Assembly: GCA_038065455.1 (NCBI GenBank)
Contig: JBBTQX010000002.1
Span: 6,779 to 70,778, forward strand
Reading direction: 5' to 3'
Length of the DNA stretch: 64,000 bases
DNA from: Patescibacteria group bacterium
Lineage (GTDB): Bacteria; Patescibacteriota; Minisyncoccia; UBA6257; GWB1-50-10
Shown: piece by piece, positions 1-64,000 of the stretch
How positions within the stretch are numbered: the first letter of the stretch is position 1
Layout: the number at the start of each line of letters is the position of its first letter
Notes under the pieces: model-generated
Seen by the model: the letters and a program-made list of their open reading frames with translations, nothing else
Databases searched by the model: none
Told to the model about the DNA's origin: nothing
Translations under genes and position numbers: made by a program

Positions 1-146
1 TTCTCCTTCCTCTGTTCTAGGAAACGCACATGTACGCTGGTCGAAACTTTATTAAAATACCCTCCTGCCGATTGCAAAGCTGCAGACTCCGCCGCCGACA
101 TTTGAAATACCCTACGTCAGCCCGAACCGTGGAAAATAATAACATC

Positions 147-971
147 CTACTTCCCGATGTCAAACGAAGGGAAATTCGCCTCCTGGGGATAAAATACCTC
201 CCCTTCCGAAACCGCTTTTCCTTCGATGATTTCCCTGGCCAATCTCTCATAGGCCAAAGCACCGGGACTCTGGGGTGCGTAAAGCATAATGGGCTTTTGA
301 AAACTGGGCGCCTCGGCCAAGCTTACCGAGCGCGGAATCTCGACTTCGAAGACTTTGTAGGGGAAACGTTTGCGCACTTCTCGCGCGATTTCCCGCGAGA
401 GCCTTTCCCGCTTGTCATACATCGTAAGAAGCGCGCTCACGGATTTTATTTCGTGTCCCAGATTATTTTTCACCAAGTCCACGCTCTCCAGAAGCTGACT
501 CAAGCCTTCCAGGCTGTAATATTCGCACTGGACGGGCACGAGCACCTCGTCGGCGGAAGCCAAGCCGTTCACCGTCAAGAGATTCAAGCTCGGTCCCAGG
601 TCAATGAGAATAAATTCATAATTATTTCTAATTTTTTCTATGAAGTTTTTTAGATACCATTCCCGGTCCGGCAGATTCACGAGCTCCACGAGCGCCCCGG
701 CCAAATCCGGCGAGGCCGGAATCATCTGGAGATTCGAGAGATAGGTGTCCTTAATCGCCCGCTCCGGCGCCTGGCCGGCCAGAAGGATATGGTAAATGGT
801 TTCATCCGGCGCCCGCTGAATGCCGAGGCCGACCGTCGCGTTGTATTGCGGGTCGAAATCGATTAGAAGCGTCTTCCGCCCCGTCATCGCCAAATAAGCG
901 GAGAGATTCATCGCCGTGGTCGTCTTTCCAACGCCGCCTTTGGCATTGTAAATGCAAATTACTCTGGCCAT
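147..971 (-). CDS. parA: ParA/Soj-family partition ATPase
   Basis: ORF 147..1052 trimmed to Met28 (cat at 969-971). MARVICIYNAKGGVGKTT is the deviant Walker A of ParA/MinD ATPases. The longer start would overlap the tRNA. Confidence 0.85.
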   Translation of the reverse strand: MARVICIYNAKGGVGKTTTAMNLSAYLAMTGRKTLLIDFDPQYNATVGLGIQRAPDETIYHILLAGQAPERAIKDTYLSNLQMIPASPDLAGALVELVNLPDREWYLKNFIEKIRNNYEFILIDLGPSLNLLTVNGLASADEVLVPVQCEYYSLEGLSQLLESVDLVKNNLGHEIKSVSALLTMYDKRERLSREIAREVRKRFPYKVFEVEIPRSVSLAEAPSFQKPIMLYAPQSPGALAYERLAREIIEGKAVSEGEVFYPQEANFPSFDIGK

Positions 972-1014
972 TATGTTGATTTTAGTGTAAAAAAATCGTA
1001 TTATCAAATAAATT

Positions 1015-1101
1015 GCCTGGGTGGCGGAATTTGGTTTACGCGTAGCACTCAAAATGCTATGGCCTTCACTGGCCGTGTGGGTTCGAGTCCCACCTCAGGC
1101 A
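1015..1101 (+). tRNA. tRNA-Leu (anticodon CAA), class II
   Basis: Hand-folded cloverleaf: 7-bp acceptor stem (one G-U), anticodon stem tagca/tgcta, loop cuCAAaa, long variable arm, T-loop ttcgagt. No encoded CCA. Confidence 0.9.
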
Positions 1102-1288
1102 CACATGAGAGGATATTTCAGAACCTCAAAGGTAAATAAATAATAATAAAAAATAATTGGCCTATATAATCGGCCTTTCATTGGGCGATGGCAACCTTTT
1201 TTCTTGTATTGTATCTGCCATGCTGATTGCCATATATCCGAGCATATCCCGCATGGTGCCAAATGTCCTTGCACATTACCGATTTCAC

Positions 1289-1317
1289 TTGACAGTAAGG
1301 TTATATTCTGCTATATT
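1289..1317 (+). promoter_or_regulatory. sigma70-type promoter
   Basis: TTGACA (1289-1294), 17-nt spacer, TATATT (1312-1317), upstream of the 66-aa ORF. Confidence 0.6.
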
Positions 1318-1394
1318 TAAAACACTCTTAAAATGATTGGGAGTCCGGGCTACGAAGGTTTCGTGGCAAATTTGTATCTTGAAAGGAGGATCCT

Positions 1395-1595
1395 ATGGAT
1401 CCCAAACGACAGGGCGAGATCGCTCTCAAACTGGTGAAGCAACTCATGCGCAAGCGTGGCATCCAACTCTCGCAGGACAACATGCGCGAGTTCGGAAATG
1501 TCGCGAAGGCAATTGAGGTGCCTGTCGAGGAGCTGAAGCAGTTCGCCAAGCCCCTCATGCAGGAATTCCTCGACGAGTGCTTCTCCGCCAAGTAG
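1395..1595 (+). CDS. hypothetical small protein (66 aa, helical, acidic C-terminus)
   Basis: ATG preceded by aaGGAGGatcct. Third codon positions are G/C-rich, unlike the neighbours. No family recognised. Confidence 0.55.
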   Translation: MDPKRQGEIALKLVKQLMRKRGIQLSQDNMREFGNVAKAIEVPVEELKQFAKPLMQEFLDECFSAK

Positions 1596-1708
1596 TAGTC
1601 GGGAAACTAGGGTGGAGCTTCTAGTTCCCTAAAAGGGTAATTGCACCTCGCCGTCACAAGCGGACAAGGGCAGAACAAGAACCTAACCCCATTTTCCGGC
1701 AATACAAC

Positions 1709-1743
1709 CCCACTATCCTTTAAAATAGTGGGACTTTTTTTAT
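1709..1743 (+). terminator. rho-independent terminator candidate
   Basis: Stem cccactat/atagtggg (8 bp), 8-nt loop, then a T-run. Confidence 0.55.
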
Positions 1744-1745
1744 TA

Positions 1746-2033
1746 TCAGTCGGGCTTCAACCATACATCATTCCCGGACCCATTATATTGCACCTTCTTT
1801 TTTAAGGATGGAAATCTTCCTGTTCTCGCCCCGATTATACCCGCGCCCAGCTTTCCGTTCGAGCGGATGACGCGGTGGCAAGGAATTTTCGGATTATAGT
1901 TGCCATTCAGGATATTCCCGACGGCCCGATAGGCCTTCGGCCGGCCCGCGAGCTTCGCGACGGCCTTATACGTCAGAACCTCGCCTTTCGGAATTTTTCC
2001 GACGATTCGAAGAACTTTTTCTTTGAATTCCAT
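1746..2033 (-). CDS. MGMT-family methylated-DNA-protein-cysteine methyltransferase, short DNA-binding/active-site domain form
   Basis: PCHRV active-site motif in a 95-aa protein. Confidence 0.8.
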   Translation of the reverse strand: MEFKEKVLRIVGKIPKGEVLTYKAVAKLAGRPKAYRAVGNILNGNYNPKIPCHRVIRSNGKLGAGIIGARTGRFPSLKKKVQYNGSGNDVWLKPD

Positions 2034-2254
2034 ATGTCGTCTATTTCAAATATTTTTTCTTTCGACATCGCGCCCCCGGCGAGCGCTATGTTTATCTTGG
2101 ATATCCCCAAAAATTCGGAAAGCGCGTCCGCAACCGCCTTGTTCGCCTTCCCTTCCTTAGGTGGCGCATTCACGCTCACCTTGTAGTGGGTTTCGTCGAG
2201 TTTTTCGACTTTTTCGTTTTTGGCGTTGGCTTTTACCGATACATATATTTTCAT
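1973..2254 (-). CDS. DUF167/YggU-like protein
   Basis: MKIYVSVKANAKNEKV...YKVSVNAPPKEGKANK pattern typical of YggU. The 3' end overlaps the MGMT gene by 61 nt. Confidence 0.6.
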   Translation of the reverse strand: MKIYVSVKANAKNEKVEKLDETHYKVSVNAPPKEGKANKAVADALSEFLGISKINIALAGGAMSKEKIFEIDDIWNSKKKFFESSEKFRKARF

Positions 2255-2296
2255 AAATTTAATTTTAAGTTTTAAATTTTAATTTAATGTTCAAAT

Positions 2297-3145
2297 TTAA
2301 GAAAAATAACTTTTTAAAATCTTAATGTTTCTTTTATCGGGACCGTTATTATCAAACCCGGGCACCTCCAAGAGCCACGCCTTGTCCCAAAGGCGCTTTT
2401 CCTTCGCGAGCGCTTTGAATCCCGGAAGGCCGACATAGCCTTCGCCGATATTTTCATGCCGGTCGTTGTGCGAATTCCAGAGGGTTTTGGAGTCATTTGC
2501 GTGAATGGCAACGACATTCTCCAAACCGATTTCCTTATCCACCCTGTCCGCGAATGCCTTAATATTTCCCGCGTCATATTTGACGATTCCCGATTCAAAA
2601 GCGTGGGCGGTATCCAAACAGATTTTTACGCGCTTCGAGCCGATTTTTTTGAAGATAAACGCGAGCTCTTCGATGGTTTTTCCGATTTTCTCTCCCCCGC
2701 CGGCGGTATTTTCCATCACGAGAAAACTTTTGCCCGGAACATTCGCCAAGACTTTTTTCATTCCGGATATCGCCTGATTCAGCGATTTTTCCTTATCCAT
2801 TCCAGTACTCGAGCCGATATGGAAGATAAGCCCGGCCGCCCCGATAAGTTCGGCGATTTTCAGATGATCCGACAGGTTTCTGATTGATTTCGAAACCAGC
2901 TCCGGATTCGGACTGCCGAGATTCACCAGATACGAGGCGTGGAGATAAGCCGGGCCGATGCCGGTTCTTTTTCCCTCCTCTTTGAATTTATTTATTTCAT
3001 CCTCATTCGGCAGCTTTGTCTGCCAGGTGCGAGGCGAGGCGCCGAAAATCTGAATGCAATCCGCGCCGATTTCTTTGGCGCGCCCGAAGGCCGTCCAAAG
3101 CCCGCCGGCGGTAGAAACATGCGCTCCGATTTTAGGCTTAGTCAT
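2297..3145 (-). CDS. nfo: endonuclease IV (AP endonuclease family 2)
   Basis: 282 aa. Conserved blocks GAHVS, IFGASPR, HASYLVNL, HIGS, ENTAG, CLDTAH. Confidence 0.9.
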   Translation of the reverse strand: MTKPKIGAHVSTAGGLWTAFGRAKEIGADCIQIFGASPRTWQTKLPNEDEINKFKEEGKRTGIGPAYLHASYLVNLGSPNPELVSKSIRNLSDHLKIAELIGAAGLIFHIGSSTGMDKEKSLNQAISGMKKVLANVPGKSFLVMENTAGGGEKIGKTIEELAFIFKKIGSKRVKICLDTAHAFESGIVKYDAGNIKAFADRVDKEIGLENVVAIHANDSKTLWNSHNDRHENIGEGYVGLPGFKALAKEKRLWDKAWLLEVPGFDNNGPDKRNIKILKSYFS

Positions 3146-3173
3146 TATTTAAATATAACATGGGCCCTAAAAT

Positions 3174-3258
3174 AAAAGGATCAGACGAATTAAAAAAGTG
3201 GGTAAGACTTGGCCTAGCGGCCCGGAGCGCACACTTTTTTGGTTCGGCTGATCCTTTT
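3174..3258. repeat. long imperfect inverted repeat (hairpin) between nfo and truB
   Basis: aaaaggatcagacgaa (3174-3189) pairs with ttcggctgatcctttt (3243-3258) at 15/16. Inner arms aaaaaagtg / cactttttt. Confidence 0.6.
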
Positions 3259-4273
3259 AAGATATAGCACTTCCGGGAGGGACTTCCCTGTCTGGTTTCA
3301 ATAATACCGGCCCGCCGTCATTGGCCGCCAGGAGCATTCCTTGGCTCTCCAGACCCATCATCATTCGCGGCTCCAGATTCGCAACAACGATTATCTCGCG
3401 GCCAACCATCTCTTCCGGCAAGTAAACCTTCCCGACACCGGCTAGAATTTGTCGCGGTTCCGGTTCGCCTAAGTCCACTTTTAGCTTCAAAAGCTTTTCG
3501 GAACCTTCCACGCGTTCGGCCTCAAGCACTCTCGCGACCTTCATTTCTATCTTTTTAAATTCATCAAAATTTATGTTCATATTATTATATTTTTGTACCT
3601 CAGTGCTACAATTGATTGTAGCATCGGACTTTACGAGCTTCTCCAATTGAACGAGACTCAGGGATTCTTTTTCCGTAAAATCCCCCACTCTCGTCCTTTT
3701 GAGCGCCGCGAGATACGCGCCGGTTCCCAATTCTTTTCCGATATCGCGGGCCAAAGCCCTTACATAAACTCCTGGACCGGTCACGGCACGCAGTTCTAAA
3801 TAAGGCCACTCGTATTCCAAAATCTCAATCTCTTTTATCTCAGCTTCTCTTTCCAATAATACCGGCTTCTCGCCTTTTCTGGCAAATTTATAAGCTTCCT
3901 TACCACTCACCTTGATAGCGCTGTAAATGGGCGGAATCTGCTTGATTTTGCCGATGAATTTTTTTACCGCTTCTTTGATTTCCGAAAGAGCCGGCTTTCT
4001 GTCCGACACGGAGGTTTTCTCCCCCTCCTCGTCGTCCGTGGCGCTCGTCTCGCCCAATTTAATCTTGGCGAGATATTCTTTTTCTTTCTTCACTTCAATG
4101 CCCAATTTTTTCGTAGCTTCGCGGCCGACGCCCACGACAAGCACGCCTTCGGCCAAAGGATCGAGCGTTCCGGCATGGCCGACCTTCTCGCCTCCGGTAA
4201 TCCTCTTTATGCTCTGAACAATATCATTCGAGGTTGGGCCTTTCGGTTTATAGATAGCGAAGATTCCTTTCAT
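3257..4273 (-). CDS. truB: tRNA pseudouridine-55 synthase TruB fused to a C-terminal CsaA/Trbp111-like tRNA-binding (OB) domain
   Basis: N-terminus GHAGTLDPLAEGVL (catalytic Asp motif). The C-terminal ~110 aa (KIEMKVARVLEAERVEGSEKLLKLKVDLG...) resembles EMAP/CsaA tRNA-binding domains. Confidence 0.8.
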   Translation of the reverse strand: MKGIFAIYKPKGPTSNDIVQSIKRITGGEKVGHAGTLDPLAEGVLVVGVGREATKKLGIEVKKEKEYLAKIKLGETSATDDEEGEKTSVSDRKPALSEIKEAVKKFIGKIKQIPPIYSAIKVSGKEAYKFARKGEKPVLLEREAEIKEIEILEYEWPYLELRAVTGPGVYVRALARDIGKELGTGAYLAALKRTRVGDFTEKESLSLVQLEKLVKSDATINCSTEVQKYNNMNINFDEFKKIEMKVARVLEAERVEGSEKLLKLKVDLGEPEPRQILAGVGKVYLPEEMVGREIIVVANLEPRMMMGLESQGMLLAANDGGPVLLKPDREVPPGSAIS

Positions 4274-5383
4274 TCAGAACTCACTTTGTAGGTCTTCGAG
4301 CAATTTCTTCGCCTTGCTAGATATATGTTTGGGCAGTTTCAAATTAAAAGTTATATAAAGATCGCCGCGCGAAGACGAACCGAGCTTCGGCATACCGCGA
4401 TGAGATACTTTCATTTTTTCCTGAAGCGAAAAACCGCCGGGAATCTTGACCGAAAACACTTCTCCGCTGATATCCGCAATCGGAATGTCTTTTTCGAGCA
4501 ATGCCTCCGCTATGCCGATATCCTTCGTAAGATATAGATCTTCTTTTTTCCTCGTAAAAGCCGAATGAGACTTAATTCTCACTATCACATAAAGGTCGCC
4601 CACTCCGCCCTGGCGCTCGCCCGCTTCGCCGGCACCATGAAGTTTGATAATCTGGCCATCCTCCACGCCCGGAGCAATATTCACGTTCGCTTCCCGATTA
4701 CCTGAAATTCGCCCTTTTCCTTTGCACTTCGGACACGGCGCTTTGGGTAATTGGCCCGAACCGGAACATTCGGAACAAATTCTCACTTGAGCGAATTGGC
4801 CGAAAAAAGTCTTGCGCTCCACGTTTATCTCACCCCGTCCGCCGCACACATTGCAGGTCTCGAAACCCTTGTTTTTATCATGGCCCAAGCCCTGACAATC
4901 GCCGCAGACGAGATAGGTTTTGAAATTAATCCGGCGATTGACGCCCCGAAAAGCTTCCTCGAGCATCAAATCCTGAACCGTTTCGATGTCCGAACCTTGG
5001 GCATAGGTCTTCCGCCTCTGGCCGGATGCGCCGCCGAACTGCTCAAAAATAGTCTCGAAAATATCGTTCAGGTCGCCGTTGCCGCCGCCGAATCCCCCAA
5101 AACCTCCGGAGAATCCGCCGAAATCGGAAGCGGAAAATCCGCCCGCGAAAGGATTGCCGCCGCCCTGGCCGCCTTCAAACACCTGGCCGAAGCGATCATA
5201 TTGCGCGCGCTTATCCTTATTGGAAAGGATTTGATAAGCCTCGTTCACTTCTTTGAACTTGCCCTCGTTGCCACCCTGCTTATCCGGATGATGCTGATGG
5301 GCCAGTTTGCGATAAGCCTTCTTTATATCCTCTTCCGTGGCCGTCTTTCCGACGCCGAGAATTTTGTAGTAATCTTTCGCCAT
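4274..5383 (-). CDS. dnaJ: chaperone DnaJ
   Basis: J domain with HPD, G/F-rich region, four CxxCxGxG zinc repeats. Confidence 0.95.
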
Positions 5384-6427
5384 TTAGGATAGGAGTGTAA
5401 ACTCGCGGCTCCGCGTTTCCAAATTGAAATAAGCGAATCCGAAAACAACGAGTATTTTGAAAATAATAAATGCCAATAGAGCGACAAACCAATATAAAAG
5501 AAAGAAAGCACTTTTTACCGTGAAGAAGAAAATAAACGAAACGGCCAACGGTAAAATCCAAGATGAACTGTTGAAAGAATTAAAATATTTCGCAACGATA
5601 TCATAAGCGAAATCGGCCGTTCCCTGAACGGGATTGAGATCCACAAACTGTTTTTTGAGGACTTCCAATAGCTGATCCGTGGCCTGATCGATGAATTTAT
5701 TCTGATCCTTCTGAGGCAAGGAACGAAAATCGGTCTCCGGACTTCCGGCGCTCACGCCCGGAATTTCCAATTTAGTCCGGCTTAATTTTTCGGCAGCTAG
5801 GCTCCGCAAAAGGTTTCGAACAGTTCCGTTCAAAGAAATACCCGGCACAATGACCCGCGCGACGGGTTCGCTTGCAGTAATGGTTCCCGACACTAGCCGC
5901 CGACCCATCGCTTCGGTGAATTTCCCCCATTCGAAATAATTGAGATAGAGAACGACCGAAAGGAATATCAAAAAGCCTGTTACGATTTTCGGCAGAAACA
6001 CTCTGGTGGTTTCAAAAAAATGGAGCTTAATGCCATTCAAAACGAAGTTCCGGCCGTGCTTCATCGCTTCGACAATGAAAACAAAAGCCACGAATGCTCC
6101 AATAAGAAGCGGAACGGACGTCTCCGGATAAACCTTATCCGGAAAAACGGCGAGCGCGGCGGCCACTTCCAAAAATGCGATAAGCGAAAGTTTTCCCAGG
6201 CCTTTTATGAAAAAAACCTGGAGAATAACCACTATCAAAAAGAAAGCGAAAGCGAGAACGGTCGGCCAGAAATAAACGTTATCCAAGCCGGAGATAAGGC
6301 GCAAAAAACCGGAGAAGGTCGCGAAGCTTCCCACGATTCCCAAAAAACCTAGAAGCAGTATCTTCCAAACACTGCGGTCTACTTCCGCTTCATGGGACTC
6401 ACTGGTTATTTGAAGGCTGGGTGTCAT
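5384..6427 (-). CDS. hypothetical multi-pass membrane protein
   Basis: Long ORF with several hydrophobic segments. Start chosen at ATG 6427; the track start at 6481 overlaps dnaK more deeply. Confidence 0.55.
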   Translation of the reverse strand: MTPSLQITSESHEAEVDRSVWKILLLGFLGIVGSFATFSGFLRLISGLDNVYFWPTVLAFAFFLIVVILQVFFIKGLGKLSLIAFLEVAAALAVFPDKVYPETSVPLLIGAFVAFVFIVEAMKHGRNFVLNGIKLHFFETTRVFLPKIVTGFLIFLSVVLYLNYFEWGKFTEAMGRRLVSGTITASEPVARVIVPGISLNGTVRNLLRSLAAEKLSRTKLEIPGVSAGSPETDFRSLPQKDQNKFIDQATDQLLEVLKKQFVDLNPVQGTADFAYDIVAKYFNSFNSSSWILPLAVSFIFFFTVKSAFFLLYWFVALLAFIIFKILVVFGFAYFNLETRSREFTLLS

Positions 6428-8282
6428 CTTTTTTATTATAGAGGGCTTCCCCGATCTTTTGAAGCGAGGTGGAAAGTTCATTCGCCGCCGCCGTTATTGC
6501 TGCGGCATCGCTTCCTTCTTGAATTTCTTTTATTTTGGCGATTTTTGCATTCACGTCTTCTTTCACGTCTGCCGGGACTTTGTCCCCCGCGTCCTTCAGG
6601 CCCTTCTCCGCCGCGTAGACAAGCGACTCCGCCTGGTTCTTCGCATCGATGAGTTCGCGCTTCTTCTGGTCTTCCGTCGCATGTTCGGCCGCTTCTTTCT
6701 TGAGCTTTTCAATTTCGTCTTTATTCAAGCTCGTCGAAGCTTCGATTTTCACCGACTGAGCCTTGTTTGTCGCTTTATCTTTCGCGGAAACGGTAAGGAT
6801 GCCGTTCGCGTCGATATCAAAAGTTACTTCGATCTGGGGAACGCCGCGCGCCGATGGCGGTATGCCATCCAAAATGAATCTGGCCAATGTCTTGTTGTCG
6901 GCCATCATCGGACGTTCTCCCTGTCCGATGTGGATTTCAACCGAGGTCTGATTGTCCGCGGCCGTCGAAAAAACTTGAGTCTTCGCGGTTGGCATTGTGG
7001 TGTTCTTCTGAATCATCGGAGTGGCGACCGCACCCATTGTCTCAATACTTAAAGTGAGAGGTGTCACATCAAGGAGTAAAACTTCACCTTCGGTTTTACG
7101 TCCTTCTTTTTTAGCTAAAAGTATCTCGCCTTGAATTCCAGCCCCAATCGCCACCACTTCATCGGGATTGATACCTTGATGGGGATCCTTGCCGAAGAGC
7201 TTCTTCACGGCCTCCTGAATGGCCGGCATTCTGGTCTGTCCACCGACCAAAATAATTTCATTTATATCTGAAAATTTCAGACCAGCGCCCTTCGGAGTCG
7301 GCGAAGTGACCGCGTCTTTCACGAGATCAATGGAGTGATTGATCATATCGCCGACCAGAGATTCGAGCTTCGCCCGCGTGAGCTTCATCACTAGATGCTT
7401 TGGCCCCGAAGAATCGGAAGTGACGTAGGGCAGATTTATTTCGCTCTCGGCCGCCGTCGAAAGCTCGTGCTTCGCGCGCTCGGCCGCTTCCCGCAAACGC
7501 TGGAGTGCCAGAGTGTCCTTCGAAATATCGATGCCTTCCTGTTTTTTATATTCGCCCACGAGATATTCTATGATAACCTTGTCGAAATCGTCTCCGCCCA
7601 AATGAGTGTCGCCGCCGGTCGCCTTCACTTCCACCGTCTGTTCTTTAGTCTCCGAATCGTAACTCATTTCAAGCACGGATACGTCGAAAGTGCCGCCGCC
7701 GAAATCGTATACGACGATCTTCTGATTCTTTTCTTTCCCGAATCCATAGGCAAAAGCCGCCGCAGTCGGCTCATTGATAATGCGGTCCACTTTCAATCCA
7801 GCGATTTCCCCCGCATTCTTGGTCGCCTGCCTTTGGCTGTCGTCGAAGTAAGCCGGCACCGTAATAACCGCCTCATCAACCGTTTCTCCGAGTTTCGCCT
7901 CCGCATCTGCTTTTATTTTCTGCAAAACCATCGCGGATATTTCTTCCGGCTTATACCACCGGTCCGCCATTTTTATCTCCACGCCGCCCGTCGCCGATTC
8001 CTTTATCTCGTACGAAAGCCACTTGCGGTCGCGCTGGACCTCTAGATCCGAAAACTTCCGCCCGATCAAGCGCTTCACCGAATAAATGGTATTCTGCGGA
8101 TTCACTACGCCCTGCCGCTTACCCAGAAGACCTGTCAGACGCTCGCCTGATTTGTTGACTGCGACAATCGAGGGAGTGGTGCGCGCTCCTTCGCTGTTCT
8201 CCAATATTTTCCCTTCGCCGCCTTCCATCACCGCAACCGCCGAATTCGTCGTCCCCAAATCTATTCCCAAAATTTTTGCCAT
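6399..8282 (-). CDS. dnaK: chaperone DnaK (Hsp70)
   Basis: GIDLGTTNS, DLGGGTFD and other Hsp70 signatures. 627 aa. Confidence 0.97.
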   Translation of the reverse strand: MAKILGIDLGTTNSAVAVMEGGEGKILENSEGARTTPSIVAVNKSGERLTGLLGKRQGVVNPQNTIYSVKRLIGRKFSDLEVQRDRKWLSYEIKESATGGVEIKMADRWYKPEEISAMVLQKIKADAEAKLGETVDEAVITVPAYFDDSQRQATKNAGEIAGLKVDRIINEPTAAAFAYGFGKEKNQKIVVYDFGGGTFDVSVLEMSYDSETKEQTVEVKATGGDTHLGGDDFDKVIIEYLVGEYKKQEGIDISKDTLALQRLREAAERAKHELSTAAESEINLPYVTSDSSGPKHLVMKLTRAKLESLVGDMINHSIDLVKDAVTSPTPKGAGLKFSDINEIILVGGQTRMPAIQEAVKKLFGKDPHQGINPDEVVAIGAGIQGEILLAKKEGRKTEGEVLLLDVTPLTLSIETMGAVATPMIQKNTTMPTAKTQVFSTAADNQTSVEIHIGQGERPMMADNKTLARFILDGIPPSARGVPQIEVTFDIDANGILTVSAKDKATNKAQSVKIEASTSLNKDEIEKLKKEAAEHATEDQKKRELIDAKNQAESLVYAAEKGLKDAGDKVPADVKEDVNAKIAKIKEIQEGSDAAAITAAANELSTSLQKIGEALYNKKDDTQPSNNQ

Positions 8283-8327
8283 ATTATTGTATTTTTGTTT
8301 ATTTTTATATTTAACCTTGACCTTTTG

Positions 8328-8390
8328 ACCGGGCAGTAGAAATTCGATCAGTTCTTCTGCCGTGTTGCAATCGAATTTTCACTGCCCGGT
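8328..8390. repeat. family-2 inverted-repeat element, short copy
   Basis: accgggcagtagaaattcgat ... atcgaattttcactgcccggt: 21-nt arms, 19/21 complementary. The grpE stop codon lies inside the right arm. Confidence 0.75.
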
Positions 8391-8864
8391 TGACAATTTC
8401 ACCCTGACGGGTTTTATGACTTTATTGTGCAACTTGTATCCTCCCGATACCTCTTCCGCTATCGTTCCCGGCGGCTCCGCGGCATTCACTTCGCCTATCG
8501 CTTCCGCCAGATTAGTATCGAAAGGGTCGCCGCGCTGAATTTTGATTCTTTCGAGGCCGTGTTTTTTCAAAATATCCTCGAGCTGACTCCTGATCAGCTC
8601 CACTCCTTTCTTCGCCGGATCGCCGTCCTTCAAGACCGAGAGGCTCAATTCGAAGCTATCCAAAGCGGGAATAAGGTCGGCTATGAGCATTTCATTCGAG
8701 AACTTGGCAAAGTTTTCCAGACGCCCCGCTTCTTCTTTTTTGTAATTAATCAGGTCGGCTTTCGCCCGCTTCCACCCGTTCAGATACTCCTCTTTTTCCC
8801 TTTCCAGTTTCGCAATCGGGTCTTCCGGAATATTATTATTATTTAAATCTTGTTCTTCGGACAT
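8379..8864 (-). CDS. grpE: nucleotide exchange factor GrpE
   Basis: 161 aa, GrpE-like coiled-coil plus beta domain. Sits between hrcA and dnaK. Confidence 0.9.
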   Translation of the reverse strand: MSEEQDLNNNNIPEDPIAKLEREKEEYLNGWKRAKADLINYKKEEAGRLENFAKFSNEMLIADLIPALDSFELSLSVLKDGDPAKKGVELIRSQLEDILKKHGLERIKIQRGDPFDTNLAEAIGEVNAAEPPGTIAEEVSGGYKLHNKVIKPVRVKLSTGQ

Positions 8865-9009
8865 ACCAGGTTAGTAGAAACTCGATTGCAAATTAACGAT
8901 TTGCTGAATCGAATCATGATTAATATATTTAATTTGACCTTTCATATTATATTTTTCCATATCCATTGTTAATTTGACGGCAAATCTAATCGAGTTTTCA
9001 CTACCTGGC
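8865..9009. repeat. family-2 inverted-repeat element, 145-nt copy (MITE-like)
   Basis: accaggttagtagaaactcgatt ... aatcgagttttcactacctggc with an AT-rich interior. Fills the whole hrcA-grpE spacer and abuts the grpE ATG. Confidence 0.75.
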
Positions 9010-9015
9010 ATGTTT

Positions 9016-9717
9016 TTAATTTTCCATTGATTTTTCGAGCGACTTTAAGAATCTTATCGGCTTCGTGTAATCCATCCGTTTCGGACCGATGGTAATCATC
9101 AGGAAATCTTCCGGCCCGCGATTGAAATAAGTGGCGAAAACGGAAATATGGGGACTCCGCGTGACCGGGCTCTGGCCCACGAAAACGCGCGGCCAATCTT
9201 TTTCCTTCTCCCACCAGGATTTATTTTCCAATATCCTTTCCGGCAATTTCTCGAAATCCCGCACCACCTCCACCAAATCTTTCTTGGCCACGGTATCGAG
9301 CTGTTCTAAAAGTTCCTCCAGTCCGCTGCCGAAAAATTCGCCTTCGTGAGGCAGGAATCCCACACCCATAAGACCGAGTTCTTCGGCCACCTCTTCCACG
9401 AAAGATTTTCTCCCGCCTCTCATAAAATCCGCGGTCAATTCTTTTAGGACATTCGAATCCTTTTCTTTTTTCGGCTCCTCAGTCAAAAATTGTTCGGCCA
9501 AGAAGCGATAGGCTTTGTCGGTCGGAATCCGCCCGCCCGAAGGATGTTTGCGGGAAAAGTAGCCGTCTTCGGCCAACTCGGAAAGCTCCAGTCGAATCAT
9601 GGCCGGCCGGATGCCAAAATCGTAGTTCTCAAAAAGATGGTCGGAGGTGACCGGCTGGCCCGTTTTCACGAAGTCCCGCACCGCCGCTTCCAATATATCT
9701 CTGCTCCTTTCCGTCAT
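9016..9717 (-). CDS. hrcA: heat-inducible transcription repressor HrcA (short form)
   Basis: N-terminal winged-helix pattern (ILEAAVRDFVKTGQPVTS). First gene of the hrcA-grpE-dnaK-dnaJ block. Confidence 0.75.
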   Translation of the reverse strand: MTERSRDILEAAVRDFVKTGQPVTSDHLFENYDFGIRPAMIRLELSELAEDGYFSRKHPSGGRIPTDKAYRFLAEQFLTEEPKKEKDSNVLKELTADFMRGGRKSFVEEVAEELGLMGVGFLPHEGEFFGSGLEELLEQLDTVAKKDLVEVVRDFEKLPERILENKSWWEKEKDWPRVFVGQSPVTRSPHISVFATYFNRGPEDFLMITIGPKRMDYTKPIRFLKSLEKSMEN

Positions 9718-9724
9718 AGTGGGA

Positions 9725-9759
9725 ATTATATATTAGCACTCAAATGTGTCAAGCGCCAA
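9725..9759 (-). promoter_or_regulatory. hrcA promoter overlapped by a CIRCE-like operator; apparently leaderless
   Basis: Minus strand reads TTGACA, 16 nt, TATAAT, 7 nt, ATG. TTAGCACTC (9733-9741), 9 nt, then aagcgccaa (6/9 to GAGTGCTAA). Confidence 0.6.
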
Positions 9760-9765
9760 TTGATT

Positions 9766-9921
9766 GGGATACCGTGCCCCTATTCCCTTCAGCACCGGGT
9801 GTCGCGGTTCTCCCGCGGAACCGCGCACCACTAAGCTCTCGGCGAAAAATCCACCCTTCTGGGTGGAGCCGAGCTTTTTCGCCTCCGAGATTTGCTTCAG
9901 GGAACACGGGCACGGTATCCC
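9766..9921. other. GC-rich, highly self-complementary 156-nt element (candidate structured RNA or IR element)
   Basis: 14-bp closing stem gggataccgtgccc / gggcacggtatccc and nested helices. No credible ORF. Confidence 0.5.
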
Positions 9922-10099
9922 TTATTTCCAAAAAATTATTTATTTAACAAATATCCTTATTGCAACCTACATTTATCTAAATAAATATCAAATGAATAAG
10001 GGGTTATTATCCCAGAAAATGAAATTTTCTGATTAATTTTTAATGCTGCTGCGGTTTTTGCCCAATCTGAATCAAAGAGACAATGTATTATTTAATGTT

Positions 10100-10915
10100 C
10101 TACGGGCAGGTGGCGGTCGAGGTGGCGATAGCGCCAGTATTTGAAATACCCAAAAGGAAGCAGGTGCCGCCTGCCGATTTCAAAATGACGCCGTAAGCCG
10201 AATCGGAAAATCCGATATTCCCCGCCGCTTTAATGAGCGCATTGGTAGAAGGCGAAAAATTTACTCCCAAGCCGATCTGGCCATATTGGCCGCCGATTGA
10301 AACATTATTATTGAAATAGCCCGTGTACCACGGATTCACGGCTGTACCCAATGTAAGAGAACTAGAGGCGGCGGTGGGATAAACTGCCGAATCGAATTGG
10401 GCAGCCGAAACTCGAGCAATGGCTGTCTGAAGCGAACGAGTAAGTTGAGCGGAAGGAGTAGGCGAATTGTAAGTCATTGTGACGCCCAATTGAATGATGG
10501 CGAGCCCACCGGGATTTTCGTATTTGGTAGCCGTAAAACTATTGACGGTCACGTTGGAATTGGTAATGGCGACGGGCGTGCTTGATGGAATCACCGAACC
10601 CTCGCTCAAGTAAACCGCGGTACCGCTCGCGTAAATAAGGGTCGGGTCGAGCGTCGAGGAAGTCATCCTTAACTTGATAGTCGAGGTTGCGACGCCGCCT
10701 TCCATATCAATCAGGCTCGAATCGCGAACTAATTGCTGGACAGTGCCCGCGACGAAAGAAACTTGGTTGTTAACCTCATTCACGGAGTTTTGGCGAGTTT
10801 GGATCCTCGTAACCGAGAGCAAAATCGCCGTCAAAAACACCGCGCTCCCCGCGAAGATGGCGACATAAATAAGAAGTTCAATAAGTGAATAGCCTTTTTC
10901 TTCCTTGAAATTCAT
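10100..10915 (-). CDS. type IV pilin-like protein (prepilin N-terminal methylation motif)
   Basis: MNFKEEKG/YSLIELLIYVAIF class III signal peptide. S/T-rich globular part, C-terminal Cys pair. Confidence 0.75.
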   Translation of the reverse strand: MNFKEEKGYSLIELLIYVAIFAGSAVFLTAILLSVTRIQTRQNSVNEVNNQVSFVAGTVQQLVRDSSLIDMEGGVATSTIKLRMTSSTLDPTLIYASGTAVYLSEGSVIPSSTPVAITNSNVTVNSFTATKYENPGGLAIIQLGVTMTYNSPTPSAQLTRSLQTAIARVSAAQFDSAVYPTAASSSLTLGTAVNPWYTGYFNNNVSIGGQYGQIGLGVNFSPSTNALIKAAGNIGFSDSAYGVILKSAGGTCFLLGISNTGAIATSTATCP

Positions 10916-10940
10916 AGTTCTTTTCTCTTTATAGTATAAT
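10911..10940 (+). promoter_or_regulatory. candidate promoter for a leaderless GT39 transcript
   Basis: TATAAT (10935-10940) lies 7 nt before ATG 10948. The -35 is weak (ttcata). Confidence 0.4.
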
Positions 10941-10947
10941 AACACAA

Positions 10948-12768
10948 ATGAAAGATAAGTTTTACGGTTTTATTCCATCTATTCTTCTTGTAATCATCGT
11001 TCTGGGAAGCGGACTATTAATGTTTGATGTTTCCCGGCAAGAATCGGCGACAATGGATGAATTGGCCCATATTCCGGCCGGCTATTCCTATGTAAAATAT
11101 CTGGATTATCGCCTGAATCCAGAGCATCCCCCGCTCTTGAAGGTACTCGCCGCCCTTCCGCTCCTCGGCATGGACCTCAAATTTCCGACGGACAGTCCCA
11201 AATGGGAAAAAGAAGTAAATTACCAATGGGATATAGGTTCTCTTTTCCTTTTCAATTCGGGCAATAATCCGGACGACATCGTAAAAAACGCCCGAATTTT
11301 TCCGATAATCATCACACTTCTTACCGTTATTCTTATTTACCTTTGGTCCCGAGAACTTTTGGGCAAATGGTGGGCGCTTCTGCCCGCCTTCCTTTTCGCC
11401 GTCTCCCCCTCCGTATTGGCCCACGGACACTATGTGACGACGGACATCGCTGCCGCTTTCGGCTTTCTCCTCGCTACTTATCTTTTCGTTAAATTCCTGA
11501 ACCGGCGAAGCGGTCTGAATATTATTTTGGCCGGCATCGGACTCGGCATCGCTTTGCTTCTGAAATTCTCCACAGTCCTTTTGATCCCTCTTTTCATCGC
11601 GCTCGCGTTCTTCTACTGGCTCGGCGAAAAAATCCGGGGATTCGAAACGAGTTTCTGGCGACACGCGAAAAATCTGATATTAATTTTTATTGTCGCGCTC
11701 GCCGCCATCTATGCCGCTTACTTCGTCTTTACTTTGAACTATCCGATCGAGAAACAGGTAAGCGATACGAAAAGTATCTTGGAAAATTTCCAGCCTCAAG
11801 CACTCGCCCAATTCAACGTGAAATTATCGGAAAGCCGGCTCATGCGCCCGCTCGGAGAATATTTCCTCGGTGTGATGATGGTGATCCAACGCTCGGCCGG
11901 CGGAAACACTTCTTATTTTTTGGGCGAGGTTTCGAAAATCGGCTGGCATTATTACTTCCCTGTCGTCTTCCTCCTTAAAGAATCTATTCCCGCCCTTATT
12001 CTGCTCTTCCTCTCGATGTTCTTCGGGCTGAAAAACATTATTGTAAAATTCAAAGGCGGGAAAATATTCCAAAAATTCGCCGAATATCTCGGTACCAATT
12101 TTGCCGAGTTCAGTCTATTCCTCCTTATTCTCCTATATTGGGCTTACAGCATAAATAGCACGCTGAATATCGGCTTCCGCCATCTTCTGCCATTGATAGC
12201 CCCGATGTATATTCTCGCCGCGAGCGGTCTAAAAAATTGGCTGAGTGCTGGGTCAAATAACGGCCCGAAACGCGCTATTCTTGCGATTGTACTCGTCTGG
12301 TGCGCGGCCGAAACTTTTGCAGCCTACCCCTATTTCCTCTCCTATTTCAACGAAATCGGCGGCGGAACGATGAACGGCTACAAATATGTTGTGGATTCCA
12401 ATTATGACTGGGGGCAAGACTTGAAACGCCTTGCAAAATTCGTGAAGAATCCGCCGGGCGGCGGAAGTATTGAGAAAATCGCCGTGGATTATTTCGGCGC
12501 CGGCGACCCGGCATATTATCTCGGCAAAGACACGGTGGAGGGTTGGTATTCCTCGAAAGGCGACCCGCGGGAAGAGAATATCGAATGGCTCGCGGTGTCG
12601 GCGGAATTTCTTCAGAACTCCGTCCAGCCGACCGACAGTACCATTACCCGGAAACCCGGCGAGGATTACGGCTGGCTGAAAGAATTGCGCCCGGCTCCCG
12701 CCGGACTCGGCAACACTCCCCAGCCGGATTACCGTGTCGGCACCTCCATCTTCATATATCACTTGTAG
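10948..12768 (+). CDS. membrane glycosyltransferase, family 39 (PMT/ArnT-like)
   Basis: 606 aa. Multi-TM N-terminal half with a DE-containing first loop (ESATMDELAH), large C-terminal soluble domain. Confidence 0.75.
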   Translation: MKDKFYGFIPSILLVIIVLGSGLLMFDVSRQESATMDELAHIPAGYSYVKYLDYRLNPEHPPLLKVLAALPLLGMDLKFPTDSPKWEKEVNYQWDIGSLFLFNSGNNPDDIVKNARIFPIIITLLTVILIYLWSRELLGKWWALLPAFLFAVSPSVLAHGHYVTTDIAAAFGFLLATYLFVKFLNRRSGLNIILAGIGLGIALLLKFSTVLLIPLFIALAFFYWLGEKIRGFETSFWRHAKNLILIFIVALAAIYAAYFVFTLNYPIEKQVSDTKSILENFQPQALAQFNVKLSESRLMRPLGEYFLGVMMVIQRSAGGNTSYFLGEVSKIGWHYYFPVVFLLKESIPALILLFLSMFFGLKNIIVKFKGGKIFQKFAEYLGTNFAEFSLFLLILLYWAYSINSTLNIGFRHLLPLIAPMYILAASGLKNWLSAGSNNGPKRAILAIVLVWCAAETFAAYPYFLSYFNEIGGGTMNGYKYVVDSNYDWGQDLKRLAKFVKNPPGGGSIEKIAVDYFGAGDPAYYLGKDTVEGWYSSKGDPREENIEWLAVSAEFLQNSVQPTDSTITRKPGEDYGWLKELRPAPAGLGNTPQPDYRVGTSIFIYHL

Positions 12769-13541
12769 TAAATCCGATTTGGAACCCTTAAGTCAATGTA
12801 TCCCGCCGCACCGACATTAATCTCTTTCTTCAGGTTTTTAAGAACGGAATCTAGGTTCTCAGGTGAGAAATTCAAACTGAAATAGAAATTCGATCCTTTG
12901 GCCGTGCGCGCTGTCCATTCGCGGAGCGATAAATCCCCTATTTCGGCCGAGACGACTTTCAATCCGTTCCGATTCAGGACTTCAATGGATTGCTTCAAAT
13001 TAGCAAACCATTCGGGCCTCGAAAAAAGTCCTTGGCCGGGAAAGAAAAATCTTTTGTTGATGTCACTTATCTTCAGTATCAAAAAGCCGGAAACCGAGGG
13101 TACCTTGCTGAAAATCACGCCGTTCTCGTCGAGACCGAAACAGGAAAGATTATTCTCGTCGCAAACCACCCCCCAAAGCTGTCTTTCCCCGGCTGAGATT
13201 TTCACGGAATGCTTCCAGAAATCGGTCTCGACTTTCAAATCTTTCACAGCCGGAATGCGGTAGAGCGAATCGGGATATTTGCCGAACTCCCAAAAGAGAA
13301 TATTTTCGGGACCCACCATCGCCCGGAATTTTCCCTCAAGCATCCGAGTTTTGAGGGAATCGAATATTTCTTCCCGCGAAATGCCCGGAAGATTCGGCAC
13401 GTCGAAATTCTGCACCTTAAGCCAAGGCGAACGGAGAATAAAATAAAACAAGCCAATCAATACGATAAAAAAAAGAAAGAAACCGCCCAAAACAAAATAA
13501 AACCGAAAATGGTGCTTTTTTTTTGTTATCAGGTTTTCCAT
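12759..13541 (-). CDS. ftsQ: FtsQ-like cell-division protein (single TM + POTRA-like)
   Basis: N-terminal TM, then V.V.G..... pattern. 260 aa. Confidence 0.55.
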   Translation of the reverse strand: MENLITKKKHHFRFYFVLGGFFLFFIVLIGLFYFILRSPWLKVQNFDVPNLPGISREEIFDSLKTRMLEGKFRAMVGPENILFWEFGKYPDSLYRIPAVKDLKVETDFWKHSVKISAGERQLWGVVCDENNLSCFGLDENGVIFSKVPSVSGFLILKISDINKRFFFPGQGLFSRPEWFANLKQSIEVLNRNGLKVVSAEIGDLSLREWTARTAKGSNFYFSLNFSPENLDSVLKNLKKEINVGAAGYIDLRVPNRIYYK

Positions 13542-13548
13542 TTTATTA

Positions 13549-14151
13549 TTACTGATACACGCGCACTGGGAACGAATAAATATTCGTGGAAACGCTGTTA
13601 CCTACGCTCACATTCACCTTATAATCGCCTTCGTTCTTCCAGATATGGCTTACAATAATAGTCTTGCCGGTTTCCGTCGCACCCTGGTCTTTCAGGCCAT
13701 CGCCCCAATCAATTTTATAAACCTGGCCGCTGTTTACGGAAAATGACAGGGGTTCATTCATCTTTATCACTATCGTCGCCGGAGGCGGCGGAACATTGAA
13801 AGCGGAGCTGGTCGGCGCGGGAATAATTCCTGAAAGCGGGCTCGCCGGAATTTGCGTTTGGACGAACGCCGGAACGGAAGAGGCCACACCGGACAAATTC
13901 AAACCAGCCGATTGGATTTCTTCTCCTACGCTCGCGATGAAATTCCCCACTTGGTTTTTTACGAACGCCGTGGCGGTTTGTTTCGTCGAACTCGCGACGG
14001 ATTTGGCATAATCGCCGATTTTTTGGCCCGCCTCTTCCCTGATCGCCTTTCCACTATCGGCCTTCCACCAATTGTCATAAGCGTAAAAACCCCCGTAAAC
14101 CGCTCCGCCCAAAATCGCAACCCAAAGAATGAATTTCAAAAAAGTCTTCAT
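13549..14151 (-). CDS. hypothetical membrane-anchored protein with a PKD-like C-terminal beta domain
   Basis: N-terminal TM. C-terminus YKIDWGDG...HIWKNEGDYKVNVSV resembles PKD repeats. Confidence 0.55.
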   Translation of the reverse strand: MKTFLKFILWVAILGGAVYGGFYAYDNWWKADSGKAIREEAGQKIGDYAKSVASSTKQTATAFVKNQVGNFIASVGEEIQSAGLNLSGVASSVPAFVQTQIPASPLSGIIPAPTSSAFNVPPPPATIVIKMNEPLSFSVNSGQVYKIDWGDGLKDQGATETGKTIIVSHIWKNEGDYKVNVSVGNSVSTNIYSFPVRVYQ

Positions 14152-14214
14152 TAGATTAATTCTACTAAATTGGTAGGAGTTAGAATAGCAGAACCTTCCT
14201 TCTAAAACACGCTA

Positions 14215-14440
14215 TCAAATTCCCCGGCGTGGAATTTGCGCTCGCTCTCGGCCTCACTCTTCCGCTTCGCGGAAACCTTGCCCGTTCGGCCTGCGAGACG
14301 GTTTAAGGAGCAGGAAAATAGGACTGTTTGAATCCCGAAGCGAAGCGGAGGTTAAGTTCCGCATTTTCCGTCGGCGGATGATGAGGAATGAGCCTTGAAA
14401 TTATCCGAGCGGAGAGCTGTTGATGAGTGGAGAAGAAATT
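14215..14440. other. GC-rich non-coding segment with extensive self-complementarity (candidate RNA)
   Basis: No ORF of 60 aa or more in a 292-nt spacer. cttccgcttcgc pairs with gcgaagcggag; local hairpins tccgc/gcgga. Confidence 0.3.
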
Positions 14441-14443
14441 ACC

Positions 14444-15709
14444 CTACCCAATCTCCTTCTTTCCGACGTAATCCTGAAGCGCTTTCGGAACCCTCACCTT
14501 CCCCTCTTTCGTCTGATAATTTTCCAAAATAGAAATAATGGTCCGGCCGATGGCGAAGGCCGTGCCGTTCAAGGCATGCGTGAACTCCTTCTTCCCTTCG
14601 GCTGTTTTATATTTGACGTTTATGCCCCGCGTCTGGAAATCGGCGGTATTGGAACATGAATGCGTTTCGCGATACTCGTTCTGGCCCGGAAGCCAAGTTT
14701 CAATATCAAATTGGCGCGCACCTACCCAATCCATATCACCGGTGCAAATCTCCACCACCCTATATGGCAATTCCAGCTTCTGCATCAACTTCTCTTGGAG
14801 CGAAACCAAAAATTGATGCTCTTTTTCGGAATCTTCCGGTTTTGAGAAAGAGAACATTTCTACCTTATCAAACTGATGGACCCGTAATATCCCTTTTGTG
14901 TCTTTGCCATATGAACCGGCCTCGCGCCGAAAACAGGTCGAAAAACCGACATAGCGGCGCGGCAAATCTTTTCCTTCGAAAACTTCGTTCATTTGGAGCG
15001 GGCCCAAAGTATGTTCGGCGCTTCCCACTAAATATAAATCATCCTTGGGCAAATAATATTTATCTTCTTTTTGTTCGCCCACAAGTTTTCCCATGCCGGC
15101 AAATACGTCCGATTTTATCATCACGGGCGGCACCACGGGAATGAATCCCTCTTCCAATAATATTTTGAACGCGAGTTGAACCAGACCGAATTCCATGAGC
15201 GCCGCTTCATTCATCAAATATCCGAAACGACTGCCGGAAACCTCGGCGGCCTTTTTCACGTCGATAAGACCGAGCTTTTCTCCCAAAGAAAGATAATCTT
15301 TGGACTTGAATCCGTCCTCGGCGGAGAATTTTGGTTTCTCGCCCCATTCCCGGATCACTTTATTCCCGTTTTCGTCTTTCCCGATCAAAACGTCTTCGAA
15401 GGGGATATTCGGAATCTTATTCAAAATTTCATCGCGTTTGGTCTCGAGAGTTCCGCGCTCCGCTTCAATGTCGCCGATGCGCTGTTTCAAAAGCTGGGCG
15501 CGGCTTATCAAATCCTCTTTCCGTTCCTTCGCCAATTCCTTCGAGAGTTCGTTCTGCTCCGCCTTGAGCTCGTCCAATGCTTTTACCTTCGTTCGCCACT
15601 CCTCATCCACCCGCAGGAATTTATCCACCAATTTCGGATCGGCTTTTTTCTTCTCTATCCCCCTTTTTACTTTGTCGGGATTCTCCCGAATGAGATTTAT
15701 ATCGAGCAT
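14444..15709 (-). CDS. serS: seryl-tRNA synthetase
   Basis: 421 aa. N-terminal coiled coil plus class II core. Confidence 0.95.
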   Translation of the reverse strand: MLDINLIRENPDKVKRGIEKKKADPKLVDKFLRVDEEWRTKVKALDELKAEQNELSKELAKERKEDLISRAQLLKQRIGDIEAERGTLETKRDEILNKIPNIPFEDVLIGKDENGNKVIREWGEKPKFSAEDGFKSKDYLSLGEKLGLIDVKKAAEVSGSRFGYLMNEAALMEFGLVQLAFKILLEEGFIPVVPPVMIKSDVFAGMGKLVGEQKEDKYYLPKDDLYLVGSAEHTLGPLQMNEVFEGKDLPRRYVGFSTCFRREAGSYGKDTKGILRVHQFDKVEMFSFSKPEDSEKEHQFLVSLQEKLMQKLELPYRVVEICTGDMDWVGARQFDIETWLPGQNEYRETHSCSNTADFQTRGINVKYKTAEGKKEFTHALNGTAFAIGRTIISILENYQTKEGKVRVPKALQDYVGKKEIG

Positions 15710-15710
15710 T

Positions 15711-17159
15711 TTATTTTTTATCTTCGCGCATCAAGGGAAAAACGACTGTTTCCCGAATCGGCTTATCCATTAATACCGAAAAGACCCGCTCGGACATTCC
15801 GAAACCGGCCGCGGGCGGCATGCCATATTCCATCGCTTCCAAGAAATCTTCGTCCAAATACTGGGCTTCTTTATCACCCTTCGCCCGCAAGGCCATCTGG
15901 GCCTCAAAACGCTCCCGCTGGTCCAAGGGGTCGTTCAGCTCCGAAAATCCTTTGCCGAGTTCCGTACCATAAGCCATTATCTGCAGGCGCTCAACACGCC
16001 GTGAATCCTCGGCGGAACGCTTAGCCAAAGGCTCTATTTCCACCGGCGGATTTACGAGGAATCCGGGCTCCACAAGCTTCGGTCGAACAGTCTTTTTGTA
16101 GATAAGATCGATGAGCCGGCCCCTTTGTGCCGAAGGCTCGTATTTCAAACCCAGTTCATCCGCCTTCTTTTTGAGTCCGCTATCGGAAACCTTGTTCAAA
16201 TCCAATCCGGCGTATTTTTTGAAAAGCTCGTAATAATCGTAGGTCTTCCAGGGCTTGCCCCAGTCGGCTTCGTATCCCTGGCTCTTAATTTTGAGAGTTC
16301 CGAAAGTTTTTTTGATGACCGTTTGAAACATTTTCGGAAGGAATTTCATCAAATCCCGATAATTGGCATAAGCCCAATAAAACTCCATATGCGTGTAATC
16401 CTGAAGATGTTCGGCATCGATGCCTTCGTTCCGGAAGATACGCCCGATTTCGAAGACTTTTTCGTAGCCGCCCACGAGCAATTTTTTGAGCGGAAGTTCC
16501 AGGGAAATGCGCAGATAAAAATCCCGATCCAGGGCATTGTGATGGGTTTTGAATGGTTCGGCTTCCGCTCCGCCCGGCAATCCCTCCAGAACCGGCGTCT
16601 CCACTTCGAGAAAATTTTCCTGTTTCAAAAAATCCCGCACCGCGCCCCAGAAAACGCTCTTTTTTACGAACATTTCCTTCACTTCGGGATTCAGAATCGT
16701 ATCGAGATACCGCTTCCGCAGGCGGGTTTCCGTATCCTCGAGACCATACCAGCTCTGGGGCAACGGCCGCAAGCTTTTGGCGATAATCCGGGCCTGTTTC
16801 GCCAGGATGGATCTTTCTCCCCGCTTCGTTTTAAAAAGCGTTCCCTTCGCTTCCGCGAAATCTCCGATATCGAGCGTTTCCTTTAATATATCAAAATTAT
16901 CCGTCTCTCCCTTCTTGAGGATGAGCTGAATCTGCCCGCTCTCGTCTTTCAAATCGGCGAAGATTATCCCGCCCTGGCCCCTCACGGCTCCCACCCGTCC
17001 GGCGAGCCATAAAACTTTCTTCGATTTCGCCAACTTCGGAAAAGCGGAAACCGCCTCCTTTACGGACGCAGTCCTTTTTACTTCGGCGGGATATGGATCG
17101 GCGTATTTTTTGTAACGCTCGAGCTTTGCCTTCCGTTCCCGGATTAAATCTTCCAGCAT
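15711..17159 (-). CDS. lysS: lysyl-tRNA synthetase, class II
   Basis: 482 aa. OB anticodon-binding domain plus class II motifs. Confidence 0.93.
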   Translation of the reverse strand: MLEDLIRERKAKLERYKKYADPYPAEVKRTASVKEAVSAFPKLAKSKKVLWLAGRVGAVRGQGGIIFADLKDESGQIQLILKKGETDNFDILKETLDIGDFAEAKGTLFKTKRGERSILAKQARIIAKSLRPLPQSWYGLEDTETRLRKRYLDTILNPEVKEMFVKKSVFWGAVRDFLKQENFLEVETPVLEGLPGGAEAEPFKTHHNALDRDFYLRISLELPLKKLLVGGYEKVFEIGRIFRNEGIDAEHLQDYTHMEFYWAYANYRDLMKFLPKMFQTVIKKTFGTLKIKSQGYEADWGKPWKTYDYYELFKKYAGLDLNKVSDSGLKKKADELGLKYEPSAQRGRLIDLIYKKTVRPKLVEPGFLVNPPVEIEPLAKRSAEDSRRVERLQIMAYGTELGKGFSELNDPLDQRERFEAQMALRAKGDKEAQYLDEDFLEAMEYGMPPAAGFGMSERVFSVLMDKPIRETVVFPLMREDKK

Positions 17160-17171
17160 TTATCTGGTTGG

Positions 17172-17645
17172 TTAGTCAACGCTTAAAACGATATATTCAA
17201 CCGGCCCCTTGGGGGTTTGAATCTGTATTTTTTCGCCGGATTTCTTGCCCAAAAGTTCGTGTCCCAAAGGAGACTCGTTGGAGATGAGTCCGCCCGCCGG
17301 ATCGGCTTCATTCGATCCGACCATGGTGTAATTGACGGCCGAGCCGTTCTTATTGAGCGAGATTTTGGAACCAAGCCTGACCACGCCCGTGCTCGAAAGC
17401 CCGGTGGCGGACTGCTTCTCGAAAATAGCGGAATTTTTAATGAGATCGTCCAATTCGGCGATCTTTTTCTCCAAAATGCTCTGGTCTTCCCTAGCCGACT
17501 GGTATTCGGCATTCTCCGAAAGATCACCCAAATCCTTGGCGTGCTTCAAGCGCTCCATCACGGATTGACGGCCCTCTTTCTTCAGTTTATCCAGTTCGTC
17601 CACGAGCTCGTTATAACGCTCTTTGGTCAGATATTTTTTAGCCAT
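17172..17645 (-). CDS. greA: transcription elongation factor GreA
   Basis: 157 aa. Coiled coil with DLSENAEY acidic tip. Confidence 0.92.
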   Translation of the reverse strand: MAKKYLTKERYNELVDELDKLKKEGRQSVMERLKHAKDLGDLSENAEYQSAREDQSILEKKIAELDDLIKNSAIFEKQSATGLSSTGVVRLGSKISLNKNGSAVNYTMVGSNEADPAGGLISNESPLGHELLGKKSGEKIQIQTPKGPVEYIVLSVD

Positions 17646-19491
17646 TGATTCGGTTATTATAGTACCACAAGAAAACGTCCCTAGCCACCGGCACGACGTT
17701 CAAACTGCCTTCCCGCGCATTTTCCACGAGTATTAAAATGGCGATTTTGGGGTCGTCATAAGGAGCGAAGCCGACGAAAAACGCGTTGGTCTTCGTGTTG
17801 TTCGAAACCTGGGCCGAGCCGGTTTTGGCGGCGACCGGAATCGGCAAGTCATGCAGAAGATAGGAAGTGCCGTAATCCCGAATCACGCCTTCGCGCATCC
17901 CCTTCCTCACTTCCGCGAGCGCCGGACCGATCTCGGCCGAAAGGTCGCGGAGAATCGCCGCCTCGTTCTTCAAAATCGTCTCGCCTTTGATATTTTTTAT
18001 TTCATTCATCACGCGCGGCTTGTTCAGCTTGCCGCCATTTGCAACTGCATTTATGTAATTCAGAAGTTCGATGGGCGTCACCGAAAAATCGCCCTGGCCA
18101 ATCGAGACGTTGAAAGTATCTCCCAAGCGCCATGGCTCGCCTTTTACTCTTTCTTTCCATGCTGGATCCGGCAAGAAACCAGCATCCTCCCCCGTTAAAT
18201 CTATATTCGTCTTTTCGTCGAGACCGAAATTATGCCACCACTTTTTCAATCTTTCTATTCCCAAGCCTTTCTGGTCTCCGAAACCGCCGCCCACGGAATA
18301 GAAATAGACATTCGAGGAACGAGCCAGAGCCGAATATAAATCCACCCAACCCTGCGGCCGCCAATCCAAAAATCGGCTCGGATGCTCCGGGTTGTAGGGA
18401 TTCGGAACATCGAGATAGCCCGGCGAATAAATTTGATGTTTCGGATCCAAGATGCCTTCCGTAAGCGCCGCGGTTCCCACCAGGGGCTTAATGGTCGAAC
18501 CGGGATTGTAAATACCGGAAATCGCCCGATTAAAGAGCGGCTGATTGGCAGAGGTAAGATACTTTCCTATTTTATTCGAATCGAACGAAGGAATATTCAC
18601 AAGAGAAAGAACTTCGCCGTTCCGCGGGTCCATCGCTATCGCAAGGCCGGTATCCCGGCCCAAATCGCGAAGCGCTTGGCTCAAGCGGTCGTAGATATAT
18701 GTCTGGAGATCCCGATCAATAAAAGATGTAAGATTGTTGCCTGGAATCGGCTCCTGAACCGTTCTTTCTTTTTCGGTTCCGCCCACTGCGTTCGTGAGCG
18801 CAACCTTCTCACCGCTCGTTCCCCGAAGATATCCGTCGTAAAAAGCCTCGAGACCATTCCGCCCGACCTGGTCGTCGATATGCAACTCCGAATCTTTCTT
18901 CATATCACTCTTGTTTGCCAAACCAGTATAGCCGACTACGTGGGAAAATTTGAAAAGCGGCGTTTGAACGCGCCGGAACGACGGGTCTATCTCCAAGCCC
19001 GGAAGATTCGCGGCGGAGAGGGATACTAATTCATCGTGATCAAGATCGGGTTTCAAAAGAAATCGGTCGGTCAAATTCCAGTCCCGTTCCTCGAGAGCTC
19101 CAAGCACCTCGTTCTCATATAAACCCAAAGTATTCAAAACATCTCCAATTGCCATTCGCCTTTCCGCAGAAGTTTTCGGAAGAGATTTCGGAACGAGATA
19201 GGCATCGAAAGCGGGCTCGTTTTCGACCATAGCCTTTCCGAAACGGTCGTAGATAATCCCCCGCGGAGCGGGCTCCGTTTTTATATCGCTCATATTCGCC
19301 GTAGCGCGCCGGGAATAGGGTTCATGATTCAAGACCGCCAAGTTCACAAATTGGGCGAAGACGGCAAGAAAAACCAGCGCGACCAAGATGATGAAATTCC
19401 TGAAAACCCGGTCCGTGAGAGGAATTTCCAAAAGGTCTTCCTCGACCGTTCGGTCGGTCAGAATGTCTTCCAGATTAAGCTCGGGATTCAT
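17638..19491 (-). CDS. mrdA: penicillin-binding protein 2 (elongasome transpeptidase)
   Basis: STIKP (SxxK), SSN, KTGSA motifs. Follows mreBCD. Confidence 0.88.
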   Translation of the reverse strand: MNPELNLEDILTDRTVEEDLLEIPLTDRVFRNFIILVALVFLAVFAQFVNLAVLNHEPYSRRATANMSDIKTEPAPRGIIYDRFGKAMVENEPAFDAYLVPKSLPKTSAERRMAIGDVLNTLGLYENEVLGALEERDWNLTDRFLLKPDLDHDELVSLSAANLPGLEIDPSFRRVQTPLFKFSHVVGYTGLANKSDMKKDSELHIDDQVGRNGLEAFYDGYLRGTSGEKVALTNAVGGTEKERTVQEPIPGNNLTSFIDRDLQTYIYDRLSQALRDLGRDTGLAIAMDPRNGEVLSLVNIPSFDSNKIGKYLTSANQPLFNRAISGIYNPGSTIKPLVGTAALTEGILDPKHQIYSPGYLDVPNPYNPEHPSRFLDWRPQGWVDLYSALARSSNVYFYSVGGGFGDQKGLGIERLKKWWHNFGLDEKTNIDLTGEDAGFLPDPAWKERVKGEPWRLGDTFNVSIGQGDFSVTPIELLNYINAVANGGKLNKPRVMNEIKNIKGETILKNEAAILRDLSAEIGPALAEVRKGMREGVIRDYGTSYLLHDLPIPVAAKTGSAQVSNNTKTNAFFVGFAPYDDPKIAILILVENAREGSLNVVPVARDVFLWYYNNRING

Positions 19492-19616
19492 CCCGTTAGA
19501 AACAGGATGCGCTTAACAAGCACATCCGTCTAGATTCAAACGACTTTATTATTGCAATGTTCCCCTGTATTGTTTCCATGATATTTCTGAATTTGCCCGT
19601 TTCTAACGGGATTCAT
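19489..19616 (-). mobile_element. family-1 element, ORF-less copy D (MITE-like derivative of the GIY-YIG element)
   Basis: Gene-strand reading: ATGAATCCCGTTAGAAAC ... TGTTTCTAACGGG-ATG(mrdA). Shares the termini and subterminal hairpin of copies A-C. Confidence 0.75.
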
Positions 19617-20097
19617 GAAGATAACCGTATTTTCCAAAAAAATTCAAACAAAGCCAAAAAATCGAACCCAAAACCAGATTATAAACGACTTCGCCAAAAA
19701 CAAAACCGCCGGCAAAAACACTGCCGGCCGTAAATTTGAGCGCTCCGTAAAATATTACTGTTCCCAAGCCGACGGCCAAAAGAAAATCTTGGAAGGACCG
19801 GCCCGTGAAGAAGTTTCGCAGGAAGAAGATTGCAAGAATTATCAAAAGGAGTATGGCCCAAGGCAACATCCAAAAATCGGACAAAATCAAAGTTACCGCA
19901 AAAGCAAAAAACAGCAGAATATATAAAAAACCCGGCTTTATCCGTTTCTTGAAATAAGGTTCGAGAAGCAAGCCAGAGAAAAATATGAGCGCCAGATTGG
20001 GATTGATTCCGCCTAAACTCAAAATTCGGGTCATTCCCAAAAAAATCAAAAGTCCCAGGAAAAGGAGTACAAAAACGAAACGGAACAAATCTCCCAT
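19603..20097 (-). CDS. mreD: rod shape-determining protein MreD-like
   Basis: 164-aa polytopic membrane protein between mreC and mrdA. The last codons and the stop lie inside element copy D. Confidence 0.6.
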   Translation of the reverse strand: MGDLFRFVFVLLFLGLLIFLGMTRILSLGGINPNLALIFFSGLLLEPYFKKRIKPGFLYILLFFAFAVTLILSDFWMLPWAILLLIILAIFFLRNFFTGRSFQDFLLAVGLGTVIFYGALKFTAGSVFAGGFVFGEVVYNLVLGSIFWLCLNFFGKYGYLHESR

Positions 20098-20102
20098 CGG
20101 CC

Positions 20103-20798
20103 TTACGGAAAATCCGTGATTACCAGGACCTTTTTGAGATTTTCGAAGCTAATGGGCGGCTCCAGCTTCACTCGCGACCAAATGCCATTCTCCCCGTCGC
20201 TTCGGCCTATGACTTTTCCGATATTCAGATTAAGGGGAGAATCTTTGGCGAGATTGAAAACCGCGTCGTTCATCTTCACGACCGCGTCTTTGGGCACCAA
20301 ATCCAGATAAGGCGCGGGGCCGCCCACGAGAAGCGCTTTTATTCTATCCGGCCCGAAAGCCGCCGCACTCCGCCAATTCGGGTCGAAAATCGTTGCCGCT
20401 TCGCTCTGGGTTTTTTTCACTTCTTTTATCCTCCCGATTAGGATTCCTTCGGCAGCCAAGACCGGCATGCCGATTTTCAAGCCGTCATCGGCGCCGGCAT
20501 TTATCACGATTGAGCCGTAATTATTGAAGGGGTAATCTGAAAAAACTCCGGCAATTTTGTAGCGGTATTCGCCGCTCAAAGGCGTTTCCTCTTTCGCGCC
20601 CGCGGAAATCTGGGCCAAAAGACCGTTCTGAATTTTCAGATTCTGCCAATTCTCATAGTTGAATTCGGGATCGGCGGCGCCAAAAACGACAACGCGGATA
20701 TTCCGGAAAAAACCGACGAGGGGCTGTCTGAAAAGAAAAATGGCTCCGACGAGCCCGGCAAAAACCATTCCCAATACCAGGATGCGGAACGACTTCAT
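20103..20798 (-). CDS. mreC: rod shape-determining protein MreC
   Basis: 231 aa. N-terminal TM plus beta-barrel domains. 4-nt overlap with mreB. Confidence 0.8.
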   Translation of the reverse strand: MKSFRILVLGMVFAGLVGAIFLFRQPLVGFFRNIRVVVFGAADPEFNYENWQNLKIQNGLLAQISAGAKEETPLSGEYRYKIAGVFSDYPFNNYGSIVINAGADDGLKIGMPVLAAEGILIGRIKEVKKTQSEAATIFDPNWRSAAAFGPDRIKALLVGGPAPYLDLVPKDAVVKMNDAVFNLAKDSPLNLNIGKVIGRSDGENGIWSRVKLEPPISFENLKKVLVITDFP

Positions 20799-21823
20799 AG
20801 ATTGATTATCTTTGAGTTCGAAAAATTATCCAAAAGATTCCGATAAGCGCCGATGTTTTCGCTCATAAGCCCCGTGCCGCGCGAAACGCAGAGAATGGGT
20901 TCGTCCGCCAGATGCACTTCGACGCCGATTTCTTTTTTTATGACTTGGTCTATGCCCCGAAGCAGGCTTCCGCCTCCGCAAAGATAAATGCCGTTCTTGA
21001 AAACGTCTCCAGTCAGTTCCGGCGGCGTCTCGTCAATCAGCTCCTTCAGCGACTCCACCATCATCTTTACCGGCTTCGCCAGCCAATAGCGCACTTGGGT
21101 GTCTTTAATAGCCGCTTCCCGTGGCAGGCCACTCGCCGCGTCCCGTCCGCGAATCATAATTTCCAAATGCTCGGTTTGGGGTATCGCCGCTCCAACCGCT
21201 ATTTTTATTTCTTCGGCCGTCGGTTCGCCGATATGTAATTTCATTTCTTCCTTCACCCCTTTCAATATTTCTTGATTCAAATAATCTCCGGCCACTTTGA
21301 GCCTGCGCGAAATAACGATGCCGTTCATCGAGATGATGGCGATGCCCGTCGTACCCGCCCCAATGTCCACGATAAGATGGGCCGTCGGTTGATTAATATC
21401 CAATTGATTCCCCAGGGCCGCGGCGACCGGCTGTTCCACCAAGTGCACCCGACTTACCCCGACTTCCTTCAAGAGGTCTTCCACCGACTTTCTTTCCACC
21501 TCCGTCAGGTTGGTCGGCACGCTTACGATGGTCTCGGTGAACCAGGACCAGGGCAATTTCTTGTTTTTCAAAATGTGCTGAATCATTTCTTTGGCCATGT
21601 CGAAATCGCCGATGACGCCGTTCACCATCGGCCGCAAAGCCGTCACGTGGGTCGGCGTACGCGAGAGCATCCGCTTGGCTTCGGTGCCCACGGCCACCAC
21701 CCGATTCGTGCGGTTGTTGAATGCCACAATCGACGGTTCGCTCAGAATTATTCCCGTGCCTTTCAAATAGACGCGGGTCGCGTCCGTTCCCAAATCTATG
21801 CCGATGATTTTTTTGAAGATCAT
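20795..21823 (-). CDS. mreB: actin-like rod shape protein MreB
   Basis: IGIDLGT, DIGAGTT motifs. 342 aa. Confidence 0.93.
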   Translation of the reverse strand: MIFKKIIGIDLGTDATRVYLKGTGIILSEPSIVAFNNRTNRVVAVGTEAKRMLSRTPTHVTALRPMVNGVIGDFDMAKEMIQHILKNKKLPWSWFTETIVSVPTNLTEVERKSVEDLLKEVGVSRVHLVEQPVAAALGNQLDINQPTAHLIVDIGAGTTGIAIISMNGIVISRRLKVAGDYLNQEILKGVKEEMKLHIGEPTAEEIKIAVGAAIPQTEHLEIMIRGRDAASGLPREAAIKDTQVRYWLAKPVKMMVESLKELIDETPPELTGDVFKNGIYLCGGGSLLRGIDQVIKKEIGVEVHLADEPILCVSRGTGLMSENIGAYRNLLDNFSNSKIINL

Positions 21824-21826
21824 AAA

Positions 21827-23080
21827 TTAGCTTTTTATTTCTCTGATAAAATCTTGAACTTTTACCAATTTTGTTTCTTTACTGTTTCTTTTCTTTACTT
21901 CAATTTTATCCTGAACCATTGTCTTCTCGCTCACGACGACTCTCCACGGCAAGCCGATAAGGTCGGCATCGAAGAATTTTTCGCCGGCCGAAAGTCCGGC
22001 CCGATCGTCGAAAAGCGGCTCTACACCCTCTTTCACGAGCTGATTATAAACTAGGGCGCCGAACTTTTGAAGCTCGGTGGTACTTTCGCCGATTTGGAGA
22101 AGATGGGCCGGAAACGGGGCGGCTTCTTCGGGCCATAATATCCCCTTTTCGTCGTGATGAACCTCGACAATCGCGCCCATCAACCTATCCACGCCGATGC
22201 CATAACAGCCCATCACGACGGGCAAAACTTCACCCTTCTTATTCTTGAAGGTCAGCCCGACGGGCTCCGAAAACTTGGTGCCCAGTTTGAAAATATTCCC
22301 CACCTCGATGCCTTTCACTTTTTCGAGCACGCCCGCTCCGCATTTTGGACAGCTTTCTTCCGCTTTCAACTCCGCGATTTCCTTGTTACGCGCGAAACCG
22401 CAAAGCCGGCAAAGCAGTATCTCATCCTCGCCCGCCTCGCTTTCCACCATGAATTCATGGGAAATATTCTTCGTAAAATCTCCGCCGGAAGCCTCCGTCA
22501 CGTATGCCTTCAATCCGAGCCGGCTGAAAACCTTCAAGTAGGCTTTTCTGGCCTCATCGTAATATTCTTCGAGCGAAGTTTCGTTCTCGTGGAAGCTATA
22601 AAGGTCTTTCATTATGAATTGCCGCCCGCGGATGAGGCCGGATTTGGCGCGAGGCTCGTCGCGGAATTTCATCTGGATTTGGTAGACGGAAAGAGGCAAA
22701 TCGGCGTAGGAACTAATGATGGGCTTCGCGAGCGGAGTCACGATTTCCTCATGCGTGGGACCGAGGCCGAATTCGTGGCCGGCGCGGTCTTTGAACTGGT
22801 ACATTACCTTGGACATTCCCTCCCACCGGCCCGTCACGTCCCACGCCGATCGCGGATGGAGCGCGGGCATCAGTATCTCGCTCGCCCCGAGCGCGTTCAT
22901 TTCTTCGCGGATGACATTCTGGATTTTTTCGATTACCCGCCAGCCGAGCGGAAGAAATGAATAGGCGCCGGCCATCAATTTTTGGACAAAATTCGCCCGA
23001 ATCAGGAATTGGGCGTTCGCGGACGTTTCATCCTTGGGAAAATCTTTTTGGGTCTTGAAAAATAGATGCGATTGTCTCAC
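21827..23080 (-). CDS. proS: prolyl-tRNA synthetase, short form without INS editing domain
   Basis: 417 aa class II core. CRLCG...CPKCG four-Cys insertion. GTG start. Confidence 0.88.
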   Translation of the reverse strand: MRQSHLFFKTQKDFPKDETSANAQFLIRANFVQKLMAGAYSFLPLGWRVIEKIQNVIREEMNALGASEILMPALHPRSAWDVTGRWEGMSKVMYQFKDRAGHEFGLGPTHEEIVTPLAKPIISSYADLPLSVYQIQMKFRDEPRAKSGLIRGRQFIMKDLYSFHENETSLEEYYDEARKAYLKVFSRLGLKAYVTEASGGDFTKNISHEFMVESEAGEDEILLCRLCGFARNKEIAELKAEESCPKCGAGVLEKVKGIEVGNIFKLGTKFSEPVGLTFKNKKGEVLPVVMGCYGIGVDRLMGAIVEVHHDEKGILWPEEAAPFPAHLLQIGESTTELQKFGALVYNQLVKEGVEPLFDDRAGLSAGEKFFDADLIGLPWRVVVSEKTMVQDKIEVKKRNSKETKLVKVQDFIREIKS

Positions 23081-23106
23081 ACAAAAATCTTACCAAGGAA
23101 AATGAA

Positions 23107-24075
23107 CTACTTCAACAGCGAGCCTTCAATGACGATTTCCAAAAGCTTCGGGAAGGAGATATTCAAAACTTTGGCGGCCTTTGGAAGCAGGCTGTTTTCG
23201 GTCATTCCCGGAATAGTATTGGTCTCGAGCATATAAAGCTTTCCTTTCGGGTCCAGGATAAAATCGCTTCGGGAAAAGCTCCGACAGCCCAATATCTTGT
23301 GGGCGAGAAGCGCCGTCCGCTTCACCATCTGCGTATGCGAATCCGGCAGATTAGCCGGTGTCATTTCCAAAGTCGCCGGATCGTATTTCGTCTTGTAATC
23401 GAAAAATTGGGCGCCGGCCGACACGATTTCGGTCGGCGGCAGGGCAAAAGCGGAACGGGGCATACCCGAATCCACGACGCCGCAAGTCAGCTCCCGGCCG
23501 GGAATGAATTCCTGAATAATGATTTCTTTGGATTCCTTGAAAGAAAGCTCCAGCGCTTGTTTCAAATCCTTCGCGTCTTTCTCGATTCTCACGCCCAGGC
23601 TAGAACCGCTCGCATTGGGCTTTATCACCCAAGGCTTTCCAAAAAGCGAAATGATTTTTTTCGCGACGCCATCCCGATCCTTGAACCATTCGTGTTTCGA
23701 TAAGTGGATGGTAGGCGGAACCGAAATTCCGGCGTCCCGGAAAAGGCGGAGCGAGAGCCATTTATTCATCCCGAGCGCGCTTGCCATCGCGTCCGAACCC
23801 GTATAGGGCATTCCCACGGAGTCCAGAATGGTCTGCACCGTGCCGTCCTCGCCGTAAGGGCCGTGCATCGCGATAAAAGCCAAATCGAAAAGCTTATTCA
23901 GTTCTTCGGGTTCCACGGGCCACTCCCCGCTCCGGCTTATCGTGAATTCTTTGGCTTCATATTTTTCCGGGTCGAGATTCAAAACAATATTCTTGCCGGT
24001 CGCGAGAGACACATCGTGTTCCGGCGAAGGCCCTCCGGTTAATACGGCAATTTTCTTTTTATTGTGTTTAGTCAT
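23107..24075 (-). CDS. ddl: D-alanine--D-alanine ligase
   Basis: 322 aa ATP-grasp protein with an N-terminal Ddl domain. Confidence 0.9.
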   Translation of the reverse strand: MTKHNKKKIAVLTGGPSPEHDVSLATGKNIVLNLDPEKYEAKEFTISRSGEWPVEPEELNKLFDLAFIAMHGPYGEDGTVQTILDSVGMPYTGSDAMASALGMNKWLSLRLFRDAGISVPPTIHLSKHEWFKDRDGVAKKIISLFGKPWVIKPNASGSSLGVRIEKDAKDLKQALELSFKESKEIIIQEFIPGRELTCGVVDSGMPRSAFALPPTEIVSAGAQFFDYKTKYDPATLEMTPANLPDSHTQMVKRTALLAHKILGCRSFSRSDFILDPKGKLYMLETNTIPGMTENSLLPKAAKVLNISFPKLLEIVIEGSLLK

Positions 24076-24085
24076 GCCAGATAAT

Positions 24086-25111
24086 TTAAAAAAACCTTAC
24101 AACATCCTTTACGGTAATAAAAACCATAAGAAGGATCAATGCCGCGAAACCGGCGCCGTTCACCCATATCTGAAACTGCTTGGAGATGGGCCGGCGGATA
24201 ATCTTCTCGATTATGAGAAAGAGGAAGCGCCCGCCGTCCAAAGCCGGAAAAGGCAGAAGATTCAAAACGGCCAGATTAACCGAGATGAGCGCCAAAAGCT
24301 GGATAAGATAAATGAAACCCAAAGAGGTGGCTTGGGCCGCGATAAAGACGATTCCCACTGGCCCCGCGACATTCTCTATGGCCCGGGGCGCGGTGAAGAG
24401 CTGACCGAAAAACATAACCAGTCCCTCAATGACCATTTTGGATGTCTCCCAAACTCCGGTAAAGCCCGAAACAAAAGCGCTTGAAATCGGCTGGGCGACA
24501 AAACCCGTCTCCGTGATATTCACGCCGAGCGGACCCTGGCCTTCCGGCGGATTCAGCCGAGGCGCGATCTCGATATTCATTTTTTTGCTTCCCCGCTCGA
24601 TTCCGAGAATAATATTGGGAGCGCCTTTTACGGCTCCGGTAAAGTCCTGAGAAGATATCGGGTCGGCGAAATTCATATCCCCCGCTTTCAAATTCGATAC
24701 GACATCGCCTGCCAAAAGCCTCGCGGCCGAGGCCGGCGAACCCGGCGCCACTTCCAATATCATCAGATGTTGCGGCGCTCCAACCGCGAAAACAACGCTC
24801 AAGAGAAGCCAGCCAAGCAGAAGATTCATAAAAATCCCCGCTAGGATTACCGGGATCTTTTTTCGGGCCGGTTCGTCATTAAAACCACCCTTCTCCGAAC
24901 CATCCTCATTTTGAAGCCGCACGAAACCGCCGAAAGGCAGGAGATTCACGCTATAATCGGTTTCCCCAAATCTTTTTTTGAACAATCTCGGCGGAAAACC
25001 GATGCCGAATTCCTCCACCTTCATTCCCAGAAGCTTCGCGGTGATGAAATGGCCGAACTCGTGGATGAGAATAAGCGCCGCCAGGCCCAATATCACGACA
25101 ACAAAGGTCAT
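24086..25111 (-). CDS. rseP: site-2 (M50) intramembrane zinc metalloprotease RseP-like
   Basis: HEFGH motif, PDZ-like middle, NLLPFPALDGG motif. Confidence 0.88.
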   Translation of the reverse strand: MTFVVVILGLAALILIHEFGHFITAKLLGMKVEEFGIGFPPRLFKKRFGETDYSVNLLPFGGFVRLQNEDGSEKGGFNDEPARKKIPVILAGIFMNLLLGWLLLSVVFAVGAPQHLMILEVAPGSPASAARLLAGDVVSNLKAGDMNFADPISSQDFTGAVKGAPNIILGIERGSKKMNIEIAPRLNPPEGQGPLGVNITETGFVAQPISSAFVSGFTGVWETSKMVIEGLVMFFGQLFTAPRAIENVAGPVGIVFIAAQATSLGFIYLIQLLALISVNLAVLNLLPFPALDGGRFLFLIIEKIIRRPISKQFQIWVNGAGFAALILLMVFITVKDVVRFF

Positions 25112-25659
25112 TCGTTTATTTCTCTGATTTTATTTTCCAGGACTTTTTCCATATTTCCGTTCAACTCGTCCACTTCCTTCTGGATTTGTTCTTTCGTTTT
25201 AAACTTCCCATCCTCATCCAATTCCTTTCCGTCAAAAGCAGTTTGAACTTTTCTGTTGGTTTCATCTCGCAAATGGCGCATTTGGATTTTATGTTCTTCC
25301 ATCACTTTCTTGATGTGCTTTACGAGTTCATCTCGCCGTTCCTGACTCAATTCAGGCAAAAATATCCGGATAATCTGGCCGTCGATATTAGCCGAGAGAT
25401 TCAAAGTGGAAAGCTCGATTGCCTTGGCGACCGAAGGCACGGCGGCCTTGTCCCAAACCTGGATGACGATTTCCCGCGGCGGCTGAACGCTGATTGTTCC
25501 CAATTGCTTTATGGACGTCATTTGGTCGTAATAATTGGTCTTCAAATCTTCGACAATCGCCGCGTTCGGCCGCGTCGTGCGGACGGCGGCTAGAGCTTTT
25601 TTCAAGCTATCCAGAATCATTTGTCCCTTCGCCTCCAATTCGTTTAAAATTATTTCCAT
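25108..25659 (-). CDS. frr: ribosome recycling factor
   Basis: 183 aa, Frr family pattern. Confidence 0.93.
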   Translation of the reverse strand: MEIILNELEAKGQMILDSLKKALAAVRTTRPNAAIVEDLKTNYYDQMTSIKQLGTISVQPPREIVIQVWDKAAVPSVAKAIELSTLNLSANIDGQIIRIFLPELSQERRDELVKHIKKVMEEHKIQMRHLRDETNRKVQTAFDGKELDEDGKFKTKEQIQKEVDELNGNMEKVLENKIREINE

Positions 25660-25660
25660 T

Positions 25661-26425
25661 TTATTTGTTTATTCTTTCTTCAATAGCCTTTTTCTGGAGA
25701 TTCATATTCAAATTATACCTTTTTACCGACATTTCTCTATCCAGAAGCCAAACCAGTATTTCCGCGTTCTTCTTCAGATTCGCCCGGCGCAATTCCAATA
25801 TCCTGTTTTCTAGTATTTTTTCGAGATTTTCTTCTTCCTTATCCGGCAAATCATCCAGAATTTCGAAAGCCAAACCCGGCCGGCCGAAAGACTGCCGGGT
25901 GATTTGTTCGGCTTTCTCTCCCCCGACTCCCCGCTCGTCTTTCAATATCCGGACGATTTCCGATTTCGGGAAGCGCGGAAAATAAATCTTAGTCAGGCGT
26001 GAAAGAAGCGGCGGCAAAAGAACATTCTCGTCGTGGGAAACGAATACAAGCAGTCCGTGGGTCGGCGGCTCTTCCACAACCTTCAAAAGCGCTCCCTGGG
26101 CCTCCGGCGTCAAATCCTCGGCATTATCTATGATCGCGAGCCGATAGTGCGATTTAAGAGGTTTCTGCCAAAGAAATCTTTTTGCCTCCAGAACCTTATC
26201 TATTCCCAAACTGTTTTTTTCCTCGTCCTTCACGACGAAGAGCGCGTCCAAAAGCGTCTCGGGCGTTATTTCGAATTTGCCCGTCTCGAGCGCATAAGCC
26301 AGAAGCTTCGCGAAAGAATATTTGCCGATTCCCCGGTCGCCGTAGAAAAGATACGGTTGGCCGAGCTTATCTTCCTTTATGAGTTTTTCGAAAGACTTTA
26401 TTTTTTCGTCGTATCCGAAAAGCAT
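25661..26425 (-). CDS. holB: DNA polymerase III delta-prime-like clamp-loader subunit
   Basis: AAA+-like N-terminus (YLFYGDRGIGK). 254 aa. Confidence 0.7.
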   Translation of the reverse strand: MLFGYDEKIKSFEKLIKEDKLGQPYLFYGDRGIGKYSFAKLLAYALETGKFEITPETLLDALFVVKDEEKNSLGIDKVLEAKRFLWQKPLKSHYRLAIIDNAEDLTPEAQGALLKVVEEPPTHGLLVFVSHDENVLLPPLLSRLTKIYFPRFPKSEIVRILKDERGVGGEKAEQITRQSFGRPGLAFEILDDLPDKEEENLEKILENRILELRRANLKKNAEILVWLLDREMSVKRYNLNMNLQKKAIEERINK

Positions 26426-26429
26426 ACGG

Positions 26430-27437
26430 TTAACGTTTATTCAAAAGAGTTCTCTTATAAACGTCCAAGTGATTCAAAATTATGGCCGTCCCCTTCGCCA
26501 CGCAAAGAATCGGGTCTTCGGCCGTGTAGGCCGACACGCCGAGCGAGCGCTTGATGAATTCTTCAAGGTCGCGTACCTGCGAACTCCCGCCCGAAAGAAT
26601 GATGCCTTTTTCCATTATATCGGCGGCGAGCTCCGGCGGCGTCACATTGAAAACAGACTGCACCGCGCCCATTATTTCCACCAAATGCGGATTGATAGCT
26701 TCGGCGATTTCGTTGGAATTGATAATGAGGTCTTTAGGCAAACCGGAGGCCAAGTCGCGCCCGCGGATTTTCATTTCTGTTTTTGTTCGATTTGGCAGCG
26801 CCGTGCCTATCGTTATTTTTATCGTCTCCGCCGTCGTTTCGCCGATCGCGAGACCATATTTTTTCTTGATGTATTCGGAGATAGATTGGTCGAAGCGATT
26901 GCCGGCGACGCGCAAACTTGCCCAAGTCACGATGCCGCCAAGGGAAATTACGGCCACCTCGGTCGTTCCTCCGCCGATATTCACCACCATATTACCTTCG
27001 GCCGAATGGATGGGAATGCCAGCACCCAAGGCCGCCAAAATCGGCTCTTTGACCAGATAAACCTCCTTCGCGCCTGATTCCTTAGCCGCGTTCATCACGG
27101 CCCGGTATTCGGTGGAGGTAATGCCGGCCGGCACCGAAATGACCACCTCCGGCCGAAAAATGTTGAAAGCGCCTATGCTTTTCGATATAAAATAGCGAAG
27201 CATCGCTTGGGTGATATAATAATCGGCGATGACGCCGTCCTTCAAAGGCTTATAGGTGACGATATTATCGGGCGTGCGCCCCACCATTTCTTTCGCCTCC
27301 GCCCCCACGGCCAAGACTCCGTTGTCGGGCTTCCGCAAAGCGACGACCGTCGGTTCGTTGATGACGATGCCCCGGTTCGGCAAAAAGACCAAAGTATTGG
27401 TCGTCCCCAAATCGATTCCTATTTTTCGGATAAACAT
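26430..27437 (-). CDS. second MreB/Mbl-family actin-like protein
   Basis: IGIDLGTTNT, NIGGGTTE motifs. 335 aa. Paralogue of 20795..21823. Confidence 0.88.
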   Translation of the reverse strand: MFIRKIGIDLGTTNTLVFLPNRGIVINEPTVVALRKPDNGVLAVGAEAKEMVGRTPDNIVTYKPLKDGVIADYYITQAMLRYFISKSIGAFNIFRPEVVISVPAGITSTEYRAVMNAAKESGAKEVYLVKEPILAALGAGIPIHSAEGNMVVNIGGGTTEVAVISLGGIVTWASLRVAGNRFDQSISEYIKKKYGLAIGETTAETIKITIGTALPNRTKTEMKIRGRDLASGLPKDLIINSNEIAEAINPHLVEIMGAVQSVFNVTPPELAADIMEKGIILSGGSSQVRDLEEFIKRSLGVSAYTAEDPILCVAKGTAIILNHLDVYKRTLLNKR

Positions 27438-27447
27438 GATTAAAAAA

Positions 27448-28749
27448 TTAATTTGAAACTCTTTTGATGTCGGCTCCGAGGAAGCTCAAGCGCTCCACGA
27501 TCTTTTCGTACCCCCGGTCTATTTCATGCACGCCCAATATTTCCGATTCCCCTTCCGCAATCAAAGCCGCGAGCACATGGGCGATGCCCGCCCGCAAGTC
27601 CGGCACCGTGAGCGTCGCGCTATGAAGTTTCGTCGGCCCCTTCACGATTGCGCTATGCGGACAATTCTTTTCTTTGAAACGGCAAGGAACTTCGCTCAAA
27701 CATTCATTTACCACTCTAATGTCCGCGCCCATTAAATTCAAGTCTTCAATATAGCCGAAGCGAGCTTCATAGACGGTTTCGTGGATGATTGATTCGCCCT
27801 GCGCCTGCGTGAGCATAGTCAGAAACGGCTGTTGCCAGTCCGTCATAAAACCCGGATGGGTGTCGGTTTCCAACTTGATGCCGGTCAATGGCCGCGCCCG
27901 GAAGAAAAGAATGCCCTCACTCGTCACTTCATACTCTCCGCCGATTCGCCTTAAATTATTCAAAAATGTGATGAGGTCGCCCTGGTCGGCTCCCTTCACC
28001 AATATCTTCCCGTTCGTCGCGACCGCAAGGCACGCGAAAGAAACGGCCTCATTCCTGTCCGGCAATACCTTATGCCGCGCGCCATACAGTTTTGGAACGC
28101 CGTAAATCGTGACGGTGCGGTTTGTGCCAATCTCGATGATTGCCCCCATTTTCTGGAGCATCTTTATCAAGTCCGTGATTTCCGGCTCGACGGCAGAATT
28201 GATAATGGTTGTCTTCCCCTCGGCCAAAACCGAAGCGAATATTATCTGCTCCGTCGCACCGACGCTGGGATATTTTAAGGCAATAGTCGCTCCCTTGAGC
28301 CTTCCCGTGATTCTCGCCTTATATGAATCGGGGCTAGCTTCTATCTCTGCTCCAAGCGCCTTCAGGGATTCCAAATGCATATCCACGGGCCGCGGGCCGA
28401 TCTTATCTCCGCCCACGATCGGCACCTCCGCCTCCCCCGCCCGATTCAGAAGCGGCCCCAAAGCCAGAATCGATACTCGATTTTTTTGATTCAGGGAAAT
28501 CGCCTTGGTGTTTTTTATCTCCGGCGTCCTTATGACCAGATTGGAATCGATGGATTTTATTTCGCTTCCCAGCGCCACGCAAAGCTCTTTTACGATTTCC
28601 GCATCCCCGATTCGGGGGAAATTCTCGAACACGCACTCCTCATCGGTTAAAAGCGAGACGATGAGCATTTTCGTCGCCGCGTTCTTCGCCCCGGCCAGTT
28701 TTATTTCGCCCGTGAGCGGCCGCCCACCCCGGATTATGAATTTATCCAC
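27448..28749 (-). CDS. murA: UDP-N-acetylglucosamine 1-carboxyvinyltransferase (Asp115 variant)
   Basis: 433 aa. GGDKIGPRPVDMHL aligns with the E. coli active-site loop GGCAIGARPVDLHI. GTG start. Confidence 0.92.
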   Translation of the reverse strand: MDKFIIRGGRPLTGEIKLAGAKNAATKMLIVSLLTDEECVFENFPRIGDAEIVKELCVALGSEIKSIDSNLVIRTPEIKNTKAISLNQKNRVSILALGPLLNRAGEAEVPIVGGDKIGPRPVDMHLESLKALGAEIEASPDSYKARITGRLKGATIALKYPSVGATEQIIFASVLAEGKTTIINSAVEPEITDLIKMLQKMGAIIEIGTNRTVTIYGVPKLYGARHKVLPDRNEAVSFACLAVATNGKILVKGADQGDLITFLNNLRRIGGEYEVTSEGILFFRARPLTGIKLETDTHPGFMTDWQQPFLTMLTQAQGESIIHETVYEARFGYIEDLNLMGADIRVVNECLSEVPCRFKEKNCPHSAIVKGPTKLHSATLTVPDLRAGIAHVLAALIAEGESEILGVHEIDRGYEKIVERLSFLGADIKRVSN

Positions 28750-28758
28750 GCATCCATT

Positions 28759-28830
28759 ATACCCGGTATTACAATGTTTAGAAAAGTTGCTGGTTCATTT
28801 TTTTTTGATTAGGTTTGTAATACCGGGTAT
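28759..28830. repeat. perfect 16-bp inverted repeat in the murA / GIY-YIG divergent spacer
   Basis: atacccggtattacaa (28759-28774) and ttgtaataccgggtat (28815-28830), 40-nt T-rich loop. Confidence 0.7.
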
Positions 28831-28842
28831 ATTATTAAAGGT

Positions 28843-29130
28843 ATGTATCCCGTTAGAGACATTTCTATGTATTACAATTACGTTTTAAGAAGCAAAAAAG
28901 ATGGGAAATGGTATACTGGCTACACGAATGATCTACGGAAGCGCTTTAGCCAGCACAATAGCGATAAATTCCCTCAATGGACCAAAAATCGGGGTCCTTT
29001 TGAAATCATATACTATGAAGCCTGCAAAGATCTGCAAGATGCAAGGTCGAGGGAATATTATCTAAAAACAGGAATGGGTAAACGTTATATCAAAAATAGG
29101 CTAAAGCGCTTCCTGTCTCTAACGGGATGA
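28843..29130 (+). mobile_element. family-1 element, ORF-bearing copy A (GIY-YIG ORF bounded by 15-bp TIRs)
   Basis: ATCCCGTTAGAGACA (28847-28861) is the exact reverse complement of TGTCTCTAACGGGAT (29114-29128). The ORF spans TIR to TIR. Confidence 0.75.
28843..29130 (+). CDS. small GIY-YIG nuclease-domain protein (COG2827/UPF0213-like)
   Basis: YNYVLRS..GKWYTGYTNDLRKRFSQHN...E..YLK: GIY, YIG, Arg and Glu positions present. Alternative start at ATG 28867. Confidence 0.8.
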   Translation: MYPVRDISMYYNYVLRSKKDGKWYTGYTNDLRKRFSQHNSDKFPQWTKNRGPFEIIYYEACKDLQDARSREYYLKTGMGKRYIKNRLKRFLSLTG

Positions 29131-30371
29131 ACCTCAAAACCCGGCGAACTCTCTTTTACTTCTTCATTCTCATATTCGTCCTTGCGGGCGCTTATCTCCT
29201 CGCAACCGCCCAGGGGCTGGTCCTGGATTTCAAAAATCTGAAGATTACCGGCACTGGCGGGCTCTTTTTGAAGTACGTTCCGCCCGACGCGACTGTGGAA
29301 TTGAACGGCAAAAAAACCGATGTTTCGCCCGGCCTCGTTTCGAGCGGAATTTTCATCTCTAAATTAATTCCCGACGAATACCGGGTAAAGATTTCAAAAC
29401 CGGGCTTCTCTGCCTGGGAAAAGACACTCGCGGTTAAGAACGGCGCGGTGGCTTCGGCGAGCCAAATCAGGCTCTGGCCCGAAGTCTGGGATTTGAATGT
29501 CATTACGACGAGCTCCGTCCGGGATTTCCGGCTCACGGGTGCGGGTCTAGTACTCCAAGGAAAAAACGGAACTCTTCGGCTGGACGGATTTTCTTTGGGA
29601 AACAGGAGTGTCGCTTTGAGCGGGCCGGACTCGTCCCTCATCGTTACGACCGATGAAAAAGAAAATTTTGTAACCAATCTCGAAGATTTGTCACCCGCGC
29701 TCGATATCGTCCGGCTCTTTAATTCGCTGAAACAAAGCCAGTTGAATCTTCCCGGCACGATCATTCCTAAAAATTACTTCCTTCATCCCTTTAACGCCAA
29801 AATTCTCATCACGACCGGAAACGCGCTTTACTCGCTCGATATCAAAAGATTGAGACTTGAAAAACTGACCGATATGGCAGGAATTAAGAAGGCGGAATTA
29901 AGGGGAAACGAAATGTTTCTTTTCGATATGAAAGACAATATAACGACATTCAATCTTTTTCTCCAAACTGCCAGAATTTATGAATCGACCTCCACCGAAG
30001 CCATCGGAATAGGAGCGAGCCTGGCCGGCTTGCCGGCCCCCGACGGGAAAAAGATTTTTTTGCTTTCAAAAAACGACACGCTTTCTTTGAAAGTTTTGGA
30101 AAATTATTATGCCGACGGCGAAGTGAGAAAGGGCGATATGTGGCCCGTTTTTTCCGACCGGGGCAAAATAACGGATTTCAAATGGTTGAATGGCAATTCT
30201 AATTATGCGCTGGTACTTGCCGAAAAAAACTTGTTCATCGTTGAAACCGACCGGCGCACCCCGCAGAATATCCGACTCATATCCCAAGGAGTGGAAAAAT
30301 TCGCGACGGAGGGAAACGATCTCTATATCCTCAAAACCGACGGCACGCTTCTGAGGGCGAGTTTGAAGTAG
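29127..30371 (+). CDS. hypothetical membrane-anchored protein with a PEGA-like domain
   Basis: N-terminal TM. DATVELNGKKT...YRVKISKPGF resembles PEGA. The ATG overlaps the GIY-YIG TGA. Confidence 0.6.
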   Translation: MNLKTRRTLFYFFILIFVLAGAYLLATAQGLVLDFKNLKITGTGGLFLKYVPPDATVELNGKKTDVSPGLVSSGIFISKLIPDEYRVKISKPGFSAWEKTLAVKNGAVASASQIRLWPEVWDLNVITTSSVRDFRLTGAGLVLQGKNGTLRLDGFSLGNRSVALSGPDSSLIVTTDEKENFVTNLEDLSPALDIVRLFNSLKQSQLNLPGTIIPKNYFLHPFNAKILITTGNALYSLDIKRLRLEKLTDMAGIKKAELRGNEMFLFDMKDNITTFNLFLQTARIYESTSTEAIGIGASLAGLPAPDGKKIFLLSKNDTLSLKVLENYYADGEVRKGDMWPVFSDRGKITDFKWLNGNSNYALVLAEKNLFIVETDRRTPQNIRLISQGVEKFATEGNDLYILKTDGTLLRASLK

Positions 30372-30381
30372 AAGACGAATT

Positions 30382-30750
30382 TTAAAAAATATCAGAGACT
30401 CTAGTCAGTGCAAGCCGATTCATGACTTCATCGTCATAGTTATCCATATGGACACAGATGCAAAGTAAGACGATAACGGCGCCTTTTACTGCGAACCACA
30501 TTCGGGGATACTGATTGGGTCTTAAATTATCATTAGGAACAACGAGTTCTACTTTCCATAAGGTCCAGATATCATTCTGCGTTACCCTGTGTAATTTTGC
30601 CGGGGCTATTATTTGCTTCGGATTCTCCGGATTGAATTGAAATTCGCACAACCTCTTGAATGAATCTAAACCGTCTTTAAGATGACGAAATCGCCGCTCA
30701 AGGGCGGCGATTTCTTTTTCTATGCCGTCATGATACAGAAATTCAATCAT
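30382..30750 (-). CDS. RelE/ParE-superfamily-like toxin candidate
   Basis: 122 aa. LWKVELVV......YPRMWFAVKGAVIVLLCICVHMDNY matches the RelE-type beta core pattern. 4-nt overlap with the upstream antitoxin. Confidence 0.55.
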   Translation of the reverse strand: MIEFLYHDGIEKEIAALERRFRHLKDGLDSFKRLCEFQFNPENPKQIIAPAKLHRVTQNDIWTLWKVELVVPNDNLRPNQYPRMWFAVKGAVIVLLCICVHMDNYDDEVMNRLALTRVSDIF

Positions 30751-31238
30751 AGGTCGCTGAAATCCGTACCGCGATAGAACGCGAGTTCATATGAAATATC
30801 CTCTCCCGGCTTCGTCCCAACATATGGGGCCTCAGCATGGGAAAGTTCGCCAAGCTGTTTTCCATTCAATTGGCCGTATTTTATGGCAACGCGATCAAGC
30901 ATTCTTCTTTCTTCGATATCTAATATTAATTCATCCGGTTCCGCCAAAGAACTGTAAACCTCAATTGGATTATATCCATTTCCCAATTCGACGGCTTTGG
31001 CAAGAAGTATTTTTTTCTCGGACATTTCCGATATAATTTTCTCAAAAGAGACTGGTACTGGCCCCATAGGAAGGGCTTTATATGTATCCCCAGTTATAGG
31101 TTTCTGATTCTTTTCGAAGAAATCAAAATCAGCAAAATAAAGGAGTTTTGCTAGTTTTTTCTTCCCTTGGATTTCACCTCCTAATTTCTTACAGAGATAT
31201 AGTATAACTTGCTGATATTTCTTCTTTTGGAGGGTCAT
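30747..31238 (-). CDS. DUF4065 (Panacea/SocA-like) antitoxin-domain protein
   Basis: 163 aa. KKLAKLLYFADFDFF....PITGDTYKALPMGPVP is characteristic of DUF4065. Confidence 0.7.
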   Translation of the reverse strand: MTLQKKKYQQVILYLCKKLGGEIQGKKKLAKLLYFADFDFFEKNQKPITGDTYKALPMGPVPVSFEKIISEMSEKKILLAKAVELGNGYNPIEVYSSLAEPDELILDIEERRMLDRVAIKYGQLNGKQLGELSHAEAPYVGTKPGEDISYELAFYRGTDFSDL

Positions 31239-31251
31239 TTTACTTAACAGT

Positions 31252-31281
31252 ATTATACCACAATAAAACTCAAAACAACAA
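31252..31281 (-). promoter_or_regulatory. candidate promoter of the toxin-antitoxin pair
   Basis: Minus strand: TTGTTG, 18 nt, TGgTATAAT (extended -10), 13 nt, ATG. Confidence 0.45.
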
Positions 31282-31354
31282 GAAAATGGCTATCTGAATA
31301 GTAAAATGAAGACTTAACTTAAATGTTTCAATGCTCCTTCTCAATGCAACAGTG

Positions 31355-31380
31355 GAAAAAAAATCCCCGAAGGGATTTTT
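31355..31380 (-). terminator. rho-independent terminator after rpsI
   Basis: Minus strand: A-run, stem atccc/gggat with loop ttcg, then T8. Confidence 0.75.
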
Positions 31381-31833
31381 TTAACGCTTGCGCCACTGTT
31401 GCGGCCGTCTCGCTTTCCGCAGGCCGTATTTCTTGCGCTCCACCTTCCGGGGGTCGCGTTTCATAAAGCCGAGGGATTTCAATTTGGAACGCCAGGTGGG
31501 ATTCAAAGCGACGAGGGCGCGAGACAAGCCGAGCCGGATGGCTTCTGCCTGGGAACTCAAGCCACCTCCTCCAACCAATGCCGTCGCGTGGTATTCCTTG
31601 AGCGAAAGCTCGCCGAAGGGAGCGAGGACGGTCTTCTGCAATTTCGCGGTCGGAAAATATTCGGAAAAGGGCAAATCATTCACGATAATCTCCGGAGTCT
31701 TGCTCGCCGCTTTGCGGCCGGAAAAAAGCCGGACGCGGGCGACCGCGGTCTTCCGGCGGCCGATAGCCTCGATATATTTATCCTTTTCCTTTTCAATTTT
31801 CTTCGCCGGATGGGCGGTTGTTTTCGAAGGCAT
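31381..31833 (-). CDS. rpsI: 30S ribosomal protein S9
   Basis: GRRKTAVARV...GGG.SGQA.A...G..RAL...KKYGL.KARR..Q.SKR-type C-terminus. Start trimmed to ATG 31833. Confidence 0.92.
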   Translation of the reverse strand: MPSKTTAHPAKKIEKEKDKYIEAIGRRKTAVARVRLFSGRKAASKTPEIIVNDLPFSEYFPTAKLQKTVLAPFGELSLKEYHATALVGGGGLSSQAEAIRLGLSRALVALNPTWRSKLKSLGFMKRDPRKVERKKYGLRKARRPQQWRKR

Positions 31834-31834
31834 T

Positions 31835-32176
31835 TTATTTTTCGATAATGAGATTTTTAAGCCGTTTCGCATTCAGGCGGTTTTTGGGCAACATCAGGCG
31901 CACGGCGTGCCGGAGAACCCAGGCCGGATTCTTTTTGAAAACATCGGCGAATTTCCGCTCCTTGAGATGTCCCAGGGGGCCGGTGTGCTTATAATAAATC
32001 TTCTGATTGGTCTTCTTGCCGGAAACGGCGATTTGCGAAGCGTTCGTGACCAGTACCCGGTCGGTATTCATAAGCCGCGGATTATAATTCGGGCTCTTCT
32101 TACCTTGGAGCAAAAAAGCTATCTCCGAGGAGAGCCGGCCTAATTTTTTGTTTTTCGCGTCGATTTGATGGTCCAT
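31835..32176 (-). CDS. rplM: 50S ribosomal protein L13 (short, 113 aa)
   Basis: LGRLSSEIA..L.GK....Y.P..D.GD.V.V.NA core. Confidence 0.88.
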   Translation of the reverse strand: MDHQIDAKNKKLGRLSSEIAFLLQGKKSPNYNPRLMNTDRVLVTNASQIAVSGKKTNQKIYYKHTGPLGHLKERKFADVFKKNPAWVLRHAVRLMLPKNRLNAKRLKNLIIEK

Positions 32177-32177
32177 A

Positions 32178-32531
32178 TTATTTTACGAATTCGATGACGG
32201 CCATTTTGGAGCCGTCGTGCTTCCTCGGAGTAACCGTTTTTACCACCCGGGTGTATCCCCCTTTCCGCTCTTTATAGCGCGGGGCGATTTCGTGGTAAAC
32301 CTTGTAGGCTGCCGCTTTCGGCAATTTCTCCAAAAGCAGTTTCATTCCGGCCAGATTTTGCTGTTTGCCGTAGGTGATATAGCGCTCCACGATGCCCTTC
32401 AATTCCTTGGCGCGCGCCTCGGTCGTCGTAATCTTTTCGTGGCTCACAAGGTTATTGGCCAGAATCCTCAAAAAAGACCTGCGAGGGCCTTTTTTCAAAC
32501 CGAATTTTCTCCCCTTGTGCATGTGCCGCAT
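32178..32531 (-). CDS. rplQ: 50S ribosomal protein L17
   Basis: MRHMHKGRKFGLKKGPRRSFLRILANNL...TT..RAKE pattern. Confidence 0.92.
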   Translation of the reverse strand: MRHMHKGRKFGLKKGPRRSFLRILANNLVSHEKITTTEARAKELKGIVERYITYGKQQNLAGMKLLLEKLPKAAAYKVYHEIAPRYKERKGGYTRVVKTVTPRKHDGSKMAVIEFVK

Positions 32532-33278
32532 TTATTTTTCTTTCTTTTTCTTTTCGGGTTTGCCGGAAATCAATTCCGCCGGAACTACTTCGATGGCCAG
32601 AACTTTGTCGAAATGGTCTTTCAAAATATTGCTCGCCTTGTGGAGCGCCTCCGAAGGGCTAATGGAGCCGTCGGTCTCTATTTCCAATTTCAAGCGGTTA
32701 TAATCGGTGCGGTCGCCCACGCGCATATCTTCCGAGTGGAAGGATACCCGGACAACCGGGGAAAAGATGGCATCAAGCACGATCGTGCCGACCGAAAGCC
32801 TCTCCATCCGGCGGGATTCGCTCATCACGTAGCCCAAGCCCTTTTCGACGGTGATTTCCATATCCAAATCGGCGGACTTTTTCGAAAGAGTCGCGAGATG
32901 CAAATCCTTGTTGATTACCCGCACGAGCGTGGAAGATTCGATATCCTCCGCCTTCACTTCCTTCTCGCCTTTCACGTGAAGTTTTAAAGTCTGCGGCTCA
33001 TCGGCGGTAAAATGAAAGCGGACTTTCTTCAGGTTCAACGTGAACTCCACGATATCCTCCACCATGCCGGGCAAAGTCGAAAATTCATGGTCTATATTCT
33101 TAATCTTAATCTGAGTAATAGCCGAACCCGGAAGCGAGGAAAGGAGCGCGCGCCGAAAAGCATTCCCCAAAGTGACGCCATAACCGGTAAAAAGACCTTC
33201 AATGTAAAAAACACCGATATTGTCCTTTTCGGAAATTTTCTTGACCTCGACCGCTTCGCTGATATGTGTATATTTCAT
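32532..33278 (-). CDS. rpoA: DNA-directed RNA polymerase alpha subunit, N-terminal domain only
   Basis: 248 aa. Alpha-NTD blocks (GNAFRRALLSSLPG, DGSISP). Ends in a K-rich tail with no CTD; rplQ follows directly. Confidence 0.85.
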   Translation of the reverse strand: MKYTHISEAVEVKKISEKDNIGVFYIEGLFTGYGVTLGNAFRRALLSSLPGSAITQIKIKNIDHEFSTLPGMVEDIVEFTLNLKKVRFHFTADEPQTLKLHVKGEKEVKAEDIESSTLVRVINKDLHLATLSKKSADLDMEITVEKGLGYVMSESRRMERLSVGTIVLDAIFSPVVRVSFHSEDMRVGDRTDYNRLKLEIETDGSISPSEALHKASNILKDHFDKVLAIEVVPAELISGKPEKKKKEK

Positions 33279-33296
33279 TTTTTTGTTTTATAAAAT

Positions 33297-33896
33297 TTAA
33301 CGCGAATAGAATTGGCCGACCACGTTTATATCGAAAGGTAGTTGCACTCCGGTAACGGGCGGTTTTGCCACGCACTCGCCTTTCAATTCCTCCGCTTTGA
33401 GCTTAAGCCACTCAGGCGGGGTGTATTGCTTCAACCGGAGTTGAATATCATCGAAAATCTTCGCCGAGCGGGATTCGGGCCGCACAGCAATAATGTCTTT
33501 AACCCTAACATAATAGGAAGGAATTGTCACTTTTCGGCCATTCACGTGGATATGGCCGTGGGAGACGAGCTGGCGGGCGATTCTCGGAGACTTCGCGAAT
33601 CCCAAAAGAAAAACCACGTGGTCGAGGCGGCTTTCGAGCTTGGTCATAATGCCGTCTTTGTCGGAATTCCGGAACATTCTCATCATCTGATGATTATTCA
33701 GCCCGTAAAGAATTTGGATTTTCTGTTTTTCCTGGAGCTGCTTTCCGAATTCGGAAACGGAGTGGCGCGCCTGGCCGTGCTGGCCCGGGCGGTAAGGATG
33801 GCGTACCATCGCGCACTTCGGCGAATTACAGCGGTCTCCCTTGAGGAAGAGTTTGATGCCCAGCGATCTTTCTTTTTTCTCTTTGATTCTTTTCAT
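33297..33896 (-). CDS. rpsD: 30S ribosomal protein S4
   Basis: S4 N-terminal Cys cluster (CNSPKC) and S4 RNA-binding domain. Start trimmed to ATG 33896; the track extension reads into the repeat. Confidence 0.9.
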   Translation of the reverse strand: MKRIKEKKERSLGIKLFLKGDRCNSPKCAMVRHPYRPGQHGQARHSVSEFGKQLQEKQKIQILYGLNNHQMMRMFRNSDKDGIMTKLESRLDHVVFLLGFAKSPRIARQLVSHGHIHVNGRKVTIPSYYVRVKDIIAVRPESRSAKIFDDIQLRLKQYTPPEWLKLKAEELKGECVAKPPVTGVQLPFDINVVGQFYSR

Positions 33897-34024
33897 CCCG
33901 TTTAGAGACAGGATACGCTTAAGAAGCATATCCGTGAAGCATTAGCCGATTCGACTTTATTGGATTCTATTGATTGTTTGATAATCATGTTATTCATAAG
34001 TTTGATGTCTCTAACGGGATTCAT
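33894..34024 (-). mobile_element. family-1 element, ORF-less copy B
   Basis: Gene-strand reading: ATGAATCCCGTTAGAGACA ... TGTCTCTAAACGGG-ATG(rpsD). Confidence 0.75.
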
Positions 34025-34030
34025 ATTTTT

Positions 34031-34175
34031 ACCAGGCAGTGAAAATGCGATTGCAAATCGTGATTGAATCGACGATTCTCGCTATTTCCAATGACCTTTT
34101 ATTTATATTCATATGTTTTGATATTATGATGGTTTTCGATTTGAATTCAATCTAATCGCATTTCTACTGCCTGGT
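34031..34175. repeat. family-2 inverted-repeat element, 145-nt copy
   Basis: accaggcagtgaaaatgcgatt ... aatcgcatttctactgcctggt. The interior is alignable with the copy at 8865-9009. The right end overlaps the rpsK stop codon. Confidence 0.75.
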
Positions 34176-34624
34176 TAAACCCTTCTGGTCTTGGCCGGAC
34201 GCGGTCCGTTGTGCGGAATCGGCGTCACATCCTTGATGGACAGTATATTCAAGCCCTTGCCGGCGAAAGAACGGATGGCGGAATCGCGGCCGCTACCCAC
34301 GCCGCGCACGAAAATCTCCACGGTATTCGGGCCGGTCTTTTCCAATTTCTGGGCAATGGCTTCGGCGACTTTGGAAGACGCGAAAGGAGTCGCCTTCTTG
34401 GGTCCGGAAAATCCCAAAGAGCCAGCGGACATCCATGTAATCACGGCACCCTTATCGTCGGTTACGGTAATAATGGTGTTATTATAGGTGGCTTGAATAT
34501 AGATACGGCCGTTTTCCCAGTGCTGTTTGGATGTGGACGAAGATTGCTTAGCCGGCGCCTTTTCGGCCGTCCCCGCTTCCTTCACCGCTTCGTCTTTGGT
34601 TTTTATGACTTTTTTCTTTCCCAT
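34175..34624 (-). CDS. rpsK: 30S ribosomal protein S11
   Basis: 149 aa. Conserved S11 core with an N-terminal K/A-rich extension. Confidence 0.92.
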   Translation of the reverse strand: MGKKKVIKTKDEAVKEAGTAEKAPAKQSSSTSKQHWENGRIYIQATYNNTIITVTDDKGAVITWMSAGSLGFSGPKKATPFASSKVAEAIAQKLEKTGPNTVEIFVRGVGSGRDSAIRSFAGKGLNILSIKDVTPIPHNGPRPAKTRRV

Positions 34625-34686
34625 TTGCCGATTATATATGAATTTTCGAGTCTACAGACGATGAAAATTCATCCATAGAATCGAGC

Positions 34687-34785
34687 ACCCCGCCATCATC
34701 CCCGACTTGGAGCAGGATATTTTCTTTCATTATGATTTTCGTTATTTTATTGTTTTTCATATTTTTAGTGTAATGATGGCGGGGT
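34687..34785. repeat. family-3 inverted repeat in the rpsM-rpsK spacer
   Basis: accccgccatcat (34687-34699) and atgatggcggggt (34773-34785): perfect 13 bp, 73-nt AT-rich interior. Confidence 0.65.
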
Positions 34786-34795
34786 AAGTGTTCCC

Positions 34796-35179
34796 TTATT
34801 TCAAATCGACTTTCCGCTTGCCACTACCGGCCGTCTTCCTGACGTTGCCGCGCACCGTCCGGGAATTCGTTTTCGTCCGCTGGCCGCGCACCGGAAGCTT
34901 TCGCAAATGACGCACGCCGCGATAGGCTTTAATATCTTTCAAGCGAGCGATGTTCTGTTTTATCACTTGCCGCAACTCTCCCTCAATCTTGTAGTTCTTC
35001 TCTATCATTGATTGGATGCGGTTCACCTCGTCCGGCGCCAAATCCTTCGCTCGTTTTTGGAGGTCGATTTTCGCGCCGACCAAAACCTTGGCGGCCAAGG
35101 TCGGGCCAATGCCGTAGATGTAGCCCAAGGCCACGTAGATTTTTTTGTTATCGGGTATGTTTACTCCGGCGATTCTCAT
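34796..35179 (-). CDS. rpsM: 30S ribosomal protein S13
   Basis: MRIAGVNIPDNKK...YRG.RH...LPVRGQRT.TN.RT pattern. Confidence 0.93.
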   Translation of the reverse strand: MRIAGVNIPDNKKIYVALGYIYGIGPTLAAKVLVGAKIDLQKRAKDLAPDEVNRIQSMIEKNYKIEGELRQVIKQNIARLKDIKAYRGVRHLRKLPVRGQRTKTNSRTVRGNVRKTAGSGKRKVDLK

Positions 35180-35181
35180 AA

Positions 35182-35298
35182 TTATCCTTGTCTTTGTTTA
35201 TGCCTCGGGTTCTTGGCACATATGACGTAAACCCGCCCTTTTCGACGGACGGTCTTGCAAACGCTGCAGATTTTTTTTACCGATGCTCTGACTTTCAT
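35182..35298 (-). CDS. rpmJ: 50S ribosomal protein L36
   Basis: Hand-translated: [38 protein letters not shown] (38 aa). Absent from the ORF track because it is too short. Confidence 0.9.
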
Positions 35299-35424
35299 CC
35301 CGTTAGAGACAGGATACGCTTAAAAAGCGCATCCGTGATATGTCGCTTGGTTTGATTATTCCGACCTGTTGGTTATTCATATTGATACATTATTCAAAAT
35401 TTGTTTGTCTCTAACGGGATTCAT
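35296..35424 (-). mobile_element. family-1 element, ORF-less copy C
   Basis: Gene-strand reading: ATGAATCCCGTTAGAGACA ... TGTCTCTAACGGG-ATG(rpmJ). Confidence 0.75.
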
Positions 35425-35430
35425 AAAACT

Positions 35431-35658
35431 TTACAATCTTCGCACGATTCGTCCCCGTTTGTCCAGGATGTTCGCCATCTCCACCATAACCCTGTCTCCG
35501 GGGATAACCCGGATGCGGTTGATTTTAAGCTTGCCGGCGGGATGCGCTAAAATGTCTTTTTCTTCCCCGTTTTCAAGTTTGACCTTCACGCGGAAAAGCA
35601 AACCCGGCAGTGCCTCCACCGCTATTCCCTCAATCCTGACTAAAGGCGTATTTTCCAT
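35431..35658 (-). CDS. infA: translation initiation factor IF-1
   Basis: S1-like OB fold: FRVKLENGEE.LAH.AGK...N.IRV.PGD.V. Start set at ATG 35658; the track start is TTG. Confidence 0.88.
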   Translation of the reverse strand: MENTPLVRIEGIAVEALPGLLFRVKVKLENGEEKDILAHPAGKLKINRIRVIPGDRVMVEMANILDKRGRIVRRL

Positions 35659-35673
35659 TAACAAACAGAGTGA

Positions 35674-35702
35674 ATTTTAGACAAATACAGATTTTTTGTC
35701 AA
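35674..35702 (-). promoter_or_regulatory. candidate infA promoter
   Basis: Minus strand: TTGACA, 17 nt, TAAAAT, 15 nt, ATG. Confidence 0.55.
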
Positions 35703-35817
35703 TTTTTTAATCTATAAATCGTCTTTAATATCAGTTGTGGATAACTATTGACGCTTATTCATGTAAGTCGTTATAATGATAATACAGAATAACTTCTGTC
35801 CTGCCCGTGGATATGGG

Positions 35818-36510
35818 TTAACTTTCCGCAAGACCTGATTCTCTTGAGTCAGGTTTTTGCTTTTTAACCGCAATATACTTTTTTATGTCTTGAGCATTGA
35901 TTTTATTATCAACTAGCTCTCCTAACGACGCATCAATATGCCCTCCTTTTATTAAAATTATCTTTTTCTTTTGTTTCTTTAAGAAACGGATAAGAGCGGC
36001 GAAATCGGCATCGGACGATAATAGACAGAACGTATCATATGAATTGATGAGTCTTACGGAATCAACTGAAACCTCCACGTCAAAATTGCACTTCGGAATC
36101 AATATAAAATTCCCTCCCTTATCAACATTTATCTTCCGCATTGTCTCGCTTTTTTCTTCGGAATCCAGATAATGCTTGATTTGCTGTATTGGTTTAGTGA
36201 AAACCCTAGACTTACCGAAAATATGTTCCGCGGCCCGTTTGAATCTTAAAGACCCTGGATTAACAGGGTCGTGTCCATAATAAAAACGATCATCGCTGGA
36301 AAACGCGCTCAAGAAATCTTTTAATTTTTGCAGACCAATCGTTAACAACTCATTATCTGCCATTTTCACTCCGCTCTCATCAAAATCATCTTCATCAAAC
36401 CAATGATTGACGTTCGCAAAATCAATGAATGAGATAATGTTCGGATACCTGTCCGGTAAGATATCAAGATTTTTTCTTATTTGATCTTTTTTAAGTTCTT
36501 CCAAATCCAT
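35818..36510 (-). CDS. NYN (LabA/DUF88-like) nuclease-domain protein
   Basis: ISFIDFANVNHWF and LLSSDADFAALIRFLKKQKKKIILI match NYN-domain acidic motifs. The ATG at 36510 has an AAGGAG SD inside the upstream gene and lies 1 nt after its stop. Confidence 0.7.
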   Translation of the reverse strand: MDLEELKKDQIRKNLDILPDRYPNIISFIDFANVNHWFDEDDFDESGVKMADNELLTIGLQKLKDFLSAFSSDDRFYYGHDPVNPGSLRFKRAAEHIFGKSRVFTKPIQQIKHYLDSEEKSETMRKINVDKGGNFILIPKCNFDVEVSVDSVRLINSYDTFCLLSSDADFAALIRFLKKQKKKIILIKGGHIDASLGELVDNKINAQDIKKYIAVKKQKPDSRESGLAES

Positions 36511-36511
36511 T

Positions 36512-39364
36512 TTAATTTTCTCCTTCAACTGTTTTTATTTCTTCCTCCGTTAAGCCGTAGAGCTTATATACCTCCTCATCAATTTTCTTGTCGGTTCTTC
36601 CTATTTCGGATTTCAGTCGTTCCCATTCGTTGGAATTTTCCTCGACGTCGTGAAATTCTTTATTAAGAAGGATTATCTTATCAACATAAGAAATTATTAA
36701 TTTCTGCGATGCCTCGTCTGCAATATAAATTGGTAGATCTAATAGTGGCTCCTTATCTATTTGTAGTTGATCACCCTGTAATTTCCCCTTATTTCTTAAC
36801 CAGAAATGCATGATGTTTGAATTGAGTAATCCAAGAACATATTTGAGATTCACTTTATCCAATTTTAAAATTATAAAAGCTCTTGTAACATAACAAGGAA
36901 AATCAACATATGAAAAGGATGGTTTTATGGTTTTCCTTATTGAAAAAATACAGTGGCCCTCAAAAAATCTTTCTTCGCGTGCCCTATGAAGACCATAGGG
37001 AGCATACACAGAAGTTAAAATTTTAGAAAATTTATCTAGGTGTTTTTTGAGATTAGGAAACTGTTCAATATGTTCCCGGAAATAACTGTCCGCATAAATT
37101 ATACGGAGGCTTGTGTTTTTAATAGATAAGTATCTATTTATTTCTTTTGTTGTATAGTACGGTCTTAAATATTGATCTTCAGGTTTTGTTGGTGAAAGTT
37201 CTTTAATTTCGTCCTCAGATAAAATAAATATGCCATCGCCTTTCTTTATTGTTTTATCTGACAAACCCTGTAGGTGCTTTTCAGTGATAAAATCTTGCAA
37301 AACATCAATGCCATTACCGACATCTTTTTCGTTAATGTGGTAATTCTGTTTTGATTTTATCTTTTCTAGGAGAATGTCTTTATTGCTCTCGGTAAAAATT
37401 AAAAAGTGGCCCAGTAATTTTTCTGGTTTAATCTCAATTTCGGTTTTTTCACCAAAAATTCTGGAAATAAGTTCGTTTTCCGCTATATTCCTATCGGGAA
37501 TCCTTAAATAACTTACCTTGTATTTTTCATCTGGTTTTCCTTTTTTAAAGGTAAAAATCATTGTTTGAATCCCAGCTTGTTCAAAAACCTTATAGTCACC
37601 AAAATCTAGGAAGGATTTTAGTTCGCCATCTTTTAAAATTTTATCTCTAAAAATATCTGCGCCGGCATTGCTTACCCAATTATTCGGAGCGATAAAACTC
37701 AAAATTCCCCCGTCTTTAAGTAAATCTATTGAAATGCACGCAAACATTGTCCAAATATCCATTTTACCCTGATAATATGGGCTATCGTGCAGACCATTAA
37801 AAGCTTCTTTATTCACAAACTCCTTGATATACGGCGGGTTTCCGATAATCACATCAAACCCGCCTTGTTTGAAAACCTCCGGAAATTCCTCTTCCCAGTT
37901 AAACGGCTTCTTATTGCGAAAATTTGCACCAAAATGCTTTTTAAGTTCCGAGTCGGTGCCCGAAATGAGCGAGTTTCCATTCTTTATATTTTTATCGAGC
38001 GATGGCAGCTTCTGCCTTTCATTTAAAGCGCCTACAAGAAGATTTAATCTGGCGATTTCAACCGCTTGCTCGTCCAGATCAACCCCATAGATATTCTCTA
38101 AAAGTATTTGGATTTTTGTGAAAACATTCCCTGGTGCGCCCATTTTCTTGTATTTTTCATTGATAAGTTCCAACGCCTGAACAAGAAACGAACCGGAACC
38201 ACAGGCCGGGTCCAGTACCTTTATCTTCTTCAAATCCTCTATAGTGTTGCACTTTTCCAAAACCGGCCCCAAGGCGTTTTTCACGATATACTCAACGATA
38301 AAATGGGGCGTGTAATAAATCCCCTGCTCCTTGCGCTTCTTAGCATCCTTATGAACTTCTACGCCCTTCTTTGATTGAGAAAGTTTATAGCCGAGATAGT
38401 TTTCATAAACTGTTCCTAGAACATCAGCGGGCATCGCCTTGAAATCATATTCATAATAGCCCGGTTTGCCGTAGAGAATCTGAATAACTTTCTCCGTGGC
38501 GTCGCCATATTCCTCCCATTCTTCAAACGGGTGTTCGGAAAAAAGATTGGAATTGTAGGTTTTATCCAATTCCCTGAATTTATCCACCATGTGCTTGTAA
38601 AGCGGCACCTCGTTTTGGTCTTTGCGATTTTTCCATTCACGAAGCAATGGGATAAGCGTTGGCGGTTCAATTCCTCTATCCTCGGCAACACGTAAAAAGA
38701 TAAGTCTGTCCAAAAGCTTTTGAACGCCTTCATCTAAAAATTGGGGGGCAATTTTAGAATTCCAAGCCTTCAACGATTTAGTAAGAATCTCCCGACATTC
38801 GTTCAGGTCGTTGAATAACAGCGAAGTTACCGGAATTTTCTGGAATTTCTTTCCGAATTTTTCTGCCTCTGTATCGATAAGATTTTTCTCGAATGATTCT
38901 CTTGATAAGAGCGAAAGTTGGTCAAAACATTCAATATATCTATCGTAGGAAATTTCAAAGAGAAGTTTGGCGGCCAATGTCGCTTTCGCATCCTGCGTGT
39001 TGAAAACTTTTATACTCTCAAAGTCGGTAAGCACTGCCCAAGTTACGCCCTTATTCCAAGAATATCTTATTGCTTGTTTGGCATATTCTTCGCGATGCAA
39101 ATCCACCTTAAGTGATTTGGCCTCTAAATAGAATTTCGCCCGGCCATTTAAATAAAATCCGTAATCAACTCTATCCGAGGATGATAAATTTTCTTCCGCT
39201 GAAACCTCATTTTTGTTATGGACATCCCACCCAAGCGCTTCAAAAATCGGCAGAATAAAATCTTTTTTTGTTTCCTCTTCCGTATAACTCTTTATCTTGC
39301 CGGCCGATTTAGCAATTTCATACTTATCAATAAGCAACCTTATCTTCTCTTTCGGGTCATTCAT
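36512..39364 (-). CDS. type IIG (fused endonuclease-N6-adenine methyltransferase-specificity) restriction-modification enzyme, Eco57I/MmeI-like
   Basis: N-terminal PD-(D/E)xK-like D...EAK (VDYGFYL...FYLEAKS), SAM motif VLDPACGSGSFLV, catalytic NPPY (IIGNPPYIKE), C-terminal TRD-like region. 950 aa. Confidence 0.85.
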   Translation of the reverse strand: MNDPKEKIRLLIDKYEIAKSAGKIKSYTEEETKKDFILPIFEALGWDVHNKNEVSAEENLSSSDRVDYGFYLNGRAKFYLEAKSLKVDLHREEYAKQAIRYSWNKGVTWAVLTDFESIKVFNTQDAKATLAAKLLFEISYDRYIECFDQLSLLSRESFEKNLIDTEAEKFGKKFQKIPVTSLLFNDLNECREILTKSLKAWNSKIAPQFLDEGVQKLLDRLIFLRVAEDRGIEPPTLIPLLREWKNRKDQNEVPLYKHMVDKFRELDKTYNSNLFSEHPFEEWEEYGDATEKVIQILYGKPGYYEYDFKAMPADVLGTVYENYLGYKLSQSKKGVEVHKDAKKRKEQGIYYTPHFIVEYIVKNALGPVLEKCNTIEDLKKIKVLDPACGSGSFLVQALELINEKYKKMGAPGNVFTKIQILLENIYGVDLDEQAVEIARLNLLVGALNERQKLPSLDKNIKNGNSLISGTDSELKKHFGANFRNKKPFNWEEEFPEVFKQGGFDVIIGNPPYIKEFVNKEAFNGLHDSPYYQGKMDIWTMFACISIDLLKDGGILSFIAPNNWVSNAGADIFRDKILKDGELKSFLDFGDYKVFEQAGIQTMIFTFKKGKPDEKYKVSYLRIPDRNIAENELISRIFGEKTEIEIKPEKLLGHFLIFTESNKDILLEKIKSKQNYHINEKDVGNGIDVLQDFITEKHLQGLSDKTIKKGDGIFILSEDEIKELSPTKPEDQYLRPYYTTKEINRYLSIKNTSLRIIYADSYFREHIEQFPNLKKHLDKFSKILTSVYAPYGLHRAREERFFEGHCIFSIRKTIKPSFSYVDFPCYVTRAFIILKLDKVNLKYVLGLLNSNIMHFWLRNKGKLQGDQLQIDKEPLLDLPIYIADEASQKLIISYVDKIILLNKEFHDVEENSNEWERLKSEIGRTDKKIDEEVYKLYGLTEEEIKTVEGEN

Positions 39365-39370
39365 CTTATT

Positions 39371-41107
39371 TTATTCCGCCAGAATCTTTACCTTGTTCAA
39401 ATAATTGGGAACGGATTTTACCCAGAAAGGCCAGAAAGAAATGTTGGCTTTTTGGAGGCCCGGCAGAGCGAAAATTTGTGTTTTGAGCGTTTCGCCGTCG
39501 AGGCCGAGAATCTGATTTTTGAAACTTTCCAAATTTATCTTCGGTTCGTAGGTAAGGACGCCGTTCACCGAAAAAGTCATCTTGCCGGCGGCGAAATCCG
39601 CGGTACTCGTCGAATAGTCCATCGAGAAATTCCTGACCGTAATCTCCTCGGTCGATGTACTCAAAAAATCCACCAGAGCATCTCGGAGCATTCCCTCGTT
39701 GAAACCCAGTTGGCGCAACTCCCCTGCCACGAGGACGCTGAAATTGCCGTCCTGGTCGACTTGGCTCGAAACATTCTCGCTCGTCACTTTGAATTCCGAA
39801 CCGTTATCCATTATTTTCAAATTCTGCGAATCCAAAATCATCGTTTTGCTTTTAAGCGTATTCAAAAGCGCTTCTTCTATTTTCGCCTTCGCGCCGCTCA
39901 CATCGCTTTCGGAAGGAACGATCTGATTGCCTTCCGCTCCGCCCGTCATCGAGGATATTGATTCGGCATAGAATCCTTTATAGAGCGCCGGCGTCGCCTT
40001 GAAGCCCGGTATCTTCCATCCTCCACTCGGGGGCAAGTTGTAATCCGAACCCGCCTTATCCGCCACGACTTTCACCTCGACGGATGACGGCGTTCCATTC
40101 GCGGTTTTCATTCCCGGTACCACGGCCCTATTCACCAATCTGAAAATTTTTCCTTCCGGAGATTCAAAACGGGTAGTCGCTACGAGCGTCTGGGACTTGG
40201 TGCTATAGACGTTATAAACGGTAAGCGTTCCGCCAGCCTTGGTACTCAAGGTGGAGCTGCCGGTTGCGGGAAAATTCATACTTAGATTCCCGGGCGCCAC
40301 CGAAAGCTGGCCGGGCAGACTCGCCGCGTTGCCGCTCACGGAAGGAGTATTCACCTCTTTATCCGCCGTTACCCGAATGGAAAACGGAACAGTAGTTTTT
40401 TGTATGAAAATGTTGATTATTGCTCTGGGCAGAATGTCCGCCACCGCGAAATATCCCGCCGCCAAAACGACGGCCGTGCTGACGAGCATTATCGCCCAGA
40501 ATTTTTTTCCGCGCTTCGCTTTCTTTTCGACATTCCTTTCAATCCTTTCGAAATTCTTTTCGATTCTTTCTTCCACTATCGGAGCCGGAATGTATTTCAC
40601 CAATTCCTCTTCCGACGCGACGGGCTCCGTAATCGGAATTTTGGTTTCTTCGATTGCCGGGGCTTTTTTCTTTCTCGCGACTCTCGGCTTTTTCACCCCG
40701 GACTTCCTCGCCGGTTTTCGTCCCTCGATTTTTTCCTTCCCTCCGCGTTCCGCGTTCGGGACTTCGCTTTGCCTGACCAATTCTATTTCGGCCGCACCGA
40801 CATCATCCAATCCCGGCAAAATATCCACCACAGATCTTTCCCTGGTTTTGAAAACCGGATTTATGGCCGGAATAGTCGCCAAGGACGCCAATTCCAGAAT
40901 ACGCTCGTCCACCGATTCTATCGCCAATTCCTTGCCGGCCGTTTCACACTCGCGCTCCAGTATTTGGAAATTATGGACCGAGGAACCCAGAACGGAGTTT
41001 TTGGGAATATTGAGAATGATTTTTTCCGCCTCGACGGCAGTCAGCTGGCCGACTACTTTGTTCAAGTCGTCGTCTTTGTCCAAAAATATCTTTTTTTCCG
41101 ATGCCAT
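39371..41107 (-). CDS. hypothetical bitopic membrane protein (cytoplasmic K/E-rich N-terminus, one TM, large S/T-rich ectodomain)
   Basis: 578 aa. TM at FWAIMLVSTAVVLAAGYFAV. No family recognised. Confidence 0.6.
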   Translation of the reverse strand: MASEKKIFLDKDDDLNKVVGQLTAVEAEKIILNIPKNSVLGSSVHNFQILERECETAGKELAIESVDERILELASLATIPAINPVFKTRERSVVDILPGLDDVGAAEIELVRQSEVPNAERGGKEKIEGRKPARKSGVKKPRVARKKKAPAIEETKIPITEPVASEEELVKYIPAPIVEERIEKNFERIERNVEKKAKRGKKFWAIMLVSTAVVLAAGYFAVADILPRAIINIFIQKTTVPFSIRVTADKEVNTPSVSGNAASLPGQLSVAPGNLSMNFPATGSSTLSTKAGGTLTVYNVYSTKSQTLVATTRFESPEGKIFRLVNRAVVPGMKTANGTPSSVEVKVVADKAGSDYNLPPSGGWKIPGFKATPALYKGFYAESISSMTGGAEGNQIVPSESDVSGAKAKIEEALLNTLKSKTMILDSQNLKIMDNGSEFKVTSENVSSQVDQDGNFSVLVAGELRQLGFNEGMLRDALVDFLSTSTEEITVRNFSMDYSTSTADFAAGKMTFSVNGVLTYEPKINLESFKNQILGLDGETLKTQIFALPGLQKANISFWPFWVKSVPNYLNKVKILAE

Positions 41108-41123
41108 TGGCTTTTATTTTAAC

Positions 41124-42248
41124 CTAGAAATTGGGAATCAGCCACTTCACCCGACGCTTTAAAAGCCGGTTTAGATACTCGAATTTCGGAAGATCATATT
41201 CGAAAACCAAAAGAGCTAGGGCATTCTGTTCGATGAGCGGTTCGAAGCCCAAAGCGGCATTTTTTTTCTTTATAATATACTCTTTACGCTCCAATTCCTC
41301 ATCGACCCGGATAGCCGCCCCGGGGAAATTCTTGATCCGGCCGGAAAAATAGATTTTAGGCCGGCTGATTTTTGTTTTTTTCTTGAGCGGCTCCAAAAGA
41401 CCGGCGAGCTCCCGAACGCTTTCGTTCACTCTTCCTTCCAGCCATTTTTTTACCTTGACCGAAACATTGTTTTCGAAATAAAGGCGGATTATCGCTCTGG
41501 CCGAGGCTTCGTCTATGCCCAGTTCGGCGGCTACTCCGCCGGTAAAAGTCCCCGTCCCCCAGCCATAACCGACTTCAAAGGCTTTTTCGTTTCCGTGGAC
41601 TTTGAAAACCGAGGTGGCGGTCTCGCCGATCTGAACCGAAAAGCTCCCGGATTCGGGAAGGAAGTCCCCCAAAACGCTCGCGCTTTCGAAGACGAATATC
41701 TTGCCCCAGTCTTTGAAGCGTTCCAGAGAAGGCAAAGTTTCGCGCGGAACGAATGTGCCTCGGATTTTCAAATTCAATTCTTTTCCTTCAAAGCCGACCG
41801 GGTTATACATTTTGTGAGTTCCAATGGAAACATCGCGTACCTGGACATAAGCCATAATCAAATCCGAGTCGCTCGTCTTCATTTTTTTGGCCGCCATCGC
41901 CCGATAGCGATTCAGAAAATCCCAAAATCCTTTGTGGACCAGTTGGTCCATTTCGCTTTCGGTTATCGCTTCATTGGGTTTCGGGCGCTTCAAAACCACG
42001 GTATTTTCCGCGGTCGTGGCTCTTTCGCTTCCGAGTGAAAAAATTATGTAGTCCGTCTTCTTGGTAGGCCGCCTCACGCCATCCAAATCCTTCACCGCGT
42101 ACCCTTCGCAAATCGTGATTTCTTTCTTCTTCAGATTCCGATAGGCTCGCGTAACCTCATACGCGCCGTTCCATTCCTCCACCAGAAGGAAATATTCCCG
42201 GCTGCCGTTCCAAAAATTCTGAACGAAATTCCACGTTTTCCAGACCAT
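41124..42248 (-). CDS. hypothetical protein (possibly an ASKHA/actin-fold, FtsA/PilM-like; tentative)
   Basis: 374 aa. Weak phosphate-loop-like segments (IIFSLGSERATT, VQIGETATSVF). Paired with the downstream bitopic protein. Confidence 0.45.
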   Translation of the reverse strand: MVWKTWNFVQNFWNGSREYFLLVEEWNGAYEVTRAYRNLKKKEITICEGYAVKDLDGVRRPTKKTDYIIFSLGSERATTAENTVVLKRPKPNEAITESEMDQLVHKGFWDFLNRYRAMAAKKMKTSDSDLIMAYVQVRDVSIGTHKMYNPVGFEGKELNLKIRGTFVPRETLPSLERFKDWGKIFVFESASVLGDFLPESGSFSVQIGETATSVFKVHGNEKAFEVGYGWGTGTFTGGVAAELGIDEASARAIIRLYFENNVSVKVKKWLEGRVNESVRELAGLLEPLKKKTKISRPKIYFSGRIKNFPGAAIRVDEELERKEYIIKKKNAALGFEPLIEQNALALLVFEYDLPKFEYLNRLLKRRVKWLIPNF

Positions 42249-42276
42249 TACTAATTAGTATAGCTCAATTCTTTTC

Positions 42277-44010
42277 CTACTCCACTGTGGCGCGGATGCG
42301 CCGGATGCCGGCCGCCACCGCCTCTTCTTTGATGATTTTGAACTTCCCTACCTCCCCCGTGCGCGCCACATGCGGCCCGCCGCAGAATTCGATGGAAAAT
42401 GATTTTTCAAATTGGGGACTTTCCGCTGTCGCACCCTTCGGGCCGACCGAATAGATTGATACAATATCGGGATACTTCTGGCCGAATTCGTGCTCGGCGC
42501 CGAGCTTCTCCGCCTCTTCGCGGGCGATTTCGCTGTGCACGACCGGCAAGTCTTCCGCAATCTTTTCGTTCACTATCCGCTCCGTTTCTTTTTTCTGCTC
42601 GTCCGTCATTTTCGCATTATGTATAAAATCCATCCGCAGACGCTCGCTTGTGATGTTGCTTCCCCGCTGTTTCACCTCCGGCCCCAGCACGATTTGGAGC
42701 GCTTTGAGAAGAAGATGGTGGGCTGTATGCAAACGTATAGTTTTTTCCGAATGGTCGGCAAGGCCGCCCTTGAACTGCCCAGCCGAAGACGTCCGAGATA
42801 ATTCTTGATGGGCTGATTTTCTGCGTTCGAAATCTGCCTTATCGATTGAAACTCCCTTCTCTTTCGCCAACTCCTCAATCATCTCAATCGGCAAGCCGTG
42901 CGTCTGGTACAGGTCGAAAACGATTTCTCCGGTCAACTCCGCTTTTTCGAATTCCCGTGCTCCTTTTTTCAACGCTTCGGAAAAAGCTTCTTTTTCCTTA
43001 TTAAACTCATCAAGCACTAGCTCCCGGTTTAATTCCGGATAGAACCCCTCGTAATTTTCGAATACTTCGCCGAATAGATGTTCGGCTAACTCTTCGTTTT
43101 TGGAAAGATGGAGATGAACCATTACCCGCCTCATCAAGCGCCGGAGGACATATCCGGCTTCTTTATTGGACGGCTTCACGCCATCGGAAATCAAAAATGC
43201 GATGCCGCGGATATGGTCGCTTAAAATACGGCGCGTCCGAACTTCCATTTCTTCCGGCAAAAGGGCTATTATCGGCGCAAATAAATCTGTTTCGAATATA
43301 GTCGCCTTCTTCTGCGACACCATAGTAAGTCTCTCCAAACCCATGCCCGTATCCACGCCCGGCGTTTCGAGCGGGGTAAGTTTTTGATTTTTCGCGTAGA
43401 ACTGATTGAAAACGATATTCCAAACCTCGACGGCTTTCCCAGCAGCGTTTTTCACGTAAATTTCCGTTGTCGGACCGCACGGGCCTTCGTTCCCCGTCGG
43501 ACCCCAGAAAACGTCCACGCCCTCGCGGATTATTTTTTTCTCCGGCATCCCGATATCTTTCCAGATATCGTAGGATTCTTGGTCGAACGGCACGCCGTTT
43601 TTCCGCCAATCTCCTGCCGGCACCTTGACCGGATCAAAAATCGTCACATAATCGATATCCAATCCCATTTCTTTCACGATGAAATCGTGGCCGAATCGAA
43701 TGGCTTCTTTTTTGAAATATCCGCCGAAGGAAAAATTGCCGAGCATTTCGAAGAATGTCAGATGACTTTCATCCCCCACTTCGTCTATATCCGAAGTGCG
43801 GAAGCATTTTTGAACCGAGGCGGTATTCTTCGAATTGAAATCCTTCATCGGGTCGGAATCGTTCGTGTAGTAGGGCTTGAACTGCTGCATGCCCGCAGTC
43901 GTAAGGAGCACCGACGGATCGTCGGGAATCAAAGATGAGGACGGCACGACCGCGTGCCCGTTCTTCTCAAAAAACTCCAGGAATTTTCTGCGTATCTCCG
44001 AAGAGGTCAT
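42277..44010 (-). CDS. alaS: alanyl-tRNA synthetase, compact form without C-Ala domain
   Basis: TTAGMQQFKP catalytic core. Editing-domain HTAHH and CGGPH motifs. Ends at 577 aa. Confidence 0.88.
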   Translation of the reverse strand: MTSSEIRRKFLEFFEKNGHAVVPSSSLIPDDPSVLLTTAGMQQFKPYYTNDSDPMKDFNSKNTASVQKCFRTSDIDEVGDESHLTFFEMLGNFSFGGYFKKEAIRFGHDFIVKEMGLDIDYVTIFDPVKVPAGDWRKNGVPFDQESYDIWKDIGMPEKKIIREGVDVFWGPTGNEGPCGPTTEIYVKNAAGKAVEVWNIVFNQFYAKNQKLTPLETPGVDTGMGLERLTMVSQKKATIFETDLFAPIIALLPEEMEVRTRRILSDHIRGIAFLISDGVKPSNKEAGYVLRRLMRRVMVHLHLSKNEELAEHLFGEVFENYEGFYPELNRELVLDEFNKEKEAFSEALKKGAREFEKAELTGEIVFDLYQTHGLPIEMIEELAKEKGVSIDKADFERRKSAHQELSRTSSAGQFKGGLADHSEKTIRLHTAHHLLLKALQIVLGPEVKQRGSNITSERLRMDFIHNAKMTDEQKKETERIVNEKIAEDLPVVHSEIAREEAEKLGAEHEFGQKYPDIVSIYSVGPKGATAESPQFEKSFSIEFCGGPHVARTGEVGKFKIIKEEAVAAGIRRIRATVE

Positions 44011-44027
44011 CTATACAATCTAGAGAA

Positions 44028-44450
44028 TTACCTCAAACTCATCAAGACGGCGCCGGCCGTGAGAAGCGCCGCGCCAAGGCCGGATTTCCAAGTCAGGTTT
44101 TCCCCTAAAAAGAGAATAGCGAGAACGAGCACAAAAACCACGCTTAGCCTATCCAAAGCCGCGACACCAGAGGCCGGGCCGTTCTTCAGGGCGAAGAAGT
44201 AGAAGAGCCACGAAAGCGCCCCGGCAACGCCGGAAAGAGCGATAAAAACCAGGGCTTTGTTATCTATGGATCTAAACGATTCCCAACTTCCGAGGCCAAA
44301 AGAAACGGCCAAAAGGAAAACTGCCATTATAACGGCGCGGACGGTCGTAGCAAGCGTCGAGTCGATGTTCGATATCCCGATTTTGCCGAAGACGGCGACG
44401 AGCGCCGCCGAAACAGCCGATAACAAAGCGAAAAATATCCAACTAGGCAT
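44028..44450 (-). CDS. EamA-domain (DMT superfamily) small membrane protein
   Basis: 140 aa, 4-5 TM segments, EamA-like pattern. Confidence 0.6.
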   Translation of the reverse strand: MPSWIFFALLSAVSAALVAVFGKIGISNIDSTLATTVRAVIMAVFLLAVSFGLGSWESFRSIDNKALVFIALSGVAGALSWLFYFFALKNGPASGVAALDRLSVVFVLVLAILFLGENLTWKSGLGAALLTAGAVLMSLR

Positions 44451-44868
44451 TGATTTTATTATACCTCAAAGAAAATGTGAGGCCGAGAGCGAAAAGAATA
44501 ATTGAATCGAAAGCCGAGAAGAGGCAATAAAAACAAAGCGAATGGATTATGAAAAGCTGGACATATAAGAACCAAAGCGAGGCAATAAATCCGAAAATCG
44601 TCAAAAGCCCGGCCAAGAAGAACAATTTTTCGTCTCTCTTTATAAACGAAATAAGAGAAAGAATGAATATGCCGAGATAATAAACCACGCCGAGGAGCGA
44701 CACCGGCACCGAGCCTAGTGTGGCATAGGAGCTTTGGAGCACCAAATCGCAGGTATTTATAAGCAGACAAACTACCGACACATCCTGATAATGCGTTATC
44801 GTAAGATATGTAGCATCAATCAATCCAAGAAAGCTCAATACCAAAAAAATTATCGCTATTTTTTTCAT
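44443..44868 (-). CDS. vitamin K epoxide reductase (VKOR)-family membrane protein
   Basis: Loop Cys pair (VVCLLINTC) and TM CxxC (CFYC). 141 aa. Confidence 0.65.
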   Translation of the reverse strand: MKKIAIIFLVLSFLGLIDATYLTITHYQDVSVVCLLINTCDLVLQSSYATLGSVPVSLLGVVYYLGIFILSLISFIKRDEKLFFLAGLLTIFGFIASLWFLYVQLFIIHSLCFYCLFSAFDSIILFALGLTFSLRYNKINA

Positions 44869-44884
44869 TTTAAATTAGTCTATG

Positions 44885-44908
44885 GGTGGTATAATTGACT
44901 ATACCACC
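44885..44908. repeat. GGTGGT-arm hairpin at the DoxX stop
   Basis: ggtggtata / tataccacc, 9-bp stem with 6-nt loop, T-run on the plus side. The arms resemble the 30-nt palindromes. Confidence 0.55.
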
Positions 44909-45357
44909 TGGTTTTTTACTCTGGATACTTTGCCATCCAAGCCGAAATAATTTCCGGCGTCCATTATGAAGAATAAAATAAGTAGCGCGGCGTAGATAAC
45001 ATGGTCGTCCACGATAAATCCGTTCGCCACGACCGGAAAAGCGTTGCCGGCAAAATAATACAAAACCATTAAAAGCGCCCCGGGGATGGCGCTCCACCGC
45101 ACGAAGAGCCCCAATATAAGGGAAATGCCCAAAAGCAAAAGTGCCCATTCGTTTATGAAATTCACAACCCCGATGACACTCGGCCCGGCAAACCAGGCAT
45201 ATAATCCGGAAAATGTCTTGGCATTAGCCAGGAATCCCGCCGCGCTCCAACTCGCGTCCAATATCTTCACGAGTCCGGCATAAAAGAAAATCCAGCCCAG
45301 CGCTATTCTCCCGACAGCCAGCCAAACCTTCGTATTTTTATTTAAAATATTTTCCAT
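44899..45357 (-). CDS. DoxX-family membrane protein
   Basis: RIALGWIFFYAGLVKI pattern. Start trimmed to ATG 45357. Confidence 0.65.
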   Translation of the reverse strand: MENILNKNTKVWLAVGRIALGWIFFYAGLVKILDASWSAAGFLANAKTFSGLYAWFAGPSVIGVVNFINEWALLLLGISLILGLFVRWSAIPGALLMVLYYFAGNAFPVVANGFIVDDHVIYAALLILFFIMDAGNYFGLDGKVSRVKNQVV

Positions 45358-45363
45358 ACTTCG

Positions 45364-45372
45364 ATTATACCA
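45364..45372 (-). promoter_or_regulatory. extended -10 element for a leaderless DoxX transcript
   Basis: Minus strand: TGgTATAAT, 6 nt, ATG(45357). Overlaps the stop of the upstream gene. Confidence 0.45.
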
Positions 45373-47134
45373 CCTCGGCGTTATAGCAGCTTTCACAATA
45401 TACGATTTCCTTGCGGTCGGGGGAATATGAGGTTTCGAATTCATTCGGGCACTTCCCTTCTCTATGCTGGTGCTTCACGGTGTTTTGATAAATTCCGTTC
45501 TCCGATTTTTGACTGGAGCATTGGCATTGGCGATGCCAAAGCGAAAATGGATTGCGTAATCCAAAACGCGCCCCGGCTCGACAATGAAAACAATTATGCG
45601 GTATTGGAATACGCATTTTTCTGTAGAACATTAATTCCGACGGCACAATCCGATAATTTCTTGCGCATAATGAACAACGCAGAGTTTCATTTAAGATAGT
45701 ATCCGACACATCGGAAATGCTCTCCGGCAACTTATCCAGGGAAATAGTTTCTTTGCCGGTAGTAACTTGAAAATGTTCTTGCCAACAGATTTTTTCTTCT
45801 TCCGCCTGTTTTTGAGTTATCGGAAAAAAATCCTGCGCTACCGTTTCATTGTAGGCAAAGTACGATAGTTCAGTCGGAAAGAATTCTCCATGTTTGTATG
45901 TTCTTCCTTTCGAATCGATGTATGGTATTTCATCCATTTGTTTCTTTATTTTTGAAATCAATTCTTCATATTCTTCTTTGGAATATTGCTTATTCAAAAC
46001 GCAATATTGGGCTTTCTTCAGGCCGCAACAGCCAAAAATGTCTTTTGACGAGTGGCATCCATCGACATAGGAAACTTCCGTATTTTTCCAGGAAAATATC
46101 GAGAAGCGGCTTCTATACGAGTGGTCGGGAGTAATTCCTTCATAGCATTGATCAAGCTCGCCTCCTACACTTAGGTCATAGCTCGCTTTAGGGGTATCGG
46201 AATTTTCAACCCATCGGCAATCTTCCGGACGCTGAACATTGAAACAGTCTCTGGAATTCTTGCCGTTTATGAGGGCATCACCCGTGCAATTAACACAATT
46301 TCTTAAACTTGAGAATTTCCTGGGGTAGAGAGGAAAAATAGATAAAAGCTCTTTCATTGCTCTTTCTGCGCCTGCGTGGGTATCAAGCCGATATTCGGCG
46401 AGAATGCGATTGTATTCCTCTTTTGTATATTCTTTATTCTTGAAACAATAACGCTTATGCCTGATGCCGACAGATAGGAAACAATCGGAACAATCCCTGC
46501 AATCCCAGCAAAAATTGCAATCGGAAAGCGCGACGGAATAATAAACATTCCGACATCGATAACATTTCTCCGTATAAACAGTTTCATAAATCGCTTCGCA
46601 TTCTCCCATTGAATTAAGGCTATCCACAATTTCTTTTCCATCGAGGAGATAAACGCTATAAAGACATTCTTCAAGTTTCCAGGCAATAAAAACCATATAG
46701 CAGTTCTTGCTACGCGCGAAATCCTGGGTATATTCGCAATTCAAGCTTCCGATTCCGTTGTCATTCACCATCGCGAGCGCTGGCACGCGTCTTTGCAGTT
46801 CCGCGAATTGTTCGAAGAATGATTTGGAAAAATCATATTCTTGCGCATAAGACTTCGGATCCCATCCGTCGGACCACCAGCATTTCTGACAATACACGCT
46901 TTTCATTGGTCCATCCGGAGAATAGAGGGAAATTATGTTTTTATTGCATAAGTCGCATTTTCTGGAGTAAAGCGATAAATCATTCCGCCAGGAAAGCCGG
47001 CGCTGTTTTCGGCATTCCGGGCACCAAGTCGGCGGCGGAACCTTCATTTTCTCATAAAACAAGAAATCGTCCGGTTCGATTGTGAACGGGTTTTTGCAGT
47101 TCTGACAGTTTTTGGTTTCTATTTTATTACTCAT
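45365..47134 (-). CDS. cysteine-rich hypothetical protein with zinc-ribbon modules at both termini
   Basis: 589 aa. A 42-residue CxxC...FYxKMx[VI]PxPxxCxxCR...RN module occurs at residues ~10-51 and again near the C-terminus. Many further CxxC pairs. Confidence 0.7.
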   Translation of the reverse strand: MSNKIETKNCQNCKNPFTIEPDDFLFYEKMKVPPPTWCPECRKQRRLSWRNDLSLYSRKCDLCNKNIISLYSPDGPMKSVYCQKCWWSDGWDPKSYAQEYDFSKSFFEQFAELQRRVPALAMVNDNGIGSLNCEYTQDFARSKNCYMVFIAWKLEECLYSVYLLDGKEIVDSLNSMGECEAIYETVYTEKCYRCRNVYYSVALSDCNFCWDCRDCSDCFLSVGIRHKRYCFKNKEYTKEEYNRILAEYRLDTHAGAERAMKELLSIFPLYPRKFSSLRNCVNCTGDALINGKNSRDCFNVQRPEDCRWVENSDTPKASYDLSVGGELDQCYEGITPDHSYRSRFSIFSWKNTEVSYVDGCHSSKDIFGCCGLKKAQYCVLNKQYSKEEYEELISKIKKQMDEIPYIDSKGRTYKHGEFFPTELSYFAYNETVAQDFFPITQKQAEEEKICWQEHFQVTTGKETISLDKLPESISDVSDTILNETLRCSLCARNYRIVPSELMFYRKMRIPIPHNCFHCRAGARFGLRNPFSLWHRQCQCSSQKSENGIYQNTVKHQHREGKCPNEFETSYSPDRKEIVYCESCYNAEVV

Positions 47135-47142
47135 TTTATTTC

Positions 47143-47172
47143 CTAGGTGGTGTCTTTAAAGACACCACCTAG
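47143..47172. repeat. 30-nt perfect palindrome, copy 1
   Basis: ctaggtggtgtctttaaagacaccacctag. Lies 9 nt upstream of the ATG at 47134 and overlaps its AGGA Shine-Dalgarno. Confidence 0.8.
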
Positions 47173-47190
47173 TTTTTGTCTTATTTTATA

Positions 47191-48390
47191 TCAACCGTAT
47201 AGTCTTTCTAGCTCCTTGTATTTGGAATTGCGGCTCTCGACGGGCGCGCCGATCTTCACGCCATAGGCGCCGCCGGCCTTGGCGAAGTGGATTATGAAAG
47301 CGTCCTCCACTTCCCCCGAACGGTGGGAAACGATGGTTTTCACGCCGTTCAAGCGGGCAATCTTCATGGCTTCGCAGGTTTCGGTCACAGTGCCGATTTG
47401 ATTCGGCTTCACTATCAATCCGCTGATTAGCCCTTCGCGGACTGCCTTCTCAATCGCGATGGGATTGGTTGTCGTGAGGTCATCCCCCACCACAAGCGCT
47501 CCCGCGGAACGGGAAGTTAATTTCTTGAAGCCTTCTTCGTCGGTTTCGGCGAACGGGTCTTCGATAGACATAAGAAGCGGGAAGGATTTCAGATAGAATT
47601 CGTAAACCTCCGCCATCTCATTGGTCGAAAGATTCCGTCCGTCGAATCGGTAGCGGCCGTTCTCAAAAAATCCGCTCGCGGCGGCATCAATAGCCAGAGA
47701 AAAATCGGGCGCCAACTTCCCCTCTTCTATCGCTTTTCCGAGAACTCTCAAAGGCCCGGCATTATCGGGAAAATCCAGAGAATATCCCCCTTCGTCCCCC
47801 AGCACCAATTTTCTTAGGCCGAATTCTTCTTTGATTTTCCCTCCCAATTTTTCATAGAAATCTTTCAATTCCGCGATGCTCCTCCCGAAGGAATCGTGGG
47901 TTTTCGCCACAACCATATATTCCTGGATATCCAGATTGTTCTTCGCGTGCGTCCCGCCATTTATGAGATTAGAAAATATTAGCGGATTTTCCCCAAAAAT
48001 CTCTCCGCCGAAGAATTCCTCGTTCAAAACTTCCCACAATTCCTTGTTCTTCGACTTGGCAACCAGACGCGCGAAAGAAACCGAGATGCCTAATATCAGG
48101 TTCCCGCCCAATATTTCTTTCCGCGGCGTGCCGTCCAAAGTGATGAGGAACGCATCCAGTTCGCCGATAGATTCGAAGTTCCGCCTTAAAATCTCCGGCT
48201 TTATCTTTTTTCCTGCGACTCGTATCGCCTCCGCGGGCTCCAGAACATCCGCCTCGTTCTTTCCCCGGCTCTTACCGGAGGGAATCTGCGCCGAAGCGGT
48301 ATCGCCATATTCTCCCGTCAAAAACACCTCGATGGTCGGCTTCCCCCTGAAATCCGTTATTTCCTTTACTTCAATGTCTTTTATCCTCAT
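47191..48390 (-). CDS. eno: enolase (divergent, 399 aa)
   Basis: FRGKPTIEV...IPSGKSRGKNEA N-terminal pattern. SHRSGE near the C-terminus. Confidence 0.8.
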   Translation of the reverse strand: MRIKDIEVKEITDFRGKPTIEVFLTGEYGDTASAQIPSGKSRGKNEADVLEPAEAIRVAGKKIKPEILRRNFESIGELDAFLITLDGTPRKEILGGNLILGISVSFARLVAKSKNKELWEVLNEEFFGGEIFGENPLIFSNLINGGTHAKNNLDIQEYMVVAKTHDSFGRSIAELKDFYEKLGGKIKEEFGLRKLVLGDEGGYSLDFPDNAGPLRVLGKAIEEGKLAPDFSLAIDAAASGFFENGRYRFDGRNLSTNEMAEVYEFYLKSFPLLMSIEDPFAETDEEGFKKLTSRSAGALVVGDDLTTTNPIAIEKAVREGLISGLIVKPNQIGTVTETCEAMKIARLNGVKTIVSHRSGEVEDAFIIHFAKAGGAYGVKIGAPVESRNSKYKELERLYG

Positions 48391-49385
48391 GCGATGAAAT
48401 TCTTCGGGTCTGCGCTGTTATTAATAAAACCCGAGATGTTCTGGAGTGTTACGGTCAATATCCTCATTAAAGCTTCGACGGTATTGAAAGCGTTGTGCGG
48501 AGTGATTAAAACGTTCGGCATTTTTATGAGCGCGTGATTTTCGAGAATTATTTTCATCGCTTCTCCGCTCGGCTCCGGCCCTTTTTCATATTTCGTTCCG
48601 CTCTCTTCTTCGAGTACATCCAATCCCGCGCCAGCCAGTATTCCATCTTGGAGCGCTTTCACGAGCGCATTCGTCTCCACGATCGGCCCGCGGGCGGTAT
48701 TCACCAAATACGCTCCTCTTTTTATCAAACTAATGTTATTTATATTAATGAGATGGCGGGTTTCCGGAGTCAAAGGACAATGGATAGTGAGTACATCGGA
48801 CTGCTTGAGCAATTCCTCGAGCGGAAGATATATGAAACCCAGTTCCTTTGCAGCCGCCGCATTTTCTATTACATCATAGGCGATGATTTTCATCCCGAAG
48901 CCGTTCGCGATTCTCGCCGATTCCAACCCGATCCGGCCCGTACCGATAATGCCGATTGTCCGGCCCTTGAGATCGATACCTCGAAGACCTTCAAGCGAAA
49001 AAGAGCCGCTTTCCTTGATGCGGTCTACCGCCAGATAGATTTTCCGGGTTAAATTCAGAAGGAGTCCGAAGGCCAGTTCCGCCACCGTGTTGTTGCCATA
49101 GCCCGGCACGTAACCCACTTTTATTCCTTTCGCTTTGCACGCCTCAAGGTCGATATGGTCGAAGCCGGTGGAATTTGTCGTCACCATCTTCAAATTTGGG
49201 AAATGTTCCAACACCTTCGCCGTTATCTTCGAATTGACGAAAATGGCGAGAATGTCGAAATCGTTCCGTTCCGGCAGTTCTTCCTCCGTAATCGCCTTAT
49301 TCGAGAAATACAATTCGTGGCCGGGCAGGCTCTCTCGCGCCGTTTTTTCCTCCCACCCCTCCGCCTCGAAAAATCCTATTTTCAT
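48387..49385 (-). CDS. D-isomer-specific 2-hydroxyacid dehydrogenase (LdhA/SerA-like)
   Basis: GIIGTGRIG NAD-binding motif. Catalytic R..E..H arrangement expected in the C-terminal half. Confidence 0.8.
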   Translation of the reverse strand: MKIGFFEAEGWEEKTARESLPGHELYFSNKAITEEELPERNDFDILAIFVNSKITAKVLEHFPNLKMVTTNSTGFDHIDLEACKAKGIKVGYVPGYGNNTVAELAFGLLLNLTRKIYLAVDRIKESGSFSLEGLRGIDLKGRTIGIIGTGRIGLESARIANGFGMKIIAYDVIENAAAAKELGFIYLPLEELLKQSDVLTIHCPLTPETRHLININNISLIKRGAYLVNTARGPIVETNALVKALQDGILAGAGLDVLEEESGTKYEKGPEPSGEAMKIILENHALIKMPNVLITPHNAFNTVEALMRILTVTLQNISGFINNSADPKNFIA

Positions 49386-49393
49386 ATGGCTTC

Positions 49394-49399
49394 ATTATA
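49394..49399 (-). promoter_or_regulatory. -10 element close to the start codon (near-leaderless)
   Basis: Minus strand: TATAAT, 8 nt, ATG(49385). Immediately downstream of a terminator. Confidence 0.4.
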
Positions 49400-49422
49400 A
49401 CGGAATGGGCCGATTTATAAAA

Positions 49423-49452
49423 ACAAAAAAACCGCGGTATATAATACCGCGG
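49423..49452 (-). terminator. rho-independent terminator
   Basis: Minus strand: stem ccgcggtat/ataccgcgg (9 bp, 3-nt loop) followed by T8. Confidence 0.8.
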
Positions 49453-49453
49453 C

Positions 49454-49708
49454 TTATAATGACTGTAATCCGGAAAAGGCAAATTCGTCGAAATCTTCGA
49501 TTGGTTCCGAGATCAAATCATCCTTGGAGATATCGCAACCGAGTTTTTCACTTGAAATTATCCCTTTTCCCGATTTGAATATCGTTCCGATAATTTCTCT
49601 GCCTTTGATTTCCTCTATTTTTACCACAAATATCGAGGTTCCTTCTATCTTCGCATGGGAACCGTAGAATTTGCCGATCTCGAACTTTTTCGAGTCACCG
49701 TTTTTCAT
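49454..49708 (-). CDS. hypothetical protein (84 aa)
   Basis: ORF bracketed by two terminators. No family recognised. Confidence 0.5.
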   Translation of the reverse strand: MKNGDSKKFEIGKFYGSHAKIEGTSIFVVKIEEIKGREIIGTIFKSGKGIISSEKLGCDISKDDLISEPIEDFDEFAFSGLQSL

Positions 49709-49754
49709 AGGGTTCTTTTCCTTTCTTTTTTGATTGGTGATATAAAACTACTGA

Positions 49755-49784
49755 ATAAAAAATAACACCGGAACGAGTCCGGTG
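49755..49784 (-). terminator. rho-independent terminator after the PspC-domain gene
   Basis: Minus strand: stem acaccgga/tccggtgt (8 bp), then a T-rich run. Confidence 0.7.
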
Positions 49785-49813
49785 TCAAACCCAGGCGTGT
49801 TTTAGAGACGAAA

Positions 49814-50254
49814 TTAACTTTCCTTCGTTACTAGATAAATACCGAAGATTATTGCGATTACCGGCCAGATGAACATTCCCATATGAAAGAATGGGAAGAA
49901 TTGCTGAATCATGAAAAAGATGCCGGCAACGACAATAATCGCCCCGATAATGACGCGGAAGCCGCCGTGCTTCTTGTCTTTCTTGATTTCTTCCGCCACC
50001 ACCTTTGCTTCTTTTTTGACCTTCTTGGCAAAATCTTTCACCTCTTCTTTCGGGCTCGTTTCCGCTCCCGCTTCAAGCGGAGTTATAACGGAGAGTACCA
50101 AATATACGAAAAGACCCACGCCGCCGGGCATTGTAAGGAGAACGAAGATGATCCTCACGACCGTCGAATCGATATTGAAATATTTTCCCAATCCGCCGCA
50201 CAAGCCGAATATCATCCTATCGCTCCGCGAACGATAAAGTTTTTTATGTTCCAT
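49814..50254 (-). CDS. PspC-domain membrane protein
   Basis: LYRSRSDRMIFGLCGGLGKYFNIDSTVVRIIFVLL is the PspC domain signature. Confidence 0.8.
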   Translation of the reverse strand: MEHKKLYRSRSDRMIFGLCGGLGKYFNIDSTVVRIIFVLLTMPGGVGLFVYLVLSVITPLEAGAETSPKEEVKDFAKKVKKEAKVVAEEIKKDKKHGGFRVIIGAIIVVAGIFFMIQQFFPFFHMGMFIWPVIAIIFGIYLVTKES

Positions 50255-50269
50255 AATCTAAAATATAAT

Positions 50270-52684
50270 CTATTTCCGGCTTAATTTCAAAATCGTCTTG
50301 ATGACGGAATCCGGATTCAAAGAAATGCTCTTTATCCCCTCCTTTACCAAGAATTCCGCGAAATCGGGATAATCGGAGGGCGCCTGGCCGCAAATGCCAA
50401 TGTATTTTTTCTTCGCGTTGCACTTGTGGATTATTTCCGCGATGAGTTTTTTGACCGAAGGGTTATTCTCGTTCGCGATATGGGTCACGATACCAGAGTC
50501 CCTATCCAAACCGAGCGTGAGCTGAGTCAGATCGTTGGAACCGATGGACATCCCGTCGAAAATTTCCAAAAATTCGTCCGCCAAGAGTATATTGGAAGGA
50601 ATTTCGCACATCACATAAATCTTGAGATTTTTGTCTTTTTTCCTGTTCAAGCCGTACTTCGCCATTATCTCCACTACTTTTCTTCCCTCTTCGGGCGTCC
50701 GGCAGAAAGGTATCATCGCTACTACATTTTGAAGCCCCATCGTCTCACGCACTTTCTTCAGAGCTTTCACTTCCAAACTGAAAGCATCCTTGAACTTCGG
50801 GTCATAGTAGCGAGAAGCGCCGCGCCAGCCAAGCATCGGGTTTTCTTCGTTCGGCTCGTAACGCTCGCCGCCCAAAAGCTTGGAATATTCGTTTGTTTTG
50901 AAATCCGAAAAGCGGATAATCACTTCGTTCGGCCAGAAGGCCGCGCCGATTTTCGCGATGCCCTCCGCGAGCTCGTCCACGTAGAAGTCTGTCTTCCGGC
51001 GGTAACCGAGCGTGATGGCGTCTATTTTCTCTACCAATTTTTTGGTTGCGGGATTCTTCTTCGCTTCGGAAACCAATTTCGGATAGTCGATGAGCGCGTT
51101 CGGATGGATTTTGATATGCGAAGCGATAATGAATTCGAGCCGTCCCAAGCCGACGCCCTGCGCCGGCAAGAAATGATTCTTGAAAGCCTCATCCGGCGAA
51201 GCGACATTCACCATCACTTTCACTTTAGACTTCGGAAGCTTGTCCAAATGACGCTCCGTGACGCCAAAAGGCAGAATGCCCGCATATACCTTCCCCTCCT
51301 CGCCCGAGGCGCAATCCACCGTCACCTTCTGGCCGGTCTTCAAAACTTTCGTCGCCTTGCCCGCGCCTACGATGCACGGAATGCCAAGCTCGCGCGAAAC
51401 GATTGCGGCGTGGGATGTCCGGCCGCCCTTGTCCGTAACGATGGCCGAGGCGATTTTCATAATCGGCTCCCAATCCGGATCGGTAATCTCGGTCACCAGC
51501 ACCTCCCCTTTTTTGAAATCTTTTATTTTCTTAGCATCTTTGATGACGCGCACCGGACCCGCACCGATTTTCGCCCCGACAGCGATGCCATTTATAAGAA
51601 CTTTAGATTGTTTCTGAAGATGGTATTCCTTATATATTTTCTTGTCCGTCAGAGCCTGAACGGTTTCCGGTCTGGCCTGGACAATGAAAAGCTTCTTCGT
51701 CCGTCCGTCCTTCGCCCACTCTATATCCATCGGCTGATAGTGTTTATGGAGTTTCGAAAAATACTTCTCTATCTCCAAAGACCATTTCGCGAGCGTAAGC
51801 ACCTCGTCCTCCGAAATGCAGAACTTCGCCTGCTGGGACTCCGTTACCGAAACTCTCTTCGTTCCCTCTTTTCCGTATATGAGCTTCACATTCTTCTTCC
51901 CCAAATTCTGCTCGATAATGGCGCGATGGCCGGTTTCAAGCGTCGGTTTGAAAACCATGAATTCGTCCGGCGTCACCTGACCTTGAACGATCATCTCTCC
52001 TAAGCCCCAGGAGCCGGTGATAATAATGGCGTTATCGAAGCCGCTCTCGGTATCAATCGTGAAAGCCACGCCCGAGGAGGCCAGGTCGGAGTGCACCATC
52101 TTCTGCACGCCGACCGAAAGCGCAATATCCGTATTGGCGAAACCCTTATCCACGCGGTATGAAATAGCGCGGTCGGTAAAAAGCGAAGCGATGCATTTTT
52201 TAGCCGAAAGAAGAACCGCTTCCACTCCCACTACATTCAGATAAGTTTCCTGCTGGCCGGCGAAAGATGCGCCCGGCAAATCCTCTGCAGTCGCGGACGA
52301 ACGCACAGCCGTGTCGGTATTTTTGCCGTACATCTTCTCCAGTTTCCGATAGGCTTCGCGGATAGCCCTCGTGAGCTCTTTCGGTAATTCGGCTTCAATT
52401 ATTATTTTGCGAATTTCTTTTCCGCTTTTCTGCAGTTCCCGAATATCCTTTGTATTCGTCCTCTTCATTATCTCCCGGATTTTCTTGTCCAAACCGGTCT
52501 TTTTCAAAAAGAAGCGGTAGGCAAAGGCGGTGAGCGCGAAACCGTTCGGGATATTTACGCCGAGCGGAACGAGGTGCGAATACATCTCCCCCAGTGCGGC
52601 GTTCTTCCCGCCCACGAGTGGGACATCCTTGATACCAAGTTCCTTGAACCACAAAACGAACGATTTTTTCTTAGATTGAGCCAT
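50270..52684 (-). CDS. ppsA: phosphoenolpyruvate synthase
   Basis: 804 aa. ATP-grasp N-terminus, phospho-His swivel (GGRTSHAAIVSRELGIPCIVG), PEP-utilising C-terminus. Confidence 0.93.
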   Translation of the reverse strand: MAQSKKKSFVLWFKELGIKDVPLVGGKNAALGEMYSHLVPLGVNIPNGFALTAFAYRFFLKKTGLDKKIREIMKRTNTKDIRELQKSGKEIRKIIIEAELPKELTRAIREAYRKLEKMYGKNTDTAVRSSATAEDLPGASFAGQQETYLNVVGVEAVLLSAKKCIASLFTDRAISYRVDKGFANTDIALSVGVQKMVHSDLASSGVAFTIDTESGFDNAIIITGSWGLGEMIVQGQVTPDEFMVFKPTLETGHRAIIEQNLGKKNVKLIYGKEGTKRVSVTESQQAKFCISEDEVLTLAKWSLEIEKYFSKLHKHYQPMDIEWAKDGRTKKLFIVQARPETVQALTDKKIYKEYHLQKQSKVLINGIAVGAKIGAGPVRVIKDAKKIKDFKKGEVLVTEITDPDWEPIMKIASAIVTDKGGRTSHAAIVSRELGIPCIVGAGKATKVLKTGQKVTVDCASGEEGKVYAGILPFGVTERHLDKLPKSKVKVMVNVASPDEAFKNHFLPAQGVGLGRLEFIIASHIKIHPNALIDYPKLVSEAKKNPATKKLVEKIDAITLGYRRKTDFYVDELAEGIAKIGAAFWPNEVIIRFSDFKTNEYSKLLGGERYEPNEENPMLGWRGASRYYDPKFKDAFSLEVKALKKVRETMGLQNVVAMIPFCRTPEEGRKVVEIMAKYGLNRKKDKNLKIYVMCEIPSNILLADEFLEIFDGMSIGSNDLTQLTLGLDRDSGIVTHIANENNPSVKKLIAEIIHKCNAKKKYIGICGQAPSDYPDFAEFLVKEGIKSISLNPDSVIKTILKLSRK

Positions 52685-52728
52685 ATTTCGTATTTCAGAC
52701 TACCTCGCTATTATAACACTACCGATAT

Positions 52729-54006
52729 TTACCCTTTAATTGCGATAATTAAATCCGACACATTGGAACCGGTGTCGCCGGTCAGGAGATAGTCCCCAAC
52801 TTCTTTGAAAAACGCGTAGGAATCGTTGTTCTTCAAAAATTCCTCCGGCTTCAGACCGAGTTTCGCGGCCTTTTCACTGGTTATTTTATCACAAAGCGCG
52901 CCCGCGAAATCGGTGTTGTCCCGCCCATCCGAGGCAAAAGAAAGTATCAGTTCGCCGTCGCCTACCTCTCCCAAAGCACCCATCGCCACCTCCTGGTTCC
53001 GACCGCCTTCACCCGCGCCTTTCACACAAACAGTCGTCTCTCCGCCATAAAGAACGGCGGTTTTTCGGTTCTCCTTATGGAGATTGGCGGCAATTTCCTT
53101 TCCCTTATCCCTCGCTTCTCCCTCCAGGATATTGGTATGGATATCGGCATCGAAACCCAACTCCTTCGCCTTTTCGGACATAGCCGAAAGAGCGGTGATG
53201 TTGTCCATAAAAACGATATTCGCCATCTTCTCGAAGAATTTGTTTCCTTTGGGCGTTTCGAGCGGCTCTATTTTCAAGCCGATTGATTTTTCAATGCCGT
53301 ATTTTTCCAAAACGAGGCGCGCATCCTCCACTGTCGTCGTATCTTTCACCGTCGGCCCGGAAGCGACGAATTCGATGCTTCCCCGCACATCCGAAAAAAT
53401 GAGCGCGACCGAGGTGGCCGGATAGGCGTAGGCCGCGAGATGCCCGCCGCGCGCGAGCGATAAGTGCTTCCGAACCGTATTGGTTTCCTCAATATTGGCG
53501 CCCGCGCGAAAAAGCGCCTGCAGAATATCCTTTTCATCCTGACAGACCAACTCTTTGGGCTGGCATAAAAGCGTCGAGCCGCCGCCGGATATCACAAACA
53601 AAACAAAATCCTTTTCGGCCAAAGAAGAAAGTAGTTTGATTATCTCCGCCGTCGCATCGATATTCCTAGGCTCGGGAAAAGGATGGGCGCCGGCGAATGT
53701 CTTTATTTTATTTAAGCTTCCTTCGTGCACATCGAGTACGATGCCGCCGTTCAATTTTTCGCCCAAAATCTCCTCAAGCGCTCGGCCGGCCTCAAGCGCG
53801 CACTTCCCCACCCCCACCACGAAAATGCGTTCAAAATGCGAAAGGTCAAATTCCCTGCCTTTTACGGAAAGAGTGTTTTCCCCGAGAATAATTTCTTTTT
53901 TTATATATTTTTCCGTATCAATCGCATCGAGTCCCGCCTCCGCTATTTCCAAAGCGGCTTTCCGCAAATCCGTCTCCGCCAATTCCTTGAAATTCCGGAT
54001 CTTCAT
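52729..54006 (-). CDS. glycerate 2-kinase (DUF4147 + MOFRL family)
   Basis: 425 aa. VGVGKCA and GGETTV blocks typical of MOFRL glycerate kinases. Confidence 0.8.
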   Translation of the reverse strand: MKIRNFKELAETDLRKAALEIAEAGLDAIDTEKYIKKEIILGENTLSVKGREFDLSHFERIFVVGVGKCALEAGRALEEILGEKLNGGIVLDVHEGSLNKIKTFAGAHPFPEPRNIDATAEIIKLLSSLAEKDFVLFVISGGGSTLLCQPKELVCQDEKDILQALFRAGANIEETNTVRKHLSLARGGHLAAYAYPATSVALIFSDVRGSIEFVASGPTVKDTTTVEDARLVLEKYGIEKSIGLKIEPLETPKGNKFFEKMANIVFMDNITALSAMSEKAKELGFDADIHTNILEGEARDKGKEIAANLHKENRKTAVLYGGETTVCVKGAGEGGRNQEVAMGALGEVGDGELILSFASDGRDNTDFAGALCDKITSEKAAKLGLKPEEFLKNNDSYAFFKEVGDYLLTGDTGSNVSDLIIAIKG

Positions 54007-54024
54007 TTATCTAACATTTTAGCA

Positions 54025-56169
54025 CTAAAGAACCCTTCGTTTCAGCAGAACGGCATTCACCGAAACAATTACGGTGCTTAATGACATTAAAACAGCCGAA
54101 ACAGCCGGTTGAAGCAGAATTCCGTAGGAAACGAGAACGCCCGCCGCGAGCGGCATCGCGATAATGTTGTATCCGGTCGCCCACCACAAATTCTGAATCA
54201 TTTTTGCGTATGTCAGGCGCGAAAGCTTTATTATCTTCGGAATATCCCTCGGATCGTTCCTGACCAATATGATTCCGGCCGATTCCACCGCTACATTCGT
54301 TCCGGCGCCGATGGCGATTCCCAAATCCGCCTGGGTCAAAGCCGGCGCATCGTTTATGCCATCGCCCACCATCGCGACTTTAAGGCCCTTGGATTGGAGT
54401 AATTTAACCTTCTCCGATTTTTCTCCCGGCAGAACCCGAGCGAAATATTCGTCGATTTCCAGTTCGTCCGCCACCCACTTCGCCACTTCTTCGGAATCGC
54501 CGGTAACCATCGCTGTTTTTATGCCCATCGCTTTCAATCCGGCAATCGCTTCGCGCGATTCGTTTCGAATGATATCTCCCAAAACGATGAATCCAATTAT
54601 ATTTTCATCCGCTATAGCATAAATAATCGTCTTCCCCTGCCCAGCAGATAACCCGATTTCTTTTGGAGTTTGGAATTTGGAATTTGGAATTTCCGAAAGT
54701 ATCGCCTCTCCTCCGGCAAGAATCCTTTTCCCTTGCACCGAGGCGCTTACGCCTTTTCCCGAAATTCTTTTGAAATCCTCAATCGGCAGAAGCGGAATAT
54801 TTTTATCTTTCGCATACCGGACAATAGCCTTGGAAACGAAGTGCTCCGAATGGCTGTCTACCGAAGCGGCCAACTGAATCACATCGCTCTCTTTCTGATT
54901 CGGCGCGGCAACGACTTTTTCCACACCGTATTCGCCGGTCGTGAGCGTTCCCGTTTTATCGAAAAGGATTATGTCGATATTCCGGGCGGACTCCAACGCC
55001 ATTCGCTGTTTCACCAAAAATCCGTTTTTGGCGGCAAGCGTCGTCGAGATGGAAGCGATGAGCGGCACCGCAAGACCCAAAGCGTGCGGACAAGCGATGA
55101 CCAGAACCGCCACCAATCTCTCGATTGCGAATGAAGCTCCGCTCCCGCCCGAAAGCCACGCGGCGAAAGTTATAACGCCGACGGTTATAGCGATAAGCGT
55201 GAGATAGAAAGCGGCCCTATCCGAAAGAACCTGGAGGCGGGATTTCGAAGATTGGGCCTCCTGCACCAATTTCATCACGCCGGCCAGAAAAGTGTGTTCG
55301 CCGATTTTGGTCACTTGAATCTTCAATGAACCGTCGGCATTCAAGGTGCCGGCAATAACTTCGCTCCCCTCGCTCTTCAAAATCGGCTTTGACTCTCCGG
55401 TCACGGCGGATTCATTGACCTCCGATTTGCCTTCCACCACTTTTCCGTCGGCGGGAATCTTCGCTCCGGGCCGCACAAAAACCACGTCCCCGACCTTCAA
55501 TTCGGCCAGAGGGATGGATATGCTATTGCCGCCGCGCAACACTTCTGCCATATCGGGCAAGAGCTTCGACAATTCTTTCAAGGCTCCCTGAGCGCTCTGG
55601 ACCGACTTCATCTCGATATAATGGCCCAAGAGCATTATCGTTATCAGAGTCGCAAGCTCCCAAAACAGCGTGTGTTCGCTTCCGGAAATAACCGACCCAA
55701 CACTGAAAAAATAAGCGGCAGAAACCGCGATAGCGATAAGCGTCATCATTCCGGGCAAGCGCGCCCGAAGCTCGTGCCAAGCACCCATTAGAAAAACCCA
55801 GCCGCTGTAGAAAAACACTATTGAGCCCAAAATCAGCGCTAGATACCGGGAACCGACGAATGCCGGGAATTGCCAACTGAAAAGTGCTTCCGGCAAATCC
55901 GAATAAGCCAATATCGGAATCGTAAGAATCAGGCTTATCCAAAATTTACCGAGAAAACTCGATGTTTTGTGTCCGGCATGTCCCGATGGCTTTGCCATCG
56001 AGGATCCTCGATTGTTATACAATCGGGACTTGTTGAATTCTTTTTTCTTTTTCTCCGGCACCAGATTCATTCCGCATTCCGGGCAATGGCCCGGCTTGTC
56101 GCTCTTCACTTCCGGATGCATCGGACAGATGTAGGTTTTTTGCTGTTCTCCTTGATTTTCGTGATTCAT
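54025..56169 (-). CDS. P1B-type heavy-metal (copper) ATPase with a CPH transmembrane motif
   Basis: DKTGTLT, TGESKP, CPH, GDGINDAP. N-terminal CPMHPE...CPECG metal-binding ribbon. Start set to ATG 56169. Confidence 0.9.
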   Translation of the reverse strand: MNHENQGEQQKTYICPMHPEVKSDKPGHCPECGMNLVPEKKKKEFNKSRLYNNRGSSMAKPSGHAGHKTSSFLGKFWISLILTIPILAYSDLPEALFSWQFPAFVGSRYLALILGSIVFFYSGWVFLMGAWHELRARLPGMMTLIAIAVSAAYFFSVGSVISGSEHTLFWELATLITIMLLGHYIEMKSVQSAQGALKELSKLLPDMAEVLRGGNSISIPLAELKVGDVVFVRPGAKIPADGKVVEGKSEVNESAVTGESKPILKSEGSEVIAGTLNADGSLKIQVTKIGEHTFLAGVMKLVQEAQSSKSRLQVLSDRAAFYLTLIAITVGVITFAAWLSGGSGASFAIERLVAVLVIACPHALGLAVPLIASISTTLAAKNGFLVKQRMALESARNIDIILFDKTGTLTTGEYGVEKVVAAPNQKESDVIQLAASVDSHSEHFVSKAIVRYAKDKNIPLLPIEDFKRISGKGVSASVQGKRILAGGEAILSEIPNSKFQTPKEIGLSAGQGKTIIYAIADENIIGFIVLGDIIRNESREAIAGLKAMGIKTAMVTGDSEEVAKWVADELEIDEYFARVLPGEKSEKVKLLQSKGLKVAMVGDGINDAPALTQADLGIAIGAGTNVAVESAGIILVRNDPRDIPKIIKLSRLTYAKMIQNLWWATGYNIIAMPLAAGVLVSYGILLQPAVSAVLMSLSTVIVSVNAVLLKRRVL
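54665..54692. repeat. heptanucleotide tandem repeat inside the ATPase gene
   Basis: ggagttt ggaattt ggaattt ggaattt: 3 perfect units and 1 imperfect unit. Confidence 0.8.
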
Positions 56170-56180
56170 ATTTTTTATTT

Positions 56181-56933
56181 TTATACTCCGCAAGACGAGC
56201 CTTTATTCTCGGTCGGCTTTAATTTCGCGACTATCGCCTGATATCCCGAAGCGCTTGAATAGTTGGCCGAAAGAATCTCTTTGGCGGATATTCCGTCAGC
56301 TGACGAACCAATACTCTTTCCTTGTTGGGCCAAATATGCCTCAATGTTCGCATACATATCCGGAAACCAGGAAGTGTTGGCTTTTAGCGCCTCGTCATAC
56401 ATTTCCGCTTCATCCGCGCCTTGGCTTGCCATCAATTCAAGAAGCCCCAGCATCGCCATTCCGTGATTGCAATCCGGAAAATAAACCGAGTTGCCGCAAC
56501 AAGGACGAAAGATGTTTTTGGACACTCTTTCGACAAGCGCCTGCTGTTCCGGAGTCAATTCGATGAAATTATGCATCGAATAGTGATTCATCGCATTGCC
56601 GACGGAAATAGTCCAGCCGCCGGTCGAAGCGAATTTGTCCGCGCCGCCGTAGCTTGAATCCATCATCGGCCCTTTTTCCAAAATCGGATTTTTATTGGAT
56701 AAGCCGAGCGCCCAAAGAAGATTGAGGGTCGTGCTGGCCGATTCGAATTTTTTTTCGTCTATCACGCCCGCCTGAACCATTTTTATTTTAAGGCTCCCCA
56801 AATCGAGACTTCTATTTCCGGTCCGATTGGAATCGGCCGGAACACCCGCCCGATAAACTAGAGCCAAAGCGACAATCAAAACGGAAAACAAAACGCTGAT
56901 CAGAATCAAATAATTCCCATTTTTATTTATCAT
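56181..56933 (-). CDS. hypothetical membrane-anchored protein with a Cys cluster
   Basis: N-terminal TM. RPCCGNSVYFPDCNHG. No family recognised. Confidence 0.6.
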   Translation of the reverse strand: MINKNGNYLILISVLFSVLIVALALVYRAGVPADSNRTGNRSLDLGSLKIKMVQAGVIDEKKFESASTTLNLLWALGLSNKNPILEKGPMMDSSYGGADKFASTGGWTISVGNAMNHYSMHNFIELTPEQQALVERVSKNIFRPCCGNSVYFPDCNHGMAMLGLLELMASQGADEAEMYDEALKANTSWFPDMYANIEAYLAQQGKSIGSSADGISAKEILSANYSSASGYQAIVAKLKPTENKGSSCGV

Positions 56934-56951
56934 AGTGATTTTTAAGAGCGG

Positions 56952-57329
56952 TTAATTCTGAGGCAAGGGGCACACCGTCTTGTCGGATAATTCCTGAAAA
57001 GACATTTCTCCCGCTATCCGACTGCCATCCTGGAATATCCAGGTCGGATATCCATTAATGCCCTTTGCGGTGCATTTTGCCGTTTCCTGAGTACATTCTA
57101 CATACGGCACATATTGGAACGCGCTCCCGAAAAGTTTCTTCTGATTCTGGCAATGAGGGCACCAATAGGCGCCGTACATCACGACATCTTTGGATGCCAA
57201 ACATTTGGCGAATGTATCTATCGCCGCATTGGCTTTGGTCGGGCCGTTCGTTAAAACCATCGTGAGAATCACGGCTACCAATACCAGAACTAAAACTCCC
57301 ACCGAAATTAATGTGTTTTTTGTATTCAT
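56952..57329 (-). CDS. membrane-anchored thioredoxin-fold protein (VKOR-partner type)
   Basis: YGAYWCPHCQNQKKLFG ... GYPTW. Confidence 0.75.
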   Translation of the reverse strand: MNTKNTLISVGVLVLVLVAVILTMVLTNGPTKANAAIDTFAKCLASKDVVMYGAYWCPHCQNQKKLFGSAFQYVPYVECTQETAKCTAKGINGYPTWIFQDGSRIAGEMSFQELSDKTVCPLPQN

Positions 57330-57342
57330 AATTCCAATTAAA

Positions 57343-57840
57343 TCATTCTTTACAGCAATCGACCAGTTTATTCACGATATCCTCGTGAGTCCAAGGCCCG
57401 TCGCCCTCCGGATTTTTTTTCAAATCTTCCATATTTATCAACTTCAAACGCAAGCCCCAGAAGAGCGAGTATAATTTGTAGGATTTGTCGAACATCTCCT
57501 TCGCCTCCTTCCGCTGGCCCGCGCCCTCCAGTTTCGTACCCACTTCCATCAGCCGCATTGAGGTCGCAAGCAGATGTTTCGAGATACACCAAGTTTCTCC
57601 TTCATGCTTATCAATCAACTTCCCTAAAAGTTCTTTTCGCATCTCCCGCGTTTCCCGAAGCAAATCGAAATAATCGTCCTTCTTCGTCTTCTCGGCCGTG
57701 AAGAAAAAATGCTCCTCCAGACTTATGAGATTCATCACGGCAATCGACAAATCCTCATCGAGCGACAAATCGAAATTGCCGCTTTTTTTCAGCTCCGCCA
57801 CTTTCTTCATCAGTTCTTCGAAATTTAATTTCTTGTCCAT
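57343..57840 (-). CDS. hypothetical helical protein (165 aa, C-terminal CC)
   Basis: ORF with good coding character. No family recognised. Confidence 0.55.
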   Translation of the reverse strand: MDKKLNFEELMKKVAELKKSGNFDLSLDEDLSIAVMNLISLEEHFFFTAEKTKKDDYFDLLRETREMRKELLGKLIDKHEGETWCISKHLLATSMRLMEVGTKLEGAGQRKEAKEMFDKSYKLYSLFWGLRLKLINMEDLKKNPEGDGPWTHEDIVNKLVDCCKE

Positions 57841-57844
57841 ATGT

Positions 57845-58627
57845 CTATATTAAAAAGGTTAATATGCCTAAAATAATGACAATGACCGCGCCCCACAAAT
57901 GAAACTTCCTTATATTATTTTTGCGCCATTCCTGAATTTTGTCCAAGACCGCCCGATTACTCGCTCCGAGGAGTATCAAAACCAGTGGCAGAACGAAAAT
58001 CAGATTGTAGAAGACGAGATAACCGAGGCCGCTCCAATATGTGCTGGTGTCGTGCAGAAGCCCCAAAATCAAAAGATAAGGGCCGCCGGTGCAGGGAAAT
58101 TCGCAGATTCCCACGAGCGCTCCCAGAATAAACGCCGTCGGAACGGAAGCTTTTTCCATCAAACCGGCGATTGTTCTGTGGCTCAAAGTCGGAATCGCAA
58201 GCCTAATCGGAAAAGACGGGAAAAACTCGTTGATAATTCCGATGAAACCCAGAAGAATCAGAAGCGTCGCACCGACCTTCGCCATAAAGTGTGGCACGCT
58301 GAAGACGTGAAGCGCCTGAAGAATTCCTAAACCAATCAGAAGATAGGCCAAAAATATCCCGAAGATATAGACTCCGCCGATTTTAAGGATACTCGAACGC
58401 ATTTTTCCCAGACTGAAGAGGAAAGCAATCGTGAGAAGCAGGACGGAAAAAGCGCAGGGATTAATACTGTCCACTGCCGCCGCGACGACGACGAGCGGCG
58501 CAAGGAATTTTCCTCCTCCGCTCCACTGCCACAGAAACGGGGCGATACCGGGAGAAAGCTTCAGAAAAACCACGAGTGCCCCGAAAGCCGCGATTGCCAA
58601 AATTATTCCCAAAAATTTCTTGTTCAT
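57845..58627 (-). CDS. ccdA: CcdA/DsbD-family thiol-disulfide electron-transfer membrane protein
   Basis: Conserved TM cysteines (INPCAF, EFPCTGGPY). 260 aa. Confidence 0.8.
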   Translation of the reverse strand: MNKKFLGIILAIAAFGALVVFLKLSPGIAPFLWQWSGGGKFLAPLVVVAAAVDSINPCAFSVLLLTIAFLFSLGKMRSSILKIGGVYIFGIFLAYLLIGLGILQALHVFSVPHFMAKVGATLLILLGFIGIINEFFPSFPIRLAIPTLSHRTIAGLMEKASVPTAFILGALVGICEFPCTGGPYLLILGLLHDTSTYWSGLGYLVFYNLIFVLPLVLILLGASNRAVLDKIQEWRKNNIRKFHLWGAVIVIILGILTFLI

Positions 58628-58631
58628 AATT

Positions 58632-59135
58632 TTAAGGCCTTACAACCGCTTTTATTTCGAACTCTTTTGCATTACCACCGGATTCGAGCCGGACCAGCCG
58701 GTCAACCGGGCCCACGCCCGCCGGACCGTGCGCCGCCGGATCGAAAACCGCTCTCACTACCGCTTTTTCGCCCGCTTTCAGTTCGCGGCCCAATCCGGGC
58801 ACAAAGCCGTGCCCCGGCATTCCGAACGGGCCGGACTCTTCGCCACCCAAGATGAAATATGCGTTCGTGCACATGCAAGAAGTGAAAAGTTTTTCGAATA
58901 CGATTGTCGAGGACGAATTATTCGTTATTTCGAAATCGTGAGAAACTTTTCCGGCCGCCATGCTGATTTCGCCGAAATCGAAATTCGTTTCGGGCGCGCT
59001 AATATCGACAATCGAGCTCAATGACGCGGCCTTATCCGATACCTTTTCTTTCTGGGAATTGGGATACGAAACGGCGATAAGAGTTATAACCGCCAAAATT
59101 CCCACTCCCAACCAAATGCTTATTTTCTTGTTCAT
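58632..59135 (-). CDS. DUF1573-domain protein
   Basis: FDFGEI..G.VSHDFEITN.S...I pattern. N-terminal TM. Confidence 0.7.
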   Translation of the reverse strand: MNKKISIWLGVGILAVITLIAVSYPNSQKEKVSDKAASLSSIVDISAPETNFDFGEISMAAGKVSHDFEITNNSSSTIVFEKLFTSCMCTNAYFILGGEESGPFGMPGHGFVPGLGRELKAGEKAVVRAVFDPAAHGPAGVGPVDRLVRLESGGNAKEFEIKAVVRP

Positions 59136-59152
59136 AGATTTGATTTAATGCG

Positions 59153-59175
59153 ACAAAAAATCCCTTTTGGGGATT
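59153..59175 (-). terminator. terminator candidate
   Basis: Minus strand: stem aatccc/gggatt followed by a T-run. Confidence 0.45.
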
Positions 59176-59212
59176 GGAGGCGCGAAATCCGATTACTCGA
59201 CAGTAATTCGAA

Positions 59213-59629
59213 TCAAGCGCCTATCGCGAAAGCGGGAGAACGTTCCAAGCCGGCGAACCACGAAATCATTTTCGGTCCGGAATCAGCGACCTTGTCCTCA
59301 TAATTTTTTCTGAAATAAGCTTGGCTTAGTATTTTATTCTTTCCGATCTCCGAAAAAATCAAAGCCAGGGAAAAGGCCAAAAGAAGAGCGGAGAGAAGAA
59401 ACAACGGCGAAACATCCAAAAAGCCCGACTGGCCCAAATTCTGGATATTCTTGAAATGGAAAGCCGCGAAAGCGAAGACGCCGTCTTTCACGGGACAGGG
59501 CGTGCCCTGGGTGGCATCGGCGAAACAATTATTTCCCATCGCGCCGTGCATCTCGTTCAAGCCGACAAAGCCGAAAACACTGATTGAAAGCAGCGCTATT
59601 AAAACTATATTGGCGAAAACGGTTTTCAT
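59213..59629 (-). CDS. hypothetical membrane protein (138 aa)
   Basis: Two hydrophobic segments, Cys pair (NNCFADATQGTPC). No family recognised. Confidence 0.5.
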   Translation of the reverse strand: MKTVFANIVLIALLSISVFGFVGLNEMHGAMGNNCFADATQGTPCPVKDGVFAFAAFHFKNIQNLGQSGFLDVSPLFLLSALLLAFSLALIFSEIGKNKILSQAYFRKNYEDKVADSGPKMISWFAGLERSPAFAIGA

Positions 59630-59666
59630 TCGGTTAAATCATATCAATTTCTCCCATAAAAGCAAA

Positions 59667-59809
59667 CCCTGCTCCTAGATTAATCCCGGCGTTTGCCAAA
59701 ATGGGTATTGTCTAGTTCCGAGGTTTAAGAAAAAATTAATTCTCTGTCGCGTCGGAAAATTTGACACCCCTGGTAAGGATTATTTGATCCGGAATCTAGC
59801 GTGAGCAGG
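59667..59809. repeat. bulged inverted repeat enclosing ~110 nt in a 294-nt spacer
   Basis: ccctgctcctagatt..cccgg pairs with ccggaatctag(cgt)gagcagg: 7+7+4 bp with two bulges. Confidence 0.5.
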
Positions 59810-59923
59810 ATCACTGTTAATTATACCCCTATCCAAATGTCCGCAAATCAGCCTCTGTGCACAAAAGTTTGACAGAAACGATGAATAATGACGGCCAGCC
59901 GGAATACTAAGGTTTCTCCTTGA

Positions 59924-60517
59924 TTATTCGAGGATCCCGTTCAAATCCACATCGTAAAGCATCCGTTCGCCGATATATTGGTAATTGATTATTTCTTCAG
60001 GTTTGAACCAAATGGCAATTTCTCTTTCGGATTCTTTAGGGTCATCGGTACAATGAATGAGATTCCTGACACATCTATCATCTTCATTCGATAAATCATA
60101 AGAATCAATCGTCAAGTCACCTCGTATAGTTCCAACATCCGATGTCAGCGGCTCCGTACCGCCGACTATCTTCTTCACTATTCCTACGGCTTTATTTCCT
60201 TCCCATATCATCGGAACTATCGGCCCGCATGTGATAAACGAAACATTACCTCTGACTATATCCATACCATATTCGCGAGCTGTTTTTTCTATCGGTTTGC
60301 CGGCTTCCGTTCTTTGTTTTATGCGCAACTCGCCTTTAGCCTGGAGCCAAATTTCATCTTTTTTATAATGCTCGTTCCCTTGTTCTTTTGTGCCTAATGA
60401 AAATTTGGCGGCTATGAGCTTCAAACCAGTGCGTTCAATTCTATGAATCAGTTCACCCACCAATCCTCTCTGAATGCCGTCCGGTTTGATAATTACAAGC
60501 GTTCGTTCTTTTTTCAT
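59924..60517 (-). CDS. ndk: nucleoside diphosphate kinase-like protein with an insertion
   Basis: ERTLVIIKPDG..R.L.GE N-terminus. An extra ~35-45 residues mid-protein. Active-site region reads NLIHCTD. Confidence 0.7.
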   Translation of the reverse strand: MKKERTLVIIKPDGIQRGLVGELIHRIERTGLKLIAAKFSLGTKEQGNEHYKKDEIWLQAKGELRIKQRTEAGKPIEKTAREYGMDIVRGNVSFITCGPIVPMIWEGNKAVGIVKKIVGGTEPLTSDVGTIRGDLTIDSYDLSNEDDRCVRNLIHCTDDPKESEREIAIWFKPEEIINYQYIGERMLYDVDLNGILE

Positions 60518-60518
60518 A

Positions 60519-61916
60519 TTATTTCTTTTTATCTATTTTAATGCGGAGTTCTTTTAGTTGTTCCTCCGAAACGTCCGACGGACCGTCCATCATCAAATCT
60601 CTGCCGTCGCCGGTCTTCGGGAATGCGATGACTTCCCGGATATTCGGCTCGTTTTCCAATATCATCGCAAAGCGGTCCAATCCCCAGGCAATGCCGCCGT
60701 GCGGCGGCGCGCCGAAACCCAATGCCTCGAGCATATGCCCGAAATTGCTTTTTATCCTCGCCGATTCGAATCCCATTATTTCGAAAACTTTCTCGAGCGC
60801 CTCGGGCGTATGATTCCGAATGCTTCCCCCGCCAATCTCCCAGCCATTCAGCACGATATCATACTGCGTAGTCAAAATTTCCGGAATATTTTTCTTATCC
60901 ATCAAATCCTTCATAAATTCCGGCTTCGGCGCGGAGAAAGGATTATGAGTAAAGGTCCAGTCGCCGTTATCGGTCTTCTCAAAAAACGGAAAGTCTATCA
61001 CCCAGCAAAAAGCCAGCAAATTCAAATTATTTTTATCATCCCGCAAATCCGGCCGGTCCGTACCATACTTCTCCTTCGCCTCCTTGTAGGATAGGCACGG
61101 AAAAGGAATTTCCTGGATTTTCTTCTCGGGATAAAGCTTCCCTATGAGCTCAATCAGAAGCTTTTCATTCAATTCCATCACATCCTCGCGCTCCACGAAG
61201 CTCATCTCCAAGTCCAATTGGGTGAACTCCGGCTGGCGGTCGCCACGCGTATCCTCGTCGCGGAAACAGCGGGCAATCTGGAAATACCGCTCAAGGCCTG
61301 CCACCATCAAAAGCTGCTTGTATTGCTGGGGCGACTGGGGCAAAGCGTAAAATTTGCCTTCATAAAGCCGAGACGGCACCAAATAGTCCCGCGCGCCTTC
61401 CGGCGTAGATTTGGTCAAAATCGGCGTCTCCACTTCTATAAATTCTTCCCCATCCAAATAGTCGCGAATGAATTTTATTATCCTGTGGCGATGGCGGATA
61501 TTTTTCTGGAGACGGGAACGACGCAAATCCAGATAGCGGTATTTCATCCGCACCTCCTCATTTATGTCAAGACCGTCGCTCGTAACATCGAAGGGCGGAG
61601 TCTTCGCCTCCGAAATTATCTCCAGGCTTTCCGCCGGCACCTCATGGTAGCCGCTCGGAATCTTCGGGTTTTCCATGCCCGCGGGGCGCTTTCCCACCTT
61701 GCCTTTTATTTTTACCACCCACTCCGAACGCAAAGTTTCCGCCTTCGCGTGAAGCTCTTTGTCTTTCGGAATAAAAACTACTTGGGCAATACCACTCCGA
61801 TCTCTCAAATCGATGAAGATAAGTTTGCCGTGGTCGCGCCGGACATCCACCCAACCTGTGAGTTCCACCTCCTGGCCTTCTTTCGAAGCGATGTCTTTGG
61901 CTAAAGTCCTCATCAT
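60519..61916 (-). CDS. aspS: aspartyl-tRNA synthetase, short form without the GAD insertion
   Basis: 465 aa. OB N-domain plus class II core (FRDEDTRGDRQPEFTQLD). Confidence 0.9.
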   Translation of the reverse strand: MMRTLAKDIASKEGQEVELTGWVDVRRDHGKLIFIDLRDRSGIAQVVFIPKDKELHAKAETLRSEWVVKIKGKVGKRPAGMENPKIPSGYHEVPAESLEIISEAKTPPFDVTSDGLDINEEVRMKYRYLDLRRSRLQKNIRHRHRIIKFIRDYLDGEEFIEVETPILTKSTPEGARDYLVPSRLYEGKFYALPQSPQQYKQLLMVAGLERYFQIARCFRDEDTRGDRQPEFTQLDLEMSFVEREDVMELNEKLLIELIGKLYPEKKIQEIPFPCLSYKEAKEKYGTDRPDLRDDKNNLNLLAFCWVIDFPFFEKTDNGDWTFTHNPFSAPKPEFMKDLMDKKNIPEILTTQYDIVLNGWEIGGGSIRNHTPEALEKVFEIMGFESARIKSNFGHMLEALGFGAPPHGGIAWGLDRFAMILENEPNIREVIAFPKTGDGRDLMMDGPSDVSEEQLKELRIKIDKKK

Positions 61917-61923
61917 TACGGAA

Positions 61924-62811
61924 TTATTTTATCACAAAAAACCTTAATATGTCATCCGTGGCCTCGAATTTCACCAAGCCGTCCCGATCGGTGCGAAATA
62001 TCTTCGCGCCGACATCCGCTAACCGATTCAAAGCTTCTTTTGTCGGATGGCCGTAGGAATTCTTCCCTACTTCTATAACCGCGACTTTCGGCCTGATCGA
62101 ATCCAAGAAATTCGCCGAAGACGAGAATTTCGAGCCGTGATGCCCGACTTTCAAAATATCCACCTTGTCCGCCATATCCGCCATTATTTTATTTTCCGTT
62201 TCCTCACCCATATCGCCGGTGAAAAGTGCGCGAGTGTTTTTGCTTTCTAGCTCGAGTACCAGTGCGGTCTCATTCAAACTGTCTCCGGAAGCAATGGTGT
62301 TCTTCGGAGGCCAAAGCACTTTCATTCTACTTGCACCGTACCGGATGACATCCCCCGCCGCAAGCGTTATAAGCGGGATATTCTTGTCTTTTATCGTTTT
62401 TATAAGCTCTTTCGCCGCCGAAGTGTCTTTCGGCACGCCGTTCCAAACAAACGCGCCGATGCGATAGCGTTTCAATACTTCCATTAGACCGCCGAAATGG
62501 TCCAATTCGGCATGACTCAAAGCGACGATGTCTATATAATGATCGCGCGAAGGCAATATCTTGTCCAAATTCTCGAGCACCAACGAGTCCGGCGGCCCGC
62601 CGTCAATGAGAATCTTCGCCCCGCCCGGAAATTTGACGAGTTCGCTGTCCCCTTGGCCCACCGACAGGAAATAAAGAGATAATCTGTCTTTTTCCGAAGC
62701 GTCGGCTCCGATTTGCCGGAAAACAAGAATATCCAGAATAAAAAACAAAGTCAGCCAGAAAACGACTTTCCCGAAATTATTCCCGATGAATTTACGAATG
62801 AATTCCTTCAT
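61924..62811 (-). CDS. comEC: ComEC C-terminal metallo-beta-lactamase domain, separate ORF
   Basis: SVGQGDS and HAELDHFGG (HxHxDH-like) motifs. Own N-terminal TM. Confidence 0.8.
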   Translation of the reverse strand: MKEFIRKFIGNNFGKVVFWLTLFFILDILVFRQIGADASEKDRLSLYFLSVGQGDSELVKFPGGAKILIDGGPPDSLVLENLDKILPSRDHYIDIVALSHAELDHFGGLMEVLKRYRIGAFVWNGVPKDTSAAKELIKTIKDKNIPLITLAAGDVIRYGASRMKVLWPPKNTIASGDSLNETALVLELESKNTRALFTGDMGEETENKIMADMADKVDILKVGHHGSKFSSSANFLDSIRPKVAVIEVGKNSYGHPTKEALNRLADVGAKIFRTDRDGLVKFEATDDILRFFVIK

Positions 62812-62829
62812 TTTTCCATCTTCGTGCCC

Positions 62830-64000
62830 TTATCCCCAGGGTGGTGTCTTTAAAGACACCACCCTGTTTTTCGACGTTTTCAAAATGAAAGTTGCGATTG
62901 CCAGATAATAAGCAACAATAAAAATCCAACCCAAAGACACGCTTAGAGATAGATTGAAGTTGCCGAAGAATTCTATCAGTCCCGTCTCGACTTTCAATAG
63001 CGGCCAAACGAACCAGCCGGCGATGAGCGCGAGATAATGCGAGATGCCGGAGAGAACGGCGACGGCGAAGCCGAGCATCATCGTATACGGAATAAGCTCC
63101 AGAACCAGAACATTCGAGATGAGCGAAATAGGCGAAAAATTCCCGAAGTTCTGGATTAATATCGGAAGAACCATAAGCTGAGCGGAGCCGGTCATCAGGA
63201 GATTCTCCCGCCAGGAAAAAGTTTCTTTTTTCCCGCCGACCGGCAAATTGAAAAGCTCTTCGAGCGCCGGCTTCAAATATACGATGCCGATGAGCGCGAG
63301 GAATGAAAGTTCAAAACCGGCATCGAATACCAACACCTTGGGATTTATAAGCACCATCAAGAGTCCCGCTAAAGTTATGGCATTCCGCGGATTGAAGATG
63401 CGGCCGCTCTCGGTCGCAACGACGACGAGCGCGCCCATAATCGCCGCTCGCACGACCGATGCCTCCGCTCCGGTCATAAGCACGAAGGCGACAAGGAAAA
63501 TGAAGGCGACAATAAAAGCAGTCCTTCTTTTCAAGAATGAAGTGAGTAAAGCCATTGCCGCCACGATGACGATCGAGACGTTGTAGCCCGAAAGCGCGAC
63601 CAGGTGCGTCGTGCCGCTTATCTGCATCGCCACTTTGAACTCGGGAGAAAAATCGCTCCGCTCACCCAAGGTCAGGCCGGAAAGAAAAGCCGCTTCCTCG
63701 ACCGGCAATATCTCTCCGAAATTATCCACAGTGGAATTCTTGAGATTGAATAAAAAAGATTTGAAGGGCGCGCCCTTATCTTCCGCGATTAGCTTAACTT
63801 CGGGATATGAAACAATTCCGCTTATTCCCTCCTTCGCCAGATATTGGGCATAGCCTGCCTGCGCAGGCAGGCCTCCCAATTCCGGTTTTTTGACCGCGCC
63901 ATTTACCGAAATCAAGTCGCCATAATGGAATTCGGGATAGCGCGGAGCATTTACGAGAATTTTCACCTTGGCGCCGGAAAATTCCGTTTGGACGTAAAGA
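62830..64000 (-). CDS. comEC: ComEC/Rec2 competence-channel part (OB-like + multi-TM competence domain), 5'-partial
   Basis: Competence-domain TM pattern. The reading frame stays open upstream of GTG 63966 to the window edge. Confidence 0.8.
   Translation of the reverse strand, partial: LYVQTEFSGAKVKILVNAPRYPEFHYGDLISVNGAVKKPELGGLPAQAGYAQYLAKEGISGIVSYPEVKLIAEDKGAPFKSFLFNLKNSTVDNFGEILPVEEAAFLSGLTLGERSDFSPEFKVAMQISGTTHLVALSGYNVSIVIVAAMALLTSFLKRRTAFIVAFIFLVAFVLMTGAEASVVRAAIMGALVVVATESGRIFNPRNAITLAGLLMVLINPKVLVFDAGFELSFLALIGIVYLKPALEELFNLPVGGKKETFSWRENLLMTGSAQLMVLPILIQNFGNFSPISLISNVLVLELIPYTMMLGFAVAVLSGISHYLALIAGWFVWPLLKVETGLIEFFGNFNLSLSVSLGWIFIVAYYLAIATFILKTSKNRVVSLKTPPWG
62837..62866. repeat. 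30-nt perfect palindrome, copy 2
   Basis: cagggtggtgtctttaaagacaccaccctg. The central 24 nt are identical to copy 1. Lies in the last codons of the upstream comEC ORF. Confidence 0.8.

Follow-up and report, generated by a model that had tools for sequence, protein, structure and literature searches.

A small family of terminator-shaped palindromes at operon junctions in a Patescibacteria genome

Results

The palindromes and their genomic setting

In the 64-kb stretch of Patescibacteria DNA analysed here (hereafter, the window), the minus strand carries every gene from about 35.8 kb to the end. Three hairpin-forming palindromes lie in this region, each in the intercistronic gap between two co-directional minus-strand genes of an operon, namely, at the DoxX|VKOR, enolase|Cys-rich and comEC|MBL junctions (Table 1).

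Table 1. Genes, palindromes and T-tracts at the three junctions, in order of window position
Feature	Position	Strand	Description
VKOR-family gene	44443-44868	minus	downstream of copy 3
Copy 3, GGTGGTATAattgacTATACCACC	44885-44908		third hairpin, over the DoxX stop codon; GGTGGTATA-attgac-TATACCACC, 9-bp stem
DoxX gene	44899-45357	minus	last codons, Q-V-V-stop, come from the left arm of copy 3
GAGGTGGTATAA	45365-45376	minus	conserved ...EVV-stop end of the Cys-rich gene
Cys-rich gene, 589 aa	45365-47134	minus	downstream of copy 1
Copy 1, CTAGGTGGTGTCTTTAAAGACACCACCTAG	47143-47172		perfect 30-nt palindrome in the 56-nt gap from the enolase stop to the Cys-rich gene start
T-tract TTTTTGTCTT	47173-47182	+	directly after the stem of copy 1, on the + strand only
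Enolase gene	47191-48390	minus	upstream of copy 1
Metallo-beta-lactamase (MBL) ORF, 295 aa	61924-62811	minus	ComEC nuclease half in this lineage
ComEC channel gene, 3' part (DUF4131 + Competence)	62830-64000	minus	ORF leaves the window
Copy 2, CAGGGTGGTGTCTTTAAAGACACCACCCTG	62837-62866		perfect 30-nt palindrome in the final ComEC channel codons, 25 nt upstream of the MBL ORF start
T-tract TTTTT	62867-62871	+	after copy 2; complement of the Lys/Asn codons AAA AAC of the comEC tail

The initial annotation of this DNA had described two perfect 30-nt palindromes with an identical core, and both their coordinates and their sequence check out: copies 1 and 2, at loci 15.7 kb apart, share the 24-nt core GGTGGTGTCTTTAAAGACACCACC, which, at up to 3 mismatches, is matched twice in the 64-kb window compared to 0 matches in 100 dinucleotide-preserving shuffles. 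The outer two base pairs are unlike in the two copies but compensated (TA/TA vs AG/CT). The related hairpin that had been noticed at the DoxX stop is likewise present, as copy 3, and shares the outer GGTGGT/ACCACC arms; the pattern GGTGGT-N4-24-ACCACC occurs 3 times in the window, where 0.03 occurrences are expected, and the third of these is copy 3. The RNA fold of copies 1 and 2 is a stem of 13 bp closed by a loop of 4 nt, with a free energy near -23 kcal/mol whichever strand is read (z about -6.5); copy 1, whose loop is UUAA, reaches -23.6 kcal/mol as minus-strand RNA and -23.0 as plus-strand RNA. Copy 2 is unaltered in 8 independent assemblies (Hainich groundwater, Logan), so an assembly artefact can be rejected. 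The palindromes are a real and non-random feature of this genome. On the mRNA strand, the family consensus runs A-tract, AAC-NN, GGTRGTRT..., loop, ...AYACYACC, and, judged by their sequences, copies 1, 2 and 3 are members of one small dispersed family of hairpin modules. The copies match no Rfam family, only one tRNA reaches the gathering score window-wide, and a permissive Rfam search around copy 1 gave sub-threshold matches only.

In all three window copies, the end of the hairpin lies 8-25 nt from the next start codon, and in two of the three (copies 2 and 3), the hairpin overlaps the last codons of the upstream ORF. Copy 1 reads ...CACCACCTAGGAAATAAAATG on the minus (coding) strand, and its final two bases overlap the AGGA located 8 nt upstream of the Cys-rich ATG; the proposal that it lies over the Shine-Dalgarno sequence of this gene is true for these last two bases. 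The DoxX stop codon (44899-44901) is contained in copy 3, with the VKOR start 30 nt downstream and TGGTTTTTT following the copy on the + strand. Copy 2 encodes the residues R-V-V-S-L-K-T-P-P-W of the ComEC tail, followed by G and the TAA stop (62830-62832), and the MBL ORF begins 18 nt past this stop, in frame with comEC, so that one TAA and six sense codons lie between the two. The full-length ComEC channel protein, known from the sister contig L073, comprises 494 aa.

The initial annotation placed copy 2 inside comEC, and it does encode the last ComEC codons before the stop, but it does not split the gene. The best 120 ComEC homologues listed are about 400-520 aa long (most of them 470-500), contain DUF4131 and/or Competence, and in no case include an MBL domain. 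In 7 lineages, some with the hairpin and some lacking it, comEC is followed by a separate MBL ORF of about 295 aa, in a check that covered every relative with sequence downstream of comEC; copy 2 is therefore located at a natural gene boundary. An interrupted or pseudogenised comEC was considered and rejected, given the listed homologues without a fused MBL domain and the separate MBL ORF in 7 lineages: the apparently split comEC is the normal two-gene ComEC of this lineage. The C-terminal tails of ComEC past the last membrane helix are short and non-conserved, and only this tail is rewritten by copy 2; the window ComEC is about 10 aa longer than those of the relatives because it reads through the hairpin.

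Strand asymmetry and terminator-like shape

The motif ACCACC-NN-GTTTTT on the + strand is common to all three copies, and the flanking genes are all on the minus strand. On the + strand, the structure of all three is that of a canonical intrinsic terminator, that is, a hairpin followed by a T-run. A terminator structure was required to have a G-C-containing stem no shorter than 5 bp, a 3-8-nt loop and, in the 8 nt that follow the stem, 5 T or more; such structures were found on this strand at 47143-47172 and 44883-44910 by a consensus scan and at 62837-62866 by our own scan. Copy 1 is the top-listed and strongest terminator-like site between 40 and 60 kb (+ strand), and copies 1 and 2 are the two most stable hairpins returned by the terminator scan of the window (-22 and -24 kcal/mol). 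Read on the mRNA strand, each copy presents an A-tract, the hairpin, and then a purine-rich ribosome-binding-site sequence, with no U-tract; the T-tract of copy 1 becomes, on that strand, an A-tract, ACAAAAAC, upstream of the hairpin. The copies are not intrinsic terminators of the flanking genes, given that the T-run is on the + strand only and the genes are on the minus strand. Ordinary sense-strand terminators are present at operon ends (49432-49452, 49765-49785 and 9850-9867). The A-tract of copy 2, which consists of Lys/Asn codons, is also found in the hairpin-less relative L082, so that part of the terminator-like appearance could stem from the site and not from the insert.

Symmetry of the arms

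In an alignment of 8 family members, pairing holds in every one of the 80 cells that make up the inner 10 pairs; of these 10, 4 change on both sides and none on one side only. The covariation score across all 13 pairs is 0.308, compared to 0.130 for shuffles and at most 0.10 for slid controls, statistics that, the aligned sequences being few and related, are weak evidence, supportive but not decisive. The palindromy runs into the local flanks, where CAG (from the comEC codons AAC AGG) faces CTG, and CTAG faces CTAG, and most of the loops are, by our count, self-complementary (TTAA, TCGA, AATT, TATA). Symmetry that continues through the loop is a property of DNA which an RNA hairpin does not need. 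Copy 3 has an extra G-U pair in the sense RNA at a position that is an A-C mismatch on the other strand, and at its outer end, G-U pairs are gained on the + strand, too.

Gain, replacement and loss among relatives

By exact protein matches, the window belongs to the Patescibacteria of Hainich groundwater, and its host genome is Minisyncoccia/Paceibacteria-like. The relatives examined are named Minisyncoccia, Paceibacterota or Jorgensenbacteria in the source annotations. At the comEC|MBL junction, where the window species has a GTC-type core, GGTGGTATACTTAAGTATACCACC occupies the same place in L081 (ComEC 83% identical at the amino acid level) and L084 (70%); in L082, L089, L090 and L091, the ORFs abut or overlap, and the hairpin is absent. 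The variant hairpin GGTGGTATAC-TTAA-GTATACCACC is seen in some relatives. The comparison of orthologous comEC genes that had been proposed as a check thus gives a related hairpin in two of the six relatives and nothing in the other four, which excludes conserved coding sequence as the source of the motif. Between L081 and L084, 27 nt around the hairpin are identical, whereas ComEC is 72.5% identical and the flanking DNA about 70%, and in the ComEC identity matrix, the closest relative of every hairpin-bearing lineage is hairpin-less. Both of these sequence patterns suggest spread rather than slow evolution in place, and we count them in favor of the explanation preferred below. The 5' flank of the L081 arrangement is kept in L082 and its 3' flank in L089, so that these two lineages resemble separate deletion products of an arrangement like that of L081, and some losses by deletion are likely; the counts for this junction, 3 gains against 4 losses, do not decide between gain and loss.

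For the other two junctions, the comparison employed enolase homologues. The Cys-rich protein was tried as a guide to orthologous context and abandoned because its family is large, with many paralogues, and shows no conserved synteny; this Patescibacteria family has no Pfam match, and its copy number at the locus in relatives is 3, 1, a remnant, or 0. In the outgroups L099 (enolase 74% identical) and L102 and L103 (67%), the ORFs at both the enolase-3' and the DoxX|VKOR junctions overlap and hairpins are lacking, so the hairpins and spacers appear to be derived additions to formerly coupled gene pairs. The sister strain L095 (enolase 96% identical at the amino acid level) carries, at DoxX|VKOR, the perfect 30-nt palindrome CTAGGTAGTATACTCGAGTATACTACCTAG, which aligns with copy 3 as a homologue and has the outer frame and flanks of copy 1. 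The enolase-3' site of the same strain holds an unrelated perfect palindrome, TAGTCTAATTAATTAGACTA, that does not occur in the window. Compared in this way, the sequences indicate that palindromes turn over between close strains. The suggestion that the elements are miniature insertions or REP-like gains support from these comparisons, the hairpin being missing from relatives at each of the three junctions and the core being present at two unrelated ones.

Copy number and related sequences

The family amounts to 3 copies in 64 kb, with none in the 8.5 kb beyond the window (contig L073), and its density in relatives is 0-1 per 13-21 kb. A degenerate-pattern scan of genome and metagenome contigs of other organisms recovered mostly ordinary terminators of unrelated taxa, and the sole related matches were GGTGGTATAC hairpins on three Patescibacteria contigs. 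From a viral collection, a similar scan retrieved a single T4-like phage terminator, whose arms are of the GGTGGTATAC kind, plus two matches in coding sequences. A phage origin was considered, and the viral collection gave no sign of it. In the Saccharibacteria contig L044 and the T4-like phage contig L092, GGTGGTATAC hairpins are in sense-terminator position. Among the 40 window ORFs scanned, none has a Pfam match to a transposase, a Y1/HUH enzyme or an integrase, and the Pfam annotations of the genes called on the overlapping contigs L073 and L095 include none of these either. What the 40-ORF scan did return was housekeeping genes, a small GIY-YIG protein, a SocA/Panacea antitoxin and an NYN-domain protein; an MmeI-like restriction-modification enzyme is annotated in L095.

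The Cys-rich gene downstream of copy 1 presents a further similarity: its terminal GAGGTGGTATAA (Table 1) equals the left arm of the ATA-type hairpins. Paralogues of this protein end in CY(Q/N)xEVV-stop, often encoded by GAG GTG GTA TAA or GAG GTG GTG TAA, and these two ends are identical to the left arms of the hairpins of both types. On the Saccharibacteria contig, the GGTGGTATAC hairpin is located directly 3' of such a Cys-rich-family gene. From these matches, it seems that the GGTGGT family may have been seeded from the ends of Cys-rich genes by inverted duplication.

Discussion

Comparison with known systems

REP elements are mobilised by RAYT transposases and number tens to hundreds per genome; high copy number is a hallmark of REPs and MITEs alike. 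The palindromes described here, 24-30 nt long with stems of 9-13 bp, resemble the 20-40-nt hairpin-forming repeats of the REP/BIME class known from Proteobacteria. According to PMC3733652, REPs usually occupy the space between ORFs that run in one direction or converge, 3' of the coding region, and some are found within genes; the window copies likewise lie between unidirectional genes after coding regions and, occasionally, in gene ends. Also in common with REPs (PMC3733652), their presence varies among relatives, and they are probably transcribed within operon mRNA. The differences are, however, equally apparent. Whereas REPs carry an unpaired GTAG or CGTC tetranucleotide at one end (PMC3733652), the window copies have no such tag; they are flanked by CTAG, CAGG and CCAG, within the one-sided flanks AACTAG, AACAGG and AACCAG, and the other side is non-conserved. 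Furthermore, copies 1 and 2 are perfect and REPs imperfect, only 3 copies are present in 64 kb with no RAYT in the window, and, unlike REPs, the window copies bear a one-sided T-run that turns them into canonical terminators on one strand. MITEs consist of terminal inverted repeats with a target-site duplication and derive from autonomous IS elements; here, comparison of filled and empty sites revealed no target-site duplication, the unit is a single hairpin, and no parent IS was found.

Rickettsia palindromic elements (RPEs) are about 100-150 nt long. With these and with intragenic REPs, the GGTGGT family shares tolerance at or within coding sequence, where the protein is changed locally; the elements discussed here are, in contrast, 18-30 nt long, and the GGTGGT family touches only the last codons. 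Rho-independent terminators provide another point of comparison, with a 9-13-bp stem containing G+C, a loop of 4-6 nt and a T-run at the base of the stem; but the three window copies are inside operons and point against the genes, and independently evolved terminators would not be expected to share an identical 24-nt core as copies 1 and 2 do. Finally, template switching extends arm identity at quasipalindromes (PMC7202029, PMC3820800). As studied in E. coli and yeast, this process changes both arms together and lets identity grow outward, which matches the mirrored changes and the outward growth into the flanks seen here; however, it is a mutational process and not an element, and it leaves the same core at two loci unexplained.

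Proposed insertion, copying and orientation filter

The explanation that we prefer, and to which we would give about an even chance, is that the palindromes are REP-/MITE-like inserts, copied between sites, which survive within operons only when turned so that sense transcription is not terminated, and whose two arms change together. Starting from the observed family membership, locations, orientation, presence or absence in relatives and two-sided arm changes, we infer the copying mechanism, the orientation filter and every RNA effect outlined below. The inserts would have entered junctions where co-transcribed genes once abutted or overlapped. For two loci to have the very same core, the sequence must have been copied from one site to another, and this would have happened in a REP-/MITE-like manner; patchy occurrence at identical positions and quick replacement from strain to strain are typical of small palindromic inserts of that sort. 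Template switching at quasipalindromes probably changes both arms at once and thereby keeps the palindromes perfect. Inside operons, such inserts would be kept only where sense transcription continues: a terminator-shaped insert is tolerated only with the T-run facing away, so that the orientation bias is explained without invoking a function. Once in place, the insert would be expected to block antisense transcription, to break the translational coupling of the flanking genes, and to put a nuclease-resistant hairpin into the polycistronic mRNA. According to a recent survey, perfect inverted repeats reach their greatest density, among all phyla, in those of the candidate phyla radiation (CPR; PMC13155455), which is consistent with inserts of this sort being common there. 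The finding is a modest one, being largely explained by known kinds of element.

Alternative explanations

The shape of the palindromes lends itself to functional readings. The copies could be antisense terminators selected by the host, that is, insulators that stop antisense transcription from colliding with the operon and with replication while sense transcription, for which there is no U-tract, passes through. This we consider unlikely. All three copies are canonical terminators on the + strand only, copies 1 and 2 are the most stable hairpins in the scan, and in the sister strain, too, an A-rich tract precedes the palindromes at these sites on the sense strand, but relatives at 67-86% protein identity lack them at each of the three junctions, a search for + strand promoters upstream gave nothing convincing (31 promoter-like sites compared to 21.9 expected), and the removal of sense-oriented insertions explains the orientation equally well. 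The A-rich tract and hairpin preceding the next ribosome-binding site might, instead, be a module of the sense RNA, acting in mRNA processing or stability (by stabilising the 5' end of the downstream cistron, or as a barrier at the 3' end of the upstream cistron) or as a translational uncoupler or occluder. In E. coli, REPs and intercistronic hairpins stabilise upstream mRNA segments. Palindromy that extends through the loop and the flanks is unneeded for such an RNA function, and the elements are patchy in relatives, with an unrelated palindrome at the same site in the sister strain. The sense-strand G-U pair of copy 3, opposite to an A-C mismatch on the other strand, would favor an RNA role, but the G-U pairs that this copy acquires on the + strand make the comparison of strands ambiguous. 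There remain the constant placement of the hairpin before the next start codon (8-25 nt in all three copies), the high stability of the stem in sense RNA (-23.6 kcal/mol) and, for an occluder, the pairing of two bases of AGGA in copy 1; on the whole, we are doubtful of this reading to much the same degree as of the insulators.

A DNA-binding site for a dimeric protein, which the initial annotation had listed among the possible roles, is disfavoured by unlike half-sites in one genome and by the mirroring of every arm change, a pattern predicted by a nucleic-acid hairpin or a palindrome-generating process and not by one operator family. A perfect 2-fold symmetric sequence of 24-30 bp just upstream of two start codons would suit an operator of the form GGTGGTGTC-N6-GACACCACC co-regulating the Cys-rich and MBL genes, and such sites do exist in the clade, where the operator-like palindrome CCAATAATACCCC-CTA-GGGGTATTATTGG adjoins a CsoR-family gene in relatives. 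The half-site variants (GTC, ATA and the sister-strain GGTAGT), however, coexist or replace each other, with arm changes mirrored; half-sites are unenriched in the window; rather than at promoters, the sites lie within operons and on the 3' ends of coding sequences; and a one-sided A-tract flank is kept across family members, so that we regard an operator as very unlikely. Recoding, either by a -1 frameshift promoted by the A-run and the hairpin (at A_AAA_AAC in the zero frame of DoxX, 2 nt before the hairpin) or by readthrough of the TAA to fuse ComEC with MBL, which are in frame and one TAA and six sense codons apart in the window, appears still less probable. Copy 1 is non-coding, the -1 frame adds only 13 residues after DoxX and, after comEC, is not the MBL frame, and hairpin-less relatives manage with overlapping ORFs; furthermore, the gene coordinates put comEC and MBL in the same frame in only 2 of the 7 lineages, which is the chance level, so that this frame relation is not conserved and a frameshift or readthrough fusion is rejected. 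DNA uptake sequences occur about once per kb. Kingsford is said to have found, in 2007, that they often lie in terminators, and the adjacency of one copy to comEC might bring to mind such a sequence, read by the competence machinery and placed, as in Neisseria, as inverted pairs in terminators. In the 64-kb window, however, GGTGGTRT occurs 3 times and AYACCACC on the other strand 5 times, that is, at about the level of chance, and the motif is absent from relatives; on these chance-level half-site counts, an uptake sequence was rejected and strikes us as the least credible of the alternatives.

Palindrome turnover in compact genomes

The comparisons show that, even where genes leave hardly any room between them, minute perfect palindromes are gained, swapped and lost at operon junctions between close strains, turning overlapping, translationally coupled gene pairs into separated pairs with a strong one-way terminator between them. 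Should the family prove genome-wide and orientation-filtered, it would be a simple natural case of selection on the polarity of selfish hairpins and would, in addition, offer a handle on transcription boundaries in uncultured Patescibacteria, which are genetically inaccessible.

A second family exists in the same clade, with an 18-nt palindromic unit, CTGCCTGCGCAGGCAGGC, that forms in-frame inserts in AspRS and ComEC, and we count it, too, in favor of the preferred explanation. Taking the two families together, one might speculate, although we think it rather improbable, that ultra-small Patescibacteria host an undescribed class of minimal (18-45 nt) self-propagating perfect palindromes, represented by the terminator-shaped GGTRGTRT...AYACYACC with its T-run and by the frame-preserving 18-mer. 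Such palindromes would be copied among gene junctions and coding sequences without a dedicated transposon, conceivably via template switching or via integration of taken-up DNA fragments; the GGTGGT family would perhaps have been seeded from the GAG-GTG-GTR-TAA end of Cys-rich genes, and operon coupling and antisense transcription would be reshaped in the process.

The Cys-rich gene family and its ends

The 589-aa Cys-rich protein has no match in Pfam and belongs to a family with 7965 homologues in Patescibacteria (E<=1e-30), arranged as overlapping paralogues in tandem arrays. Between enolase and DoxX there are three copies in the outgroup contig L102, one in the window and none in L099, a second outgroup; in the sister strain L095, the gene has been reduced to a 12-codon remnant in which the 5' end is joined to the 3' end. 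The conserved ...EVV-stop end of the family reads GAGGTGGTATAA in the window and GAGGTGGTGTAA in L085; these sequences recur, identically, as left arms in the main family's ATA-type and GTC-type hairpins. A GGTGGTATAC hairpin lies immediately 3' of the stop of a Cys-rich homologue in the Saccharibacteria contig L044.

Other palindromes in the clade

The clade also carries perfect palindromes of a second family, GCCTGCCTGCGCAGGCAGGC, whose 18-nt unit, CTGCCTGCGCAGGCAGGC (LPAQAG), is an in-frame insertion. Among the ComEC proteins compared, those of the window, L089 and L082 carry the unit (twice in L082), and it is absent from those of L081, L084, L090 and L091. The unit is also present in AspRS of L082, while the window AspRS, otherwise ~95% identical, is without it; the L082 gene upstream of comEC contains it twice, in a different frame.

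The palindrome CCAATAATACCCC-CTA-GGGGTATTATTGG is found in relatives immediately upstream of a CsoR-family (Trns_repr_metal) gene, adjoined by a heavy-metal P-type ATPase, and is probably the operator of this adjacent repressor. The repressor gene is absent at the corresponding position in the window species (L073/L095).

Gene gain and loss

In the window, VKOR and AlaRS flank an EamA-family gene encoding 140 aa, which is found neither in L095 nor in L099. This marks the enolase-AlaRS region as a hotspot of gain and loss between close strains. Elsewhere in the window, a 950-aa ORF has a 935-aa counterpart in L095 which, by its annotated N6_Mtase, MmeI_Mtase, Eco57I and TaqI_C domains, is a fused type IIG MmeI-like restriction-modification enzyme. 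An NYN-domain protein comes next after this gene, which the more distant relative L099 lacks.

Coordinates of the features
Feature	Location	Strand
589-aa Cys-rich protein and comparison loci	window 45365-47134; L095 11260-11300; L102 4718-10004, 11193-16530	
...EVV-stop end	window 45365-45376	-
GCCTGCCTGCGCAGGCAGGC palindrome	window 63853-63872; L082 1467-1505, 1991-2029, 4806-4823	
CCAATAATACCCC-CTA-GGGGTATTATTGG, 13-bp arms	L082 8975-9003; L099 977-1005	
EamA-family gene	window 44028-44450	
950-aa ORF	window 36512-39364	
GIY-YIG protein, 95 aa	within window 28843-31238	+
SocA/Panacea antitoxin-domain protein	within window 28843-31238	-
Perfect palindrome AAAAAAATCCCCGAAGGGATTTTTTT, bidirectional terminator-like	window 31357-31382	
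dnaJ-dnaK gap	window 5383-6399	
Perfect hairpin TCCGGATAAACCTTATCCGGA in this gap	window 6123-6143	

Other loci in the window

The dnaJ-dnaK gap, ~1 kb without a convincing ORF, yields no Rfam match at the gathering threshold. The genes for the GIY-YIG and SocA/Panacea proteins share a short region of mixed strand orientation.
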